Of a stretch of 64,000 nt of DNA, positions 1 through 64,000 are shown piece after piece (position 1 is the stretch's first letter; every line of letters begins with the position of its first letter). Position numbers and translations under genes: made by a program. The stretch comes from an uncultured Gammaproteobacteria bacterium (lineage in GTDB: Bacteria > Patescibacteriota > Patescibacteriia > UBA9934), in the NCBI GenBank assembly GCA_964452565.1, contig CAYVLY010000001.1, forward strand, positions 142,638 to 206,637, written 5' to 3'. The notes under the pieces are model-generated. The model did no database searches. It saw only the letters and a program-made list of their open reading frames with translations, and was not told the origin of the DNA.

Positions 1-1
1 T

Positions 2-496
2 ATTGAAGAAAGTGAGTCTCAATATCGTCTTTTATTCGAAAAGATCAATGAAGGATTTGCGCACGCAAAAATAATTACAGACAGACAAGGTAAGCCCATT
101 GATTGGGTATATATAAATGTAAATCCAGCCTTTGAAAAGCAAACAGGATTTAAGGATGTTATCGGAAAGCGTATGTCAGATATTTTGCCAGGCGCTGAGA
201 CGGATGTGATAGGTTGGGGACGGCAGTTTGGAAGAGTAGCTCTAACTGGAAAGGAGGAATATTTTGAACGTTATGCCAAGGCTCTGAAAAAGTGGTTTGT
301 TGTTCATGCTTTTTCACCGCGACATGGTGAGTTTGCCGCAACGCTTGAGGATATAACAGAAAGAAAAAAGAATGAATCTAATCTTAAGAAGATGAATGAG
401 TTCATGACTGGGCGTGAGGAAAAAATGATGGAGCTAAAGAAAGAGCTAAAGGTTGCTCGATCCAAACTTACTAGATTGCAAAATAAACATAGCTAA
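2..496 (+). CDS. PAS-domain sensor protein, C-terminal fragment (5' end outside window)
   Basis: Open frame from window edge; translation ...ESQYRLLFEKINEGFAHAKIITDRQGKPIDWVYINVNPAFEKQTGF... looks like a PAS fold, followed by a coiled-coil tail; TAA stop at 494-496. Confidence 0.5.
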   Translation: MEESESQYRLLFEKINEGFAHAKIITDRQGKPIDWVYINVNPAFEKQTGFKDVIGKRMSDILPGAETDVIGWGRQFGRVALTGKEEYFERYAKALKKWFVVHAFSPRHGEFAATLEDITERKKNESNLKKMNEFMTGREEKMMELKKELKVARSKLTRLQNKHS

Positions 497-527
497 ATCA
501 AAACAACCGCAATCGCGGTTGTTTTGA

Positions 528-1142
528 TTATTTGATTAGATCTTTTGATTTAAGCTGCTCAACGATCTTTCGTGTTATACGTTGCTTGCCTCGTTGGTAG
601 ATTTTTTCGATTAGATCCTGTGCCTCATCAAAGCTTGCCCATTTGTAGTCATCGAACTCAGTTTTTGATATGTCAAGCTCATCAGTGCCTGATTCTGCAG
701 CTATGACAAAGTAGACCTTACCTTTCATGAATACTTCCTTGCCTTCATCAGTTTTTAATGATCGAGATCCTTGCTTTGTAGGTGGAAATGTACTTTGATC
801 CTCAAGTATGAAGTTCAGGTTTCGATCAAACTTTGAAACAAACCCGCTTCCAAGCTCTTCTTCCATCTCACGCCAAAAGGAAGCCTCAAGGTTTTCTCCA
901 TTATCGATCCCACCTTGCGGAAACATCCAGAGATCGTATTCTTTGTGATACATGAACAAAACCCGATTTTTATTAATCGAAACACCAATAACTTGTGGGC
1001 GATAGCCACTCTTTCTAACATCGTCAATTTCTTGTTGTGTGAGGTCCAGCATATGTTGTTTATGACCATCAAATGATAAACTAATATAAGCATGTGGGCA
1101 AATCGAAACTACAAAAAGAGTAATAAGATAACAGAGGTGCAT
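528..1142 (-). CDS. NUDIX hydrolase
   Basis: Nudix box FPQGGIDNGENLEASFWREMEEELG; true start may be an internal Met. Confidence 0.7.
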   Translation of the reverse strand: MHLCYLITLFVVSICPHAYISLSFDGHKQHMLDLTQQEIDDVRKSGYRPQVIGVSINKNRVLFMYHKEYDLWMFPQGGIDNGENLEASFWREMEEELGSGFVSKFDRNLNFILEDQSTFPPTKQGSRSLKTDEGKEVFMKGKVYFVIAAESGTDELDISKTEFDDYKWASFDEAQDLIEKIYQRGKQRITRKIVEQLKSKDLIK

Positions 1143-1544
1143 TTTAATGTCTCAGACCATGCATGTAATATCTCCTCTGGGATTCTGGGCAGCTCAGGCG
1201 TTGATCGTCGTCAGAGGCTCAGTTTAGCTCTTTCAGATGAACTTTGCGATTTAGCCAAGATCGACATAGTCAATGTAAAGATTTCAGATGCGAAACAGTT
1301 TCACCGCAGGTCAAATGGAAGAATCTCAATGCGCCAATATGGCTATTATAAGCCTGATACTCGCTATATTTATATAACTAATCATACTGCTGTGCGCGGC
1401 CAGCCCTTGGCTCCAAAGACTTTTTTGAATACACTATTGCACGAATGGATGCATCATTATGATACCTGCAGCTTGGGACTGAATTCGATACATACTAAAG
1501 GCTTTTATTTAAGGCTGAAATCATTGGAACAGCAACTACGATAA
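1092..1544 (+). CDS. hypothetical protein with HExxH motif (SprT-like metallopeptidase-like?)
   Basis: ORF with TLLHEWMHHYD motif; start uncertain because it overlaps the upstream gene. Confidence 0.3.
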   Translation: MWANRNYKKSNKITEVHFNVSDHACNISSGILGSSGVDRRQRLSLALSDELCDLAKIDIVNVKISDAKQFHRRSNGRISMRQYGYYKPDTRYIYITNHTAVRGQPLAPKTFLNTLLHEWMHHYDTCSLGLNSIHTKGFYLRLKSLEQQLR

Positions 1545-1545
1545 T

Positions 1546-2700
1546 ATGGACGACAAATTACATCAGGAGGTTTTGGAGCTAACACAAGCACTTGTTAAGA
1601 TACCTTCGAGAACTGAGAAGGAATCAGAGCTTGTAATAGCTGAGTTTATAAAACACAAGCTCGAGGAGTTTGGTTTTAATCCTGAGATGGTTGGACCACA
1701 GACCCAGCCATCAATAATGTGTTATATCGAAAAAGATCCCAACGCTAAGACAATCTGGCTGGAGGCGCCGCTTGACACTTCCAGATCTTCAGATGTTGGA
1801 GCTTGGAAGTTTCCGCCGTTTGAGGCCGTCATCGATGATGGAAAGATGTATGGCTGCGGAGTATCTGCCTGTAAAATCGCGGTTGCAATGTACAGCGTCT
1901 TAGCCAGGGAGCTTGCTAATGACCCAAGCTTCAATGCAAATATCTTTTTAGCATTTAATGCAGACGAGCAGTGCGGAAGTTTAACTGGAGCGCGTGAGAT
2001 TATCCACAGAGCACCAAAGGCCGATCTTTGCTTACTTGGTTATCAGGGAAATGATGAGATCTCCATTGGTGCACGTGGTTGGCTTAGACTGCATGTTCAA
2101 ACAATTGGTAGGTCTATACACACGGGAGAGCGATCAGCTAAAGGAGTAAATGCCATACATTCAATGTCGCGTATCATAAATGCAATAAGCTCTTTAAGAT
2201 TGAAGTTTAAAAAAGATACTTTTTTCTGGTTTGGACCATCGATCCACGTAACAACTGTTAAAGGAGGAGTTGCTATGAATATTGTGCCAGATTACTGCCG
2301 CATTAATATTGATATAAGGTTAGTTCCTGGTCAGGATGACAAGACCATTGTTAAGCAGGTGGAGCATGAATTAGAAAAAATGAAAAAGCGTGACAAGGAC
2401 TTTGAATATGTCTTAGATGTATTCCAATACCAATCAGCATATCTAACTGATCCTACACATCCTTTTATCAACATAATGCAAACAAATATCAAATCAGAAT
2501 ATGGCAAACGACTTCCACTTGTTGCAAGTGGACATGGAAGTGCAGGAAACTTGATAAATGAACTGGGCGTGCCGATAATTAATGCATTTGGTGTGGAGGG
2601 CGGAAATGAGCATGCACCAAATGAATGGATTAGTACACAGAGTGTTAGACAAACATTTGATATACTGAGTAAGTCATTAATCGAGTTTACAAAGTCATAA
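1546..2700 (+). CDS. M20 family metallopeptidase (ArgE/DapE-like deacylase)
   Basis: 384 aa; N-term LVKIPSRTEKESE..., overall M20/ArgE-DapE-like architecture. Confidence 0.65.
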   Translation: MDDKLHQEVLELTQALVKIPSRTEKESELVIAEFIKHKLEEFGFNPEMVGPQTQPSIMCYIEKDPNAKTIWLEAPLDTSRSSDVGAWKFPPFEAVIDDGKMYGCGVSACKIAVAMYSVLARELANDPSFNANIFLAFNADEQCGSLTGAREIIHRAPKADLCLLGYQGNDEISIGARGWLRLHVQTIGRSIHTGERSAKGVNAIHSMSRIINAISSLRLKFKKDTFFWFGPSIHVTTVKGGVAMNIVPDYCRINIDIRLVPGQDDKTIVKQVEHELEKMKKRDKDFEYVLDVFQYQSAYLTDPTHPFINIMQTNIKSEYGKRLPLVASGHGSAGNLINELGVPIINAFGVEGGNEHAPNEWISTQSVRQTFDILSKSLIEFTKS

Positions 2701-2706
2701 ATTTTT

Positions 2707-3687
2707 ATGGAGGTTTTTACAAATATAATATTTCTGCTAGCTGGTTTTTTCATGCTGGTGAAAGGTGCTGACTATCTTATTGATGGATCAAGCTCAATTG
2801 CAAAGCGATTTGGGATTCCAACACTGGTTATTGGACTTACAGTTGTTGCCTTTGGTACATCAGCTCCCGAGATAGTGGTTAATGTTGTTGCGGCCATTTC
2901 AGATAATCCCGAGATTGCACTTGGAAACATTAATGGAACAGTTATAGCGAATACATTACTGATCCTTGGTGTTGGAGCAATGCTTGCTCGAATTCCAGTG
3001 AGAAGCAGGACGGTAATGAAAGAAATTCCTTTCATGCTTTTGGCAGCTGTTGTACTTCTAATCTTTTCATTAGACCAAGTCCTAAACGGAGATGCACAAG
3101 CTACATTGTCAAGGATTGATGGAATCATAATGATTCTTGTTTTTTGTGTCTTCTTATATTATTTATTCCTATCAGTCCAAGGACTTCCAAAAAAGCGTGA
3201 ACGCGCAAAGATGAGCGTTAAGAAGGCCACTGGCCTAACAATTGTTGGATTATTTGGTTTAGTCCTTGGTGCGAATCTTACGGTTGATGGCGCATCGGGT
3301 TTGGCGCTTGCGGTTGGAATCTCTGAATCTCTTGTAGCACTCACAGTTGTTGCTGTGGGGACATCGCTGCCTGAACTTGCCGCGGCAATCACAGCTGCTC
3401 GTAAGCGTGAAACTGACCTGGCGATCGGTGCAGTGGTTGGATCGAATATATTTGATATTCTTCTTGGACTTGGACTATCAGCAACAATGGCGCCAATGAT
3501 AATATCAAGCTCGGTTATCACTGATATTGCAATTGTATTTGCTTCATTGGTCATTCTTATGATTGCGCTATTCATACCGGAGCGAATGAAACCAGAAGAT
3601 GGTGGACGTGGGTTAGATAAACGTTCGGGTTTGATTCTATTAGGACTTTACGCACTTTATATTGTATATATCGTGATTCGAGGGTAA
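2707..3687 (+). CDS. Ca2+/cation antiporter (CaCA family, YrbG-like)
   Basis: Two alpha-repeat motifs GTSAPEIVV and GTSLPELAA in a polytopic membrane protein. Confidence 0.75.
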   Translation: MEVFTNIIFLLAGFFMLVKGADYLIDGSSSIAKRFGIPTLVIGLTVVAFGTSAPEIVVNVVAAISDNPEIALGNINGTVIANTLLILGVGAMLARIPVRSRTVMKEIPFMLLAAVVLLIFSLDQVLNGDAQATLSRIDGIIMILVFCVFLYYLFLSVQGLPKKRERAKMSVKKATGLTIVGLFGLVLGANLTVDGASGLALAVGISESLVALTVVAVGTSLPELAAAITAARKRETDLAIGAVVGSNIFDILLGLGLSATMAPMIISSSVITDIAIVFASLVILMIALFIPERMKPEDGGRGLDKRSGLILLGLYALYIVYIVIRG

Positions 3688-3696
3688 AGTATTACC

Positions 3697-5520
3697 ATGT
3701 TGGACCCAAAGGACGAGATAAAGCAAAGACTCGACATTGTAGAGATGATTTCAGAGTATCTACCGCTCAAACCTGCTGGTTCGGGTGGATTTAAAGCATG
3801 CTGTCCATTTCATAGCGAAAAGACCCCCTCTTTTCATGTGTCCCGCGAAAAGCAGATTTGGCACTGCTTTGGATGCAATAAGGGAGGGGATCTTTTTGCA
3901 TTTTTAATGGATCTTGAGGGCTTGAGTTTTCCTGCAGCTCTAGAGCTCATGGCTGGCAAGGCAGGAGTCAAACTTCCAGAAAGATCAACAAGTCAAGCAT
4001 CAAGGCAGGCTAAAAAAGAAAGAGACGTTTTACTAGACCTTCACATCATTGCGCAAAAGCTATATACGACCGTGCTTAAGGAGCATGATCGGGCATCAGA
4101 AGCTAGAAAATACTTAGTCGACCGCGGGATCACGGAAAATCTTATTGATAAGTTTGGTCTTGGCTTTGCACCAGATGAATGGAGCATGCTTTCTTCTTTT
4201 TTTAGAAAACGCGGATTCAATGATCAGGTTATTATTAAAAGCGGTTTGGCAAAAAAGAAGTTGTCAGGTGACGGAATTATTGATCGATTCAGAAATCGAA
4301 TCCTAGTGCCACTTCACGATAGTCGTGGACGGGTAATTGGTTTTACTGGTAGATCATTAGTCGAGACTGACAAAAGCGGGCCTAAGTACTTAAATTCTCC
4401 TGAAACCGAGATTTATAACAAACGTGCAGTGCTTTATGGACTTCACCTTGCAAAGACTGCAATTCGAAGGGAAAAATCTGTGATCATAGTAGAGGGAAAC
4501 CTCGATGTAGTCGCTTCACATAAGGCAGGAGTTGAAAACATTGTAGCAAGCTCGGGGACAGCTTTGACCGAGATACAGCTTAAGACTTTAAAGAGACTCA
4601 CAGACAATCTGATCTTCTGTTTTGACTCAGATGATGCAGGGTTTGAAGCAGCGCGCCGCGGGATTCATTTAGCTCAGCAAATGGATTTTGATGTGCATGT
4701 CATATCAATTCCTAATGAGATGGGTAAGGACCCAGACGATGTTGTTCAGAAAAATCCTCAGGATTGGGTCAATATCGTGAAAGAGCCAATACACATCATG
4801 AAGTACTACTTTGATAGAATTTTTGAGAAAATTGATATATCAAATATTACTGAAAAGAAAAAAGTAGTTGCATTCATGCTCTCGGAGATATCAGCATATA
4901 CAGATGCTGTAGAGCGCGAGCACTGGCTAATGCAGCTAGCTGATAGAGCCAGGGTTGATATTCAGGTTCTTCGAAATGAGCTAAGGAACCACAGTCACGT
5001 AAAGAAACCACAAGAAAAACCTAAAATTGATCAGATTCCAGTGCAAAAACAGAGTAAGAATGACTCAGCCGTAAGCTTTCTCGTGGGGCTTATCTTGAGT
5101 GATGTTGATCAGACTTCAGAGATCTTGAGTAACCTTAGCGAGGATGTGGTCCAAAACGAACAACTCAAGAGAGTTTACAAAGATGCAAAGTCTGCGTATA
5201 ATCAGTCCAATGCGTCTATTAACGCGCAAAAAACACTTTTCTCAATCCTCCAGCAGCTCTATGAATCTGAGGATCGGCAAGATGATGCCGCATGCATTAA
5301 TGCATTAGTCCTCAAAACAGAGCAAACATTGGACGGATTCCAAGAGAAACATGTGCGCGAAGAAATAGATAGACATGTCAATATTTTAACCCAGGCTCCA
5401 CGTAAAAAGCACCTTTTGGAGCTGGAACGCAATATACGCCAGGCAGAAATGGCTGGTGACAAAGAACGCGCTCGTCAACTTACTGATGAGTATATGAATG
5501 TGCTCAGAAATAATTCCTGA
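3697..5520 (+). CDS. dnaG: DNA primase
   Basis: CHC2 zinc finger [14 protein letters not shown]...WHCFGC; TOPRIM region EGNLDV...DSDDAG; TGA stop. Confidence 0.9.
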
Positions 5521-5531
5521 TTTTGTTTTGT

Positions 5532-6821
5532 ATGCCCGCAAAAAAAGCAGCGAAGAAGACAACTAAAAAAACAGTAAAGAAACCGGCAGCTAAGAAAAAA
5601 CCTGTAAAAAAGCCTGTCCGCCGAAGCTCAAAGAGCGAAGGAGGAAAGGTTGTAAAAAAAGCGACTAAAAATCCTGCAACCAAAAAGCCAAGGGTTGCTA
5701 GAAAAAAAGTTGTTAAAGAACGTTATAAGAAATCAGCAGCTCCTACTGATGAAGTTTTGGAGAGAATTATTGAACGTGGATTTGCAAAGGGCTTTGTTAC
5801 TGATACCGAGGTCATATTTGCATTTGGTGAGATTGAAGACCATGTAATACTTTTCGAGAAGTTCTTAGATCGGTTAGAGGTAGAGGGGGTCCACTTTATC
5901 GAAATTAAAGAAGGGTTCTTGGGGCATGAAAAATCTGCCGAAGAGATTTATGAAAAGTTACGTGTTAAAGCTGAAGTGCGTGGCGAGGCTTCTGAATCAA
6001 CTCAGGATTCTATCCAAATGTACTTGCGTGAGATTGGAAAGATCCCGCTACTAAACGCTGAAGAGGAAATTGCACTAGCAAAGCGTAAAGAAGTAGATGA
6101 CAAGGAAGCCGAGCGTAGACTTATCGAGGCCAACCTTCGACTTGTAGTCTCGATTGCTAAAAAGTTCGTTGGAAAGCAACTCTCACTTTTAGACCTTATC
6201 CAAGAGGGAAATGTCGGGCTTTTCAGGGCTGTAAAGAAATTTGAATATAGAAAAGGCTACAAGTTCTCAACATATGCTACTTGGTGGATTCGACAGGCAA
6301 TCACTCGAGCTTTAGCCGATCAATCGCGAACGATTCGAATTCCTGTTCACATGGTTGAGACAATCAATAAGTTCAAGCAGATTCAACGTCGTCTGATCCA
6401 GGATCTGGGCCGAGAACCTCTCCCTGAGGAACTAGCATCAGAAATGGATTTGCCAATTGTGAAAGTTCGTCATATTAAAAAGATTTCACAGGAAACTGTA
6501 TCACTTGAAACTTCTGTTGGGGATGATGAAGAAGATTCAAAGCTTCAAGATTTCATAGAAGACACAAAGAGTATTTCACCTGACAAAGCAGCTGCACGTG
6601 AACTGTTGAGCGAGTACGTTAAAGTAAGCATGAAGGATCTTACTCCTCGAGAGCAAAAGATTCTTGAAATGCGTTTTGGCCTCACTGACGGCGTGAGTCA
6701 TACACTTGAAGAGGTTGGACGAGAGTTTGATGTTACTCGCGAACGTATTCGTCAAATCGAGGCAAAGGCACTCGAAAAGATTCAGCAAAAAGAAATCATC
6801 CACAAACTTAGAGATTACTAG
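5532..6821 (+). CDS. rpoD: RNA polymerase sigma-70 factor
   Basis: Lys-rich N-terminus; region 2 [14 protein letters not shown]; region 4 HTH; sits immediately downstream of dnaG in the classic operon arrangement. Confidence 0.9.
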
Positions 6822-6832
6822 ATCGATTAATT

Positions 6833-8074
6833 ATGATTAAAAAACTACTAGCAAGTTTGATTTTATCGCTTGCAATAATAACCCCAGTATCTGCCCAAGA
6901 AGCTCAGGAGACTCAGGTCGAGATAGATGATGGTACTGCAGCACATGTTTACTTCTTCCACAGCGAAAGCTGTCCGCACTGTAAGGATGAAATGGAATTT
7001 TTGATTGCACTTTCAAAAGATGAGGCATACATGGATGTTGATTTCTACGAATTCGAAATTACGCAGAATGAAGCAAACCTGAATCTTTTAAAGCAAGTTG
7101 GTGAAGTAATTGACCAGGATACGTCTGGAGTGCCTTTCACAGTAATTGGGTCACACGTCATAGTTGGATACATGAATGATGAGACAACTGGTGTTGAGAT
7201 TCAAAATGCGATTGATGATATCTTAGAGAATGGAGATCCAAATATTGTTGGATTGATTATTGCGGGCGAGGAAGTTAATCTTTCAGCAGTTGATGATGAA
7301 GGCATCGAGGTTGATCAAAACATACCAGAGTCTATTACAGTACCAATTTTCGGTGAAATTAAAACCGCGAATGTATCTCTTCCAGTTCTTTCAATATTAT
7401 TGGGATTCATCGATGGATTTAATCCATGCGCAATGTGGGTATTGGTATTTTTGATCTCCTTGATGATTGGAATGGAAAACAAGAGGCGCATGTGGATTCT
7501 TGGAATCACCTTTATTGCGGCATCTGCTGCTGTGTACTATGTCTTTATGGCAGCATGGTTGAATGTATTGATGTTTATCGGATTGCTGTTTGCAGTTCGG
7601 TTGGTTATTGGACTTGTGGCAATTGGAGGTGGTGCCTATAGCATTCATGACTATTACACTAACAAGGATGCGGAATGTAAGGTTGGTGATCTTGATAAAA
7701 AGCAGAAGACAATGCAAAAGATGCGTGAGGTTGTCCGAAAGCCTTCATTCCTAGCAGCATTAATTGGAATCATTGTACTTGCTGCGGCAGTTAATATGGT
7801 TGAGTTGATCTGTTCTGCAGGAATCCCAGCAGTCTTCACGCAGATACTGAACATGTCAGATATATCAACGATTGGTCGGTATCTCTACATGTTGCTCTAC
7901 ATCTTGCTATACATGATTGATGACATCGTAGTATTTGTTATTGCCATGCTGACTTTGCAAATTAGTGGAGTAACAGCAAAGTATACTCGAGCTACACGTC
8001 TTATCGGAGGAGTGCTGATGTTGATTATCGGAGCGTTGATGATCCTGAAGCCAGAGTGGTTGATGTTTGGATAA
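6833..8074 (+). CDS. thioredoxin-like domain (CPHC) fused to CcdA/DsbD-like polytopic membrane domain
   Basis: Signal peptide; SESCPHCKDE CxxC motif; TM segments with conserved Cys (GFNPCAMWV, ELICSAGIP). Confidence 0.45.
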   Translation: MIKKLLASLILSLAIITPVSAQEAQETQVEIDDGTAAHVYFFHSESCPHCKDEMEFLIALSKDEAYMDVDFYEFEITQNEANLNLLKQVGEVIDQDTSGVPFTVIGSHVIVGYMNDETTGVEIQNAIDDILENGDPNIVGLIIAGEEVNLSAVDDEGIEVDQNIPESITVPIFGEIKTANVSLPVLSILLGFIDGFNPCAMWVLVFLISLMIGMENKRRMWILGITFIAASAAVYYVFMAAWLNVLMFIGLLFAVRLVIGLVAIGGGAYSIHDYYTNKDAECKVGDLDKKQKTMQKMREVVRKPSFLAALIGIIVLAAAVNMVELICSAGIPAVFTQILNMSDISTIGRYLYMLLYILLYMIDDIVVFVIAMLTLQISGVTAKYTRATRLIGGVLMLIIGALMILKPEWLMFG

Positions 8075-8122
8075 AACAAAATAGAACCTTGAATGGGTCC
8101 TACTTGTTAAATCAAGTGGGGC

Positions 8123-8920
8123 CTATTTGTTTTTAATAAATTGATATACAAACCAACCAATCGAATAAATTATAAACGGCAGGCTTAGCCATTGCCCCAT
8201 TGTTAGTCCAGCCTCAAGTGTATGATATTCTTTCACGAATTCGACCAGGAATCGTGTTGAGAAGTAAAGAAGGATGAAGGTGTGAGTCAAGAAAAGGCTC
8301 TCCTCATTCCCAAGGGGGAGCCGGAGGGGGTTGCCATTCTTTGATCTCCGATGCAGCCATATTAAGATTCCGAAGATGACAAAGGCAATAAGTGCTTCGT
8401 AGAGTTGCGACGGATGCCGTCCAATTGGGTCAAGTTCAAAAAGAGGGAACTGTACGGCCCAAGGGAGATCAGTTGCACGCCCTACAATCTCAGAGTTAAA
8501 GAAATTTCCGATTCTAATGAACCCGGCTACTAACGGTATTGGAATAACTAAGATTTCAATCAACCTGCGCCAATCAGTTTTTTTGACCCAGACGAATATC
8601 GAAAAAGTGATTATCAAGCCTAAGGCCATACCATGACTTGAAAGTCCACCATGTTGGATCATGAGTATCTCGATCGGATTAGATAAGAAGTATTCAAGAT
8701 TATAAAAAACAATATGGCCAATGCGTGCACCAAGCAACCCACCAAGCGTTAGCCAAATTCCGATATTTAATGCTTCTTCAGGTTTTAGGCCTCGGTCTTT
8801 AAACAGTCTCATTGCCAGCCACAAAGCAAGCCCAACTCCAACACCCAAAAATAATCCATACCAGCGTATTTCAAATCCGCCGGTTGATATTAGGATTGGA
8901 TCTATTGTATTGATCAACAT
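8123..8920 (-). CDS. lgt: prolipoprotein diacylglyceryl transferase
   Basis: N-term FEIRWYGLFLGVGVGLALWLA; GGLLGARIGHIVFYN; HPSQLYEA signature. Confidence 0.85.
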   Translation of the reverse strand: MLINTIDPILISTGGFEIRWYGLFLGVGVGLALWLAMRLFKDRGLKPEEALNIGIWLTLGGLLGARIGHIVFYNLEYFLSNPIEILMIQHGGLSSHGMALGLIITFSIFVWVKKTDWRRLIEILVIPIPLVAGFIRIGNFFNSEIVGRATDLPWAVQFPLFELDPIGRHPSQLYEALIAFVIFGILIWLHRRSKNGNPLRLPLGNEESLFLTHTFILLYFSTRFLVEFVKEYHTLEAGLTMGQWLSLPFIIYSIGWFVYQFIKNK

Positions 8921-8963
8921 AATACAGGCTCATTTAGACCAACTCATGATATCATAAACACAT

Positions 8964-10229
8964 ATGCAAAAAAGATGGCTTAGAATTATTGCCTTTATTT
9001 TGGCCATAAATTTTTTGGTTTTGCCGGCTACAGACCTTCGTGCATCAGATTGTTGGTATACTCACATGACCAGGCAAATGTCAGATTGTTCTTATGCACA
9101 CAATGATTGCTCATGGGCTTGCGTATCAATACAAGATAGTGAAGATGCCATTTCATGTTTTGATAGTTGTAGCGCTATTGCTGATTCATGTCGATCACAA
9201 GCTTCGGCTGATTATGGCGCATGCATCGATGCTGAGTCTGCAAAAGACTATACAGATACAGCGGCTGGAACTCTAATCGAAGATGAGGAGCCCGTCGATG
9301 ACGTGTCTGCAGATGAAGAACCTATTGATATTGAAGATGATCAAAGCCAGGATCAGGAGACAAAAGATGATCTAGAGCCGGAGGAGGAACAAGAGGATAA
9401 GCCTGTTGAGGATCCGATCGAACCAGAGGCTGAGGATACTGAGGTAGATCAGCAAAAAGACGATATTGACTCTGATGAAGAGCCTGAAACAGACTTCGAT
9501 GCGAGTGATGCAAAAGAAGAGCCTGCTGGGACACCTGAAGAGTCAGAATCAAAACCTGCATTACAAGATGAAAGAGAGGTTGTCGAGTGGATGAAGGGTG
9601 CTCTGGAAATATACACCAACGCAAAGGATCTAGAGACATTTTTTGAAAAAGGAAAGTTTGATGCATATAGCAGGGCCTCACTTGCAATGGATCTTGGAAA
9701 CGGGTTCATTACTTTGATGGACGAGTTGAATAAGGGCACATCTTTTGAGGACGCATTAGCAAAGGCAACAATCGACACTGCGGCATCAGCTGCGTTTATG
9801 TTACTGCCACCCCTCAAAGCTGCTGAAATACTTGCGACAATGCCAGATGCCATACTTAAAACACTTGGATTTGATGATAATAGTTCGGTCCGTGCAGCTA
9901 CAAAATATGTTGCAGAACACTCGCCAAGTGCTTTTGTTAAAGCAACTACAAGCGCAATGATAAAGACGGGAAGCTGGGATAATGTCGCGGGCGCACTTAG
10001 TATTGCGGCTAATGATGTTAGGGATGCGCAAGGATTTGGCGCAACAGTCAGAGAAACAGGAAATCTCATTGGAACAGCAGTAGGTGCTGTTCCTGTTGCT
10101 GGCGCAATGGTGGTAAGAGATGGAGTTGATTATGTTGTAACTGGCGTAAAGGTGATATTTGGCGGTATTGCAGGTTGGTTTACTGGTGAGGATGATGTGG
10201 CTGATAATCCGTATGGATTGCAGCCCTGA
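8964..10229 (+). CDS. secreted acidic Cys-rich hypothetical protein
   Basis: Signal peptide, Cys-rich N-terminus, long D/E-rich stretch, C-terminal Gly/Ala-rich region. Confidence 0.4.
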   Translation: MQKRWLRIIAFILAINFLVLPATDLRASDCWYTHMTRQMSDCSYAHNDCSWACVSIQDSEDAISCFDSCSAIADSCRSQASADYGACIDAESAKDYTDTAAGTLIEDEEPVDDVSADEEPIDIEDDQSQDQETKDDLEPEEEQEDKPVEDPIEPEAEDTEVDQQKDDIDSDEEPETDFDASDAKEEPAGTPEESESKPALQDEREVVEWMKGALEIYTNAKDLETFFEKGKFDAYSRASLAMDLGNGFITLMDELNKGTSFEDALAKATIDTAASAAFMLLPPLKAAEILATMPDAILKTLGFDDNSSVRAATKYVAEHSPSAFVKATTSAMIKTGSWDNVAGALSIAANDVRDAQGFGATVRETGNLIGTAVGAVPVAGAMVVRDGVDYVVTGVKVIFGGIAGWFTGEDDVADNPYGLQP

Positions 10230-10264
10230 CTTTATATAATAGAATCAAATTAATTAATTTAGAT

Positions 10265-12769
10265 ATGAAAAGGACAATTTCGACAATTACTATCTTCGCT
10301 TGTGTTGCCAGCTTCCTATTGCCAACATTGCGGGCTAGAGCTGCTGATATAGATGCATCTGCTGGAGACCTCATTAAAAATGAGTCATTATCAGCGGTTT
10401 ACTACTACGCAGCTGATGGTAATCGTTATACATTCCCAAATGAGAAAACTTACTTCACTTGGTACGATGATTTTGATGATGTTGTGACAATTTCAGATGA
10501 TCAGTTAGCAGACGTCCCTCTTGTTGGTGTTGTAACATACAAACCAGGGGTTCGTATGGTTAAAATAGAGTCTGACCCTAAGGTCTATGCAGTTGCAGGT
10601 GGTGCAGTATTGCGCTGGGTAACTACAGAAGAGATTGTAACAAGCTTGTATGGAAGTGCGTGGAATACATACATAGATGATATTCCTGTTGCATTTTGGC
10701 CGCACTATTCTTTTGGTAATGATATTGCGTCAGATGGTCAATATAGTAAGGACGAAGAGGAAGCAGGTGCTGATAGTATTCAAGATGAATTGGATGCTGT
10801 AGACGATTCTGATGAGGATTCTTCGGGTGACGAGGACGATACAGACGATTCATCAGATGATGAGGACTCAGATGATACAGATGATGCCGACGACTCTGAC
10901 GATAGTGAAGATACGGATGACGAGGCCGTCTATGACATGGTATTAATAGGTAACGTCCCAGACGGCAATCAGCCACCAACAAATTCATTTTTACTTGGCG
11001 ATACAAACTTCTGCGCACCGATATCAGCTGCCAATGTTACCGAATATTGGGATACGGTAATTGGTGATAGCAATGCAGATGATGTTAACGCAGATTTAAA
11101 TGTCGTCGAAACCGTTGCAGACTGGATTGGCTTTTTCATGAATACAAATGATGTTGGAAGTATAGATAGAAACTCAGGGCTAGGCTTTGGTACGCCAATT
11201 ATTAATATTGCATCAGGAATTATTGATTGGACGATTTGGGATGGTGTCGATGGGAGCGACTATGAATTCGACGACCCATGGTTTGATCTAGCCGGTAAGG
11301 AAGACTACACATCATGGGATATTGAAACAATAAGTTTTGACGATGTCTCTGAGTCGTCTGCATGGACGCTATATATAAATGAGATTGATGCTGGTCAGCC
11401 ACCAGTGGTATCTTTTGAATATTGGAATCCACAAGAAACTACATTTGATGATTTAGAAAATAGCATCTCATTTTATACTTGGGGTGATGAAATAGATGTT
11501 GCTGATGATGCTGATTTGAGCCCAGATGAAATTGAGGAAAAATGGTATACAAATTCATCAGAGGAATATTCAACAGGACACGCTGTTACAGGGGTTGGAT
11601 ATATCCAAGATTATGATATGGGGGATGGCGTCAGCCGTGACTGGGCTATTGTTCATGACAATTGGGATACCACAGCAGAAAACATAGCAGTCCCATGGGA
11701 AAATTGGTCATCTACCACAAGCATCGATCCGGAGCCAAATACAGTCCCAGAGATTCCAGAAATTGATGATCCTGGCGACTTTGTTACCATTGGGGATGAT
11801 TATGATGTGACATGGGAAAGTGTGCGAGGTGCTAAGAATTATTGCATCGACTGGGACATCTCTCCTGGATTTGAGTCAGGACTAGGCGCATGTACCTATG
11901 GTGGAAGCAATACTGAGTATTCATTCACGGGAACAACAGATGAGATGAATTGGTTGAGACAGGATCATTTCTATAGAGTAAAAGCCTGCAATGATATGGG
12001 ATGCAGTGATTGGAGCGAGATTGTGGATATGGTGGTATTAGAGATAGATCCAATAGTAGTTCCAGATGACTACTTATATATTCAGCAGGCCTTAAATTCT
12101 GCATCAGCGGGAGATACAGTCTATGTAAAGGATGGGGTTCATGAAATGAGTTCAATGACCATGCCAGATGCTGTATATCTTATTGGTGAGAGTGTTGAAA
12201 ACACAATAGTAGAAATTTATGATAATATCGGAGTAACTACAGGCGACTATACATTGATAATGAACATTACATTCAACTCGGATGATGGAACAATGTTTTA
12301 TGTATCAGGTGTCACATCTAGTTTCTTGAATGTGTTATTTGAAGCAGAATCCTCGCAAGTCATTCAGGTCACTTACGGTGGTGATCTATATGTCTACAAC
12401 AGTACACTCTATTCAACTGGTGCTTATGGAGGAATATGGACTGATATAGAGTACGTAAATAGTGTAGATATTGTGAACACGATCGTTCAGGGATTTAGAT
12501 ACGGGCTATATGTACAGGGTTCAAGTATAGGCACATCTTCCTACTCAAACGTATTTGGCACTGACGATTCTATGAATTGGTATGGTAATATCGTGCAGGA
12601 TTCTACAGATATATCAACTGACTCAATGTTTGTTGATGAGTCAGGTCGTGATTATAGATTAAGTGATTCTTCTCCATGTATAGATGCTGGACAGCCTTCG
12701 ATGATTTATAATGATGTGGATGGAACTGTAAATGACATGGGTGCATTTGGTGGTGCATATGGATGGTAG
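10265..12769 (+). CDS. large secreted protein: shared N-terminal domain, D/E-rich linker, FN3-like and beta-helix-like C-terminus
   Basis: Signal peptide; N-terminal ~110 aa paralogous to ORF 13273..14145; Asp-rich low-complexity region; C-terminal repeats typical of parallel beta-helix. Confidence 0.5.
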   Translation: MKRTISTITIFACVASFLLPTLRARAADIDASAGDLIKNESLSAVYYYAADGNRYTFPNEKTYFTWYDDFDDVVTISDDQLADVPLVGVVTYKPGVRMVKIESDPKVYAVAGGAVLRWVTTEEIVTSLYGSAWNTYIDDIPVAFWPHYSFGNDIASDGQYSKDEEEAGADSIQDELDAVDDSDEDSSGDEDDTDDSSDDEDSDDTDDADDSDDSEDTDDEAVYDMVLIGNVPDGNQPPTNSFLLGDTNFCAPISAANVTEYWDTVIGDSNADDVNADLNVVETVADWIGFFMNTNDVGSIDRNSGLGFGTPIINIASGIIDWTIWDGVDGSDYEFDDPWFDLAGKEDYTSWDIETISFDDVSESSAWTLYINEIDAGQPPVVSFEYWNPQETTFDDLENSISFYTWGDEIDVADDADLSPDEIEEKWYTNSSEEYSTGHAVTGVGYIQDYDMGDGVSRDWAIVHDNWDTTAENIAVPWENWSSTTSIDPEPNTVPEIPEIDDPGDFVTIGDDYDVTWESVRGAKNYCIDWDISPGFESGLGACTYGGSNTEYSFTGTTDEMNWLRQDHFYRVKACNDMGCSDWSEIVDMVVLEIDPIVVPDDYLYIQQALNSASAGDTVYVKDGVHEMSSMTMPDAVYLIGESVENTIVEIYDNIGVTTGDYTLIMNITFNSDDGTMFYVSGVTSSFLNVLFEAESSQVIQVTYGGDLYVYNSTLYSTGAYGGIWTDIEYVNSVDIVNTIVQGFRYGLYVQGSSIGTSSYSNVFGTDDSMNWYGNIVQDSTDISTDSMFVDESGRDYRLSDSSPCIDAGQPSMIYNDVDGTVNDMGAFGGAYGW
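10750..10925 (+). repeat. D/E-rich low-complexity coding repeat (GAT/GAC/GAG-rich)
   Basis: Translation EEEAGADSIQDELDAVDDSDEDSSGDEDDTDDSSDDEDSDDTDDADDSDDSEDTDDE. Confidence 0.5.
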
Positions 12770-12838
12770 GCCTTGATGTGGGTGTGCTATTCAGCTAATA
12801 TCACAATTAAACACTAAGTAATAATAATTTTCATTTAT

Positions 12839-13198
12839 ATGCAAGAAAGAGAAGGTGCCGTTCTACTAAAAAGATTGGAAGCAGAAAATAAAGAGAAATA
12901 CTCGCAAGCTAGGGATATATTTGATAGCACCCCATTGCCAGATGGTGTTACAGCCAATATGAATGTATACCTGGGGGAGCCTGTTTATCCATCAGTTGAT
13001 ATTAATGAAGCAGAAGAAGTGGGGAGTTCAACAATAGAAGTTTTCTATGAAAATATGGATGCCCATGAGCCTGCGACAAGATATTTCGATGAAATGAAGG
13101 CGAGTCTGAAGGAAGCCGGTTATCAAGTAGAGCCAACGCCAAATGTGCATGTTGATCATGAGGGAAGTGGTTCATTTGAGTACTACCTAGTTAAGTAG
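12839..13198 (+). CDS. hypothetical protein
   Basis: 119-aa ORF followed by a bidirectional terminator. Confidence 0.3.
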   Translation: MQEREGAVLLKRLEAENKEKYSQARDIFDSTPLPDGVTANMNVYLGEPVYPSVDINEAEEVGSSTIEVFYENMDAHEPATRYFDEMKASLKEAGYQVEPTPNVHVDHEGSGSFEYYLVK

Positions 13199-13224
13199 TT
13201 ATTTTGCCGACTACAATAAGAGTA

Positions 13225-13264
13225 AAAAACACCCACACTCATAGAAGTGTGGGTGTTTTGTTTT
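13225..13264. terminator. bidirectional rho-independent terminator
   Basis: AAAAAACACCCACAC-loop-GTGTGGGTGTTTTGTTTT between convergent genes. Confidence 0.5.
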
Positions 13265-13272
13265 CTGCAAGA

Positions 13273-14145
13273 TTATTCCAGAGTGACTTCTATATATACT
13301 ATTTCACTAGGATCGCTTACATCGTACACATTATGTGATTCAGCGTAGTAGTAAAATATCATTGTTGACGTGACCTCTAGATTTTCTACATGATCTGTTG
13401 TATCAGGTCCGGATGCTACTATTACAGAATCGCTGAATGATGGATCAACATCTCTATACAGCACAAAGTGTGCAGTGCAATCGGTGTCTGACCATCTTAT
13501 TGTAAAGTCTGTACCACTTTCAACAGAAGCCCCCATGTCGTAGATCTCTGGCGCTGGCGGCCCCTCACTCGGCGTCCAATTCATGCATTCCTCGTAATCA
13601 GTATTGTCATCAAGCCCTAGATCAATTCCAATAGTTTCGTTCCAACCGATGATTTCAGATCGATTAAAATCATCTGGATCTGTTATGTCCTCACCAACTG
13701 TATAGTTTGTATAGAAAACGTCGGGCAGGTCATCAATATGCGTATTCCAGTCGGTTCCATATAGACTTCTAGCAACCTCTTCTGACGCGACCCAGCGCAA
13801 AACACCACCTTGATCAACCGCATATACACTTGGTACTGATGTAAGTTTTACCATTCTGGTCCCAGGTCTGTAAGTCACATTTGCCTCAAGTGGGATACTT
13901 GCAAGTTCAGAATCAGATATAGTCTCTATTGAATCAAAATCATCATACCAGGAGAAGTAAATGCGCTCATTAGGGAATGAATATCGATTCCCATCACTTG
14001 CATAATAGTAGATACTGGACATGCTTCCCTTGATAAGTGTGCCAGCATCAGTGTCAGCTGTAATAGCATGCACTGGTTGAACTAGGGCGCCTAGCATTCC
14101 AAGTCCAACACAGAATGTAAGACACCATGAAATAATTTTCTTCAT
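13273..14145 (-). CDS. secreted protein paralogous (N-terminal domain) to ORF 10265..12769
   Basis: Signal peptide; SIYYYASDGNRYSFPNERIYFSWYDDFDSIETISDSELASIPL... aligns with the N-terminus of the 834-aa protein. Confidence 0.5.
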   Translation of the reverse strand: MKKIISWCLTFCVGLGMLGALVQPVHAITADTDAGTLIKGSMSSIYYYASDGNRYSFPNERIYFSWYDDFDSIETISDSELASIPLEANVTYRPGTRMVKLTSVPSVYAVDQGGVLRWVASEEVARSLYGTDWNTHIDDLPDVFYTNYTVGEDITDPDDFNRSEIIGWNETIGIDLGLDDNTDYEECMNWTPSEGPPAPEIYDMGASVESGTDFTIRWSDTDCTAHFVLYRDVDPSFSDSVIVASGPDTTDHVENLEVTSTMIFYYYAESHNVYDVSDPSEIVYIEVTLE

Positions 14146-14183
14146 AATTTAAAGATCACGGAATTAGATGATTTAATAATATC

Positions 14184-14213
14184 AAAAAAGCAGACACAGC
14201 CGACAGTGGCTGT
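14184..14213 (-). terminator. rho-independent terminator (minus strand)
   Basis: ACAGCC-gacagt-GGCTGT hairpin followed by a T-run on the minus strand. Confidence 0.45.
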
Positions 14214-14221
14214 GCATACTT

Positions 14222-14428
14222 TTAGATAATAATGAACAGGGAAGTGATGATCACTAGCCCAGCAAGAATTGAGAAACATCCTCCTGAACTACCATAGGCT
14301 GGTCTGGGACCGCCTTTAAAAGACTTGCGCGGCGGACGTGGTCCAAGCCGCTTTGGACCTTTTCTTAATGCTGGTCGTCGAGGGCCTCGAACCTTACCCA
14401 TTTTTCCCATTGGTCGTTTTACTTTCAT
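14222..14428 (-). CDS. small basic Arg/Pro/Gly-rich protein with C-terminal TM helix (hypothetical)
   Basis: 68-aa ORF, terminator immediately downstream. Confidence 0.25.
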   Translation of the reverse strand: MKVKRPMGKMGKVRGPRRPALRKGPKRLGPRPPRKSFKGGPRPAYGSSGGCFSILAGLVIITSLFIII

Positions 14429-14432
14429 ATAC

Positions 14433-15377
14433 TTAAGTTACTTGTTTGAAGATATTGATTAGAATGTATGTCAAGTAGATGACAATGAGTATAATCGCGT
14501 TTGATTTGCTTAGCCTGAGATTTTTTCTAAAGAATAGAATAACAGCAACTGATACAACGAATAATATACCCAGATCAATGAAAAGGAGTGATTTATCAAA
14601 GATGAATGTTGAAATAACAGTTCCCACACCGAGTGTAAAAAGAAGATCAAAAATTGTACTACCGAAGATGTTTCCAAGTGCAAGCTTACTTGCGCCTTTA
14701 CGAACGGCTGTTAGTGATGTTGCAAGCTCTGGAAGACTTGTGCCAAGTCCAACGATTGTTATACCAATAAACGATTGAGAGACGCCTAGTAGCGAACTTA
14801 GATGAATTGCATTATCAATTGTTATTTCTGAAGCAAGAATTACTAATGCAAGCCCACCAACGATTGAAAGAAAGGACCATGTCAATCCTGATTTGTGATT
14901 CTTACGAACTTTTTCAATAACACGCTCTTGTTGTGCTATTTGAAGGAAGTAAAACGCATAAGCCATTATCATGATAACGCCGTCGATTCTGGATAGCGTG
15001 CCATCAATTCCTAATAAAAACAGCAGTATTATTGAAATCAAAATTGCTATTCCATCTCTTTTAAGCTCTTTGCGCGTTATTGTTAGTATTCCAAAAAAAC
15101 TAATGAAACCAATGATCATTGTCATTTGGCTTATTGTTGTACCAAGTGTTTCGCCGATGATGAGTCCTGAAGTCTCAACCCCAGCCAAACGTTGGAGTGC
15201 AGCATTTATATCAATGATTAGTTCAGGAAGATCTGTTCCAAGTGCAAGAATCGTGAGCCCGAAAAATAGCTGCGATATCTTGAATCGCTTTGCTAGGAAT
15301 ATAGATCCCTGAATGGTGAGCTGTGATCCAATCCACAGTCCGACTAATCCTAGTATGAGAAGTAAAAGTTCGAGCAT
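14433..15377 (-). CDS. Ca2+/cation antiporter (CaCA family), paralog of 2707..3687
   Basis: GTDLPELII and GTSLPELATS alpha-repeat motifs. Confidence 0.75.
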   Translation of the reverse strand: MLELLLLILGLVGLWIGSQLTIQGSIFLAKRFKISQLFFGLTILALGTDLPELIIDINAALQRLAGVETSGLIIGETLGTTISQMTMIIGFISFFGILTITRKELKRDGIAILISIILLFLLGIDGTLSRIDGVIMIMAYAFYFLQIAQQERVIEKVRKNHKSGLTWSFLSIVGGLALVILASEITIDNAIHLSSLLGVSQSFIGITIVGLGTSLPELATSLTAVRKGASKLALGNIFGSTIFDLLFTLGVGTVISTFIFDKSLLFIDLGILFVVSVAVILFFRKNLRLSKSNAIILIVIYLTYILINIFKQVT

Positions 15378-15468
15378 GTATCTATCATATCAAATCAGTG
15401 CTCAGTATTGAACCTTTACTATTGATCTCTTAGAAAGAACATGATATAGTTTCCCCGCAAATCATTAA

Positions 15469-15481
15469 TCCGGGGTAGCTC
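15469..15481 (+). repeat. partial copy of tRNA-Asn 5' end (13 nt) followed by palindromic GC-rich sequence
   Basis: TCCGGGGTAGCTC is identical to the start of the intact tRNA at 15856. Confidence 0.5.
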
Positions 15482-15550
15482 CCGCCTTCGTTCCTATCGG
15501 AACTTCGGCGGGCAGGCAGCATGCAAATGCCGCTTCGCTACCCTAATTAT

Positions 15551-15601
15551 TCCGGGGTAGCTCAGCGGCACCTGCCTGCCGGCAGGCAGGGAGCAATTGG
15601 C
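15551..15601 (+). repeat. partial copy of tRNA-Asn 5' half (nt 1-20 and 21-31) split by a 20-nt perfect palindrome
   Basis: TCCGGGGTAGCTCAGCGGCA[cctgcctgccggcaggcagg]GAGCAATTGGC matches tRNA-Asn positions 1-31. Confidence 0.6.
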
Positions 15602-15607
15602 GCAATT

Positions 15608-15865
15608 ATGAAATATACAATTTACGCCATTAAGAGCAAGAAAGATAAAAGAGTATACGTCGGCTTTACAGATAATCTTAATAGACGTTTAAGAGAACAT
15701 AATTCGGGGTTTGTAAAATCTACTAAGGGTTACAAACCTTGGATCGTGTTCTATACTGAACAGACCCACCTTCGATCTGAGGCTAGACGAAGAGAAAAAT
15801 ACCTCAAATCAGGTTGTGGAAAAGAGTTTCTGAAATCAGTTAGAGATAACAACATTCCGGGGTAG
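15608..15865 (+). CDS. GIY-YIG nuclease family protein (UPF0213/YhbQ-like)
   Basis: MKYTIYAIKSKKDKRVYVGFTDNLNRRLREHNSG... GIY-YIG core; 3' end runs into tRNA-Asn. Confidence 0.65.
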   Translation: MKYTIYAIKSKKDKRVYVGFTDNLNRRLREHNSGFVKSTKGYKPWIVFYTEQTHLRSEARRREKYLKSGCGKEFLKSVRDNNIPG

Positions 15866-15930
15866 CTCAGCGGCAGAGCAATTGGCTGTTAACCAATGGG
15901 TCGTGGGTTCGAATCCCACCCCCGGAGCCA
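15856..15930 (+). tRNA. tRNA-Asn(GTT)
   Basis: Manual fold: acceptor TCCGGGG/CCCCGGA, D-arm GCTCAGCGGCAGAGC, anticodon stem ATTGG/CCAAT with loop CTGTTAA, T-arm GTGGGTTCGAATCCCAC, encoded CCA. Confidence 0.85.
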
Positions 15931-17541
15931 AGAAGAATGGATGGTAGAAATACCTTCCATTTTTCTTTTGTCTTGGCTATTTTTGTTTGGTTCTAACCTT
16001 AGGTACTCCTTTTCGAGTTCAGGATAGCTCTCTGCGATAGGTACGAACCATTCGTTCAGTTGAATCTTTAGGTTTCCGTCAATAATCTCAAAGTCTGATC
16101 CGAGAGCATTAAGAATCTCACGCTTAGTTCTAACGTCTCCATTTAAGAACCTCGTGTGAGCGTATGTTGCAAAATCAAAAGTCTGCTCTGTAAGCTCTAT
16201 CCATTTTTCTGCTCGTTGTTCTGTTCGTTCGATTTCTGACTTGTACTTTTCTAACTCGGACTTGATGCGTGCCTTTTCTTTTAGGTATTCCTCATCATTT
16301 ATGAGTTCCTTTATCCTCATCTTTGTAAGGCTGTCCATCTCATTCTGCTTCATCTGATAAGCCTTTGTTTGAGTTTCGTAAACCTGAGTTCGTTTCTTTA
16401 CTTCTTTTTCATGTTCATTGCCCAACACCTCAAGAGCCCAGTCCCGAAACTGCGGAAGAATCGTGATTTTTATAAGTTCACGTTCAATCTGCTCTTCGAT
16501 GTTCTCAACTCGTAGGTTTTTGCGCTGTGTGCAGTCAATATCACGCTTTTTGTTCGTACAATGATAGTAAGTGTAGTGTTTTACCTCTTTCGTTGACTTG
16601 ATGAACTTTTGCTTGGTTTGTGCTGTGTAGTTACAGCCACATTCTCCGCATCTAATCATTCCAGTAAATGAAAACTCATGTGTTCTGGGCCTTGGCTTTC
16701 CCCGTTTGCCAAGTAGCCTTTGAACACGGTCAAACTCATCGAGGGTGATCATGGGCTCGTGTGCACCCTGTTTCCATTCTTTACGATATGAAAATAAACC
16801 AGCATAAAAGGCGTTGTTGAATATTCTATAAACTCCGCTGTATGAAAGAGGATTTCCCCCTATACGTTTCATTTTTCTACTAGTCAGGCCCCATTCGTTA
16901 TTTGCTATATCTACGATTTGCCTTGGTGTATACGTGCCAGTAAGCATAAGGTCCCACATCTTCCTTACTATTTGGAACCGATCTGGGTCTGGGATAATGA
17001 TATGCGTTTCATCGTCTGTAACATGGTTCAGATATCCCAGAGGAGCCATATTGGGCATCCAGCCCAATTCAACCTTTCGCTCCATGCCTCTGATGGTATT
17101 TTTTCTAAGATCAAGGATGAATTGGTTCGCAACACCGCTCTCAACACTCAAAATCAAGGCATTGTCATTTGGTCTGTACTCTCTATCAAATGTGCGAACT
17201 GATTGAAGTATCTCTTTTTGCAAAAGCCACTGGATAGTCCCGCTATCAACTGGGTTTCTCGATAGACGATTGATTTGCCAGCAGAGAATACCCTCAGCGT
17301 CACCTTTACGAATTCTTTGAATCATATCCTCAAAAACAGGCCTATTGTTTGGCTGCTTTGCCGACTTGGACTCTGTGAGACGATCAACAACTGTCAGACC
17401 AAGCTCTTTTGCGAGCTTGTCTAATCTTTCGAGCTGATCATCAATTGATTGTACCTGCCGATCCTCACTTTCTGAGGACTTTCTAGCGTATATAAAGTAT
17501 TTCATATAATCGTAATCAAAAGGACGGTTCTGGCTACCCAA
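15889..17541 (-). CDS. large serine recombinase (resolvase/integrase family)
   Basis: N-terminal catalytic domain YARKSSESEDRQVQSIDDQ... (Ser-recombinase motif); recombinase and zinc-ribbon domains (CGECGC...YYHC); C-terminal 18 aa are antisense translation of tRNA-Asn. Confidence 0.85.
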   Translation of the reverse strand: MGSQNRPFDYDYMKYFIYARKSSESEDRQVQSIDDQLERLDKLAKELGLTVVDRLTESKSAKQPNNRPVFEDMIQRIRKGDAEGILCWQINRLSRNPVDSGTIQWLLQKEILQSVRTFDREYRPNDNALILSVESGVANQFILDLRKNTIRGMERKVELGWMPNMAPLGYLNHVTDDETHIIIPDPDRFQIVRKMWDLMLTGTYTPRQIVDIANNEWGLTSRKMKRIGGNPLSYSGVYRIFNNAFYAGLFSYRKEWKQGAHEPMITLDEFDRVQRLLGKRGKPRPRTHEFSFTGMIRCGECGCNYTAQTKQKFIKSTKEVKHYTYYHCTNKKRDIDCTQRKNLRVENIEEQIERELIKITILPQFRDWALEVLGNEHEKEVKKRTQVYETQTKAYQMKQNEMDSLTKMRIKELINDEEYLKEKARIKSELEKYKSEIERTEQRAEKWIELTEQTFDFATYAHTRFLNGDVRTKREILNALGSDFEIIDGNLKIQLNEWFVPIAESYPELEKEYLRLEPNKNSQDKRKMEGISTIHSSWLRGWDSNPRPIG

Positions 17542-17558
17542 CTGCGCCTATACCAAAG

Positions 17559-17633
17559 TATCCCGCTTGCTGGCAGAACCGCCCATTTGAGGCAGTAAAC
17601 GGAATAGTTCTATATTGGTATTCAGTTGGGTAG
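17559..17633. promoter_or_regulatory. nested imperfect inverted repeats upstream of serine recombinase gene (candidate recombinase binding/att-like site)
   Basis: GGCTACCCAACTG ... CAGTTGGGTAGC plus GGTTCTGGC...GCTGGCAGAACC. Confidence 0.3.
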
Positions 17634-17641
17634 CACACTGA

Positions 17642-18256
17642 TTATAACTTATTTCGCAACATCATTTCCAGTTCTTCTGCCCTTGGCGCAGACCCCTCAT
17701 AACGAGAAAGTCTTTTCAGATATCTGAGGTATCGCTTCGTGGGCCGTCCTTTCCAGTATTTATACTTGACCTCCGTATTCATTAAATAGCCTTCAGCCTT
17801 GAATAGCTTCCCCAGAGCTCCAAAATAGCCCGTGTGCGTCTCTTGCTGGCTTTCATAGGCCAGATCATAGCAATGCCTGCACCCAAAGTATTTATCCGCT
17901 AAATAGAGGCTGCCTACACGCCTTCTGCAAGGAATTCCATCTTTCACAAGAGGACATGTAAACCAGTAACGAACCCCGCCGAAGTAACAAGGGGTAGTTG
18001 TTAGATCTACACTGTAATCTAAATCTTCACTCTCACCATTCCATCTGGTAGTTGATGTATAGGTGCATCTCATTGTTGAGTTGGTATTATCAACTAATAT
18101 ACTGATCCTGCCAGTAACTTCTCCGCATCTTCTCCAAGTGATTTCACCGCCCACATAATGAGGTTGAAGATAACCTAGCCTCTTAAGGGAGGTTGTACTG
18201 AGGTCTTTGTGCTCCTCGCATGTTTCTTTGCGCATAACCCTTTTTATCGAAATCAA
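17642..18256 (-). CDS. Cys-rich hypothetical protein (island)
   Basis: 204-aa ORF with multiple CxxC-like pairs. Confidence 0.35.
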   Translation of the reverse strand: MISIKRVMRKETCEEHKDLSTTSLKRLGYLQPHYVGGEITWRRCGEVTGRISILVDNTNSTMRCTYTSTTRWNGESEDLDYSVDLTTTPCYFGGVRYWFTCPLVKDGIPCRRRVGSLYLADKYFGCRHCYDLAYESQQETHTGYFGALGKLFKAEGYLMNTEVKYKYWKGRPTKRYLRYLKRLSRYEGSAPRAEELEMMLRNKL

Positions 18257-18262
18257 TAGGAC

Positions 18263-18796
18263 TTATAGGGAATTGTTCATCATTTTATTCTTTGTATCAT
18301 TGTAGCTATCAAGTATCTGTTCTCGTGCTGATTTGCTAGTTTTTTCCGTTTCACTGGGATAGCTTACGCTATCCTGATTTATATTTTCTTCTTTTATATT
18401 ATCTTCACTTAGCTTCTCTTGTGCTTCATAACCGAAGGCAGGTGACAGACCATTGGCAACCAAAATATCCGAATAATCGCTAGGTTTGCTTCTATCTCTA
18501 CGAAGGGTTTGATACTTGTGCCAATTAGGATGGTAACCTGCTAGTCCCTTTTTTGTTTCACCTATGGTGATTAGCCCGCAGCCATGCATCTCATCAAACA
18601 TCTTTTCAATGGTCGGTACGCCAATCCTGTCGCTATGAAAGACTTTACGTTTCCAATATCTCGCATCTGCACGAAAACATCCCTCATCATCTGCTCCAAC
18701 TACTAGTCCAATAAACAACAATCTTGCAGTTGGTTTGAGTTGAATAAACTGCTCGCAGTCCCATATTCGTTCATGAACCATTCTTTTTCTGCTCAT
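18263..18796 (-). CDS. hypothetical protein (island; possibly replication-related)
   Basis: 177-aa ORF in the same operon as the recombinase. Confidence 0.3.
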   Translation of the reverse strand: MSRKRMVHERIWDCEQFIQLKPTARLLFIGLVVGADDEGCFRADARYWKRKVFHSDRIGVPTIEKMFDEMHGCGLITIGETKKGLAGYHPNWHKYQTLRRDRSKPSDYSDILVANGLSPAFGYEAQEKLSEDNIKEENINQDSVSYPSETEKTSKSAREQILDSYNDTKNKMMNNSL

Positions 18797-18989
18797 AATT
18801 ATTTTTAATCATAATTTGTCTTTTTTTGGTTCCCGATAATTCACCTGAGGTAATTGGCGCATAGCATATTTTTATGGCGCTCAGAAGCCTTGTAGCTCGA
18901 TCTAAGGCCTCTTGTACCTCAAGACGGTATCCGAACTCTTGCTCGAATAAGTAAATAAAGCTCTCAAGTTGTTGTTTTGAGAGCTCCAT
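18771..18989 (-). CDS. small hypothetical protein
   Basis: 72-aa ORF, TGA stop, overlaps the next gene by 26 nt. Confidence 0.25.
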   Translation of the reverse strand: MELSKQQLESFIYLFEQEFGYRLEVQEALDRATRLLSAIKICYAPITSGELSGTKKRQIMIKNNYEQKKNGS

Positions 18990-18991
18990 AA

Positions 18992-19246
18992 CTACGATCG
19001 TGCTCGATACTTCAACATTCGCAGGTTCTCATGAAAAGAACGTGCATCAACATCTAGCTTGTTGCTCCAGTAAAGTGCCACGATCTCATCAATTTCATCG
19101 TCACGTTCGAAGGTAAATTTTGCTTTCAATGGATTGGACTTATCAATTGCTTTAACAACATATCCAACAGTGGAAAGCGCAGTCGAAAGTCCAATATCTG
19201 AATTAACCAAATACTGAGCTAAGGGAAGGTGTTCTGGTCTTTGCAT
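18992..19246 (-). CDS. small hypothetical protein
   Basis: 84-aa ORF. Confidence 0.3.
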   Translation of the reverse strand: MQRPEHLPLAQYLVNSDIGLSTALSTVGYVVKAIDKSNPLKAKFTFERDDEIDEIVALYWSNKLDVDARSFHENLRMLKYRARS

Positions 19247-19318
19247 AATGTAATATGTAACAAAACTAGGTTATAAACCTAGTTTCATATACTTTGTTTT
19301 TTCTGTCGTGACAGGAAA

Positions 19319-20233
19319 TTACATCTTTCTTGTCTGGTCAAACCTAGATGACTCTTGCACCAGTCTCTTTATAAGTTTATTTATGGCCTCAAAAGTTAGG
19401 TCATCACTGTACTTTTCGTCCAGTCTTACTGCAATCTCAGATAGTTTCATGCCTTTGCGCTGCATGATGTAGGCGTCAAGGGCCTTGGGAAGTGCTTGCT
19501 TCCTACTATCCTTTCTAGCTGGCACGGGAAGTTCTTTTTCTCGTTCCTTTTGTATCTCCTTGTAATTTGTCTGAAGTAGCCTCTGCATTTCTTTTAAATT
19601 GCAATATGGCGGAAAGCTGACTTTTAAAACTGTTTCTGCACTATCTTTTTCAATTTCTATTGACAGTTTGCCACTGTGTTGTTTCCTTGTGAAATTGGAA
19701 TTCAGCCAGTATGGTGGCCCCTCACGTTCATCATAGACTGTATTTTGGATGATAATATTATCAAGAATCGGTGGAAGGAAAGTGAATTCCGCATCTTCGT
19801 ATGCCATAAACTGAGCACGCTCCTTACTCATCCCCCTTTCGGATATATATTCCTTAACTTTGAAGGGCGTGAATCTGAAGTGGTCATGCCAGTAAAGCGA
19901 TGGAATTAATTTGTATTTCTTGATCAGTTTTTCGATTCTTTTTCTATACGCATCGCTATGATTTTGCGCTATAAAATTGCGTACAATCTTGGTCGAGTCC
20001 ATGCTGTCTGTTGGAATGAGAAACTTGGGATACCATCTCTGAATCGTGCTTCTAATTAAATTCACGTCGAATACAAAGTCTTCATTTATACAGAGGTAGA
20101 CCAACTCCTCGATAATTTGCATGTCGTGATCGTCATAAAAGTTGTAAGTAGCTAACTCGTCAAAAAGAATAGCCAAGCTATCGAGTTGGATTGGTTCAGG
20201 ATCTAATATAATCTTAATCTCATCTTCATCCAT
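19319..20233 (-). CDS. hypothetical protein
   Basis: 304-aa ORF, first gene of the minus-strand island operon. Confidence 0.35.
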   Translation of the reverse strand: MDEDEIKIILDPEPIQLDSLAILFDELATYNFYDDHDMQIIEELVYLCINEDFVFDVNLIRSTIQRWYPKFLIPTDSMDSTKIVRNFIAQNHSDAYRKRIEKLIKKYKLIPSLYWHDHFRFTPFKVKEYISERGMSKERAQFMAYEDAEFTFLPPILDNIIIQNTVYDEREGPPYWLNSNFTRKQHSGKLSIEIEKDSAETVLKVSFPPYCNLKEMQRLLQTNYKEIQKEREKELPVPARKDSRKQALPKALDAYIMQRKGMKLSEIAVRLDEKYSDDLTFEAINKLIKRLVQESSRFDQTRKM

Positions 20234-20324
20234 ACTAGTAAATTACAACCTAATTATTACTTAGTAAAGGTTCACGAAAGAACTTTATCGTGGTTTAATG
20301 TAAATTGATTAAATTAAATTAGAT

Positions 20325-20948
20325 ATGGGCACAGTTACTACGATACTATTAGGACTAATTGCGTACATTTTATGGCGTATTTATAGACAGCGAGAGGATG
20401 AGAAGACCGAGCAATATGCTGCAAAATTACGAGAAAAGAGGGATGCAGAGCGGGCCATTTTTGAAAAGCAGTACCCCCATCTTATCGGCAATGTAGACCA
20501 TACTTGGATAGAGCTTTTTTCTAAGTATGCAGAACAAGGTTTGTTGTTGAAAATGTCATTCTTGCTATATCTGCAAGACTCAACAAAGATGGAGCTCTCC
20601 GAGGGCTCTATAAAATGGGATGACCTATGGGCACTCTCAGAGGAGCTGTTAGAACATCTGGAAAAGTATCACGAAGGTACAGTGGAAGAGCATGAGTTGG
20701 CACTTGCTGCATACTGGCAAAATGCCGCTACGGCTGTTGGAAAGCTAATCGAACAGAGCCCCACAATAAAGGGAGAAGATATTGACGCACCACCTTTCAC
20801 AAACATAATAGAGATTCCGAATTTTTTTCCCAAAAAAGAAATACACCCAGAGCAGGAATTTAATTTCATGGAGCCTGATCACTCTTTTCCCAGAAATGCG
20901 AATGGATCTGATCACATTAGGGCAAAAATGAAAAAACAGGGAATTTGA
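20325..20948 (+). CDS. membrane-anchored hypothetical protein
   Basis: N-terminal TM helix, 207 aa. Confidence 0.35.
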   Translation: MGTVTTILLGLIAYILWRIYRQREDEKTEQYAAKLREKRDAERAIFEKQYPHLIGNVDHTWIELFSKYAEQGLLLKMSFLLYLQDSTKMELSEGSIKWDDLWALSEELLEHLEKYHEGTVEEHELALAAYWQNAATAVGKLIEQSPTIKGEDIDAPPFTNIIEIPNFFPKKEIHPEQEFNFMEPDHSFPRNANGSDHIRAKMKKQGI

Positions 20949-20960
20949 TATTAATATAAA

Positions 20961-21860
20961 GTGGATATGGAAAATCACCTAATGTATTTAGATGAATCGG
21001 GCGTTGCGAATCTGGGAGATCAGAAACATAAATACTTTTTTATAACATCGGTAACAGTTGAAAGGAGCATTGACAGAGAGGTCTCTGCTTACTTCAGTTT
21101 CATAAAAAGGCGTCATGGATTGGATTGCAAAAATACTTTGCATGCTTATGATGTTTTTGAAAATAAGGGGCATGAAAATTACATAACAGAAAATAAAATC
21201 TGTAAAAAAATTGCCAATTCGATCGGTGAATTTGTAGAGAACGCACCTTTTGATATCAGGGTCTACTATATAGATAAAGATAAGTTAAGAAAAAAGATGG
21301 GTGTCCCTGAAGGCTATCAATTCAAAGGTGCCCAGAAGCACAAAGAGGATAAGGAGTTGCCTTATGAAATAATTGCCAGAAAACATTTCTTTGAATTTGC
21401 TAAGTATTTAAAAAAGAAGAGGGCCATCGGGTCAGTAATTGCTGAAAGTAGAAGGGGGGCTGACAAAATCCTACTAACATCATATCTAGACGCTCAAGAT
21501 AAAAATATTTTCAGTAAAGATAAACAAATGTTCAAAAATGCAACCCTCGCCAAAGAACACATACATTCTATTTGTTTTGCTGGTAAGGGAAGTCTGAAAG
21601 GTGGGCTAGAATTTGCTGATATTATTTCTTATTGCGCATACAATGACATTGCTGGCAATTTCCCAGAACAAAGGAATGACAGTAGGGGCATCAAAGTAAT
21701 GTGGGGGCAAATAAAAAAACAGATTTATAAATCTGCTCCTCAAGAAATTACGCCTGCCATGATGAAGAAATTGGCAAATGATAGGATTAACGAGAGCGCC
21801 AAGCGTGTTAAGCAGAGACTGTCTGAATTCAGCGACCTCGTGAATCCCACCCGAAGGTAA
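20961..21860 (+). CDS. hypothetical protein, DUF3800-like (LDESG motif near N-terminus)
   Basis: MYLDESGVANLGD... start resembles DUF3800 family proteins. Confidence 0.3.
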   Translation: MDMENHLMYLDESGVANLGDQKHKYFFITSVTVERSIDREVSAYFSFIKRRHGLDCKNTLHAYDVFENKGHENYITENKICKKIANSIGEFVENAPFDIRVYYIDKDKLRKKMGVPEGYQFKGAQKHKEDKELPYEIIARKHFFEFAKYLKKKRAIGSVIAESRRGADKILLTSYLDAQDKNIFSKDKQMFKNATLAKEHIHSICFAGKGSLKGGLEFADIISYCAYNDIAGNFPEQRNDSRGIKVMWGQIKKQIYKSAPQEITPAMMKKLANDRINESAKRVKQRLSEFSDLVNPTRR

Positions 21861-21958
21861 GAGTCCACTTAACTAAAAAGTAACAGTTATTTAGGCGATA
21901 GTAAAGTGGATATTTATTGAAATTGATTAAATGAGCTAATTTTACACTACTTTTAGCT

Positions 21959-22570
21959 ATGAATGCTATCAAAGAAAAGTTGCTAAAGACTATAAGATCA
22001 AATATAAAGTATAAATCTATACAGGATATAGATCGTATTGATTTCAAGTCCTTTAAAGCACTTATAAGGGCAGTTGAGATGGGTGAAATAAAATTAGGCA
22101 TGGATAACACCGCTGCTAATCAACTGGCAAGAACGAAGATATTTGGAGCTTTTAGCTTTTACCTTTTTATGTTCCTAGCAGCGTCTTGGATGTGGGTTTC
22201 CATTGCTGCGATTGTATTGGCCGTTTTAATGTCGGAATATTGGCTACTGGCTGCTATCCCAGTTTCTATTATCGGGTTGATGACTGCTAATCCGTATAAT
22301 CCAGCAAAAAAGTTTTTTAGCCTAGTATTCATCATTCTCTGCATTTACGTATTATTCGGATTAATAGGTGGCTTTGAGACACTGCACTATTTGTCACTCT
22401 CCTACGTTATTGTATTTCTGGCGACAGCCTATGTTTATGACATGAACCAAAAGCTAATGCATGATTTAGCACTGGAGTCGGAGGAATGGTTTATTTATCT
22501 ATTTCAAAGTAGAGCCGTAGCGATTTTGGAAGATGGCAAGAATCCTATAACGGAAGAGATCGAGTTATGA
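21959..22570 (+). CDS. polytopic membrane hypothetical protein
   Basis: Several hydrophobic helices. Confidence 0.35.
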   Translation: MNAIKEKLLKTIRSNIKYKSIQDIDRIDFKSFKALIRAVEMGEIKLGMDNTAANQLARTKIFGAFSFYLFMFLAASWMWVSIAAIVLAVLMSEYWLLAAIPVSIIGLMTANPYNPAKKFFSLVFIILCIYVLFGLIGGFETLHYLSLSYVIVFLATAYVYDMNQKLMHDLALESEEWFIYLFQSRAVAILEDGKNPITEEIEL

Positions 22571-23223
22571 ATGAGTATTCAAAAGAACTAGCTGCGAAAT
22601 ACACTCAAGGGCGTGATGAGTTTAAGGATGCTGACTCAAAGCTCTTTGAATTTGTACAACGAGTTGGCATTGAAGATAAGGACGTGCTGGATCTTGGATG
22701 TGGAGATGGAAGATATGCTGCAAAGTTTATCGAAATGGGTGCAGGGAGTGCTAAGGGTATTGATATAAGCCCTGCAATGATTGAATTGGCCAAGGAGCGA
22801 CGAAGTAACATCGAATTCACAATTGGAGACGCAGTAGATTTGCCATATGAAGATAATAGCTTTGACATTATCTTTAGCAACTTTGTACTTCAGCACTGTA
22901 AAGATACTCGAAAGGTCTTTAATGAAATTGCACGAGTATTAAGAAAAGATGGATATTTTGTCGGTACATTTAACTCAATAGACACTGATAATAAGGGAAT
23001 CCTGAATCAGGAGATGCCCATTCTACTCGGTCAAGATAATCCAATTACTGTTTACGACCTAATGAAGCTCGATGAAGAGTATCTTGAAGCCATTAAAGAC
23101 GCTGGACTGGAAGTGATTGAATACGTCGACGAACCAAATGCCTGCGCCTTTATAGATCCAAATTTCGAGCACTATTCGGATATTAAAAAGTTAAAGACTA
23201 TCGCTTGTTTGTTAAGAAAATAA
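22567..23223 (+). CDS. class I SAM-dependent methyltransferase
   Basis: Motif I VLDLGCGDGRY; DIIFSNFVLQH. Confidence 0.65.
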   Translation: MNEYSKELAAKYTQGRDEFKDADSKLFEFVQRVGIEDKDVLDLGCGDGRYAAKFIEMGAGSAKGIDISPAMIELAKERRSNIEFTIGDAVDLPYEDNSFDIIFSNFVLQHCKDTRKVFNEIARVLRKDGYFVGTFNSIDTDNKGILNQEMPILLGQDNPITVYDLMKLDEEYLEAIKDAGLEVIEYVDEPNACAFIDPNFEHYSDIKKLKTIACLLRK

Positions 23224-23224
23224 T

Positions 23225-23725
23225 ATGAACATTGCATTAGATGATAAGCTGGAGAAAGCAGTCCGACTGCTCATTGAGTACGTTCCTGAGGAAAAGGATC
23301 GAAAAAAGAACATAATTACACATGCTCTCAGGGTCGGAATGTACCTTTATGAGAATAATTACTCAGAAGATGTTGTAATTGCTGGATTTTTACACGATAT
23401 AGTTGAATGGACTGATAGCCCGCAGGAGACACTTCGGGAAGAATTCGGTCAGCATGTGTTGGATATAGTACTCGCAAATACTAAAGATAGAAATATTGAA
23501 GATAAGCCAGAGCGAAGAAGGGATATGATTGAGCGCTGTCAAAGCGTTGGGAAGGACGCCCTTATCGTGAAGGCCGCAGACACAATTGATAGCTATAACT
23601 TTTATAGATCGGCAAACAACCCAGATGAGACGCAAAGAGCAATCGACATAGCAAAACTTTTATCAAGCGTGGTTACACAGGAGGAGAAAGATCCAATTTT
23701 CGATAAGTTAAGTGCTCTTGAATAG
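23225..23725 (+). CDS. HD-domain phosphohydrolase
   Basis: HALRVGMYL ... AGFLHDIVE (H...HD motif). Confidence 0.6.
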   Translation: MNIALDDKLEKAVRLLIEYVPEEKDRKKNIITHALRVGMYLYENNYSEDVVIAGFLHDIVEWTDSPQETLREEFGQHVLDIVLANTKDRNIEDKPERRRDMIERCQSVGKDALIVKAADTIDSYNFYRSANNPDETQRAIDIAKLLSSVVTQEEKDPIFDKLSALE

Positions 23726-24172
23726 TTCTAACAGCATCAACCGTGCGGAGCCATGAAGGAGTGACCAGTTTTGGTCGCTTTTTCTTTTTGGTCACCCTTC
23801 ATGGCTGTCGCCCTAAGTGATACGAGCCCAGCGAGTATCTACTTCTGGGCGAGCCATAGTATAATTAGGGCATGTATTACGTTTACATATTAAAATGTAG
23901 CGACAACAAATTCTACACGTGATACTCTGCAGACTTAAAGAAAAGGTTGCAATTACACCTATCTGGACGAGTGTTCTCGACCAAGGGTAGATTGCCAGTC
24001 GAGTTAGTATTCTATGAGGCATTTATAAATCAGCAAGATGCCAAGCGTCGTGAGATGTACTTGAAGACCACTGCTGGCAAAAGAGCAATTAAACTCATGC
24101 TTCGCAAATATCTCGCAAAACAATAACTTACAGTGTTATTTTGTATACCCATCGTGAACAGCGGAACTGTGG
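23721..24172 (+). repeat. direct repeat copy 1 (~450 bp) carrying GIY-YIG gene; near-identical to 25603..26054
   Basis: Identical sequence apart from the first ~25 nt; contains long hairpin GCCATGAAGGAGTGACC...GGTCACCCTTCATGGC, a TATAAT box, the GIY-YIG ORF and a terminal hairpin. Confidence 0.85.
23872..24126 (+). pseudogene. GIY-YIG (UPF0213) gene with in-frame TGA at conserved Gly codon (disrupted under code 11; intact if UGA=Gly)
   Basis: MYYVYILKCSDNKFYT[TGA]YSADLKKRLQLHLSG...LVFYEAF...; TGA at 23920-23922 replaces the Gly of the YTG motif. Confidence 0.6.
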
Positions 24173-24204
24173 TAAAATTATAAGTGTTAATATAATTGTG
24201 ATTT

Positions 24205-25065
24205 ATGATAGATAAACCAGTTCCCGAGGAGGCAAGAAAAGAATTTGAAAGGATGCAAAATCCAGAAATTGTCGCAACTGATTTAGAGGGTAATGCTCCT
24301 GAAGTTGGTGCTACAAAAATTATTATGCAGAGGCATGAAAAATATGTGCGGGGCGATGACGAGGGTCAGCCATTGGGTAGTCTAACTGAAGAATCAGCAG
24401 AAAAAGCATATCAACAAAGCAGAAGAATAGTTGAACAAATGCTAGATTCTATTGAGGATGATTTAGATGAGATCGATTTTCTTGTAGTTGGCAGTAGTAC
24501 ACAATATAAGGGCAAGGGACAAAGGAGCAGAGAGACTGCACAGCAAGCACTTCAAGCTTTACGTGACGTGCTTGAAGAGAGGGGTGTTGATGGTGGTCAG
24601 ATATTAAACAATAGATCAAAAGCAAAAGATGTAGCCACGATCACTCGAATGAGAGTAGATAGGATATTCAATGAATGGCCAGAGTACGCAGCTTTTCTTG
24701 AAGATAAATACGGAAATCAAACACAAAAATTTTGGCAGGCTTTTGAAGAAGATTGGCACCCTTATGAAAGAAGGGCATTTGGTGCAGAGGGGCCTGATGA
24801 AATGGACGAAAGATTTGCAAGTTATATAAAAACACTTGCTAAGTTTTCCGGTTTTCACCATTCAAAGCATCAAGATAGACGGCTGGTTCTCTGGAGCGTA
24901 TCGCATTACGATACAGTAAGTCCCTATATAAAACGTCACATAACTATGACGGATCCAAACCAATATGTGGCTGTTGATTACGGTGCAGGGATCAATATAG
25001 ATATTGATCCTGATGGGAATCCTACATGTGACTTTCGTGGGAAAAAATACGAAGTTAGTCTTTAG
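24205..25065 (+). CDS. histidine-phosphatase-superfamily-like protein (paralog of 28620..29522)
   Basis: RHEKY near N-terminus and LWSVSHYDTV (RH...SH motifs); aligns with the 28620 ORF. Confidence 0.4.
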   Translation: MIDKPVPEEARKEFERMQNPEIVATDLEGNAPEVGATKIIMQRHEKYVRGDDEGQPLGSLTEESAEKAYQQSRRIVEQMLDSIEDDLDEIDFLVVGSSTQYKGKGQRSRETAQQALQALRDVLEERGVDGGQILNNRSKAKDVATITRMRVDRIFNEWPEYAAFLEDKYGNQTQKFWQAFEEDWHPYERRAFGAEGPDEMDERFASYIKTLAKFSGFHHSKHQDRRLVLWSVSHYDTVSPYIKRHITMTDPNQYVAVDYGAGINIDIDPDGNPTCDFRGKKYEVSL

Positions 25066-25067
25066 AT

Positions 25068-25595
25068 ATGCTTACAAAGTTTTGTGACGCAGAAACGATC
25101 TTCAATAAGTTTCTAAAAAAGTATAAACAACATAAACGAGGTCTTTTCATCGTTGCACCATCGGGCGCAGGAAAGACATATTATGTTAATCATCAGGATG
25201 AATATGATTGGATTGATGGTGACGAAATTTGGATGGCAACAGGCGCTCAGCCTGACAGGGCATGGTGGACCGAGGGTTTAGAAGTTATAAATCACGTAGA
25301 TCAAAGGTGCGATGTTACAACTGAAGAGTGTAGACGTTTGGGATTATGGGTGATAGGAGCGTCCAACTCTTGGCTCATCCCTGATGCCGTAGTAATTCCA
25401 GATTTAAGAATTCAAAAAAAATACATAGTCAAGCGTGAAGACGAAGCATATGACGGAGGTGCAACGAGCAAGGACTTTGATCAAGTTATTTCTCATAGAA
25501 AGATAATTCTAAACCACGCTAAGAAAAATAAAGTGCCAGTATTCAAAACTATCGAGGAGGCAGTGGCTTTTCTCAGGAAGAAGTACAGTATGTAA
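25068..25595 (+). CDS. P-loop NTPase / small kinase-like protein
   Basis: Walker A VAPSGAGKTYYV. Confidence 0.45.
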   Translation: MLTKFCDAETIFNKFLKKYKQHKRGLFIVAPSGAGKTYYVNHQDEYDWIDGDEIWMATGAQPDRAWWTEGLEVINHVDQRCDVTTEECRRLGLWVIGASNSWLIPDAVVIPDLRIQKKYIVKREDEAYDGGATSKDFDQVISHRKIILNHAKKNKVPVFKTIEEAVAFLRKKYSM

Positions 25596-25602
25596 GCATG
25601 TT

Positions 25603-26054
25603 AATAGTTCTAATATCCTCCACGATGCGGAGCCATGAAGGAGTGACCAGTTTTGGTCGCTTTTTCTTTTTGGTCACCCTTCATGGCTGTCGCCCTAAGT
25701 GATACGAGCCCAGCGAGTATCTACTTCTGGGCGAGCCATAGTATAATTAGGGCATGTATTACGTTTACATATTAAAATGTAGCGACAACAAATTCTACAC
25801 GTGATACTCTGCAGACTTAAAGAAAAGGTTGCAATTACACCTATCTGGACGAGTGTTCTCGACCAAGGGTAGATTGCCAGTCGAGTTAGTATTCTATGAG
25901 GCATTTATAAATCAGCAAGATGCCAAGCGTCGTGAGATGTACTTGAAGACCACTGCTGGCAAAAGAGCAATTAAACTCATGCTTCGCAAATATCTCGCAA
26001 AACAATAACTTACAGTGTTATTTTGTATACCCATCGTGAACAGCGGAACTGTCA
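25603..26054 (+). repeat. direct repeat copy 2 (~450 bp) carrying GIY-YIG gene
   Basis: Offset 1882 bp from copy 1, identical interior. Confidence 0.85.
25754..26008 (+). pseudogene. GIY-YIG (UPF0213) gene copy 2 with the same in-frame TGA (25802-25804)
   Basis: Identical to 23872..24126. Confidence 0.6.
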
Positions 26055-26068
26055 TAAAATATGAAGTT

Positions 26069-26719
26069 ATGAAATTCTATTTATCATCCTATAAAATTGG
26101 GTCAGAAGATTCACAGGCCAAGTTCAAAAACTTACTTGGTGACAATAAAAAAGCTGCCTATATCTCTAATGGTCTTGACTTGGCTCCTTCTGAGGCAAAG
26201 AAAAAACATGAAGAACGAGATATTAGAGAGCTCAATGGAGTTGGTCTGCAAGTCGAACAGGTTGATTTAAGAAATTACTTCGGTAAAAAGGACGATATCA
26301 GAGTTAAGTTAACAGGCTTTGGTGTTTTTTACTTAAGCGGGGGCAACGTTTACGATCTCCGCATTGCCATGAATCTTAGCGGTCTAGATGAAATACTTCT
26401 AGAACTTGTAGATTCAGATATTATTTATTCAGGTTACAGTGCAGTAGTTTGTGTTCTCTCACCAACACTGAAGGGCTACCATATCATCGATGATCCAAAT
26501 AAAAAAACGTATGGGAACTACGATACAATCTGGAAAGGGCTCGGATTCATTAGCTGGCAATTTGCGCCACACTTTAATTCCGACCATGAAGAGTCAGAAG
26601 ATATAAATAAAGAAGTTGCTTATTACACTGAAAATGACATGCCTTATAAAACGCTGGCAGATGGCGACGTCATTATTTTGCAAAGAGAGGAGTTAGACGG
26701 CCCCGCAATTATGAAGTAG
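26069..26719 (+). CDS. peptidase S51-like (dipeptidase E/cyanophycinase family) protein
   Basis: FYLSGGNVYDL and YSGYSAVVCVL resemble the GGNTF and SAG motifs of peptidase E; start chosen after the repeat. Confidence 0.45.
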   Translation: MKFYLSSYKIGSEDSQAKFKNLLGDNKKAAYISNGLDLAPSEAKKKHEERDIRELNGVGLQVEQVDLRNYFGKKDDIRVKLTGFGVFYLSGGNVYDLRIAMNLSGLDEILLELVDSDIIYSGYSAVVCVLSPTLKGYHIIDDPNKKTYGNYDTIWKGLGFISWQFAPHFNSDHEESEDINKEVAYYTENDMPYKTLADGDVIILQREELDGPAIMK

Positions 26720-26834
26720 ATTAACAAACGGAGCCACAAAAAGAGATAGGTATAATACATATCTCTTTTTGTTGTTTCGTGTCTGAGGGTTTTAAGCCAC
26801 TGGGTTCGGGCAGCTAGGATATAGGGAGGTGCCC

Positions 26835-26863
26835 TTGACTAGAATGATGTAAACATATACATT
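26835..26863 (+). promoter_or_regulatory. candidate sigma70 promoter of deoD cassette
   Basis: TTGACT-17nt-TACATT, then strong SD AAGGAGG 8 nt before ATG. Confidence 0.3.
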
Positions 26864-26898
26864 CTTTGTGACCTGGATTCCAACAAGGAGGTGAACCC

Positions 26899-27639
26899 AT
26901 GTCGATTCATATCGGAGCCAAGGAAGGGGAAATCGCCCCTGTCGTCCTCATGCCTGGGGACCCTGCGCGTGCCCGGCGCATCGCACAGAGCTTGTTCGGT
27001 GCTGACACCAGGCCTTACCACAAAGTGCGTGACAACCCAAGCTTCACCGGCCGTGTCACTCGGGACGGAGTCGAACTTCACGTCTCGGTGCAGGCATCGG
27101 GCATGGGCATACCCTCGTTCGGGATCTACGCTACAGAACTCTACGATGAGTACGATGTCAAGGTCATCATCCGCGTGGGCACGTTCGGTATCATGCATCC
27201 GGACATGAGCCCTGGAGATCTCGCTATCGCCCAGTGCGCGAGCACAGATGCGAGCTTCATCAAGCGCTGGTTCAAGGGTGCGAACTTCTCCCCACCCGCT
27301 GACCCTGAGCTGCTCTTCAATGCTCAGATGGCCGCACGCGAGCAAGGCCTGCAGGTACGTGTCGGCAACATCCTGAGCACTGACATCTTCTATGACAAGG
27401 ATCATCCGGAAGCGTGGAAGCTCTGGCCGCGCTTCGGTATACTAGGTGTTGAGATGGAGGCAGCGATGCTCTACACGCTTGCCGCACGCAGGCATGACAA
27501 GGGCTGTCGCGCACTCGCCATCCTCACTGCCAGCGACCACCTCGAGACGGGCGCTCAGATGAGTGCCGAGGAGCGCGAGACCTGCTTCCCAAGGATGCTC
27601 GACCTCGCCCTGGCTAGCGTCGTGCCTCTCTACGCCTGA
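26899..27639 (+). CDS. deoD: purine nucleoside phosphorylase, DeoD-type (high-GC, foreign-looking)
   Basis: MSIHIGAKEGEIAPVVLMPGDPARARRIA...GMGIPS...ILGVEMEAA... matches DeoD-type PNP throughout; GC-rich codon usage unlike neighbours. Confidence 0.85.
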   Translation: MSIHIGAKEGEIAPVVLMPGDPARARRIAQSLFGADTRPYHKVRDNPSFTGRVTRDGVELHVSVQASGMGIPSFGIYATELYDEYDVKVIIRVGTFGIMHPDMSPGDLAIAQCASTDASFIKRWFKGANFSPPADPELLFNAQMAAREQGLQVRVGNILSTDIFYDKDHPEAWKLWPRFGILGVEMEAAMLYTLAARRHDKGCRALAILTASDHLETGAQMSAEERETCFPRMLDLALASVVPLYA

Positions 27640-27673
27640 TCCGCAGTCGATTTCATCGTGACCATGCATGGTC

Positions 27674-27711
27674 CTCCCGCCCCAAGCTCTCTGAGCTGCG
27701 GCGGGATTTTT
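27674..27711 (+). terminator. rho-independent terminator of deoD cassette
   Basis: CCCGCC...GCGGCGGG hairpin followed by ATTTTT. Confidence 0.55.
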
Positions 27712-27754
27712 GCTAGAATGATGATGTTATAAGGAACTGGAAAAGTTTAACAAG

Positions 27755-27832
27755 ATGATGATCGGACGAGAACGGAAGATGGTTGAGCTAAAGAAACGAA
27801 TAGCTGAACTTGAAAAATCTCAAAATGGATAG
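27755..27832 (+). pseudogene. 25-codon remnant homologous to C-terminal coiled-coil of PAS protein at 2..496
   Basis: MMIGRERKMVELKKRIAELEKSQNG vs ...MTGREEKMMELKKELKVARSK. Confidence 0.35.
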
Positions 27833-27955
27833 CTCCAAATAGTATCAAACAGATGGAATAACAGAATTAAATAAAAAACACCCATAAACCGCTATTGGGT
27901 GTTTTTTATTTTTATAGATGCACCATAAGGCAAGAATTTGCTATAATATACAGAT

Positions 27956-28618
27956 ATGAAGTTAGAACTAAATGCCAAGAAAATACTTAAAACGCTCCTG
28001 CTTATCAATCTCATTTTGATAATCATGCACCTTATTTCGCAGTTCATGCTTTTAAATTTTGAGTATTCTGAGGCGCTTGCGAACTTTGCATTTAGATTTA
28101 ACATGGATGTTGAATCAAGTGTCCCAACATGGTTCGCTATTGTACTTTTATTTTCAACAGCACTACTCCTATTACTTATTGGTCTGAAGACGCGAAAAAA
28201 GAAGCAAAAAAAGTACTGGCTTGCGCTTTCTGCAGTTGTTCTATATATGAGCATTGATGAGGCCTCGGTTATACACGAGCTAATGAATGAGCCAATGCAA
28301 CAATTATTTGGTATTACAAGCGGGCCTTTGTTCTTTGCCTGGATCATACCTTTCTCATTGGTAGTATTGATTGTGGTGGCTGTATTTGCAAAATTTTACT
28401 GGTCGTTAGATCGTAAAACAAAATTGCTATTCGCGTTGGCTGTGAGCCTATTCATCCTTGGCGCAATAGGCGTTGAAATGATCTCAGCGGCACACTGGCA
28501 ATCACAGGACTTCCAGTACGACTACACCTACCGCATCCTCAATGCCTTTGAGGAGGGCTTGGAGAACTTTGGAACGATAACCGCAATCTACGCACTTAGC
28601 TTAAAACTAACAAAATAA
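27956..28618 (+). CDS. polytopic membrane hypothetical protein
   Basis: 220 aa, multiple TM helices. Confidence 0.4.
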   Translation: MKLELNAKKILKTLLLINLILIIMHLISQFMLLNFEYSEALANFAFRFNMDVESSVPTWFAIVLLFSTALLLLLIGLKTRKKKQKKYWLALSAVVLYMSIDEASVIHELMNEPMQQLFGITSGPLFFAWIIPFSLVVLIVVAVFAKFYWSLDRKTKLLFALAVSLFILGAIGVEMISAAHWQSQDFQYDYTYRILNAFEEGLENFGTITAIYALSLKLTK

Positions 28619-28619
28619 T

Positions 28620-29522
28620 ATGGAAAGAGAAATGCATCGAGAGATTGAGTCAGAGAAATACAATAGAGAGCTTTGGGAAAATCCAGAGATACTGACCCTT
28701 AGCATTAGAAGGCATACAGAGTACGACCCCAAGGGAGGTGATGGTGCTGATTCGCGTCCATTAGGCAGTATTTCTCCAAAGGGAAAGGAAATGGCCAAAG
28801 AAGCAGCAAAAGAATGGAAAGAAAGATTACCAAAGGGAGCTCATGTTGATATGTGGGAAAGTCCATCTGTTTTTTTCGCTGGACTAAGAGATACAAAAGA
28901 TGGGGGAAAGAAACCACTTTTACCAGCGCGATCAAGGCAAACCGCAAGTCTTTATGAAAAGGAGGTATTTGGTAAGCTTGCCCCAGCAAAGAAAACTGAA
29001 ATGGGACCGCAGTCTGTTAGACGTAAACGTGCCGATCTAATGGGCGACTTCACGGAAACTGCAACTGATCTCGATAAAATACCAGCTTTTTTTAAGGCTA
29101 AGGCGGCGGCATATAGAGGTGACAATGAACGATTTGCTCGTGATTATGCACGAAATGAACTTCCAGAAGAGGTTCATAAGGCGTTAAAGGATTTTGGTGG
29201 ATCAGACTCAGTAGACCACACCCAACATGTTATTGAGTTTTTAGAATCATTCATCCAGCAAAATGATGATCGTGACGAGAAAACAATAGGCCTTGTAATC
29301 TCTCATAGTGATTTGCTGGAATCATTCTCATATTTTGTAGAGAGATTTGTAGCAGAACAGCAAGGAGAACCTTCTGGTGAAGTTGAGCCTACTTCCTTTG
29401 AGCTAAACGAAGGAATTGATATTCACATTGATTCTGAGAATAACATAGTTGTTGAGCTTCAAGGTAGGGAGATAAGATTCAATATTGATGAATTCAAGCA
29501 ATTTATATCTGAGCAGAAATAG
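28620..29522 (+). CDS. histidine-phosphatase-superfamily-like protein (paralog of 24205..25065)
   Basis: IRRHTEY ... LVISHSDLLESF. Confidence 0.4.
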   Translation: MEREMHREIESEKYNRELWENPEILTLSIRRHTEYDPKGGDGADSRPLGSISPKGKEMAKEAAKEWKERLPKGAHVDMWESPSVFFAGLRDTKDGGKKPLLPARSRQTASLYEKEVFGKLAPAKKTEMGPQSVRRKRADLMGDFTETATDLDKIPAFFKAKAAAYRGDNERFARDYARNELPEEVHKALKDFGGSDSVDHTQHVIEFLESFIQQNDDRDEKTIGLVISHSDLLESFSYFVERFVAEQQGEPSGEVEPTSFELNEGIDIHIDSENNIVVELQGREIRFNIDEFKQFISEQK

Positions 29523-29536
29523 ATGAGCATCAAACT

Positions 29537-30529
29537 ATGAAGATATTTCTGAAAGTAATGACAAGGCCAATTAGTCTTTTTGATTGTGAGCGTTGGGATA
29601 TTGGTGAAAGAATCATGCTGCCGAAGAAATACATGAAGCTCCTCTATTTTGATCCATTGTTTATCTATTCTCCTGGGAGGGGAGTATCTGTTTTTTATAA
29701 CTATAGTGATCCTGGGCAGATTGTAGATCCGTTGATTGATTTTTTGTCAGATGATATCGAATGGTACAAAAAAATGGAGACAAAGTCTCATAACGACTGT
29801 GACCAATTGAAGAAAATGGTTGATCAAGAATCAAAAGATGCTGATGGTTTGCTAAAACTCATACTCGAGGTTAGCGCAACGCAAGCTGTAGCAAATTTGC
29901 TAGGAAGTACTGATGCTTACAATGTGCCAAAAGAAGTGCAAGAAATATCTATTCGTGTACGAGATTACAGTAACAAAATCTTTCACCAAGCAATTGCATA
30001 TGTAAGTAAGGTGATTGCAGAAGAACTTGGTAACAAGGATCTAGATTTTGTTTCTATGTCAGAAGTCACTGAGAACAAATTACCGTCAAAAAGTGAAATA
30101 TCTAAAAGACAGAAAGGTTGGTTATACTATAGGGGAGACATTTCGTTGGATCCGAAAAAATACATTGCTGACAATAAAATCAAGTTAATGCAGGAAATTT
30201 TTGATGCCAATGAAGAGATCAGAGGACAGACTGCATGTAAAGGTCAGGCCGAAGGGAAGGCAGTAGTCATCTTCGAACTTGACGATCTAAAAAGGGTTCA
30301 GAAAGGCAATATTATAGTTGCGCCCATGACTACTCCTGACATGATGACTGCAATAGGTAAGGCTGCGGCAATTATCACAGATGAAGGAGGTATTACATGT
30401 CATGCAGCTATAGTGAGTAGGGAATTGAAAATTCCATGTATCATTGGAACTGGAAATGCAACAAAGATGATAAAAGATGGTGATTTGTTGAAGGTAGATG
30501 CAAATAATGGGGTTGTTGAGAAGCTATGA
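29537..30529 (+). CDS. PEP-utilizing enzyme mobile (phosphohistidine swivel) domain protein
   Basis: C-terminal GGITCHAAIVSRELKIPCIIG matches the GGxTSHAAIVAREL swivel-domain motif of PEP synthase/PPDK/rifampin phosphotransferase. Confidence 0.55.
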   Translation: MKIFLKVMTRPISLFDCERWDIGERIMLPKKYMKLLYFDPLFIYSPGRGVSVFYNYSDPGQIVDPLIDFLSDDIEWYKKMETKSHNDCDQLKKMVDQESKDADGLLKLILEVSATQAVANLLGSTDAYNVPKEVQEISIRVRDYSNKIFHQAIAYVSKVIAEELGNKDLDFVSMSEVTENKLPSKSEISKRQKGWLYYRGDISLDPKKYIADNKIKLMQEIFDANEEIRGQTACKGQAEGKAVVIFELDDLKRVQKGNIIVAPMTTPDMMTAIGKAAAIITDEGGITCHAAIVSRELKIPCIIGTGNATKMIKDGDLLKVDANNGVVEKL

Positions 30530-30575
30530 TTGAGTTTTTTAGGAAAAGGTTGTAGTATCTGGACATAAAAAAGAT

Positions 30576-31475
30576 ATGGAATGCAAATCCTGCGGAAAAA
30601 CTGAAAAGACTAAATTTCTGAAAAAAATAAAGAAATTTCGAATTTATCACTGCTTATGCTGTGATCTTATTTTTTCAAGGACTCAAATATGCTCTAGTAG
30701 AAAGTGGTATGAAAAAGTTCTTGCCGATAGGACAGCCATGGTCTCACCAGAAGTTTGGCTAAAATGGCAGGTAAAAGTATATGGTAGATTTTTAGAAAAG
30801 CCATCTTGTGAACGGACTCTATTAGATGTAGGGTGCGGCGATGGTGAATTTCTAAAACAAGCTAAGGATCGTGGATATGTCGCTACTGGAATTGACCTCA
30901 ATAGGATACTAGTGTCCAAAATCAAACAGAAATATGATCTGGACATTCACGCAATCAGCATTGAAGACTTTGTTGAGCAATTTCCAGAAAAAAAATTCGA
31001 CATCGTTACATTTTTCCAGGTCTTAGAGCATATGGTTGATCCTGACCATTTTATGAGCTTAATAAAGAGTAGGTTAAATAACCGGGGGTGTGTCGCGTTG
31101 AGCGTTCCAAATAGAAATCGTTTTGAACTTGACCTAAAAAGGTTTCCAAAATGGGACTCCCCACCACATCATTACACCTGGTGGAGTAAAAAATCCTTGA
31201 AGAAGTTTTTGATAGCTAGAGGATTGAAGGTCTTGGATCTGGTTGTGTTTAAAAAGGAAATAGAACTTGAGTTCAGATCTAGAGATAGTAAAGATAAATA
31301 CCCCGGATTAATCAAGCGCTTACCATTTTGCGGCATGCTGAAATACTTTTCCTACAAAAATATTATTGCTCCAATTCTGTTAGGACTTAAGGTGAGACGA
31401 GTCATTCATTTAAAAATCACAGTACAAGGCCCTTATCTATATGCACTAGCCATGCACACAAATGAGAATTTATAG
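30576..31475 (+). CDS. SAM-dependent methyltransferase with N-terminal zinc ribbon
   Basis: CKSCGK...CLCC, then LLDVGCGDGEFL motif I. Confidence 0.6.
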   Translation: MECKSCGKTEKTKFLKKIKKFRIYHCLCCDLIFSRTQICSSRKWYEKVLADRTAMVSPEVWLKWQVKVYGRFLEKPSCERTLLDVGCGDGEFLKQAKDRGYVATGIDLNRILVSKIKQKYDLDIHAISIEDFVEQFPEKKFDIVTFFQVLEHMVDPDHFMSLIKSRLNNRGCVALSVPNRNRFELDLKRFPKWDSPPHHYTWWSKKSLKKFLIARGLKVLDLVVFKKEIELEFRSRDSKDKYPGLIKRLPFCGMLKYFSYKNIIAPILLGLKVRRVIHLKITVQGPYLYALAMHTNENL

Positions 31476-31481
31476 AGTGAT

Positions 31482-31512
31482 AAAAAAGACCGCCTCGAGG
31501 GCGATCTTTTTT
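31482..31512. terminator. bidirectional terminator
   Basis: AAAAAAGACCGCCCTCGAGGGCGATCTTTTTT. Confidence 0.5.
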
Positions 31513-31523
31513 AATCTTGATGA

Positions 31524-33722
31524 TTAATATTTGAATGACACCTTGTCTTTGTACTCGTATGCTCCGCGGTCGATCTTTGAACCATACTTTTCCCAATCTG
31601 CATAATATTCAGATATATCAACTCCTGAATCAATTGCTGGTGACATAGATTTCAAGGAGAAGTCGAATGCAAGCGCATCAGTGAACTCTGGATCAACGAA
31701 TAAGTCGTTTTCACCAGCAGTTGTGCCGTCCTTACTTTGTCCATATTGAGGATTTCGGCAAGACTGTCCGCGCTTAGAATCATCACAACTAGCGTCCTTT
31801 CCATTATTACCACTCAAAATATTGTAATCATGATTTGTACCTGGATCTAGAATTCCAGCAGAAGCATTGAAGTACACGATATTATTGAGCATCGCAATAT
31901 CGTCGCTCTCAAGTGATGTCAGACCGGATTCTTCATTACATGCGATTGTATTGTTAAGAGCTTCACCTGTTGCGCCTTCAGTAAAGACGATTCCACCCTT
32001 TTTATTCCAGTAAACATCATTACCAACAATCGTACAGTGACTATCACCATATTCAGAACCATTACATGCGATTCCGCGTTTTGTGTTACTAAACGACTTG
32101 TTATCCACGATAAGAACGTAACTGTCATCCATTACATACCCTTCATCCTCACCAGCGTATTCATTTCGAACTGCAATTCCAGATACTTTAGTGTCGTATA
32201 CAATGTTTCCTTGGATGATTACAGGTTCATCTGGGAGTCCAGCGCCATCAATCGCGATTCCACCCATGTTTTCCTCTGGGGTACCTCCAAATCCATTATC
32301 AAACACGATGTTGTTAAGAATCACAGACTGAGTTCGCTCATCAATATGATTGCAGGTTGTTGGATCCTCAGCGCACTCATCAGCTGGCTGTAGGTATCCC
32401 TGTCGCGCAGCAATTCCTACCCACGCGTTTTCATACACAATGTTGTACGAGATAAGAGTTTTTGCACCATGCCGGTTTCCAATACCTGGAGACTGATGGT
32501 CAGACTCTTCCCCTGGGACCTGGTTCCAGAATGCCTCATTTCCTGTCATTACAGCACTTGAATAGTGGTTATTACCTAAACCAAGCCCATTGTTTTGATA
32601 TGAGATGTTTCCGTAAACAAGTGGTACTGGTCGATATTTGACGTTGCTACTACGATAATCTGCATTAGTGAATGTTGCTTGCTCCAGCGACGGATCATAC
32701 GCACATGATGGAGTAATAGGCGTGATGTCCTCGAAACTTGCGTGAACACCAACTCCAGTTGATCCGTTATTGAAGATTATGTTATTCGCGATTATCGGAG
32801 ACCCACCACGAGCCTGAAGTGTATGTCCATGACCTGGGATAGTGTGATCTTGCTCAGGCATAAGAGTCACAGTGAATCCATCAAATACGGTATTACGAGT
32901 CGTTCCTTCAACAAAATCCACCATTGGGCGTCGATTTCCACACCCAGTTCCATCAACTGATGGATCGATCGTATCTCCAAGTGTTGGACCCCCTTCATAC
33001 CCCTCACCCATGAGGATAGTACGTGTTGATCGAAGTAGGGGATCTGTATAAGTCTCATGCTCCTCCATCACGATACGCTCTCCAGTTTCGTAGTAATGCT
33101 CGAGATCAATGCGTTCAGCTGTATAATCTACGCGTTCGTTTCCATCTTGCTCTGTCCCATCCTCATTCCATACGTCAGAGTAGATCTGCACATCCTTACC
33201 TTCGATCCTTAGGTATTCTTGATATACACCAGGACGGACAATAATCATATCGCAGTGTACTGATGCATCAATTGCACCTTGAATTGTGTCGTATAAACCA
33301 TCAAAGTCACCATTGATCCATCTTGGATCACTTTCACCCTCCTGACTTACAAGTAATACGTTTTGATTAACTTCATTACATGAAGTTCGGCTTGCCATCA
33401 TTTCAACGTAAGCAATTTCAGCCGCCTCAAAAGGGGCGACTGTGTCAAACTCAGGAACTTCATACCGCTCATCGGCATAAGGATCCTGTGTTGCAATATC
33501 AAAATCTGGATATTCTTCTCCGCAATATTCCTCGTCCTGGCCATCAGCATCGCTGCCGCTTATTCCGGCACGAGTGTAGTCTGTGCTACTAGCATCACTT
33601 GAATCGTGTCCATGGCCGTGATCATCTCCATTTGCATGTGCATGATCATCATCAAACAGGCTACAACCCGACAGTATGATGGATATAATAAAGACAGACA
33701 CTAAGATCGTGAATTTCGTCAT
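31524..33722 (-). CDS. secreted lipoprotein with right-handed parallel beta-helix repeats
   Basis: Lipobox LSGCSLF; His/Asp-rich N-terminus; repeated NNIIFNNG / NNIVFDNG / NNIVY motifs. Confidence 0.55.
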   Translation of the reverse strand: MTKFTILVSVFIISIILSGCSLFDDDHAHANGDDHGHGHDSSDASSTDYTRAGISGSDADGQDEEYCGEEYPDFDIATQDPYADERYEVPEFDTVAPFEAAEIAYVEMMASRTSCNEVNQNVLLVSQEGESDPRWINGDFDGLYDTIQGAIDASVHCDMIIVRPGVYQEYLRIEGKDVQIYSDVWNEDGTEQDGNERVDYTAERIDLEHYYETGERIVMEEHETYTDPLLRSTRTILMGEGYEGGPTLGDTIDPSVDGTGCGNRRPMVDFVEGTTRNTVFDGFTVTLMPEQDHTIPGHGHTLQARGGSPIIANNIIFNNGSTGVGVHASFEDITPITPSCAYDPSLEQATFTNADYRSSNVKYRPVPLVYGNISYQNNGLGLGNNHYSSAVMTGNEAFWNQVPGEESDHQSPGIGNRHGAKTLISYNIVYENAWVGIAARQGYLQPADECAEDPTTCNHIDERTQSVILNNIVFDNGFGGTPEENMGGIAIDGAGLPDEPVIIQGNIVYDTKVSGIAVRNEYAGEDEGYVMDDSYVLIVDNKSFSNTKRGIACNGSEYGDSHCTIVGNDVYWNKKGGIVFTEGATGEALNNTIACNEESGLTSLESDDIAMLNNIVYFNASAGILDPGTNHDYNILSGNNGKDASCDDSKRGQSCRNPQYGQSKDGTTAGENDLFVDPEFTDALAFDFSLKSMSPAIDSGVDISEYYADWEKYGSKIDRGAYEYKDKVSFKY

Positions 33723-33910
33723 AAGCTTTATAATTATATATGCCCATATTAGTTTTTAGGCTTGAATTATGTATCTTTTCAGTATATTCCGGCGTTTTTT
33801 TAAAAACAATAATGATAGTGGGTAACTATCATATTATTTAGCGCCTCTACTTCCTTATACGCCAGTATTCGGAGTTTTGATTCAAAATCGAGGCATTTCT
33901 GCCTCGATCC

Positions 33911-34999
33911 TTACTTTATTACTTTGATCGTATTCACGTTGTCATCCGTGAACCGTATCTTAAATCGAATGACTCCGATTGTCTGGCCGCGTTCGGTTTG
34001 GACGTTCACCCGCCAGAAGCCTTCAGATAACTGAGATTTTCGAGAGTATCCGCGGTAACCCTCATCTCGACCGCCATAAATCTGAAATGAAAGTTCATCT
34101 TTAGTAATCCAACGCTTTGAATCAGAATCAAAATGCTGCCACTCATGGACGATCTGCGTGTTTAAATCGAACGGTGCAAAGATAGCAGAATAGACATAAA
34201 CTGATTGTCCCTCTTCAACATGAATAGTCTCACCTGGAATTATTTTTTCAAAAATGTTCTGACTCTCTGCTTCAAGAATATAATTACCATTAGACCGAGA
34301 TACGCTATGATATACACCACCTTCTGTGAGTGATAATGGGATCGGCGGAATCAGGTTTGTGAAGTACAACAGATTCATGAGGCCAAATATGATTAGCGCG
34401 ATAATCTTGAGTTTCTTTGCAACCGGCCTAAGCTTTGATACTCGATCAACTGCAAATCGAAGATATCCATATCCAATCAATAAACTAAGAATGCCGCCTA
34501 ACACAAAAATCCATGCTGAGATCGAGTTAAACAGATACGGCAGCATCAAAGTCAAAAGCGACAGAGTAATAAAGTAGTATACACTAATCTGAATCACTGG
34601 ACGCATGTAATACTTTCGAAATGCTTCGTTCGCGATCATCAAAAATGCGATCAAGAACATGAATGGCCAGCTTACAGAAAAGGATCCAGAAAACCAATAA
34701 AAGATAAACGAAGCGCTCAATGTAGCACCAAATGTGAATTGGATGATTAGAGGCGCGAGTACTCGATAATATCGAGTTACTATGTTTCGATCAGTTGTTT
34801 CTATTGAACCATTGCGGTGCATAAAAATGATGGTGCCGCCTGCAATGAACCAGTACACGATAAGTACGATAAACGCAGAGCTGATCTTGATAGTTCGAAA
34901 AGTAACAAAATCAACAATTACACCCAAGATCAACATCGTAGGAATCAAAACACGTTCATTGCGCTTGTACCAGCGCTTTAGCTTTGTCAGAAAAAGCAT
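33911..34999 (-). CDS. membrane protein with C-terminal soluble domain (hypothetical)
   Basis: Start moved to internal ATG (MLFLTKLKRW) to avoid a 5' overlap with the divergent gene. Confidence 0.4.
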   Translation of the reverse strand: MLFLTKLKRWYKRNERVLIPTMLILGVIVDFVTFRTIKISSAFIVLIVYWFIAGGTIIFMHRNGSIETTDRNIVTRYYRVLAPLIIQFTFGATLSASFIFYWFSGSFSVSWPFMFLIAFLMIANEAFRKYYMRPVIQISVYYFITLSLLTLMLPYLFNSISAWIFVLGGILSLLIGYGYLRFAVDRVSKLRPVAKKLKIIALIIFGLMNLLYFTNLIPPIPLSLTEGGVYHSVSRSNGNYILEAESQNIFEKIIPGETIHVEEGQSVYVYSAIFAPFDLNTQIVHEWQHFDSDSKRWITKDELSFQIYGGRDEGYRGYSRKSQLSEGFWRVNVQTERGQTIGVIRFKIRFTDDNVNTIKVIK

Positions 35000-35038
35000 G
35001 GCTCTATTATAACAGAACATTTGTGATAAAATCAGGTC

Positions 35039-35470
35039 ATGAACACAGACCAGACAGCCATGTTTTTGAGTGATGAGAATCAGCCACAAGATGAGTGGCT
35101 ACAGTTGCATGCCGTGATCGTCGACCGTGGGTCAAAGTATAGTGTCACGGCAGGGCGAGTTCGATCGAAGAATGAGCTCGACGCTTTTCTCAAACGCATC
35201 GAATCTGACAAGAAATATCGAAAGGCAACTCATAATATTTATGCCGCCCGTCTCATCGAAAACGACAAAGTAGTTGACATCAAGAACGACGACGGCGAAA
35301 CTGGCGCTGGAATGATCATCTTGCGTGAACTTCAAAGATCGAATATTGCAAATATCATAGTTGTTGTCACACGGTGGTATGGCGGGGTTATGCTTCACGG
35401 CGATCGATTCAAGCATGTACAAGATGCTGCTCATGAGATAGTCTCAAGACTTACATATGGCGATTCATAA
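35039..35470 (+). CDS. IMPACT/YigZ family protein (UPF0029)
   Basis: DDGETGAGMIILREL...VVVTRWYGGVMLHGDRF. Confidence 0.6.
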   Translation: MNTDQTAMFLSDENQPQDEWLQLHAVIVDRGSKYSVTAGRVRSKNELDAFLKRIESDKKYRKATHNIYAARLIENDKVVDIKNDDGETGAGMIILRELQRSNIANIIVVVTRWYGGVMLHGDRFKHVQDAAHEIVSRLTYGDS

Positions 35471-36221
35471 TCTATACAAACCAATCGGGATATCTCCACT
35501 TGATCTAATTGATCAATATAATGCTAAGAACCCCAAGCTATCTGATCAAAAGATGACATATGCTGGTCGTTTAGATCCAATGGCTGAGGGAGTTGTCTTG
35601 ATTCTATCTGGCGAGGATCGACACAAAAAAGATGAATATCTGAAGCTTGATAAAAAGTATCGCGCGCAGATGCTGTTTGGCATCGAATCCGATACTTATG
35701 ATGTTCTTGGCATGCCATCAAAATCGATGCATGCTAACGTCCTCCCCCTTCCCAAGGGGGAGTTAGATGGGGTTGCCGATTATCTAATTGGCACTCATCC
35801 AATCAAGGTACCGCCATACTCATCAGTGATAGTTAATCGAAAACCATTATTTGAATGGGCGCGGTCTGGTCAGATCGATCAAGTCGATATCCCTGAACGT
35901 GAGATGACTGTCAAAAGTGCAGCACTTATCGAATCCAAAACGATCAACAGCGCTGACCTACTCAAACTGATCGAAAGCAAAATCCAAAAAGTAAAAGGCG
36001 ACTTTCGACAAGAGCAAATCCTCAAATCTTGGCGAAAAAAATTAAGGGGTCAGACCCAGATTTTTAAAGTATTAACAATCGACCTACACGTCACATCTGG
36101 CACATATATAAGATCACTTGCCCATGAGCTTGGACAGAAACTTGGCTCAGGTGCAATTCTATTAGGACTTACACGAACTGCCGTAGGCGAGTATACTATA
36201 GATAATTCAACTAAACTTTAA
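35457..36221 (+). CDS. truB: tRNA pseudouridine(55) synthase
   Basis: YAGRLDPMAEGVVLIL catalytic Asp motif; YRAQMLFGIESDTYDVLG. Confidence 0.75.
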   Translation: MAIHNLYKPIGISPLDLIDQYNAKNPKLSDQKMTYAGRLDPMAEGVVLILSGEDRHKKDEYLKLDKKYRAQMLFGIESDTYDVLGMPSKSMHANVLPLPKGELDGVADYLIGTHPIKVPPYSSVIVNRKPLFEWARSGQIDQVDIPEREMTVKSAALIESKTINSADLLKLIESKIQKVKGDFRQEQILKSWRKKLRGQTQIFKVLTIDLHVTSGTYIRSLAHELGQKLGSGAILLGLTRTAVGEYTIDNSTKL

Positions 36222-36224
36222 TCT

Positions 36225-37052
36225 ATGATTAAAAAAATCGGGTTTTTGCTTATTTTGGCAATGCTTGCGTCAGGCTGTGGCATTCAAGAACAAATTACTT
36301 CAGATAATCAGAATGTCGATTTTTTCATAGCAGTACATCTTGACCCTGTTCTTGAAAACTATGAGCAGGGTACAACAAATCGTCCGATGCGATACTGGGA
36401 TAGTGTGGTCGGTCTTGTTGAGGCTGCCGATTATTACGATCAAAAGTTAACATTAATGATGAACCCGCAGTGGGGGCTATATATACTTGAAGATGATGAC
36501 CGCTTGGAGCTAGTTCGAAGCTGGGAAAAAAATGGTCATGAAATAACAGTTCACTACCATGGACCCGAAATGGGGGAAAATTGGAGCGGTTATACAAACC
36601 AAGAACGATTCTTTGATGATGAACGATTTCAAGGGACTACTGAGGATCTTATGGCTATAATGACTGAGATTCCAGCTTCTGGCGAAATATCAACATGCAC
36701 AATTAATGACTTTGATGCGCCATATGAGTTTCCAGAGGACGTCCCATATTCTACAGACGGTGGAAAGTATGGCTTTGACGATCTCATAAGTACACCTGAG
36801 AAAATAACACTCAATAGTCAGGACGTTTTGCAGGTTTTGCATGCTAAATATGGAGAAGGTGACACAAGCAGTGTTAGTCTTGATGATATTAAAATTGCAG
36901 TTGATACAGTTGAGTCAAATGAGGTCATCGGAATCGTGTTCCATGACAGAGCCTTTGAAAACAATCCATACGCATATCTACTTTTGTTTGAATACTTGAA
37001 ATCTGTTAATCTACAAACACAAACAGTTTCTCAAATACTCAATAACTACTAA
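36225..37052 (+). CDS. hypothetical lipoprotein
   Basis: Lipobox LASGCG. Confidence 0.35.
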   Translation: MIKKIGFLLILAMLASGCGIQEQITSDNQNVDFFIAVHLDPVLENYEQGTTNRPMRYWDSVVGLVEAADYYDQKLTLMMNPQWGLYILEDDDRLELVRSWEKNGHEITVHYHGPEMGENWSGYTNQERFFDDERFQGTTEDLMAIMTEIPASGEISTCTINDFDAPYEFPEDVPYSTDGGKYGFDDLISTPEKITLNSQDVLQVLHAKYGEGDTSSVSLDDIKIAVDTVESNEVIGIVFHDRAFENNPYAYLLLFEYLKSVNLQTQTVSQILNNY

Positions 37053-37054
37053 TT

Positions 37055-37591
37055 ATGTCACAAGAATCGTACGAAAGAGAGCGCCAAGGCTTTATTGAAT
37101 CAAAGAAGATGCGGATCAGGGATAAACTTGAGAAGATCAAACAAGAAGGTGAGATTGAGTTCGACATTGAAACTGACGGAATCCCTGCGGATAAGATAAC
37201 AGAGGATCTTCTAGTTGAAATAAACGGTCTGCTGGGTGCAATCCATAAAGACGGGAACTTTTTTAATGAGCACAGGCTCCGAGCTTCAGTAAGAAGAGCT
37301 CTTCGACGTGAAAAAATAACCTTGGATGAAAAAGGTCTTTCGGAGTATAGCGCTAGCGGTGATAACTATATTGAATTTTCTGGAAACGATAAGTATGGAA
37401 TTACGATCGGGCTTTGCATGGGTGAATATCAATCAGTAGAAAATGCCAATGAACTCAAAGACAGGGTATTTATTCTTCTATTCAGTAGACACGCAATGGA
37501 TAAGGAGTGGTTGCAGAAAATAACTGCACCACTAATCGATGCAGGGCTCCCACTGCAACCCTACATTCAAGAGATACTGACGCAGGAATAA
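37055..37591 (+). CDS. hypothetical protein
   Basis: 178-aa ORF. Confidence 0.3.
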   Translation: MSQESYERERQGFIESKKMRIRDKLEKIKQEGEIEFDIETDGIPADKITEDLLVEINGLLGAIHKDGNFFNEHRLRASVRRALRREKITLDEKGLSEYSASGDNYIEFSGNDKYGITIGLCMGEYQSVENANELKDRVFILLFSRHAMDKEWLQKITAPLIDAGLPLQPYIQEILTQE

Positions 37592-37592
37592 C

Positions 37593-37617
37593 AAAAACGG
37601 GCCCTAGGCCCGTTTTT
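37593..37617. terminator. bidirectional terminator
   Basis: AAAAACGGGCCCTAGGCCCGTTTTT. Confidence 0.6.
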
Positions 37618-37619
37618 GA

Positions 37620-39014
37620 TTAGAAAAGTTTATCTATTATAACTACGGCGCTGAAGAATCCAAAGAATAAGAATATCAATCCCATAATCAACTTTCGCCA
37701 CAAGCGGGCTCGTGCAAACTTTGGAAGTGCTTTTTGATTCAAATATGTGACAAGTCCGACGTGGACGAACATTGCAAATGCGTTTATGACAGCACCCAAT
37801 ACGATCAATGTCTTTGGCTCTGAGAAGTCAAACAAGAAAAGTAGCGAACCAAATGCAATCTGCGCCCATACAAAGACTGAATAAATTTTTGATAAGTGAA
37901 CTTCACCCTTGTGACCGTTTTTGATCCTGGTTATTGCCAGATTCTCAGCCATGATGCGAGATGTGGAGTCCATCACTCCAAGTTGAGTCTGGAAGAGCAT
38001 GATTGTAACAACTACCAAGAAAAGCACACCTGCCCAGGGTCCGATAACCGATCCAATCGCAGAACCTTCGAAAATCACGAAGTTGATACCCTCAGCAGTG
38101 CCCTCGATTCCAAAAGTTGTACTGTAGGCCAGGATCATCAACAATAAGATCGAAATGGCACCGATTAGCCAAAATACAATCGCATGTTCGATACTGACAC
38201 GTTTCCACCATATACGAAAACGGTTCTGAGCCTCTTTAGTTTGCTCAAACTCTTCACCTTTGAGCTTTACAGACTGACCATCCTTAAACAGCGTGAATAG
38301 TCCTGAGATCTTTTGCGCATACTTTCCCATTCCATAGCCTTTTTCTTTTACATAGATCGACTGCGTAAGGTTTAGGTTTCCACCAGCGCCTGCATAGGCA
38401 AATGCTCCTAAGAACGTTGCAAGCACAATCCCTTCTGGAATAAATCGATATCCTTCACCTTGACCAACCACACCTTGAGCAAGAGTGATCCAATCAGAAG
38501 CGTCTGTGAGAATAATCACCAAAATGAAAACAAACGGCACGCCAAATAATATTATCGTCTTTGTAATTCGTTCCATCATTCCGTACACTGTCTTTCCCGC
38601 GCTTAAGATAATTCCGATGAGTACTAAGAATCCGATTGCAACAAATCGATGTTCTTCAAAGCCCACGATTGATGAAAACACTTTTGCAGATGCAGCAATA
38701 ATTCCAGGAATACCAAAACCAATAAACGTGGAAAAGATGAACCATGCGGGCGCTAACTTGAAAAACTTTGCAATTCCAACGAAAACACTTTCACCTTTTA
38801 CAAGCGCATATCGCTCAATCTCCATGTTCATGAAGTATTGGAATGTAATCCCGATCATTGCACCCCAGGCGATACCTAAACCATAATTTGATGCAAGATA
38901 CGGCCACAAGATGACCTCACCAGATCCAAGCCCAAGCGCGAGTATTATAAAACTCGGCCCGATCAGTTTCTTCAGTGGCAGGGCCTTTGGAAAGGTCTTT
39001 TTCGTATTGGTCAT
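37620..39014 (-). CDS. NRAMP-like divalent metal cation transporter (putative)
   Basis: 11-12 TM protein with weak MntH-like N-terminal region; no canonical DPGN motif. Confidence 0.4.
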   Translation of the reverse strand: MTNTKKTFPKALPLKKLIGPSFIILALGLGSGEVILWPYLASNYGLGIAWGAMIGITFQYFMNMEIERYALVKGESVFVGIAKFFKLAPAWFIFSTFIGFGIPGIIAASAKVFSSIVGFEEHRFVAIGFLVLIGIILSAGKTVYGMMERITKTIILFGVPFVFILVIILTDASDWITLAQGVVGQGEGYRFIPEGIVLATFLGAFAYAGAGGNLNLTQSIYVKEKGYGMGKYAQKISGLFTLFKDGQSVKLKGEEFEQTKEAQNRFRIWWKRVSIEHAIVFWLIGAISILLLMILAYSTTFGIEGTAEGINFVIFEGSAIGSVIGPWAGVLFLVVVTIMLFQTQLGVMDSTSRIMAENLAITRIKNGHKGEVHLSKIYSVFVWAQIAFGSLLFLFDFSEPKTLIVLGAVINAFAMFVHVGLVTYLNQKALPKFARARLWRKLIMGLIFLFFGFFSAVVIIDKLF

Positions 39015-39119
39015 AATGAAATCATTATAACAGAAACCAGGGCCCTTAAGCCCTGGTCTTTGTGCTTTCTAAATATGGCAACCACCCCTAACCCCTCCTT
39101 AGGAAGGAGGGGAATCGAA

Positions 39120-40289
39120 TTATCGAACTGATTTATATCCGCCTTTGACTCCTGTTTTTGATAATACTAGTTGCCACAACTGATTCTGTCGGCACCTGAA
39201 TGATCCCGCGCAAGAAAGTAGATAATACTTCCACATTCGATAGAATCGCTCGTCATATTGATCCTTAAGCTGCGGCCAAGCATCATTAAAGTTCTTAAAC
39301 CACGCCATCAAAGTCTTATCATAATCTGCTCCAAAGTTCTCAACATCTTCAACCATGAACAAACCTTCCATATCTTTTGTCAATTGCGCCAAAGAGGGAA
39401 GCATTGAATTCGTAAAGATGTACTTTTCAATCCATGCATCAGTGCTCTTTACTGACTTTCGTCCGCCAATCGTGTGAAGTAAGAACAATCCGTCATCTTT
39501 CAGACAACGCTCTGCTACCTCAAAGTATTCCTTATAATTCTTATAGCCAACGTGCTCTATCATTCCAAGTGAAATAATATGGTCAAACTTTTCATCAACA
39601 TCCCGATAATCCTGCAGGCGTATTTCAACAGGCAATCCCTTACAACGATCCTGAGCTAACTTTTGCTGTTCTTTCGAAATGGTTACACCCACAACGTGTG
39701 CCCCATACTTTTCAGCTGCAAACTTTGCAAAGCTACCCCAACCGCAGCCGATGTCAAGCACTCTATCACCTTGCTTGAGTCTAATTTTTCGACAAACAAG
39801 ATCAAGCTTGGCCTCTTGAGCCTCATCAAGGTTCTGCGCATTCTTCCAATATCCACAGGTATAGACCATGTTTTCATCAAGCATTGCTGTATAAAGATCA
39901 TTTCCAACATCATAATGCTCCTCACCAACCTTGAATGCACGCTTTCCACTTTGTCGATTAAACAAAATCGAAGCCAAGGCTAGTGCAACAACATGCCAAT
40001 TTTTTCGAAGCCTCTTGCGAACATCATCTTTTAAAAGCTTGTTGATCAACTCATCAAGCTTATCACATTCCCACCAGCCATCCATATAGCTTTCTCCAAA
40101 GCCAAGAGAGCCCTTTGTTAGTACACGCTTATAAAAAGACTCGTTCTTAATCTGCGGATCCCACGGGTTGGATCCATTCAAAGTTATACCCGTGCCCTCA
40201 ATTATCTTTTGAACCTGTTTTTGTATATCACTCATATTGAAGCTATTGTCGCGCGAAACCAAACTTTTATCAAGTATTGACCTGATCAA
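39120..40289 (-). CDS. cfa: cyclopropane-fatty-acyl-phospholipid synthase family methyltransferase
   Basis: VLDIGCGWGSFAKFAAEKYGAHVVGVTIS...ISLGMIEHVG. Confidence 0.8.
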   Translation of the reverse strand: MIRSILDKSLVSRDNSFNMSDIQKQVQKIIEGTGITLNGSNPWDPQIKNESFYKRVLTKGSLGFGESYMDGWWECDKLDELINKLLKDDVRKRLRKNWHVVALALASILFNRQSGKRAFKVGEEHYDVGNDLYTAMLDENMVYTCGYWKNAQNLDEAQEAKLDLVCRKIRLKQGDRVLDIGCGWGSFAKFAAEKYGAHVVGVTISKEQQKLAQDRCKGLPVEIRLQDYRDVDEKFDHIISLGMIEHVGYKNYKEYFEVAERCLKDDGLFLLHTIGGRKSVKSTDAWIEKYIFTNSMLPSLAQLTKDMEGLFMVEDVENFGADYDKTLMAWFKNFNDAWPQLKDQYDERFYRMWKYYLLSCAGSFRCRQNQLWQLVLSKTGVKGGYKSVR

Positions 40290-40726
40290 TGATATACTTA
40301 ACTCATATGAACAAATCGATCAAAGCTATTTTTTGGATTCTCATAGTGAACTTTGTACTATTGCTTTTAATCTTCTTTGTTGAGCCAATGCAAGAGTTCT
40401 TTCAAGGTGAGATGTTCCTGCTGCCATGCATCACATTTTCAATTCTTGGGCTTGTACTCCTGATTCTGACAATAAGGTCTAAAATCGAACGCAAACAAAA
40501 AAGAGCACTACTAGTTACATCAATTAGTGCCCTTGGATTCTTTGTTGGCGTGTTTTTACACAATGCATTTTATGCGCTTGCAATGGTTTCAGAATCCATC
40601 CCAGTATTGCCAGCGCTATTCGAGTTCTTTGAGATAATCTTCTTTTTAGCTGCTATCTTTTTGAGTCCGATCCTTTTTATTACTGGAATAATCATGACTA
40701 TTGTCCAACTCATTCGATCGAAATGA
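40289..40726 (+). CDS. small membrane protein
   Basis: 145 aa, 3-4 TM. Confidence 0.3.
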   Translation: MIYLTHMNKSIKAIFWILIVNFVLLLLIFFVEPMQEFFQGEMFLLPCITFSILGLVLLILTIRSKIERKQKRALLVTSISALGFFVGVFLHNAFYALAMVSESIPVLPALFEFFEIIFFLAAIFLSPILFITGIIMTIVQLIRSK

Positions 40727-41213
40727 TCTCATATCCTACTATTTGATTTTGAATCTTTATTTCAACTCGATCACCAACTTGATGTTTTAAAAGTGCCGAT
40801 CCGATCGGAGATAAATGAGAAATTCGGCCCATTGTTGGATCTGACTCAAGAGACCCCAAGATTTCATACTGCCTTTGCCTGCCATTGACCACGATTGTAA
40901 CTATCGATCCGATCTGAACCGTGTCGCTCGATGCTGGCTTTTTGATAATTATTGCAGTTTTGAGCCGCTGCTTTAGGTTCTCAATCTGGCCCATGGTTCT
41001 TCGAAGAGTAAACTTTGCCTCTTGGTACGCTGCATTCTCTGACAAATCTCCCATTTCTTGAGTACGAGTGACCTCAGATGCAAGTTCAGGAAGCGAACCC
41101 TCAAGTCTCTCAAGCTTCTCTTGCATCTGATCAAAAGCCGCTTGAGTAATATGTTGATCGTCTTTTCGACTCTGGCGTCTATACTTTTCCGCCTTTCGCA
41201 TTGGTAATCGCAT
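40710..41213 (-). CDS. greA: transcription elongation factor GreA
   Basis: N-terminal coiled coil and C-terminal FKBP-like domain (IVTIVVNGRQRQYEILG). Confidence 0.8.
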   Translation of the reverse strand: MRLPMRKAEKYRRQSRKDDQHITQAAFDQMQEKLERLEGSLPELASEVTRTQEMGDLSENAAYQEAKFTLRRTMGQIENLKQRLKTAIIIKKPASSDTVQIGSIVTIVVNGRQRQYEILGSLESDPTMGRISHLSPIGSALLKHQVGDRVEIKIQNQIVGYEIISIE

Positions 41214-41293
41214 AAAATCGATATATACTTATGATATAAGTTTATCATTTATCCTCTACTTCAATAAATAACTAATAAACTTAATCTTGGCAT

Positions 41294-41788
41294 ATGAATA
41301 AAAAACTATTTGAGACGTTCATGGGGATCCTTCGGATCTCTATGGGTTGGATATTCTTTTGGCCCTTTCTCGATAAGTTGTTCGGACTCGGATTCGCAAC
41401 CGCACCTGAGCATGCATGGACTGCAGGATGGCATCCCACATACAACTTCTTGACTTACGGAACTAAAGGACCCTTTGCAGAGTTTTATCAAAGCATTGCG
41501 GGAAATGTATTTGTTGATTGGATCTTCATGATAGGCCTGTTATTCATCGGATTAGCGCTTCTACTTGGTGTAGGTGTGCGAATCGCTGGATACACAGGAG
41601 CACTAATGCTTGTTCTTATGTATACAGCTGGATATATCTGGCCAGAACATAATCCGTTTTTGGATGATCATCTGATTTACGCAATACTGATGATTGTGCT
41701 CACACTAGCCCCAACAGGGAACTGGCTTGGATTTGGAAAGTGGTGGGCGAAACGTAAGATAGTCAAAAAATACAAAATCCTAATTTAG
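41294..41788 (+). CDS. DoxX family membrane protein
   Basis: ILRISMGWIFFWPFLDKL...GPFAEFY. Confidence 0.45.
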   Translation: MNKKLFETFMGILRISMGWIFFWPFLDKLFGLGFATAPEHAWTAGWHPTYNFLTYGTKGPFAEFYQSIAGNVFVDWIFMIGLLFIGLALLLGVGVRIAGYTGALMLVLMYTAGYIWPEHNPFLDDHLIYAILMIVLTLAPTGNWLGFGKWWAKRKIVKKYKILI

Positions 41789-41901
41789 AAACAAAAAACA
41801 GCCGTATCTGCTCATTCCATCCCGAGCAACGCCGAGGGATCTCTCGACTCGCTACGCTCGCTCGAGATGGAAAGTAGATTAAGCGGCTGTTTTTTTATTA
41901 T

Positions 41902-42306
41902 CTATGCCAAGAATCCAAAATATCCCAATACAAGACCAAGTACTACTGTTAGAATTGAAAGTACAAAGTAAGCACCACCTGCCTTTACGACCGTTTTAGC
42001 AAACTTCATATATGGCCCTGGTATAAGGAAGAATAATATGCCTTTTATCAGTGTTATCCAAGCTATTATTGTGATAATTGTTTCCCAACCACTCCATATG
42101 TTATGGGCTATGACAAACGCAGCACCAAGCAATAGAGTAAATGCTCCTATTGAATATGATAGTCCTGCATTCTTTCTAAATCCATCTACCATGTGTGAAA
42201 TTCTCTTGGTGTTAAACATGATTCCAATTCCAGCAACCACAAAATAGATAGCTAGCATCTTTGCTAAGAAGATTGATAGTTCCATATTTGTTTTATTAAT
42301 CAACAA
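41902..42306 (-). CDS. small membrane protein
   Basis: 134 aa, 4 TM. Confidence 0.3.
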   Translation of the reverse strand: MLINKTNMELSIFLAKMLAIYFVVAGIGIMFNTKRISHMVDGFRKNAGLSYSIGAFTLLLGAAFVIAHNIWSGWETIITIIAWITLIKGILFFLIPGPYMKFAKTVVKAGGAYFVLSILTVVLGLVLGYFGFLA

Positions 42307-42336
42307 GAGGCCCGTAAGGGCCTCATTGTATTTGAA

Positions 42337-42813
42337 TTATCGAACAAGACTAATTGCCGATCCACCTTCTGGGTCGCATGCTCCGACCTCAACGGTGCCA
42401 TTTGAACCCTTCATCAGATAATAATCTGTAAGCGCCGCTGTTCCAGTGCTAGGGTCAAGTGGAACAGATCCGAGGTATCCCTCAGTCACCAATGCAGTAA
42501 GGTCAACACATGCATTCTGTGTGGTCTGAGCGGTACACCCAACATTACATCCTGATGCTCCGTTCGTACCAATTGTGTAATAAAGGTCCTCGGTCAATGC
42601 TACAACAGATGCAACATATGTTCCGCCATTGTCTACTTGATCTGTAACAACTGCAGTAAGTACATTGTTTAGATCGTTGAAGCGTCGTGAGTCACGTGCT
42701 TCTTGGAATCGTGTGACAGGATCTAATGCCACAAAGATTGCCGCTGCCAAGATTGCGATTACCGCAATAACAATGAGCAGCTCAATCAAGGTAAAACCTT
42801 TTTGATTTCTCAT
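42337..42813 (-). CDS. type IV pilin (major pilin candidate)
   Basis: Class III signal MRNQKGFTLIELLIVIAVIAILAA. Confidence 0.7.
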   Translation of the reverse strand: MRNQKGFTLIELLIVIAVIAILAAAIFVALDPVTRFQEARDSRRFNDLNNVLTAVVTDQVDNGGTYVASVVALTEDLYYTIGTNGASGCNVGCTAQTTQNACVDLTALVTEGYLGSVPLDPSTGTAALTDYYLMKGSNGTVEVGACDPEGGSAISLVR

Positions 42814-42866
42814 ATGTAAAAGAAAGAATTATTAAGTGACTAAAGTATATCATTTGTGCAGGCGAT

Positions 42867-42876
42867 TGTGTATAAT
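42867..42876 (+). promoter_or_regulatory. extended -10 promoter element upstream of pilB
   Basis: TGTGTATAAT about 20 nt before the pilB ATG. Confidence 0.35.
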
Positions 42877-42897
42877 GTTATTAAGGTTTTCCACAAT

Positions 42898-44202
42898 ATG
42901 TTTTCGAAAAAGAAGGAGGAAGAAGTTTCTTCAAAGCAAAAACCTAAAAAAGAAATTCCCGTTATCGGAACATCTGATCTTGAGAAGATGATCAAAGCAG
43001 CGGGAACAAAAACGGCGCGTGAGACGCTGGTTATTGAGTTTATTGATGCGCTCATGTTGTATGCAGATCAGAACCGTGCTTCAGACGTTCACCTAGAACC
43101 AAAACGTGAGGGAAAAGCTATTGCGCGACTTCGTGTTGACGGTATGCTTCGTGATGAATTTGAAATTCCATATACATTACATAGCCAGTCAATTGCACGA
43201 TTAAAAATCATGACCAATATGCGGTCTGATGAACACCGTGCACCACAGGATGGGCGGTTTTCATTTGATACCCAGCACGAAACTGTTGATGTCCGTGCAT
43301 CGATTATTGCCACTGTCTACGGGGAAAAGGCTGTTCTGCGGCTCTTATCAGGATCAACTCATGGACTTTCACTTGAGGATCTTGGGTTCTCAGAAACTGA
43401 CCTACAAAGGCTAAGGGCGCAAGTTAAAAAACCCTGGGGAATGATTCTTGCAACTGGTCCAACTGGATCAGGAAAGACAACTACGATCTATGCTGTCCTC
43501 GAAGAGCTAAATCGTAGAGAAGTGAATATTTCAACAATCGAAGATCCAGTCGAATTTAAAATCGGTGAAGTAAACCAAAGTCAAGTTGACCGGCCAGCTG
43601 AGTTCACATTTGCAACAGGTCTTCGATCACTACTTCGTCAAGATCCAGACATCATTATGGTGGGTGAGATCCGTGATAAGGAAACTGCAAAAATTGCCGT
43701 AAATGCTGCGCTTACCGGACACAAAATGTTATCCACACTTCATACTAATGATGCACCAACAACCATCCCACGACTTATGGATATGGGAGTTGAGCCATAC
43801 CTTGTAGCATCAACATTCAACTGTGCTATTGGACAGCGATTGATGCGCCGAGTATGTGAAAAGTGCGGAAAGTCGATTACAATAACCAAACAGCAGGCAA
43901 CTGAAAAACTTCCAGAACATATCGTCAACCTGATGTTTCAAAAAACAGATTCAATCGAAGTTATCGAAGCTGTAGGCTGCGAAGCCTGCGGAAAAAGTGG
44001 ATATCATGGTCGTATTGGAATTTATGAAGTGCTAATCAACACAACTGAGATGCAAAGTCTTATTGCGCAGCATGCGGAAAGCACACTTATTCGAGAGAAA
44101 GCGATCCAGCAGGGAATGACAACCATGGAACAAGATGGCGCTCGTAAGGTATTGCAAAAAATTTCAACACTTGAGGAATTTGTACGAGTTTTGCATGAAT
44201 AA
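42898..44202 (+). CDS. pilB: type IV pilus assembly ATPase PilB (GspE family)
   Basis: Walker A ATGPTGSGKTTT; Asp/His boxes; tetracysteine CEKCGK...CEACGKSG. Confidence 0.85.
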   Translation: MFSKKKEEEVSSKQKPKKEIPVIGTSDLEKMIKAAGTKTARETLVIEFIDALMLYADQNRASDVHLEPKREGKAIARLRVDGMLRDEFEIPYTLHSQSIARLKIMTNMRSDEHRAPQDGRFSFDTQHETVDVRASIIATVYGEKAVLRLLSGSTHGLSLEDLGFSETDLQRLRAQVKKPWGMILATGPTGSGKTTTIYAVLEELNRREVNISTIEDPVEFKIGEVNQSQVDRPAEFTFATGLRSLLRQDPDIIMVGEIRDKETAKIAVNAALTGHKMLSTLHTNDAPTTIPRLMDMGVEPYLVASTFNCAIGQRLMRRVCEKCGKSITITKQQATEKLPEHIVNLMFQKTDSIEVIEAVGCEACGKSGYHGRIGIYEVLINTTEMQSLIAQHAESTLIREKAIQQGMTTMEQDGARKVLQKISTLEEFVRVLHE

Positions 44203-45340
44203 GGAAAAAGCCCTAAAACCGAAAAAAGAAAAAGCCCAGGAGATTGCGGCTAAAGTTGAAGTTCCTGAAAAAAAGAAAGTTTCGCTTCTGACAAAACTTA
44301 ATGTAAGGCTTGGCTCTAAAGAGAAAGTGCTTTTTGTTAAGTACTTATCAGTACTGCTCGAATCAGGACTACCCCTAGATCAAGCACTGGATATCCTCTT
44401 AAATCAATCAAAGGGTCCGCTTAAGAAGATTCTTGAATCAGTGTCAGCTGAAATCAGAAATGGAAAACAGTTAGCAGATGGACTTGAACATTATCCACAC
44501 ATTTTCTCAGAAGTATTTATCAATCTGATAAGGGCAGGGGAAAACACTGGAACACTTAAAGAAAATCTGGCCTACTTAGCAGAGCAAGCACAAAAGCAAT
44601 ACGATTTAAAGCAAAGCATCCGTGGATCAATGATGTATCCAATCATTGTTTTAATTGGTGGAGTCATCGTGAGCATATTCATAATCTTATTCATCTTTCC
44701 AAATATTGTTGCACTTTTCGAAACATTGAATGTTGAACTGCCATTAGCAACCCGAATTTTACTATGGATCGCAAACGTGTTTGAAAACTACCCATGGCAC
44801 CTTATTTCAACAATCATCGCGATCATTATCTTATTCATAATTGCACGAAAGGTCCAATTTACACGTTATTTTCTTGATCAAATCTTTCTCCGCATTCCGA
44901 TCATCGGTAGAATCCTTCGCGACAGCACACTTTCTAATGTATTCCGGTTACTTGGTACATTGCTCGAAAGTGGAATGCCACTCAAGCAATCGATAAAAGT
45001 TACAAGGTCCACCGCCAACAACATGGTATTCCAAAGGATGTTTGACGAGCTGGATACACGAGTAACTCAAGGTGGAGAACTTGTAACAGTACTACGAAAA
45101 TATGATCATATTGTTCCGCTGATGTCTGTACGGCTGATTCATGTTGGAGCGCAAACTGGTGAACTTGAACACATGTTGCTGTATTTGGCAGACTTTTACA
45201 GTAAGGAAGTTGACGAGCTTTCAAAACGCATCTCTGTAATCATTGAACCAGTTCTAATAATTGCGATCGGATTTATGATCGGATTTTTGGCTTTTGCAAT
45301 TATAACTCCTATCTATGAAGTTATTACAAGTGTAGGATGA
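44195..45340 (+). CDS. pilC: type IV pilus platform protein PilC (GspF family)
   Basis: Two T2SS-F domains; ATG overlaps the pilB stop. Confidence 0.8.
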   Translation: MNKEKALKPKKEKAQEIAAKVEVPEKKKVSLLTKLNVRLGSKEKVLFVKYLSVLLESGLPLDQALDILLNQSKGPLKKILESVSAEIRNGKQLADGLEHYPHIFSEVFINLIRAGENTGTLKENLAYLAEQAQKQYDLKQSIRGSMMYPIIVLIGGVIVSIFIILFIFPNIVALFETLNVELPLATRILLWIANVFENYPWHLISTIIAIIILFIIARKVQFTRYFLDQIFLRIPIIGRILRDSTLSNVFRLLGTLLESGMPLKQSIKVTRSTANNMVFQRMFDELDTRVTQGGELVTVLRKYDHIVPLMSVRLIHVGAQTGELEHMLLYLADFYSKEVDELSKRISVIIEPVLIIAIGFMIGFLAFAIITPIYEVITSVG

Positions 45341-45834
45341 GGAAATCAGGCTTTACTATTACTGAAATCATTATTGTCGTTGGCGTGCTTCTAATTTTGC
45401 TAACGATAGTTTTTACATCAGTACGAATAACAAATGATAGTCTAAGGGCTAAAACACACCAGGAAGTGCACAGCATGCTCATGGAGGCATCACGTCTAGC
45501 AAGATATGGTGTGCATGATTCTGACTGGGGCGTCTATTTTCAATATGACGGGCTAAGTGGCGAGGCAATACGAGCTACTCTTTATGCTGGAGAAAATTAT
45601 GCATCGCGTGACACGCAATACGATCGATTTACTGCATTTGATGAAACGGTTATCTTTTCAGATGTTTCTCTCTCAGACATATCACCATGGACAGGAAATG
45701 GAAATGAAGTCACATTTGAAACTATCTCAGGTGCTGCACACAACATAGGTTCAATCTCACTAACAACGGGGCAAAAAAATACAGTAATAACAATAAACGA
45801 AGATGGTATCCCACTTATAGATTATGTGGACTAA
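45337..45834 (+). CDS. prepilin-type minor pilin
   Basis: MRKSGFTITEIIIVVGVLLILL. Confidence 0.55.
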   Translation: MRKSGFTITEIIIVVGVLLILLTIVFTSVRITNDSLRAKTHQEVHSMLMEASRLARYGVHDSDWGVYFQYDGLSGEAIRATLYAGENYASRDTQYDRFTAFDETVIFSDVSLSDISPWTGNGNEVTFETISGAAHNIGSISLTTGQKNTVITINEDGIPLIDYVD

Positions 45835-46708
45835 AAGAAGAAAAGGGAGTGTAATTTTAGAAGTGCTTATTGCAATCGGAGTTTCAGCTATTTTCTTTTC
45901 AGCTATCGCGGGACTACTCATATCATCAAACAAAAGCACAGCAAATTTGTACAACACGCAAAAGGCTTATGCGCGAAATAAAGAAGGCCTCTCTGCCTTG
46001 CAGTCAATAAAATTTGAAGATCTATTTCTAACTTGGGACGGAAAAGTTACATATAATAGCGTGACTGATCAGTGGGAACTTTCAACAGGATCCGAGGTGT
46101 TTGCAGATAACCAGACGCGATCAGTTGCTGTCATTGAAGTTCAGCGCAATGAGGACTGTGAAGTTGTGTTATACGGTGGCGATGTGGATCCAGATAGTTA
46201 TATTCTGATGAGCAATATGATGTGGGACTCATACGGTGGCGGAAAACGAGACTCAACAATATACTCTTTAGTTGTTAATACAGAGAATCCTCAAGGAGAT
46301 TGTTTTGGTGGAGGTGAAGAGGCGGAAAATCTCGTACTTATCACAGTAGATGCTGAATGGTATGGGGACAAGCAATTACGCGATCTTTATATAACCAATG
46401 AAGGCACTTCTCCTGTTACGATTACTGAAATCACAATATGGTGGGATGTCTCTAAATCTAAGATTGAGCAAATCTTCTACGATGGTGACAAGGTTTGGTC
46501 ATATAGTGGCCCCGGATCTCCATCAGGAAAGCAATATTCTGGTACGCAAATCGATATAGATGATATTGAAATTCCAGCTGGATATACCGGAGAGTTCAAT
46601 AAAATCAAATTCTCAAAGGACATGGAGGACGCAACACTCATTATTGAATTTGAGTTCTCTGATGGCTCAACATATACAAGTGATCCATTTGAACCAGATG
46701 ACGACTAA
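45824..46708 (+). CDS. prepilin-type minor pilin
   Basis: GSVILEVLIAIGVSAIFF N-terminal helix. Confidence 0.5.
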   Translation: MWTKRRKGSVILEVLIAIGVSAIFFSAIAGLLISSNKSTANLYNTQKAYARNKEGLSALQSIKFEDLFLTWDGKVTYNSVTDQWELSTGSEVFADNQTRSVAVIEVQRNEDCEVVLYGGDVDPDSYILMSNMMWDSYGGGKRDSTIYSLVVNTENPQGDCFGGGEEAENLVLITVDAEWYGDKQLRDLYITNEGTSPVTITEITIWWDVSKSKIEQIFYDGDKVWSYSGPGSPSGKQYSGTQIDIDDIEIPAGYTGEFNKIKFSKDMEDATLIIEFEFSDGSTYTSDPFEPDDD

Positions 46709-46709
46709 T

Positions 46710-47255
46710 ATGAGACACGGGTTTACGCTTATCGAACTAGTACTATACATGGCGCTCATTGCAATATTGATACCGTCAGTGGTTTTGGTTTTATTAACTG
46801 TAAATAAAAACCAACAGCATGTATATTTAAGAACCGAAATACAAAACACAGCTGCAATTATTCTCTCTGAAATTGAGCATGAAATCATGCATGCCAGCAA
46901 AATCAATATAAGCAGCTCAACACTAGACTCTGATCAATCTGTTTTAGAGTATGTAGACAGTGGCAATATACTTCATAGGTTTCAATATGCCACTGATACA
47001 GTTGAGTTTAGTTCAACTCAATATAATATTGGTCGTTTGCAATTCTATGACGGAGGTTATAGCTGGCTCACCTCAGAAAATATTATTGTCAGTGTTTTCC
47101 GAATAGAATCTGTTCGAAACAGCGATTCGTTACTAACTGGCCTTAACATTCATCTAACCCTTACGCCACTCACCACCGAGACAAGCATGGATCAGGCAAA
47201 CATTCTAGAGCTCAGAACATCAATACCGGTACTAACATCTGCTACTGAACAATAA
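46710..47255 (+). CDS. prepilin-type minor pilin
   Basis: MRHGFTLIELVLYMALIAIL. Confidence 0.5.
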   Translation: MRHGFTLIELVLYMALIAILIPSVVLVLLTVNKNQQHVYLRTEIQNTAAIILSEIEHEIMHASKINISSSTLDSDQSVLEYVDSGNILHRFQYATDTVEFSSTQYNIGRLQFYDGGYSWLTSENIIVSVFRIESVRNSDSLLTGLNIHLTLTPLTTETSMDQANILELRTSIPVLTSATEQ

Positions 47256-47259
47256 CCAT

Positions 47260-47631
47260 ATGAAACAATCCCCAGAAGGAATCGCGCTTTTACTTACAGT
47301 AATTGTTGTTGGTGTAACCGGTTTTACTGTTATGGCATTTATTGCACGATCTGGAATCGCATCATTAAGAACCTTGCAGTATCAAGAAGATTCAATGTCT
47401 CTTGAGGGTCATGTGTACGGCTGCATAGAGGAGCTCATGGCGCAGAATCTTAGAGATCCTGACTTCAATGCCGGAACCCTCTCAATAGGATCAGTGGAAC
47501 ATACAATAAATACAATTGACTCAGGTCCAGAGCAAAAAACAGTAGAAATTATTGCATCTGACGAAACTATTACACGCAGAGAGGAAGTAACGATCGGACT
47601 TGATCCGGTATCGCTAATTTCGATAAACTAG
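47260..47631 (+). CDS. pilus-associated hypothetical (pilin-like N-terminal helix)
   Basis: IALLLTVIVVGVTGFTVMAF. Confidence 0.35.
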   Translation: MKQSPEGIALLLTVIVVGVTGFTVMAFIARSGIASLRTLQYQEDSMSLEGHVYGCIEELMAQNLRDPDFNAGTLSIGSVEHTINTIDSGPEQKTVEIIASDETITRREEVTIGLDPVSLISIN

Positions 47632-47637
47632 GTTTAC

Positions 47638-47832
47638 ATGGAAATATTAGGACTAACACTTACAACGGTTGGTGAAGTGCTCATTGGGCTTACAGTTCTT
47701 TTTGTACACCACAGAATACTTAAGGAGCACAAGCTTGATAAAAGAGTTTTCGCGGGGATACAAATGGAGCAATGGGCTGGACTTTTAGGAATCGTTTTGG
47801 TAGTTTCCGGATATATAATTCGAATAGTATAA
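47638..47832 (+). CDS. small two-TM membrane protein
   Basis: 64-aa ORF. Confidence 0.25.
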   Translation: MEILGLTLTTVGEVLIGLTVLFVHHRILKEHKLDKRVFAGIQMEQWAGLLGIVLVVSGYIIRIV

Positions 47833-47836
47833 TAAT

Positions 47837-48148
47837 ATGATCATTACAACTACCTGGAATATTCCTGGAAAGGAAACGCGTGATACTGTCGGACTTGTGC
47901 AAGGTAGCGTCACACGAAGTCGACACGTTGGTCACGATATTATCTCTGGACTCAAGACAATTGTTGGTGGCGAGCTACATGCATACACAGAGTTGCTTGA
48001 GAGTGCACGAAAAGAGGCATTAGATCGGATGATCTCGCAGGCCGAGGAAAAAGGTGCAAATGCGATCATTGGAGTTCGTTTCACTACATCTTCGATTGCA
48101 GCAGGGGCCTCTGAGATTCTCGCTTACGGAACAGCAGTCAAAATCTAA
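47837..48148 (+). CDS. YbjQ/UPF0145 family protein
   Basis: GLVQGSVTRSRHVGHDIISGLKTIVGGEL...GANAIIGVRF. Confidence 0.65.
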   Translation: MIITTTWNIPGKETRDTVGLVQGSVTRSRHVGHDIISGLKTIVGGELHAYTELLESARKEALDRMISQAEEKGANAIIGVRFTTSSIAAGASEILAYGTAVKI

Positions 48149-48161
48149 AATTGACAATTAC

Positions 48162-48196
48162 AAAAACCGAGGTTTAATGCCTCGGTTTTGGTTTTG
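48162..48196. terminator. bidirectional terminator
   Basis: AAAACCGAGG-tttaatg-CCTCGGTTTTGGTTTTG. Confidence 0.55.
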
Positions 48197-48197
48197 T

Positions 48198-48866
48198 TTA
48201 TGATGCAATCTTGTGCAATGTGATGGCTAATGCATTTGCGACATTCAATGATTCTAGTTTATCAGAGTGTTCGATATGTATTGATCGGCCTTCGGCCTTC
48301 AATCGAATCCCTCGACCCTCTGAACCGACTACAAGTACGATCTTTTCTTCAAACTCGATCAAATTTAGGGGGTCAGACGCTTCGGTCATTTCCATACGAT
48401 AAGTTGGTCGGTCTAGACCTTCGACTACGTTCTTAGCGTTTGATCGATTTACTTCAACCCACGGAACCTGAAACATAGCACCCGCTGATGATCGAATGAC
48501 TTTGGGACTGGTTGGATCTGCGCTTTCGATGAGTAGTAGTGAGGCATCAAATCCCAAGCACAATCGTAGGATTGTCCCGACATTTCCTGGATCCTGCACA
48601 CCATCGAGTACAACTATTACATTTTTTGACTCAATGTCTTTCTCCGTCCATCCGGGAATACGTGCTGTCGCAGCCATTTCCTGAGGCGTTTCTGTTGTTA
48701 CTAGCTTGTCAAAGCCCCTGACCTGATCGCGCTTGAATGTTAGATCAATCGCGCTCCCAGCCGTTTCGATTACTTTTTCACCTTCAACTAAGCAAAGGCC
48801 GGTCTCTCGACGACCCTTCTTACGATGAAGTGATTTAATAAGTTTTTCTTGGTTCTTAGTTATCAT
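48198..48866 (-). CDS. TrmH/SpoU family RNA 2'-O-methyltransferase
   Basis: DPGNVGTILR, LVVGSEGRGI, SLNVANALAITL motifs. Confidence 0.75.
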   Translation of the reverse strand: MITKNQEKLIKSLHRKKGRRETGLCLVEGEKVIETAGSAIDLTFKRDQVRGFDKLVTTETPQEMAATARIPGWTEKDIESKNVIVVLDGVQDPGNVGTILRLCLGFDASLLLIESADPTSPKVIRSSAGAMFQVPWVEVNRSNAKNVVEGLDRPTYRMEMTEASDPLNLIEFEEKIVLVVGSEGRGIRLKAEGRSIHIEHSDKLESLNVANALAITLHKIAS

Positions 48867-48954
48867 ATGGCGATATCATATCACAATCATAAAGCGCCTT
48901 AAGCTATCATATTTATCAATTCAATAAAAGTGGATAACTCATATTTAGCCAACT

Positions 48955-50046
48955 TTGAACCAAAATCACCTGTGCCCAACACCGAGTGCTGGACATGTAG
49001 TAATGTTGTATAATACTGCACATATGATAAACACCGAAGATACTCTAACCTTTTTCACAGACAACTATCAGTTCTTTCTCTGGTTCGGGATCGTGTTCCT
49101 GGCCTTTTATCTTTTTAGATCAATCGTGATCATCAGACTTGTCAAAATCAGCAAGAAAACTACAAACACAATCGATGATGCCGTGGTTGCAGTTCTGAAA
49201 ACGATAAGCTTGCCGTTCGCGCTTGCGATATCGATTCTAGCAGGATTATGGGCAGTTGAAGTATCTGTGATGGGAAGTACTGCATTCTTAGTAATCTGCG
49301 TTTTGATAATCACATATCAGGTTTCACGCGCACTATCAGTATTGCTTGATCACTCTGTTGAAAAACTAGCCGGAAAGGGAAATGTCGCTGCTTTCCAAGG
49401 TCTCAGAACTATTATTAGAATCTTAGTTTGGGTCGGTGGTATTGTATTTTTAATCGGAGCCATGGGATACAACATCACATCAATGGTCGCTGGACTTGGT
49501 ATTGGTGGTATTGCAATCGCTCTTGCAGCACAAAGCATGCTATCTGACATCTTTAGTTCGTTTTCGATTTATTTCGATAAACCGTTTTCTGTGGGAGATA
49601 GCATTATTAACGGCACGCAAGAAGGAACTGTTGAGCGCATTGGACTTAAAACAACACGAATTCGAAGTCCACGAGGTGAGGAAATTGTTATTTCAAACCA
49701 AGCTCTAACCTCTGCGGTTGTCCAAAATCTTGGAAAGATTGAACGTCGACGGTCTGTTGATCTCCTTGGAATTGATTATGCAACACCAAATAAAAAACTT
49801 GAAAATCTGCAGGACGATCTCCGCGAGATCGTAAGTTCCGTAGAGCTGGCTACATTTGATAGGCTCTTCTTTAAAAACTTTGGCGCATCAGCACTTGAGT
49901 GGGAACTTGTTTATCATATAGAGTCTGGTAACTATACAGAATTCCTTACATCAAAGCACAAAATCAACCTGGCGCTTAAACAGTATTTTGAAAAACAAAA
50001 GATCGAACTTGCATACCCCACCCAAACAGTTCACGTCAAAAAATAA
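48955..50046 (+). CDS. mechanosensitive ion channel (MscS family)
   Basis: IGGIAIALAAQSMLSDIFSSFSIYFDKPFSVGD. Confidence 0.75.
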   Translation: MNQNHLCPTPSAGHVVMLYNTAHMINTEDTLTFFTDNYQFFLWFGIVFLAFYLFRSIVIIRLVKISKKTTNTIDDAVVAVLKTISLPFALAISILAGLWAVEVSVMGSTAFLVICVLIITYQVSRALSVLLDHSVEKLAGKGNVAAFQGLRTIIRILVWVGGIVFLIGAMGYNITSMVAGLGIGGIAIALAAQSMLSDIFSSFSIYFDKPFSVGDSIINGTQEGTVERIGLKTTRIRSPRGEEIVISNQALTSAVVQNLGKIERRRSVDLLGIDYATPNKKLENLQDDLREIVSSVELATFDRLFFKNFGASALEWELVYHIESGNYTEFLTSKHKINLALKQYFEKQKIELAYPTQTVHVKK

Positions 50047-50052
50047 AGATCT

Positions 50053-50511
50053 ATGCCTCACATCCACGATCTAATTGACTTTACAGTCACTGGATACATC
50101 GTTCACGATGAGAAAGTCTTATTGATTCTTCATAAAAAGCTCGAGCTGTGGCTGCCCCCAGGCGGGCACATAGATCTTGATGAAGACCCTGACCAAGCAG
50201 TTCTAAGAGAAGTCAAGGAAGAGACTGGGCTTGATGTAAATATTCATGGAACTAAATTTGATAGACTATCTGATCGAACCAAGCCGCTTCATACACCTGC
50301 ATTCATGGATATTCACAAAATATCTGATACGCATCAACACATCGGCATGCATTACATCTGCACACCCAAAAACAACTCGAATAAAGCTAATATGAACAAG
50401 GAAGAGGTTTCCGATATGAGATGGTTCACACGTACAGAGATCGAGAATACCAATGACCTCATGCTAGAGGTCAAACAATACGCCCTTAAGGCATTAGATA
50501 AAATATCCTAA
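50053..50511 (+). CDS. NUDIX hydrolase
   Basis: GGHIDLDEDPDQAVLREVKEETGL. Confidence 0.65.
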   Translation: MPHIHDLIDFTVTGYIVHDEKVLLILHKKLELWLPPGGHIDLDEDPDQAVLREVKEETGLDVNIHGTKFDRLSDRTKPLHTPAFMDIHKISDTHQHIGMHYICTPKNNSNKANMNKEEVSDMRWFTRTEIENTNDLMLEVKQYALKALDKIS

Positions 50512-50512
50512 C

Positions 50513-50556
50513 AAAAAAACATCCTCTCGACTTAATCGAAAGGATGTTTTTATTTT
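50513..50556. terminator. bidirectional terminator
   Basis: AAAAACATCCT...AGGATGTTTTTATTTTT. Confidence 0.5.
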
Positions 50557-50688
50557 TCAGCGCTTTCACGTTTTGCAGCTCGAATTGCTTTTGCTTTTCG
50601 TCGCTTTCTCGCTGCTTCTACTCGGCGGTCAGCCTCAATAGCTCGTGCTTTCTTGCGCTTCATTTGTGTCCTATGTGGCATATCTGGT
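50557..50688 (-). CDS. small highly basic ORF (43 aa) below ORF-track cutoff
   Basis: MPHRTQMKRKKARAIEADRRVEAARKRRKAKAIRAAKRESAEK, flanked by a terminator. Confidence 0.2.
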
Positions 50689-50794
50689 TTGTTCGTGCGA
50701 ATAATAGCGGAATTACCTAATCACGTCAAGGATTAATCATTCTAGACAGAAAGACTCAAAAACGGTAAAACTTTAGTACAAATAAAATGATTTT

Positions 50795-52267
50795 ATGAAA
50801 ATAACAGCACAAAAAGGCGACATTCTAACTCAGGAGGTAGATATAAGGGTTGTAGGTATTTATGAAGGTGAAAATTGGGAAAATGACTTTATCCAACGCC
50901 TGGGCGAGGAAACTGGAGGAAAGCTAAAGATAGGAGCAAAAAAGAAAGAATTCGAAGGTAAGGTTGGGCAACTATTAACTTATTCAGGTCTTCTGATTGT
51001 AGGACTTGGAAAACAAGAAGATCTGGCAAAGTCGATAAGAGAAGTAACTGGACATATTTATCAACAGCTTCAGGCACTTCCTGTCACAAAGGTAGCAATC
51101 GAATTGTTTGGTGAAGATGATGAGAGCTATAATCCAAATGTCACAGGTCAAAAAATCGCCGAGTCCCTACTTCTTGCAGCGTACCAGTTTGATACGTACA
51201 AAAAACCAAAGCAGAAGAACATCCTCGAAGATGTCTTTTTGATTGCCGAGGATGGGCGTGATGCCAATAGAGCCCAAAAAGGAATTGAAAAAGCAGAAAT
51301 GCTCATCGATGGAGTAACAGTAGCACGTGATCTTGTCAATACTCCTGGACAAGACATGAAGCCAACACGACTTGCGCAAACCGCCCAGAAGATCGCAAAA
51401 ATGTCATCAAATATCCGTGTTCGAGTTTACAATCGCGAGCAGATTGAAAAAAAGAACATGAATGCATTCTTAGCTGTTGCTCAAGGATCAGATGCAGCAC
51501 CCCGACTCATTCATCTAATCTACAAGCCTGAAAAATCAAAAAAATCAGTTGCGATAGTTGGTAAAGGTATAACTTTTGATTCAGGTGGTCTTTCGCTGCG
51601 GCCAGCAAAGCCAATGGAAACCATGAAATGTGACATGGCAGGCGCAGCATCGGTACTCGGACTTTTTGCAATACTGGCACGTACTGAACTCAACATAGAA
51701 GTTCATGGAATTATTCCAGCAGCAGAAAACATGCCTTCTGGAAAAGCTATACGCCCAGGAGATATTATTCGAGCTGCTAATAAAAAAACTATTGAAATTT
51801 TAAATACAGACGCTGAAGGCCGCCTATTAATAGCTGATGCGCTAGTCTATGCTCAAAAACAAAAAGCAGACTATGTAGTTGACTTAGCAACCCTGACTGG
51901 CGCATGTATGGTCGCACTTGGAGAGGAAATCGGTGCTATCATGAGTAATGACACTAGACTTTCACAAATGCTCATTGAAAAAGCAGGTGAATCTGACGAA
52001 CATCTTTGGGAAATGCCTCTTTATAACAAGTATTCCGAGCTTCTTGAATCTGATATTGCTGATCTTAGAAATGTATCAACCACTCGATATGGCGGGACCC
52101 TTACAGCAGCACTATTCTTAAAAGAATTCATCAATAAGGATCAGAAGTGGGCACATATTGATATAGCTGGTCCTGCATTTGCTGAGAAACCAATATCGTC
52201 ATACTTAGGAAAAGGCGGGACTGGATTTGGAGTACGAACACTTCTCGGTTGGATCGAATCGTTGTAG
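50795..52267 (+). CDS. pepA: leucyl aminopeptidase (M17)
   Basis: NTDAEGRLLIADAL signature; VGKGITFDSGG. Confidence 0.85.
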   Translation: MKITAQKGDILTQEVDIRVVGIYEGENWENDFIQRLGEETGGKLKIGAKKKEFEGKVGQLLTYSGLLIVGLGKQEDLAKSIREVTGHIYQQLQALPVTKVAIELFGEDDESYNPNVTGQKIAESLLLAAYQFDTYKKPKQKNILEDVFLIAEDGRDANRAQKGIEKAEMLIDGVTVARDLVNTPGQDMKPTRLAQTAQKIAKMSSNIRVRVYNREQIEKKNMNAFLAVAQGSDAAPRLIHLIYKPEKSKKSVAIVGKGITFDSGGLSLRPAKPMETMKCDMAGAASVLGLFAILARTELNIEVHGIIPAAENMPSGKAIRPGDIIRAANKKTIEILNTDAEGRLLIADALVYAQKQKADYVVDLATLTGACMVALGEEIGAIMSNDTRLSQMLIEKAGESDEHLWEMPLYNKYSELLESDIADLRNVSTTRYGGTLTAALFLKEFINKDQKWAHIDIAGPAFAEKPISSYLGKGGTGFGVRTLLGWIESL

Positions 52268-52278
52268 AATTATCTCAT

Positions 52279-52509
52279 ATGAAAACAACAATCTATTCAA
52301 CTCCAACATGTCCATACTGTAAGCACGTAAAAGAATTTTTCGATCAACACAATGTAGAGTACGAAGAGATTGATGTATCAGCAGACCACGAAAAGGCACA
52401 AGAGATGATTCATAAATCAGGACAAATGGGCGTGCCAGTTATCGAAATCGGAGAGGATGTAGTAGTAGGATTTGATAAAGCAAAGCTTAAAGAACTACTC
52501 AATATCTAA
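52279..52509 (+). CDS. glutaredoxin-like protein (NrdH/Grx family)
   Basis: TCPYCK active site; ~77 aa. Confidence 0.65.
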   Translation: MKTTIYSTPTCPYCKHVKEFFDQHNVEYEEIDVSADHEKAQEMIHKSGQMGVPVIEIGEDVVVGFDKAKLKELLNI

Positions 52510-52512
52510 GTA

Positions 52513-52536
52513 AAAAACCGCTGCAAGGCGGTTTTT
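52513..52536 (+). terminator. rho-independent terminator
   Basis: AAAAAACCGCTGCAAGGCGGTTTTT. Confidence 0.55.
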
Positions 52537-52597
52537 AGTTTGTACAATTTAATCAAAATTTGATAAAACAAACCTAGTTTGCGCAAAGGAGGTTACC

Positions 52598-52816
52598 ATG
52601 TCGCAACGCGAGCCCATCACAGAGCTACGGATCAATCTGGTCGGTGAGACACTAATCACCCGCACCAGCTCCATGGAGATCGGCGTGATCATGCGTCAGA
52701 GGCTTGTGGAGCAGGGCAATATCTACGTCCACACTGACAAAGGCAGGATCGAGATCTACATCGTGTCCATGGAGCAGGAGGGTGGGGTACTCACTATTGG
52801 TGGCTACAAGTGCTAG
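52598..52816 (+). CDS. small hypothetical protein in high-GC patch
   Basis: Strong SD AAGGAGG; 72 aa; terminator hairpin CCGCCCacttCGGGCGG downstream. Confidence 0.35.
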   Translation: MSQREPITELRINLVGETLITRTSSMEIGVIMRQRLVEQGNIYVHTDKGRIEIYIVSMEQEGGVLTIGGYKC

Positions 52817-52967
52817 CCTGTCCACGTTTTTCGTCTCAACCGCCCACTTCGGGCGGTTATAGCTTTACAAAAATATCATTAATGCTAGTATAAATTTGCT
52901 TTTCGGGAACTCTCGATCTGCCGCCTGACACTGATGTCGGGACGAACCTATGGAGGTAATAAAACGA

Positions 52968-53030
52968 ATGATGGAATATCGTTCTGCGGTGGGTCCCCTC
53001 ACCGCGTGGTGGGATACCAGCGCCCACTAG
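52968..53030 (+). CDS. leader-peptide-like ORF with tandem Trp codons
   Basis: GGAGG then MMEYRSAVGPLTAWWDTSAH; followed by GC-rich alternative hairpins and a terminator. Confidence 0.25.
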   Translation: MMEYRSAVGPLTAWWDTSAH

Positions 53031-53095
53031 CGCCACGTGCTTCGCCGATGCGGCTACGTCACCTCTGTACGTACCCGCAACACCACCCTCGAATC

Positions 53096-53130
53096 GGGCC
53101 CCGCCAGCTACTGGCGGGGCACTGCTTTTC
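53096..53130 (+). terminator. rho-independent terminator / attenuator-like hairpin
   Basis: GCCCCGCCAG-cta-CTGGCGGGGC then ACTGCTTTTC. Confidence 0.45.
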
Positions 53131-53172
53131 AAAAACAAAACACCACTCGATAATCTTGAGCAGTGTTTTTAT

Positions 53173-53526
53173 CTATGCAGCGCGTTTATGAAGGTCGTAC
53201 TGGTCTTTCAACATCTCTTCATGCTCCTTAGCACCACGCATGAACTCCTCGGCTTTTAACTCATCCATCTCAGCGACCTGTCGCTTATGTTCTAGCTCAC
53301 GAGCCTTCCACTCTGCATGAACTTGCTCTGCCAACTTTTTTATCCTAATCCTTGTAGCCCGATCCCGAATCTTATAATTATTAAGCGCAGTCCATATGTG
53401 CTGGACACCGGTATGGGCTTTTCTCAAATCCCACGCCTCTTGAATCACTGCGCCATAATCATCTAAATCACGTTCGCGCTGTGATCTTCTACTCTCTGGA
53501 ACATCTCTGCGAACCTCAAATGACAT
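53173..53526 (-). CDS. hypothetical protein
   Basis: 117-aa charged helical ORF. Confidence 0.35.
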   Translation of the reverse strand: MSFEVRRDVPESRRSQRERDLDDYGAVIQEAWDLRKAHTGVQHIWTALNNYKIRDRATRIRIKKLAEQVHAEWKARELEHKRQVAEMDELKAEEFMRGAKEHEEMLKDQYDLHKRAA

Positions 53527-53529
53527 ACA

Positions 53530-54054
53530 TTACGCCTTACCAAGTGTCTCCTTATTCTCATCCCACTCCATTGGGCATAAATCTCCGGTCTCCAGCGCCT
53601 TCAGAACTCTAAGTGTCTCAGATGCTGATCGACCAACATTTCCAGCAGATACAACAATATACTTCACAACACCCTCAGGACTAATCAAAAACAGCCCACG
53701 CTCGGCAAGTCCTTCATCTTCATTATAAACTTGATAATCCTTTGATATTTGATGCGTAACGTCAGCCAATATCGGATACTTAACATTTGGCAAGTCAGCT
53801 TCAAACCATGCCTTGTGCGACCACTCTGAATCAGTAGATGCAGCAATAATCTCACAATTTAGATTTCTAAATTCCTCAGCGTGCTTTGCAAAACCCTTTA
53901 ACTCAGTAGGGCATACAAAAGTAAAATCTCGTGGGTAAAAAAACAAAGCTACCCATTTCCCCTTGTAATCAGAGAGGCTGATCTTTTTAAACTCTCCTTG
54001 ATGATACGCCATGACATTATTAAACTCTGGCGCCTTGGATTCTAATTGAATCAT
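53530..54054 (-). CDS. peroxiredoxin (AhpC/TSA family)
   Basis: FTFVCPTE peroxidatic Cys motif. Confidence 0.8.
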   Translation of the reverse strand: MIQLESKAPEFNNVMAYHQGEFKKISLSDYKGKWVALFFYPRDFTFVCPTELKGFAKHAEEFRNLNCEIIAASTDSEWSHKAWFEADLPNVKYPILADVTHQISKDYQVYNEDEGLAERGLFLISPEGVVKYIVVSAGNVGRSASETLRVLKALETGDLCPMEWDENKETLGKA

Positions 54055-54121
54055 AGATGAAGGTTGTAAAGGGTTAAAAAGTGATAAAAGGAAAATTCAA
54101 TCAAAGGCAACTTACCCTATT

Positions 54122-54745
54122 TTATCGGATAACACCCCTCCACTTCAAGAACATCTCGTTTGCTTTATTCCAGTCCATGTTTTTCCAAAATGCTTCGATA
54201 TAGGCCTTTCGATCTGAGCCATGATCGATAAAGTATGCATGCTCAAAGACATCAAGCGCAAAGATCGGCAAGCATCCCCAGGTTCCACCCTCATCATGCG
54301 TATCACATCCATAAACCTTAAGTCGTCCAATCTGAACATCCCAGGAAAGTACAACCCATCCACGCATTGCCATTGCGCTTTCTGTAAAGTACTTTTTGAA
54401 ATTTCCAAATGAATCCCACTTAGCAACAATGGCATCGATCAGTTCATTCTCTGGCACCTGACCGTCACCTCCCAGGACATTGAAATAGTACTCATGTAAG
54501 TAGGCACCATTGGTTGCAAAGGTCTCCCCACAACGAAGTGCGCGTAACTCTGAATAAGTCTGATTGCCAGCCGCCTCACGCTCAGCGTGTGAGATCTCGG
54601 CCAGCTTTCCATCGATCTCATTCATCTTATCAACATATCCAACATAGAGTTTATCATGATGAATATCGATTGTTTTTTTAGAAATCCCATACAACTCACC
54701 TGAAAAAGGCAAATTATCAGGACTATACTCTTTGATAGTAGCCAT
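54122..54745 (-). CDS. superoxide dismutase (Fe/Mn family)
   Basis: C-terminal LDVFEHAYFIDHG and N-terminal His ligands. Confidence 0.85.
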   Translation of the reverse strand: MATIKEYSPDNLPFSGELYGISKKTIDIHHDKLYVGYVDKMNEIDGKLAEISHAEREAAGNQTYSELRALRCGETFATNGAYLHEYYFNVLGGDGQVPENELIDAIVAKWDSFGNFKKYFTESAMAMRGWVVLSWDVQIGRLKVYGCDTHDEGGTWGCLPIFALDVFEHAYFIDHGSDRKAYIEAFWKNMDWNKANEMFLKWRGVIR

Positions 54746-54852
54746 ATTAAATTTTCACGATTAAATCAAGGTTATAGTATACTAAAGGACGTCTGCACTT
54801 GCAAAATTAAAAAAAGTGAGTAAAGATAGCGCAAAATTCATTTATTAACAGT

Positions 54853-56025
54853 ATGACAAAACAACAGAAACAAACCCTTATTTACACCTTAATCTTTGTT
54901 CTAGTAATTGCGGCAATGTTTGGGATTCGAGCCTGGAGAATGGCTGCAGTTGAATCGTATCTGGAAACTGCTGAGCTAGATAATGGACTTCTTACTGAGG
55001 TGATTAGTTACGATGGAGAAAAGTATCTTGTACCTCCAACAGACATATATGATGCGACTGAGCTTCCTGCGCTGACTGAACCAACGTTCGACGATGTATA
55101 CACAGCGGATGCATATCTTGCCGATGATGTAGAGGGAATTGACATTGAAGTTAACGGCGAGCATCGATTTTATTCTTATCAAATTTTGAACTGGCACGAG
55201 GTTGTACAAGATTCCTTCAATGGAGTTGATCTAACAATCACGCATTGTGCTTTATGTAAGAGTTCTGCAGTTTATGAATCAGCTCTCGATGGTGAGGATC
55301 TCGAACTCGAAAACGCTGGGAAGATTTACAACAATAATCAACTTCTTGAATCTTCAGACGGATCTTTATGGCTGCAACTTCGAGGAACTGCGATCTCAGG
55401 AAAACATGTTGGAGAACAACTAAACGAGTATCCATTTAATATTATGACATGGGGCGACTGGAAGGAAATCTATCCTGACGGATATGCACTTTCAACTGAT
55501 ACTCGACATGTTAGAGATTATGGCATGCACCCATATCAAAACTATGATGAGGCCTCAATCATTTATTATCCTATAAGTTCTGACTCTGAGTACCTTGGAG
55601 CTAAGTGGAAAGTTGATGGTCTAGAGATTAATGGAGAAGCAATAGCATTTGCTAATGAAGTCATGCTGGGAATGATTGTCGCAAATGAGACTGTCGGTGA
55701 AATGAACATAGTGGGCTTCTACCACGAAACACTTGAAACAACAGCTGTGTATCTTTCAGACGTTGATGATCAGACTCTAACATTTACCTATGATTGGGAT
55801 ACCCAAACTATGTTTGATGATCAAACAGGTTCAGAGTGGAATGTGAATGGTTATTCTATTGATGGCGAACTTGCTGGCACACAATTAGATCGAGTACAAA
55901 CTAAACCAAGCTTCTGGATGTGTTGGTATTCACAGTACACAGACTCTGTTGTAGCACTAGTCGAGATCGAGTCTACTGAAAATGAGGGCGAAGAATCTGC
56001 CGAAGAAAATCAAGATGAAGAATAA
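54853..56025 (+). CDS. membrane-anchored hypothetical protein
   Basis: N-terminal TM, acidic C-terminus. Confidence 0.35.
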   Translation: MTKQQKQTLIYTLIFVLVIAAMFGIRAWRMAAVESYLETAELDNGLLTEVISYDGEKYLVPPTDIYDATELPALTEPTFDDVYTADAYLADDVEGIDIEVNGEHRFYSYQILNWHEVVQDSFNGVDLTITHCALCKSSAVYESALDGEDLELENAGKIYNNNQLLESSDGSLWLQLRGTAISGKHVGEQLNEYPFNIMTWGDWKEIYPDGYALSTDTRHVRDYGMHPYQNYDEASIIYYPISSDSEYLGAKWKVDGLEINGEAIAFANEVMLGMIVANETVGEMNIVGFYHETLETTAVYLSDVDDQTLTFTYDWDTQTMFDDQTGSEWNVNGYSIDGELAGTQLDRVQTKPSFWMCWYSQYTDSVVALVEIESTENEGEESAEENQDEE

Positions 56026-56689
56026 AGGCGCACTTTATATAGTAGGAACACCAATCGGAAACCTCAGTGATATATCTGAGCGTGCTATTGAGACTCTCAA
56101 GGCTGTTGATTTGATTGCCTGCGAGGATACGCGTGTCACCAAAAAGTTGCTTTCGAACTACTCGATCGATACGCCAACAATCTCCTATCACCAACACTCA
56201 GATGATAAGAAGCTTGCTGATTTGATTAAAAAGCTGCAAAGCGGATCATCGATCGCGCTTGTTACTGATGCTGGCACTCCAGGGCTATCTGATCCTGGAG
56301 GAAAGCTTGTAGAGGCCGCAGTTCAATCAGAGATCGAAATCGTGCCCATACCAGGAGTATCGGCACTCACAACAGCACTAAGCATAAGTGGATTCCCAAC
56401 AGACAAGTTCACGTTCATGGGTTTCCCACCAAACAAAAAGGGAAGAAAAACGTACTTTGATCTAATCAATAAGACTGATCAAACCGTCGCTCTGTACGAA
56501 TCAAAACACCGAATTGTCAAAACACTAGAGCAACTACCTCAGGACCGAATAACAATGGTAGGCCGCGAACTAACAAAGATGCATGAACAGATCTACCGTG
56601 GAACAGCATCGGAAATTACTGAACAGCTCAATCAAACATCAACAAAAGGCGAATTTGTAATCGTCCTAGCACCAAAAAAATATGAATAA
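56015..56689 (+). CDS. rsmI: 16S rRNA (cytidine1402-2'-O)-methyltransferase
   Basis: GALYIVGTPIGNLSDISERA...ACEDTR tetrapyrrole-methylase fold. Confidence 0.75.
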   Translation: MKNKGALYIVGTPIGNLSDISERAIETLKAVDLIACEDTRVTKKLLSNYSIDTPTISYHQHSDDKKLADLIKKLQSGSSIALVTDAGTPGLSDPGGKLVEAAVQSEIEIVPIPGVSALTTALSISGFPTDKFTFMGFPPNKKGRKTYFDLINKTDQTVALYESKHRIVKTLEQLPQDRITMVGRELTKMHEQIYRGTASEITEQLNQTSTKGEFVIVLAPKKYE

Positions 56690-58133
56690 GTTCTACATTA
56701 CAACAGCAATTCCTTATGTGAATGCCAGTCCCCACATCGGATTTGCTTTAGAGCTCATTCAAACTGATGCCGCAGCGCGATACTGGCGAACACAACTCGG
56801 AGATGAAAATATTCATGCCTTGACTGGATCAGATGAGAACAGTCTTAAGAATGTTCAAGCAGCAGAGGCTGCAGGTGAAGATGTTAATTCATTTGTTGAG
56901 CGACATGCTGAAGAGTTTAAGTCACTTGGTGGGCTTTTGAACTTGTCTTTTGATGATTTTATACGCACACGTGAAGATCGACATATTGATGGAGCTCAGA
57001 AACTTTGGAGCGCTTGCAAGCCAGAAGACATTTACAAAAAATCATATAAAGGACTTTACTGCGTTGGATGCGAGACTTTCTACACTGAAAAGGAATGTCC
57101 TGAGAAAGTCTGTCCTGAGCATAAGAAGCCGCTTGAAGTAATCGAAGAGGAAAACTATTTCTTCAAGCTATCGAACTATCAAAAGCAACTTGAAGAACTT
57201 ATAGAGTCAGATACGCTCAAGATAGTCCCAGAATCGCGCAAAAACGAGGTTTTAAGCTTTATTGAAGGCGGACTTGAGGATTTCTCCATCTCACGCTCTC
57301 AAGAGCGTGCAAAGCACTGGGGCGTTAATGTTCCAGGAGATGATTCACAAGTAATGTATGTATGGTTTGATGCTTTAAGTAACTACATTACAGCACTTGA
57401 CTATCAGAATGAAGGTGATCTATATCAGAAATACTGGACTGCAGATGACGTTAGAAAATCACATGTGATTGGAAAGGGAATACTGCGATTCCATGCTGTG
57501 TACTGGCCCGCAATGTTACTTTCTGCAGGGCTTCCACTCCCAGATGAAATCTTTGTGCATGGCTACATCACGGTTGAAGGTGAGAAGATATCAAAATCAT
57601 TACAAAACGGAATTCATCCAATAGTACTTGTTGATGACTTTGGAGTTGATGCAGTTCGATATTTCTTTTTGCGTGAGATCCCATCACATGGCGACGGAGA
57701 CTTTTCTATTACTCGAATGGAAGAACGCTATGCAGAACTTGCAAACCAACTCGGAAACCTTGTAAGCCGCGTCGCTGCAATGTCGAACAAGTACTTCGAG
57801 GGTAAGCTAGATAAGACCGACAAAGACTGGAGCAAGGTCGAGGGCGATTTACAGAATCTGATCGAAGAGTATGACTTCAAGAAATACCTTGAACGTGTTT
57901 TTGAAGTTATTTCAGATTCAAATGAACTAATCGATAAAAAAGAACCTTACAAACTTGTAAAAGAGGACGAGGCAGCAGCAAAAGCAGTTCTAAGTGAACT
58001 GGTAGCAAACATCCGATTCATTGGAAAAGCACTTTCACCAATCATCCCAGAAGCAGCGCAAGAAATTCTAAATCGCTACGAAGGTGATACAATACTTACA
58101 GGCGACCCTCTTTTCCCACGCCGCGATAACTAG
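56682..58133 (+). CDS. metG: methionyl-tRNA synthetase
   Basis: HIGH-like PYVNASPHIGFA; KMSKS-like KISKSLQNG; CxxC...CPxH zinc knuckle. Confidence 0.85.
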   Translation: MNKFYITTAIPYVNASPHIGFALELIQTDAAARYWRTQLGDENIHALTGSDENSLKNVQAAEAAGEDVNSFVERHAEEFKSLGGLLNLSFDDFIRTREDRHIDGAQKLWSACKPEDIYKKSYKGLYCVGCETFYTEKECPEKVCPEHKKPLEVIEEENYFFKLSNYQKQLEELIESDTLKIVPESRKNEVLSFIEGGLEDFSISRSQERAKHWGVNVPGDDSQVMYVWFDALSNYITALDYQNEGDLYQKYWTADDVRKSHVIGKGILRFHAVYWPAMLLSAGLPLPDEIFVHGYITVEGEKISKSLQNGIHPIVLVDDFGVDAVRYFFLREIPSHGDGDFSITRMEERYAELANQLGNLVSRVAAMSNKYFEGKLDKTDKDWSKVEGDLQNLIEEYDFKKYLERVFEVISDSNELIDKKEPYKLVKEDEAAAKAVLSELVANIRFIGKALSPIIPEAAQEILNRYEGDTILTGDPLFPRRDN

Positions 58134-58150
58134 ATCAAAATCCCCTCCAT

Positions 58151-58209
58151 CTCCCCCTTCGTAAGGGGGAGGGACCAGATCTAGCCCCCTCCTTACGAAG
58201 GAGGGGGCT
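58151..58209 (+). terminator. two tandem GC-rich hairpins downstream of metG (palindromic repeat family)
   Basis: CTCCCCCTTCGTAAGGGGGAG and GCCCCCTCCTTACGAAGGAGGGGGC. Confidence 0.45.
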
Positions 58210-58249
58210 AGGGGAGGTTTCTAAATTAAACATTCGATATTATTCACAT

Positions 58250-58738
58250 ATGACCTTCACACTCACTGATCTCGTGCTGATCGCAATCGCGGCGCTTTTC
58301 ATTCTCGCTGGACTCTACCATGGCTTTATCAGAACGCTTGGAAGTCTAGTAGGACTTATCGGCGGAATTTTTGTAGCCATCTTTGGAATACAATGGCTCG
58401 ATACGATCTGGCCTATAAGTGATTATGCTGTCGCGCAAGTGATTGTGTTCATCATAATACTTGCGATAGCTAGTCAATTGATAGGCTGGTTATTCGAACT
58501 CCTCGACAGAGCATATAAACTTCTTACAATTATCCCGTTTGTTTCAGGAATCAATAAACTTCTCGGAGGAATCCTTGGTGTTCTTGAGGCCTTTGTGGTT
58601 CTTTCAGGAATCATCTATTACACAACTGACCAGCTAGCAGAAGGATGGTTGCAAGATGTTATCCTTGGATCACAAGTCGTAAACTGGCTCTCCTGGACAG
58701 GGAACTGGATTATGTGGATAGTCGGGTTGTTTATATAA
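58250..58738 (+). CDS. CvpA family membrane protein
   Basis: 162 aa, 4 TM, CvpA-like N-terminus. Confidence 0.5.
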   Translation: MTFTLTDLVLIAIAALFILAGLYHGFIRTLGSLVGLIGGIFVAIFGIQWLDTIWPISDYAVAQVIVFIIILAIASQLIGWLFELLDRAYKLLTIIPFVSGINKLLGGILGVLEAFVVLSGIIYYTTDQLAEGWLQDVILGSQVVNWLSWTGNWIMWIVGLFI

Positions 58739-58740
58739 TT

Positions 58741-59589
58741 ATGAAAAAATTCGAACTTATCGACACACACTGTCATGTTCACTTTGCAGCATACAAAGAT
58801 GACATGGAAGAAGTTATTAAACGATCGCTTAAAGAGGGAATTGCGATGATCACAGTTGGAACTCAGTCAGATACCAGCAAGAAGGCGATCGAAGTTGCCG
58901 AGAAGTACGACGGTGTTTGGGCAACAGTTGGACTACACCCACTTCATCTCCATGAACAGGAATACATGGATGAAAATGAACTTGATGTTGCGGGTTTTAA
59001 ATCAAGAACTGAAGTATTTGATCCAGAGTATTATCGTAAGCTTGTTTCTCATCCAAAGGTTGTTGCAGTTGGAGAGTTTGGATTGGACTATTACCACAAG
59101 CCACCAAACATTGACGAGGAAAAGCTAATCGAAGATCAGAAAATAGCTACAAATCTACAAATCGACTTTGCTACTGAGTTTAAAAAGCCAATCGTTGTGC
59201 ACTGTCGGGATGCGCACGATCAGCAGTTTGAGCTTTTGAAGCAGGCAGTTGATCAAAACAAACTTCCTCGTCGAGGCGTTGTTCATTGCTTCACTGGTTC
59301 GCTAGAGGACGCGCAGAAGTATATCGATATCGGCTTTATGGTCTCGTTCACTGGTATTTTGACGTTTTCCGATGAGATTCAGCGAATCGCTCGTGAACTA
59401 CCAATGGAATCGATTATGGTCGAGACTGATGCTCCATACCTATCACCGGCACCGCATCGAGGAAAGCGAAATGAACCAGCATTTGTAAAGCATATTGCGC
59501 AGGTATTAGCTGACATTAGGGGAATCAGCTACAAAAAAGTAGCTGAACAAACAACTCAAAATGCAATAGATTTCTTTAAGCTTACATAA
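58741..59589 (+). CDS. tatD: TatD family deoxyribonuclease/hydrolase
   Basis: IDTHCHVHF ... metal-ligand His/Glu/Asp pattern typical of TatD. Confidence 0.8.
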   Translation: MKKFELIDTHCHVHFAAYKDDMEEVIKRSLKEGIAMITVGTQSDTSKKAIEVAEKYDGVWATVGLHPLHLHEQEYMDENELDVAGFKSRTEVFDPEYYRKLVSHPKVVAVGEFGLDYYHKPPNIDEEKLIEDQKIATNLQIDFATEFKKPIVVHCRDAHDQQFELLKQAVDQNKLPRRGVVHCFTGSLEDAQKYIDIGFMVSFTGILTFSDEIQRIARELPMESIMVETDAPYLSPAPHRGKRNEPAFVKHIAQVLADIRGISYKKVAEQTTQNAIDFFKLT

Positions 59590-59634
59590 AATTACCAACA
59601 ATAGCCCTGTTATGACAAATAATGGGGCTTTTTG

Positions 59635-59663
59635 GTTGACAAAAAATACGGCTCATTGTAAAT
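59635..59663 (+). promoter_or_regulatory. candidate sigma70 promoter of tRNA cluster
   Basis: TTGACA-17-TAAATT. Confidence 0.35.
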
Positions 59664-59675
59664 TGTCGCAGTTGT

Positions 59676-59751
59676 TGGGGAGTGGAGAAGTGGATCAACT
59701 CGCCGTATCCAGATTTGGTATTCGCTGGTTCGAATCCAGCCTCCCCAACCA
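59676..59751 (+). tRNA. tRNA-like gene with non-canonical anticodon arm (identity unresolved)
   Basis: Perfect 7-bp acceptor TGGGGAG/CTCCCCA, T-arm GCTGGTTCGAATCCAGC, encoded CCA; only possible anticodon stem GTATC/GGTAT with loop CAGATTT leaves a 2-nt variable region. Confidence 0.35.
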
Positions 59752-59762
59752 AACCCTTCCCT

Positions 59763-59835
59763 AGGCCCTTAGCTCAGTTGGTAGAGCAACTGATTCTTAA
59801 TCAGCTGGTCGGCGGTTCGAGTCCGCCCGGGCCTG
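59763..59835 (+). tRNA. tRNA-Lys(CTT)
   Basis: Manual fold; anticodon loop TTCTTAA. Confidence 0.8.
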
Positions 59836-59853
59836 TTCACTTCTTTGTCCCTT

Positions 59854-59926
59854 GTGGGTGTAGCTCAGTTGGTAGAGCAAGAGACTGAAAATCTCTGTGT
59901 CGGGGGTTCGAGTCTCCCCATCCACG
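59854..59926 (+). tRNA. tRNA-Phe(GAA)
   Basis: Manual fold; anticodon loop CTGAAAA. Confidence 0.85.
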
Positions 59927-59938
59927 TTATTTCTTGAG

Positions 59939-60014
<76 letters not shown>

Positions 60015-60024
60015 CCTCTTCAGA

Positions 60025-60097
60025 ACGCGGTTAGCTCAGTTGGTAGAGCACCTGACTACGGATCAGGAGGTTACTGGTTCGAACCCAGTACCGCGTG
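60025..60097 (+). tRNA. tRNA-Arg(ACG)
   Basis: Manual fold; loop CTACGGA. Confidence 0.85.
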
Positions 60098-60099
60098 TT

Positions 60100-60171
60100 A
60101 CCCGGTTAGCTCAGCGGTAGAGCACCTCCTTGGTAAGGAGGAGGTCGTAGGTTCAAGTCCTGCACCGGGTG
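60100..60171 (+). tRNA. tRNA-Thr(GGT)
   Basis: Manual fold; loop TTGGTAA. Confidence 0.8.
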
Positions 60172-60180
60172 CATGATCGT

Positions 60181-60253
60181 GGGTTGGTAGCTCAGTTCGT
60201 AGAGCACCTGAATGGCATTCAGGGGGTCGCGGGTTCAAGTCCCGTCCAATCCA
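60181..60253 (+). tRNA. tRNA-Ala(GGC)
   Basis: Manual fold; loop ATGGCAT; G3:U70 identity pair present. Confidence 0.8.
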
Positions 60254-60310
60254 TGATCGTACTTCGCCGTTAGCATTCGTGCTGGCGGCTCTTCTTTTTT
60301 AATAAGATCC

Positions 60311-60339
60311 TTGACAATTACGTTACCTTGTAATATATT
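60311..60339 (+). promoter_or_regulatory. candidate sigma70 promoter (TTGACA-17-TATATT)
   Basis: Consensus -35 with good spacing. Confidence 0.35.
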
Positions 60340-60346
60340 CGAAGTA

Positions 60347-60484
60347 GCTACAGCTTCAATTGAAGCACCTGGGTTATAAACAGGGTAGCTAGTGCAGCTC
60401 TAGCATCTGAATTCTAATCAGATTTGCTAAAAGCAGCCGAATTCTAATCGGTGCACTGAAAACCGCCCAAAAGGGCGTTTTTTA
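60347..60484 (+). ncRNA. candidate small non-coding RNA (unknown family)
   Basis: No ATG-initiated ORF; internal palindromes; ends in AAAACCGCCC-aaaa-GGGCGTTTTTT terminator. Confidence 0.3.
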
Positions 60485-60706
60485 ATTCAATCCGCCAATA
60501 TTAGCAACTCAATATCATAATAATCCGCTGTAAGTCTTTTATAAAAAATAGCCTATTGACCCTTAAAAACATCTAATGTACACTATGGGCGCTATTTTGA
60601 ACTTTTATCATGTCGTTAAACAATTCAGAGTTAAATTCATCCACAGAGCCCAGCGAAGCTGAATCTAGGAAATCGCGTAATTAGGGTTTATTTTTATTTC
60701 TAAAAT

Positions 60707-61033
60707 ATGAGCGACAAAACAAGCATAGACGAGATCAAAAAGGCTGAAAAAGCTGCTGAGCTTGAAATTGAACAAGCAAAGGCTGAGGCAGGTGAAGATG
60801 TGCGAGAAATTGATGAGCAGATGAAAGCAAGGTTTTCAGAAATCAAGGATACTTTAAACAACGAAAAGCAGGCACTGGCAGAGAAAGTACAAGCGCAAGC
60901 AAAAAAATTTAGAGATCAGTCAACAGAGGAGCTTAGGCAAAAGCTTGGCTCGATTGAGAGCGGAGCAGATGCACGAATCAATCAAGCAGCTGCGTCAGTT
61001 GTAAATAGTTTTACTGACTATGTCAGTAAGTAA
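60707..61033 (+). CDS. V-type ATPase small stalk subunit (H/G-like)
   Basis: 108-aa coiled-coil protein immediately upstream of subunit I. Confidence 0.4.
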   Translation: MSDKTSIDEIKKAEKAAELEIEQAKAEAGEDVREIDEQMKARFSEIKDTLNNEKQALAEKVQAQAKKFRDQSTEELRQKLGSIESGADARINQAAASVVNSFTDYVSK

Positions 61034-62978
61034 AATGACAAAAATCCAGCTTACTGTAGTAAAGGACGCGTATAACGCGGTCATTAATGTTTTGCATAAT
61101 CTTGGAGCTATCGAGATTGAACAAATCAAAGCACCAGAGAACAAGCTCTACAAACCAGAATCAAAGGCAGAGTACTGGAAAACAAGCGTTAAATTCGCTC
61201 TAGACCTACTTTCAGATTATGAGAAAGAGGAAAAGCAGAGCTTTTTAGAAAAGTTAGCCCCACAGAAACAAGAGGTGAGTGAAAGCGCAGTAAAGGAACT
61301 TGAGAGTAACTTTGAATATAAATCAATCGTTGGCGAGCTTGAGAATCTCGATAAACAATTCAACACCTTCAAGAACACCATTTCACAACACAAAAAGGAT
61401 CAGAAATCACTTAAAGAGTGGACAGGGTTACCAATAATAACTGAACTACAAGGACGATTTTCACATTTTTCAATTGGAACAATACCAACTACACGATTTG
61501 AGGACTTCACTCAGAAGGTAGAACAAATCAAGCTCCTTGATGTAAACAAAATCAACGAGAGCGAACGCGAGGTTCGAGTTATTATAACAGCAGCAAATGA
61601 AGCAGAAGACGAAGTAAAGGTACTTCTTGAGGAGTTTGAGTTTAAAGCAGCATCGCTTGATCTAACAGATAAGAGCATTGAGGAACAGATCAATGAGCAC
61701 GAAGAGTCAATCCAAGAAAATCAGAAAGAACTTGAAACCGTTGAAGGAAAGATTAAAAAGTACGCAGTTCATATTCCAAAGTTTAAAATCCTCTACGACT
61801 ACCTTAGTTGGAGAAGCGAGCAAGACGAAGCAGCAAAGAAAGCGCTTACAACAAAAGCGACAGTGAGCTTCTTGGGCTGGCTGCCACATCACATGCTTTC
61901 TGATGTGAGAGAGCTCATCGAAAAGGAAACCGGAGATTACATTTTAGAAGAAATACAAATCGATGAAGATGAAAAAATCCCAGTAGCACTTCGGAACAGT
62001 TCTATTGTGACACCCTTTGAATCAGTCACTGAAGTATATGGTGTGCCAATGCACAGCGAGCCAGACCCAACGTTACTTTTGGCTCCATTCTTCTTTGTCT
62101 ATTTTGCCTTCTGTCTATCAGACGTGGCATACGGCGTGATGCTTGCAGGACTTTCATTCCTAGCACTCAAGCTTATGAAGCCAAAAGGAATGAGTAGGAA
62201 GTTGATGATATTGATGATCTTCTGTGGTGGAGCAACAGTTATTGCAGGGGCGCTATTTGGTGGATGGTTTGGGATTGATGTAGCAACTATTCCAGGTCCA
62301 ATTGGTGATGCTATGCGGACGATGCAGGTTTTGAACCCGGTTCAGGACCCAATGACAGTTCTCTTGGTAGCCTTCATTCTTGGATATGTTCAGTTGATTG
62401 TTGGAAATATAGTCGACTTAGTTTGGAAAATCCGACACGATCAAGCAAAGGCTGGGATCCTTGGAAGCGGAATGTGGGCACTATTCCTAGTTGTTATCGG
62501 ATTCTGGATATCAATCAAAGCTGGAGTGCTGCCAGAAAATCTTTCAAGTGTTGGAAACTGGACAATGATCGTAATGATCATCGTTATGGTTCTGACACAA
62601 GGGCATGATCAAAAAAACGTATTTGCAAAACTCGGATTTGGAGCAGCTAGCCTTTACGGACTTGTTGGATATCTCTCAGATGTACTGAGCTACTCCCGTT
62701 TGCTGGCCCTTGGACTCTCAACAGGAATCATTGCGATGGTTGTAAACATGGTGGCAAACCTGTTTGGCAGCATGATTCCATATGTCGGATGGCTGGTCTT
62801 CATTCTGATTCTAGTAGGTGGTCATCTGTTTAACCTTACAGTTAGCGCTCTTGGAGCATTTATCCACTCCGGTCGTCTTCAGTATGTGGAATATTTCCCT
62901 AAGTTTCTAGAAGGTGGTGGACGAAAATTCAAACCACTTATAAAAACATCTAAATACATAAACTTAAAAAGTAATTAA
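61020..62978 (+). CDS. V-type ATPase subunit I (a-subunit)
   Basis: N-terminal coiled-coil cytoplasmic domain, C-terminal 7-8 TM with essential Arg in LSYSRLLALGLS. Confidence 0.75.
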   Translation: MSVSKMTKIQLTVVKDAYNAVINVLHNLGAIEIEQIKAPENKLYKPESKAEYWKTSVKFALDLLSDYEKEEKQSFLEKLAPQKQEVSESAVKELESNFEYKSIVGELENLDKQFNTFKNTISQHKKDQKSLKEWTGLPIITELQGRFSHFSIGTIPTTRFEDFTQKVEQIKLLDVNKINESEREVRVIITAANEAEDEVKVLLEEFEFKAASLDLTDKSIEEQINEHEESIQENQKELETVEGKIKKYAVHIPKFKILYDYLSWRSEQDEAAKKALTTKATVSFLGWLPHHMLSDVRELIEKETGDYILEEIQIDEDEKIPVALRNSSIVTPFESVTEVYGVPMHSEPDPTLLLAPFFFVYFAFCLSDVAYGVMLAGLSFLALKLMKPKGMSRKLMILMIFCGGATVIAGALFGGWFGIDVATIPGPIGDAMRTMQVLNPVQDPMTVLLVAFILGYVQLIVGNIVDLVWKIRHDQAKAGILGSGMWALFLVVIGFWISIKAGVLPENLSSVGNWTMIVMIIVMVLTQGHDQKNVFAKLGFGAASLYGLVGYLSDVLSYSRLLALGLSTGIIAMVVNMVANLFGSMIPYVGWLVFILILVGGHLFNLTVSALGAFIHSGRLQYVEYFPKFLEGGGRKFKPLIKTSKYINLKSN

Positions 62979-62987
62979 AGTAATATT

Positions 62988-63458
62988 ATGTTTGCAATTG
63001 CACTTGCGGTATTTGGTGCCGCTATTGCCGTCAGTCTAGCTGGAGCAGGATCAGCCCTTGGAATGGGTGCTGCAGGTTCAGCTGCTGCTGGAGTTGTTTC
63101 AGAAGATCCAGATAAGTTTGGTAAGGCGCTTCTTCTTGAGGCTCTACCAGGTACACAGGGAATTTACGGATTCCTAGCTGGAATCATGATCTTGCAGAAG
63201 ATCGGAATCCTAGGAGGAGAACTAATAGAGATCACAGATGGAGTAGGTTGGCAGCTCTTCTTTGCTGCAATCCCAATCGCTCTAACTGGTCTTACATCAG
63301 GTTGGATGCAAGGTAAGGTATCAGCAGCAGGTGTTGGAGTTCTTGCTAAGCGACCAGGTGAAACTGGTAAAGCAATCATTCTCTCAGCTATGGTTGAGAC
63401 ATATGCCGTTCTAGGACTTCTTATCACCATTTTGATGGTTACAGGAATCCAGGTATAG
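62988..63458 (+). CDS. V-type ATPase proteolipid subunit K (c-subunit)
   Basis: Gly/Ala-rich 4-TM proteolipid with conserved Glu (MVETYAVLGLL). Confidence 0.7.
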   Translation: MFAIALAVFGAAIAVSLAGAGSALGMGAAGSAAAGVVSEDPDKFGKALLLEALPGTQGIYGFLAGIMILQKIGILGGELIEITDGVGWQLFFAAIPIALTGLTSGWMQGKVSAAGVGVLAKRPGETGKAIILSAMVETYAVLGLLITILMVTGIQV

Positions 63459-63494
63459 AAATTGAACTGTTAACTAAATAATCTCTAACGAGAT

Positions 63495-64000
63495 ATGGCG
63501 ATTGAAGATATTAAAAAGCATATTCAAGATAAGGCGCAGGAAGAAATCGCCCAAATTGAGGATGCTGCAAAACAGGAAGCTCAATCTCTCAAGCAAACTT
63601 GGGAAGATAAGATTAAGGCAGAAGAAAAGCGACTTATTGAAGCAATACAGCAAAATGCCAAGTCTAAACTTGCTCAAGTAAAGTTTAAGATTCGCGAAAA
63701 GATCAATGCTGAAGAACTTAAGGCAAAGCAGGCTCAGCTTGATAAAGTTTACGATGAAGCATTGAAAAAGGTTGCGGATCTGCCAGAAGATGAATACGTA
63801 AGTATTCTTGAAAAACTCCTCAAGCCGATTGTTGGTCAGGAAGGCACAGTGCATACAACAGCTAAACGTGCCGGAGCACTTCGACAAGCAGCTCAGAATG
63901 TAGGATGTAGCGTAGAAATCTCAGACAAAGATCTTGATACTGTTGGTGGCTTTATCTTCGAAGGTGTAAAAATCGACCTTGATAATCGATTTGAAACATT
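63495..64000 (+). CDS. V-type ATPase subunit E (3' end outside window)
   Basis: MAIEDIKKHIQDKAQEEIAQIEDAAKQEA... coiled-coil E-subunit-like; open to window end. Confidence 0.5.
   Translation, partial: MAIEDIKKHIQDKAQEEIAQIEDAAKQEAQSLKQTWEDKIKAEEKRLIEAIQQNAKSKLAQVKFKIREKINAEELKAKQAQLDKVYDEALKKVADLPEDEYVSILEKLLKPIVGQEGTVHTTAKRAGALRQAAQNVGCSVEISDKDLDTVGGFIFEGVKIDLDNRFET

Follow-up and report, generated by a model that had tools for sequence, protein, structure and literature searches.

Does a small GC-rich patch in an otherwise AT-rich genome encode a Trp-responsive attenuator, or is it foreign DNA in which an attenuator-like sequence has no gene left to control? The question is raised by a locus of a Candidatus Uhrbacteria (CPR) bacterium with a small, AT-rich genome, found within the 64 000-nt stretch of DNA analysed here (the window). 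An initial annotation, made from the letters of the window, had described two parts: a short protein gene (orf72), and a leader-like unit (unit 2) with a tandem pair of Trp codons, hairpins and a terminator.

Results

A GC-rich islet between two native terminators

When GC content was calculated in 200-nt windows, it was 0.555–0.585 in the patch, about 0.36–0.42 in the upstream flank and 0.45–0.49 just downstream, from where it falls to ~0.40. The rise in GC over the flanks that had been noticed at first sight is therefore real. The value for 52598–53135 is 0.543, as compared with 0.413 for the whole window, and the patch contains an AT-rich dip (52817–52899, GC 0.41). The GC-rich DNA and the AT-rich segment upstream of orf72 form an islet of ~600 bp (52537–53136), which exactly fills the space between the terminators of two convergent transcription units, grx (identified by Pfam PF00462, E = 1.4e-21) and the sod-prx-hyp117 operon (Table 1). 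As initially annotated, the next genes are on the opposite strand: hyp117, an AhpC/TSA peroxiredoxin and an Fe/Mn SOD are all convergent with the patch. The islet stops short of hyp117, because this gene begins only 3 nt past the prx stop and a weakly homologous gene of 120 aa occupies the corresponding position in the closest relative (L002 5451–5810, E = 8e-5).

Table 1. Features of the islet and its borders, in window positions.
Feature	Position	Strand	Basis and remarks
Native grx terminator AAAAACCGC/GCGGTTTTT	52513–52536	+	−12.8 kcal/mol, then T-run; left islet edge
AT-rich region upstream of orf72	52537–52597	+	GC 0.352; TTGTAC-N17-ATAAAA, near-palindrome, SD
orf72, protein-coding ORFan, 72 aa, predicted all-beta	52598–52816	+	Codon-position GC and SD
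Hairpin AACCGCCC/GGGCGGTT 3' of orf72	52838–52858	+	−15.1 kcal/mol, z −4.6
Promoter-like site TTTACA-N16-TAGTAT, TG ahead	52864–52891	+	9/12 matches
Unit 2 (leader-like), predicted ~230-nt non-coding hairpin-rich transcript, 58.5% GC	52899–53130	+	Folding; ends inferred from promoter and terminator
Hairpin H2 CGCCUGACA/UGUCGGG.CG	52922–52944	+	−11.5 kcal/mol, z −3.7
GGAGG (52952–56) and mini-ORF (52968–53030), MMEYRSAVGPLTAWWDTSAH, stop TAG	52952–53030	+	ORF reading
Hairpins H3 (52966–84) and H4 (52986–53005)	Inside mini-ORF region	+	MFE fold
Hairpin H6 UGCGG.UACGUCA/UG.ACGUA.CCGCA	53049–53079	+	−13.7 kcal/mol, z −3.8
C-rich segment CACCACCC	53081–53088	+	MFE fold: pairs with Trp-codon segment GUGGUG (53006–11)
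Intrinsic terminator GCCCCGCCAG/CTGGCGGGGC	53095–53130	+	10-bp perfect stem (9 GC) at 53098–53120, extension CGG/CUG, then CUUUUC
Native bidirectional terminator of sod-prx-hyp117 operon	53137–53169	both	Inverted repeat; −14.1 kcal/mol on − strand, then UUUUGUUUU; right islet edge
hyp117, native gene	53173–53526	−	Start 3 nt past prx stop

The patch is likely to be foreign DNA

Only one of the 54 ORFs of at least 150 aa in the window is preceded by an SD, and this is a gene for a DeoD-type purine nucleoside phosphorylase (PNP) that lies in another GC-rich patch, the first of the two in the window; none of the 53 native genes has one (0/53). In a published survey, an anti-SD motif was found in just ~48% of Parcubacteria 16S rRNAs (PMC9297842). 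GC at third codon positions (GC3) is 0.77 in orf72, 0.72 in the PNP gene and 0.28–0.46 in the 53 native ORFs. These two are the only ORFs in the window to pair foreign GC3 with an SD.

Uhrbacteria share a conserved gene order around the site (M17-grx / prx-(sod)-DUF3179-rsmI), and the grx-prx gap in relatives ranges from 18 to ~2700 bp, being merely 60–110 bp in several. The patch was absent from the conserved site in all 80 related genome loci fetched, and BLASTN and nhmmer revealed it in none of 86 loci from other genomes, these 80 included. Another Uhrbacteria genome (L018) carries unrelated genes of 65–70% GC at the same spot. The GC3 of orf72, its SD in an SD-less genome and the absence from 80 related loci strongly support a foreign, horizontally acquired origin of the patch, as had been proposed.

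Searches for a source were negative. No donor or homologous DNA was found by blastn in phages or plasmids, no relative of the patch was recovered from viral contigs by DNA pattern and protein scans, and none was recovered from metagenome contigs with a set of six degenerate 24-mers, of which five cover the RNA part. A metagenome scan with back-translated TAWWDTSAH gave one chance match, inside a 1023-aa gene. The interval 48–58 kb of the window contains no mobility genes (integrase, transposase), and there are no att sites or convincing target-site duplications at the islet. Short flanking repeats (TGCTTTTC twice, and GCTTTACAAAAA/GCTTTTCAAAAA) are at chance level, while the 3' end of grx recurs with 16/18 matches, a borderline case with an estimated ~0.05 expected.

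orf72 is a coding ORFan

The presence of a 72-aa ORF behind a perfect SD was confirmed; AAGGAGG, at 52586–52592, ends 5 nt ahead of the ATG. The GC1/2/3 values of orf72 (0.52/0.36/0.77) indicate that it is truly coding and has foreign codon usage. The hexamers upstream of it (Table 1) would form a putative promoter, at which the promoter scan made no call, and an inverted-repeat search identified the near-palindrome TTTAATCAAA/TTTGATAAAA at 52548–52568. The terminator that the initial annotation had assigned to orf72 did not hold up: the hairpin 3' of the gene is strong, but it is followed by AUAGCUUUAC, without a U-tract, and was not called by the terminator scan. It would be a weak terminator at best.

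A search for homologues, suggested at the outset, found no relative of the 72-aa protein in any collection searched. There were none in a word-indexed search of 5.8 × 10⁹ protein clusters; exhaustive HMMER over 1.84 × 10⁹ representatives recovered nothing beyond orf72 and one eukaryote-like junk protein made of repeats; and no match was obtained in Pfam, PHROGs, PADLOC, NCBIfam or a PDB sequence search. An AF2 model had a mean pLDDT of 44, too poor for its Foldseek matches to be meaningful. Nothing in these results supported a TRAP-like Trp RNA-binding protein, and the idea was dropped, as was a similarity to a 111-aa islet gene of L089 (E = 7.4).

Unit 2 combines an SD-led Trp-tandem mini-ORF with stable hairpins

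The promoter-like site ahead of unit 2 has an alternative reading, TTACAA-N18-TATAAA. Sites with 9/12 matches were no rarer in the real sequence than in shuffles, and the match is only suggestive of promoter activity. The predicted transcript folds with an MFE of −96 kcal/mol (z −4.2 to −4.3). When the terminator was removed, the fold z was −2.65 on the plus strand versus −1.34 on the minus strand; GC-rich coding controls gave −1.5 to +1.0. The final terminator had been called strong, and in stability it is: with its extension it reaches −26.2 kcal/mol (z −4.8). Its U-tract is less convincing, having just four U that lie 5 nt beyond the core stem.

The short ORF with a GGAGG SD and tandem Trp codons, another feature of the initial annotation, is indeed present. 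It comprises 20 codons from 52968 (or 26 aa from an alternative start at 52950), and the two UGG codons (53008–53013) lie five codons ahead of the stop. Its translation signals are less favourable than had been implied, as the spacing from SD to ATG is long (11 nt) and both ATGs fall within an 8-bp hairpin (52966–52984). Among 5000 dinucleotide shuffles, 0.6% contained an ATG-initiated mini-ORF with WW, and none (0/5000) contained one that also had an SD, making the combination of SD, ATG and tandem Trp hard to ascribe to chance. It is the only SD-led WW mini-ORF among the 1015 mini-ORFs of the window. The SD, ATG and in-frame Trp pair, together with the stable hairpins and the fold bias towards the plus strand, would fit a selected RNA or peptide.

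Two longer ORFs that overlap unit 2, 52857–53138 on the minus strand and 52934–53191 on the plus strand, had been regarded as non-coding translations, and they are: their codon-position GC is flat (0.50–0.57) and they have no protein relatives. Unit 2 as a whole likewise shows no codon periodicity. A scan against Rfam had been proposed as a way to expose a known but unrelated RNA. With the whole window at gathering score, and with 901 nt and 251 nt at E ≤ 10, it returned tRNAs and noise only, and the patch matched no family of any kind. ARAGORN identified no tRNA or tmRNA in the patch, and a chimeric protein query built from three frames of the RNA region had no homologue in the 5.8 × 10⁹ clusters. 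Three structured elements were also considered and dropped: group II intron domain 5; a hammerhead, since CUGAUG (52931–36) is only the loop of a hairpin; and an integron attC, for which there is no GTTRRRY core.

No Trp-dependent switch appears in folding models

The folding of unit 2 was modelled by equilibrium and truncated-transcript calculations with defined ribosome positions, which are not true co-transcriptional kinetics. Alternative pairings were found, but they do not add up to an attenuator. The Trp-codon segment UGGUGGG has three alternative partners, CCCACUA, CACCAC and the terminator arm CCCGCCA, and a ribosome placed on the second Trp codon frees GGUGGG (52988–93) to pair with the terminator arm. 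The terminator stem nevertheless formed with P = 0.994 in every modelled ribosome state. In the nascent transcript, the 5' arm of the terminator was paired at 0.65 when no ribosome was present, 0.50 and 0.66 with the ribosome stalled at the first and second Trp codons, respectively, and 0.54 with the ribosome at the stop codon. An E. coli trpL control treated identically gave 0.17, 0.64 and 0.17, a switch from 0.17 to 0.64. As the terminator arm has its chief competing partner in the Trp codons themselves, a stalled ribosome would remove that antiterminator rather than create it.

Unit 2 also has nothing to regulate in cis. No plus-strand gene follows it, and the convergent operon's terminator takes up the next 40 nt. 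Of the architecture of a Trp attenuator, then, the Trp-tandem mini-ORF and the terminator stand, but a modelled switch and a downstream gene do not. The tandem codons five codons from the stop, the hairpins and terminator beyond them and the pairing freed by the second stall do speak for a working ribosome-mediated attenuator. That reading is already contradicted by the lack of a plus-strand target; the near-constant pairing of the arm and the persistence of the terminator also argue against it, as does Rfam, where Trp_leader (RF00513) gave no match at gathering score and neither this family nor the T-box matched at E ≤ 10 on 251 nt. We consider it very unlikely, and conclude from the models that unit 2 is not a working Trp attenuator and that the resemblance is superficial.

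Discussion

The explanation that we favour, at roughly an even chance, is that the ~600 bp between the two native terminators are a horizontally acquired islet made up of an ORFan and a dead-end leader-like transcript. Such an islet would have brought two conventional bacterial expression units into an SD-less Uhrbacteria genome. One would be orf72, which truly encodes a protein, uses codons in the manner of a donor and starts behind a perfect SD. The other would run from the promoter-like site through ~230 nt of GC-rich hairpins, including the SD-led 20-codon ORF, to the strong intrinsic terminator. In this host, unit 2 would yield only a short, constitutively ended transcript, because termination is predicted whatever the position of the ribosome and no gene follows. 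It is most likely a leader or small-ORF sequence of the donor, carried along with orf72, and its sole certain effect would be to stop transcription of the islet before the convergent antioxidant operon. Because no donor sequence was found in the searches, we infer rather than observe that unit 2 was carried along, as we do its promoter, the ends of its transcript, the co-acquisition of the two units and the absence of any dedicated function. The missing mobility signatures count against this explanation, as do three properties of unit 2: its SD, ATG and in-frame Trp pair are hard to put down to chance, its hairpins are each more stable than their shuffles, and the plus strand folds better than the minus strand.

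An unlikely alternative makes use of the same properties. Unit 2 could be a functional stand-alone sRNA acquired with orf72, perhaps a dual-function one (RNA plus a 20-aa Trp peptide), acting in trans as do rnTrpL and peTrpL of Sinorhizobium. In its favour are a promoter-like site and a terminator of its own, by consensus matches, a structure z of −4.3 with strand asymmetry, and an SD-led WW mini-ORF that is improbable by chance; trans-acting attenuator RNAs and leader peptides also have precedent (PMC6614838, PMC7298713). Against this, an RNA or peptide homologue was found in none of the collections searched, and there is thus no sign of selection on unit 2. The start codons are held in a hairpin at a long distance from the SD, SD-led translation may be inefficient in a host whose own genes lack SDs, and the promoter match is no better than expected from shuffles. 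A bolder form of the proposal would make unit 2 a ‘leader-peptide sRNA’ that is mobile and self-contained and has lost its link to any biosynthetic operon; it would travel with orf72, as a possible partner, and act in trans as a sensor of Trp-tRNA charging or of the status of translation, in a CPR host whose native genes are SD-less. This form seems to us decidedly improbable. It is improbable, too, that orf72 and the mini-ORF are one foreign two-gene operon with a spacer between them and a GC-rich tail serving as structured 3' UTR and terminator. Both ORFs are SD-led in an SD-less genome, and read-through past orf72 is plausible since the hairpin at 52838–52858 has no U-tract, but the metagenome peptide scan revealed no conservation of the mini-ORF. 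We attach a similarly low probability to unit 2 being the remnant of a donor protein gene. The frame of the mini-ORF is open from 52950 to 53153 (68 codons) but for one TAG, and over 52988–53107 its would-be third positions are somewhat richer in GC (0.77–0.80 vs 0.60–0.63); second-position GC would, however, be ~0.6, which is atypical of coding DNA, the periodicity is within ~2 SD for 30 positions, and neither this frame nor the other two have a homologue in the 5.8 × 10⁹ clusters.

Two further readings concern the nature of the DNA itself. A native divergent housekeeping RNA, such as a 6S or SRP-like RNA, might be GC-rich in the way that the tRNA genes of the window are (54–56% GC), and the 5' and 3' ends of unit 2 can pair (52902–07 with 53088–93). 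This is highly improbable for an element with no Rfam match and a fold unlike the 6S rod, which adjoins a clearly foreign gene within a variable spot and was seen neither at the syntenic site in any of the relatives nor in the metagenome scan. An assembly chimera would account for the abrupt shift in composition but is scarcely credible. A second assembly (Logan, run SRR8146440) has a 21-kb contig that matches the sequence across both GC junctions, with 100% identity over 1401 nt; the junctions fall at terminators and not within genes; and the PNP islet, likewise GC-rich and SD-led, has counterparts in other CPR assemblies.

Comparison with known systems places these readings in context. E. 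coli trpL (RF00513) likewise has a small SD-led ORF that carries an adjacent pair of Trp codons close to its end (GWWRTS, as compared with AWWDTS here), and beyond this ORF come GC-rich hairpins and an intrinsic terminator. Unit 2 differs from it in having no trp or other gene downstream, no 2:3 antiterminator specific to a stall at the Trp codons (in the model, with the E. coli control) and ~68 nt with two extra hairpins between stop codon and terminator. A terminated leader with a Trp mini-ORF could in principle act in trans, as in Sinorhizobium meliloti (PMC6614838, PMC7298713), but the Sinorhizobium unit is conserved and lies upstream of trpE(G), whereas unit 2 is an orphan with no homologue in the collections searched and is about twice as long. 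The segment GGUGG..ACC..GCG (53007–53022) loosely recalls the T-box sequence and can pair with the 5' arm of the terminator. Unlike a T-box (RF00230), which it does not match at E ≤ 10, unit 2 has ~85 nt between the two strands, no recognised stem I or specifier architecture and no downstream gene. The patch also resembles small horizontally acquired islets and ORFan cassettes, which share the atypical GC and codon usage, the foreign translation signals, and the location in a variable intergenic spot between convergent terminators that is empty of the insert in relatives. It differs from them in its very small size (0.6 kb) and in that an integrase, a transposase, a tRNA target and flanking repeats are all missing.

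It would be wrong to annotate this attenuator look-alike as a regulator of Trp genes. The Uhrbacteria genome is nearly SD-free, yet it retains small GC-rich cassettes with canonical SDs, terminators and promoter-like sequences. The GC-rich PNP islet is found in five other CPR assemblies, at different, non-syntenic places, even though the PNP proteins have diverged to 53–72% identity. If this pattern is general, it bears on how reduced, DNA-scavenging symbionts acquire and express foreign genes, and on whether their ribosomes still read SD signals.

A GC-rich islet at a variable junction

The contig carrying the window is 709,517 bp long, and the best relatives of the aminopeptidase flanking the region described here (81, 75 and 73% identity) come from Candidatus Uhrbacteria/Patescibacteria MAGs. 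The gene order M17 aminopeptidase–glutaredoxin (grx), then convergent peroxiredoxin (prx, often with sod), then DUF3179–rsmI is kept across Uhrbacteria. The GC rise that the initial annotation reported, which lies between grx and prx, is real, with peaks of 0.555 and 0.585 (200-nt windows) against ∼0.36–0.42 upstream, 0.45–0.49 directly downstream and 0.413 for the whole window. The gene hyp117 starts 3 nt past prx, and the closest relative (L002) carries a weak homologue; both points place hyp117 in the native operon. With the flanking terminators, this delimits the islet to 52537–53136, precisely between two terminators.

The grx/prx gap ranges from 18 to ∼2700 bp among relatives, is just 60–110 bp in several genomes and holds unrelated genes in L002. 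In locus L018 (1900–2960) it carries genes of 65–70% GC, one of 126 aa and prepilin-like, the other encoding a Gly-rich membrane protein. This convergent junction (window 52510–53530; same site in L002–L035) is a hot spot of variable cargo in Uhrbacteria. Nothing like 52540–53175 was present in 86 loci of other genomes, 80 of them related M17 loci, and neither an integrase or transposase nor a convincing target duplication was found at the islet. The last grx codons (ATTTGATAAAGCAAAGCT, 52470–52487) are repeated at 16 of 18 positions at 52558–52575, just 5' of the Shine-Dalgarno (SD) motif of orf72; the match is borderline against chance (∼0.05 expected, an estimate) and could be an insertion scar. 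A near-palindrome, TTTAATCAAA/TTTGATAAAA (52548–52568), lies within the putative orf72 promoter region, where a DNA-binding protein may use it as an operator.

Features of the islet and its flanks, and positions of the PNP islets
Feature	Position	Remarks
M17 aminopeptidase gene, 3' end		first feature in the stretch read, 52000–53800
grx	52279–52509	76 aa
grx terminator	52513–52536	
AT-rich segment		60 nt, between grx terminator and orf72 SD
orf72 SD	52586–52592	AAGGAGG
orf72	52598–52816	72 codons
GC hairpin	52838–52858	3' of orf72
AT-rich stretch	52864–52891	promoter-like
Unit 2	52899–53130	∼230 nt, 58.5% GC
Mini-ORF SD	52952–52956	GGAGG
Mini-ORF starts	52968, 52971	ATG ATG, 11 nt further on
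Mini-ORF stop	53028–53030	TAG; mini-ORF MMEYRSAVGPLTAWWDTSAH
Unit 2 terminal stem	53098–53120	GCCCCGCCAG/CTGGCGGGGC, then ACUGCUUUUC
Second terminator	53137–53169	AT-rich, bidirectional
hyp117, AhpC/TSA prx, Fe/Mn SOD		minus strand, beyond second terminator
PNP islet, window	26780–27725	
PNP islet, L083	4001–4735	
PNP islet, L086	1130–1810	
PNP islet, L087	2570–3310	
PNP islet, L088	4001–4726	
PNP islet, L089	3950–4726	

A foreign orphan gene and Shine-Dalgarno usage

The first unit of the islet is orf72, whose GC content by codon position (0.52/0.36/0.77) is kept up over its full length, a pattern typical of coding sequence that comes from a genome richer in GC. No homologue was found in 5.8 billion protein clusters or by exhaustive HMMER search of 1.84 billion representatives, where the sole other match was repeat junk, and Pfam, PHROGs, PADLOC, NCBIfam and PDB gave no match. 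A single-sequence AF2 model was all-beta and unreliable (pLDDT 44). Judged from its sequence, orf72 is a genuine gene, foreign and orphan.

The window has 54 ORFs that encode 150 aa or more; 53 of them lack an SD motif (GC3 of the 53, 0.28–0.46). The 16S 3' end lies outside the window. In a published survey, just ∼48% of Parcubacteria 16S rRNAs had the anti-SD motif (PMC9297842). The sole SD-led ORF among the 54 is a DeoD-type purine nucleoside phosphorylase (PNP) gene in the other GC-rich patch (26899–27639, GC3 0.72, AAGGAGGTGAACCC-ATG). Within the window, foreign codon style and SD occur together only in orf72 and the PNP gene. AAGGAGGT is borne by the two GC-rich patches only, and several native genes have a −10-like box immediately 5' of ATG (TAWAWT at −20 to −5 in 7 of 53).

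Unit 2 has a predicted fold, and models show no attenuator switch

The two long ORFs over the GC-rich tail, already doubted as coding, had flat codon-position GC (0.50–0.57), and a chimeric query in three reading frames found no protein relative. The tail is non-coding, and it folds. The plus strand of unit 2 reached −96 kcal/mol (z = −4.3); with the terminator removed, z was −2.65, compared with −1.34 for the reverse strand, and coding controls of equal GC-richness gave −1.5 to +1.0. The hairpins at 52922–52944 and 53049–53079 and the terminator were each matched in stability by at most one of 200 shuffles. No Rfam 15 family was found at gathering score or E≤10, including in a search of 251 nt alone.

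ATG mini-ORFs with tandem Trp codons (WW) arose in 0.6% of 5000 dinucleotide shuffles, and in none with an SD in addition. In the window, 9 of 1015 ATG mini-ORFs have WW, and only that of unit 2 has an SD; it is not readily a chance product. Its start codons sit within a predicted 8-bp hairpin, which counts against real translation. No conservation of the peptide was found; in a metagenome scan with back-translated TAWWDTSAH the only match, within a large gene, was a chance one.

The initial annotation proposed the architecture of a Trp attenuator. Alternative pairings, whose impossibility would have counted as a refutation of that proposal, do exist: UGGUGGG, the stretch with the Trp codons, has three possible partners, CCCACUA (53023–53029), CACCAC (53081–53086, its MFE partner) and the terminator 5' arm CCCGCCA (53100–53106). 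At equilibrium the terminator stem had P = 0.994 in all states (ribosome-free, stalled on either Trp codon, or at the stop). A more telling test cut the transcript just short of the terminator 3' arm and scored 5'-arm pairing per ribosome position: probabilities were 0.65 free, 0.50 at Trp1, 0.66 at Trp2 and 0.54 at the stop. The E. coli trp leader, run via the identical script as a positive control, gave 0.17, 0.64 and 0.17, reproducing the known switch. The chief antiterminator partner in unit 2 is the Trp-codon segment itself, and a stalled ribosome would cover it. Downstream there is no gene to regulate, only the convergent operon's terminator. The reading as a working Trp attenuator fails these defining tests.

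Origin of the islet

We give about even odds to the patch being a small islet gained by horizontal transfer, with two expression units of conventional type, of which unit 2 is most simply read as leader or small-ORF sequence from the donor. Unit 2 would now give, at most, a short transcript with constitutive termination. Small foreign islets carrying an ORFan are a known kind of object. That unit 2 is instead a functional trans-acting or dual-function sRNA has precedent in rnTrpL/peTrpL (PMC6614838, PMC7298713), and an inert unit 2 leaves the non-random mini-ORF and hairpins unexplained; we nevertheless judge it unlikely.

A pseudogene remnant is less likely, and a two-gene operon with a structured 3' UTR less likely again. 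Below these come a native divergent RNA and then the working attenuator. Least likely of all these readings is an assembly artefact: a second assembly (Logan, run SRR8146440) is identical over both islet junctions.

Recurrence of the PNP cassette

A collateral observation, and the more intriguing one, is that the PNP cassette recurs as a GC-rich islet (59–67% GC, GC3 0.71–0.90) in five other CPR assemblies. The gene is SD-led in four of the five, and four of the five hosts are AT-rich (neighbouring genes 32–42% GC). The proteins share just 53–72% identity with that of the window, and the flanks are non-syntenic with it (tested for L083–L085); in L087 the gene adjoins Y1 and DDE transposase genes. 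Either the cassette has been transferred repeatedly from a GC-rich pool, or its foreign composition has been retained over long periods.

In the window, TTGACTAGAATGATG (26835–26849) and TTGCTAGAATGATG (27710–27723) bracket the cassette, perhaps as a duplicated promoter or as a junction repeat; finding an exact 11-nt repeat within ∼1 kb is, by estimate, within the reach of chance. On a CPR contig of 653 kb (L089, 4800–5310), a perfect TTGACA-N17-TGgTATAAT promoter beside the PNP islet precedes a GC-rich 111-aa ORF (4917–5252, GC3 0.79); there the source record annotates instead a gene of 89 aa on the other strand. This ORF, showing no similarity to orf72, is another orphan-looking small gene in a GC islet.

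Elsewhere in the window, a direct repeat (23721–24126/25603–26008; 98% identity over 300 nt or more, the full length probably being ∼400 nt) flanks two genes (24205–25595), and both copies encode an identical 59-aa ORF (MQLHLSGRVF...). The first tRNA (59676–59751) of a seven-tRNA array (59676–60254) was read by ARAGORN with a four-base anticodon, 'ccag', and no assigned identity, and has a low Rfam score (41.8, against 60–72 in its neighbours).
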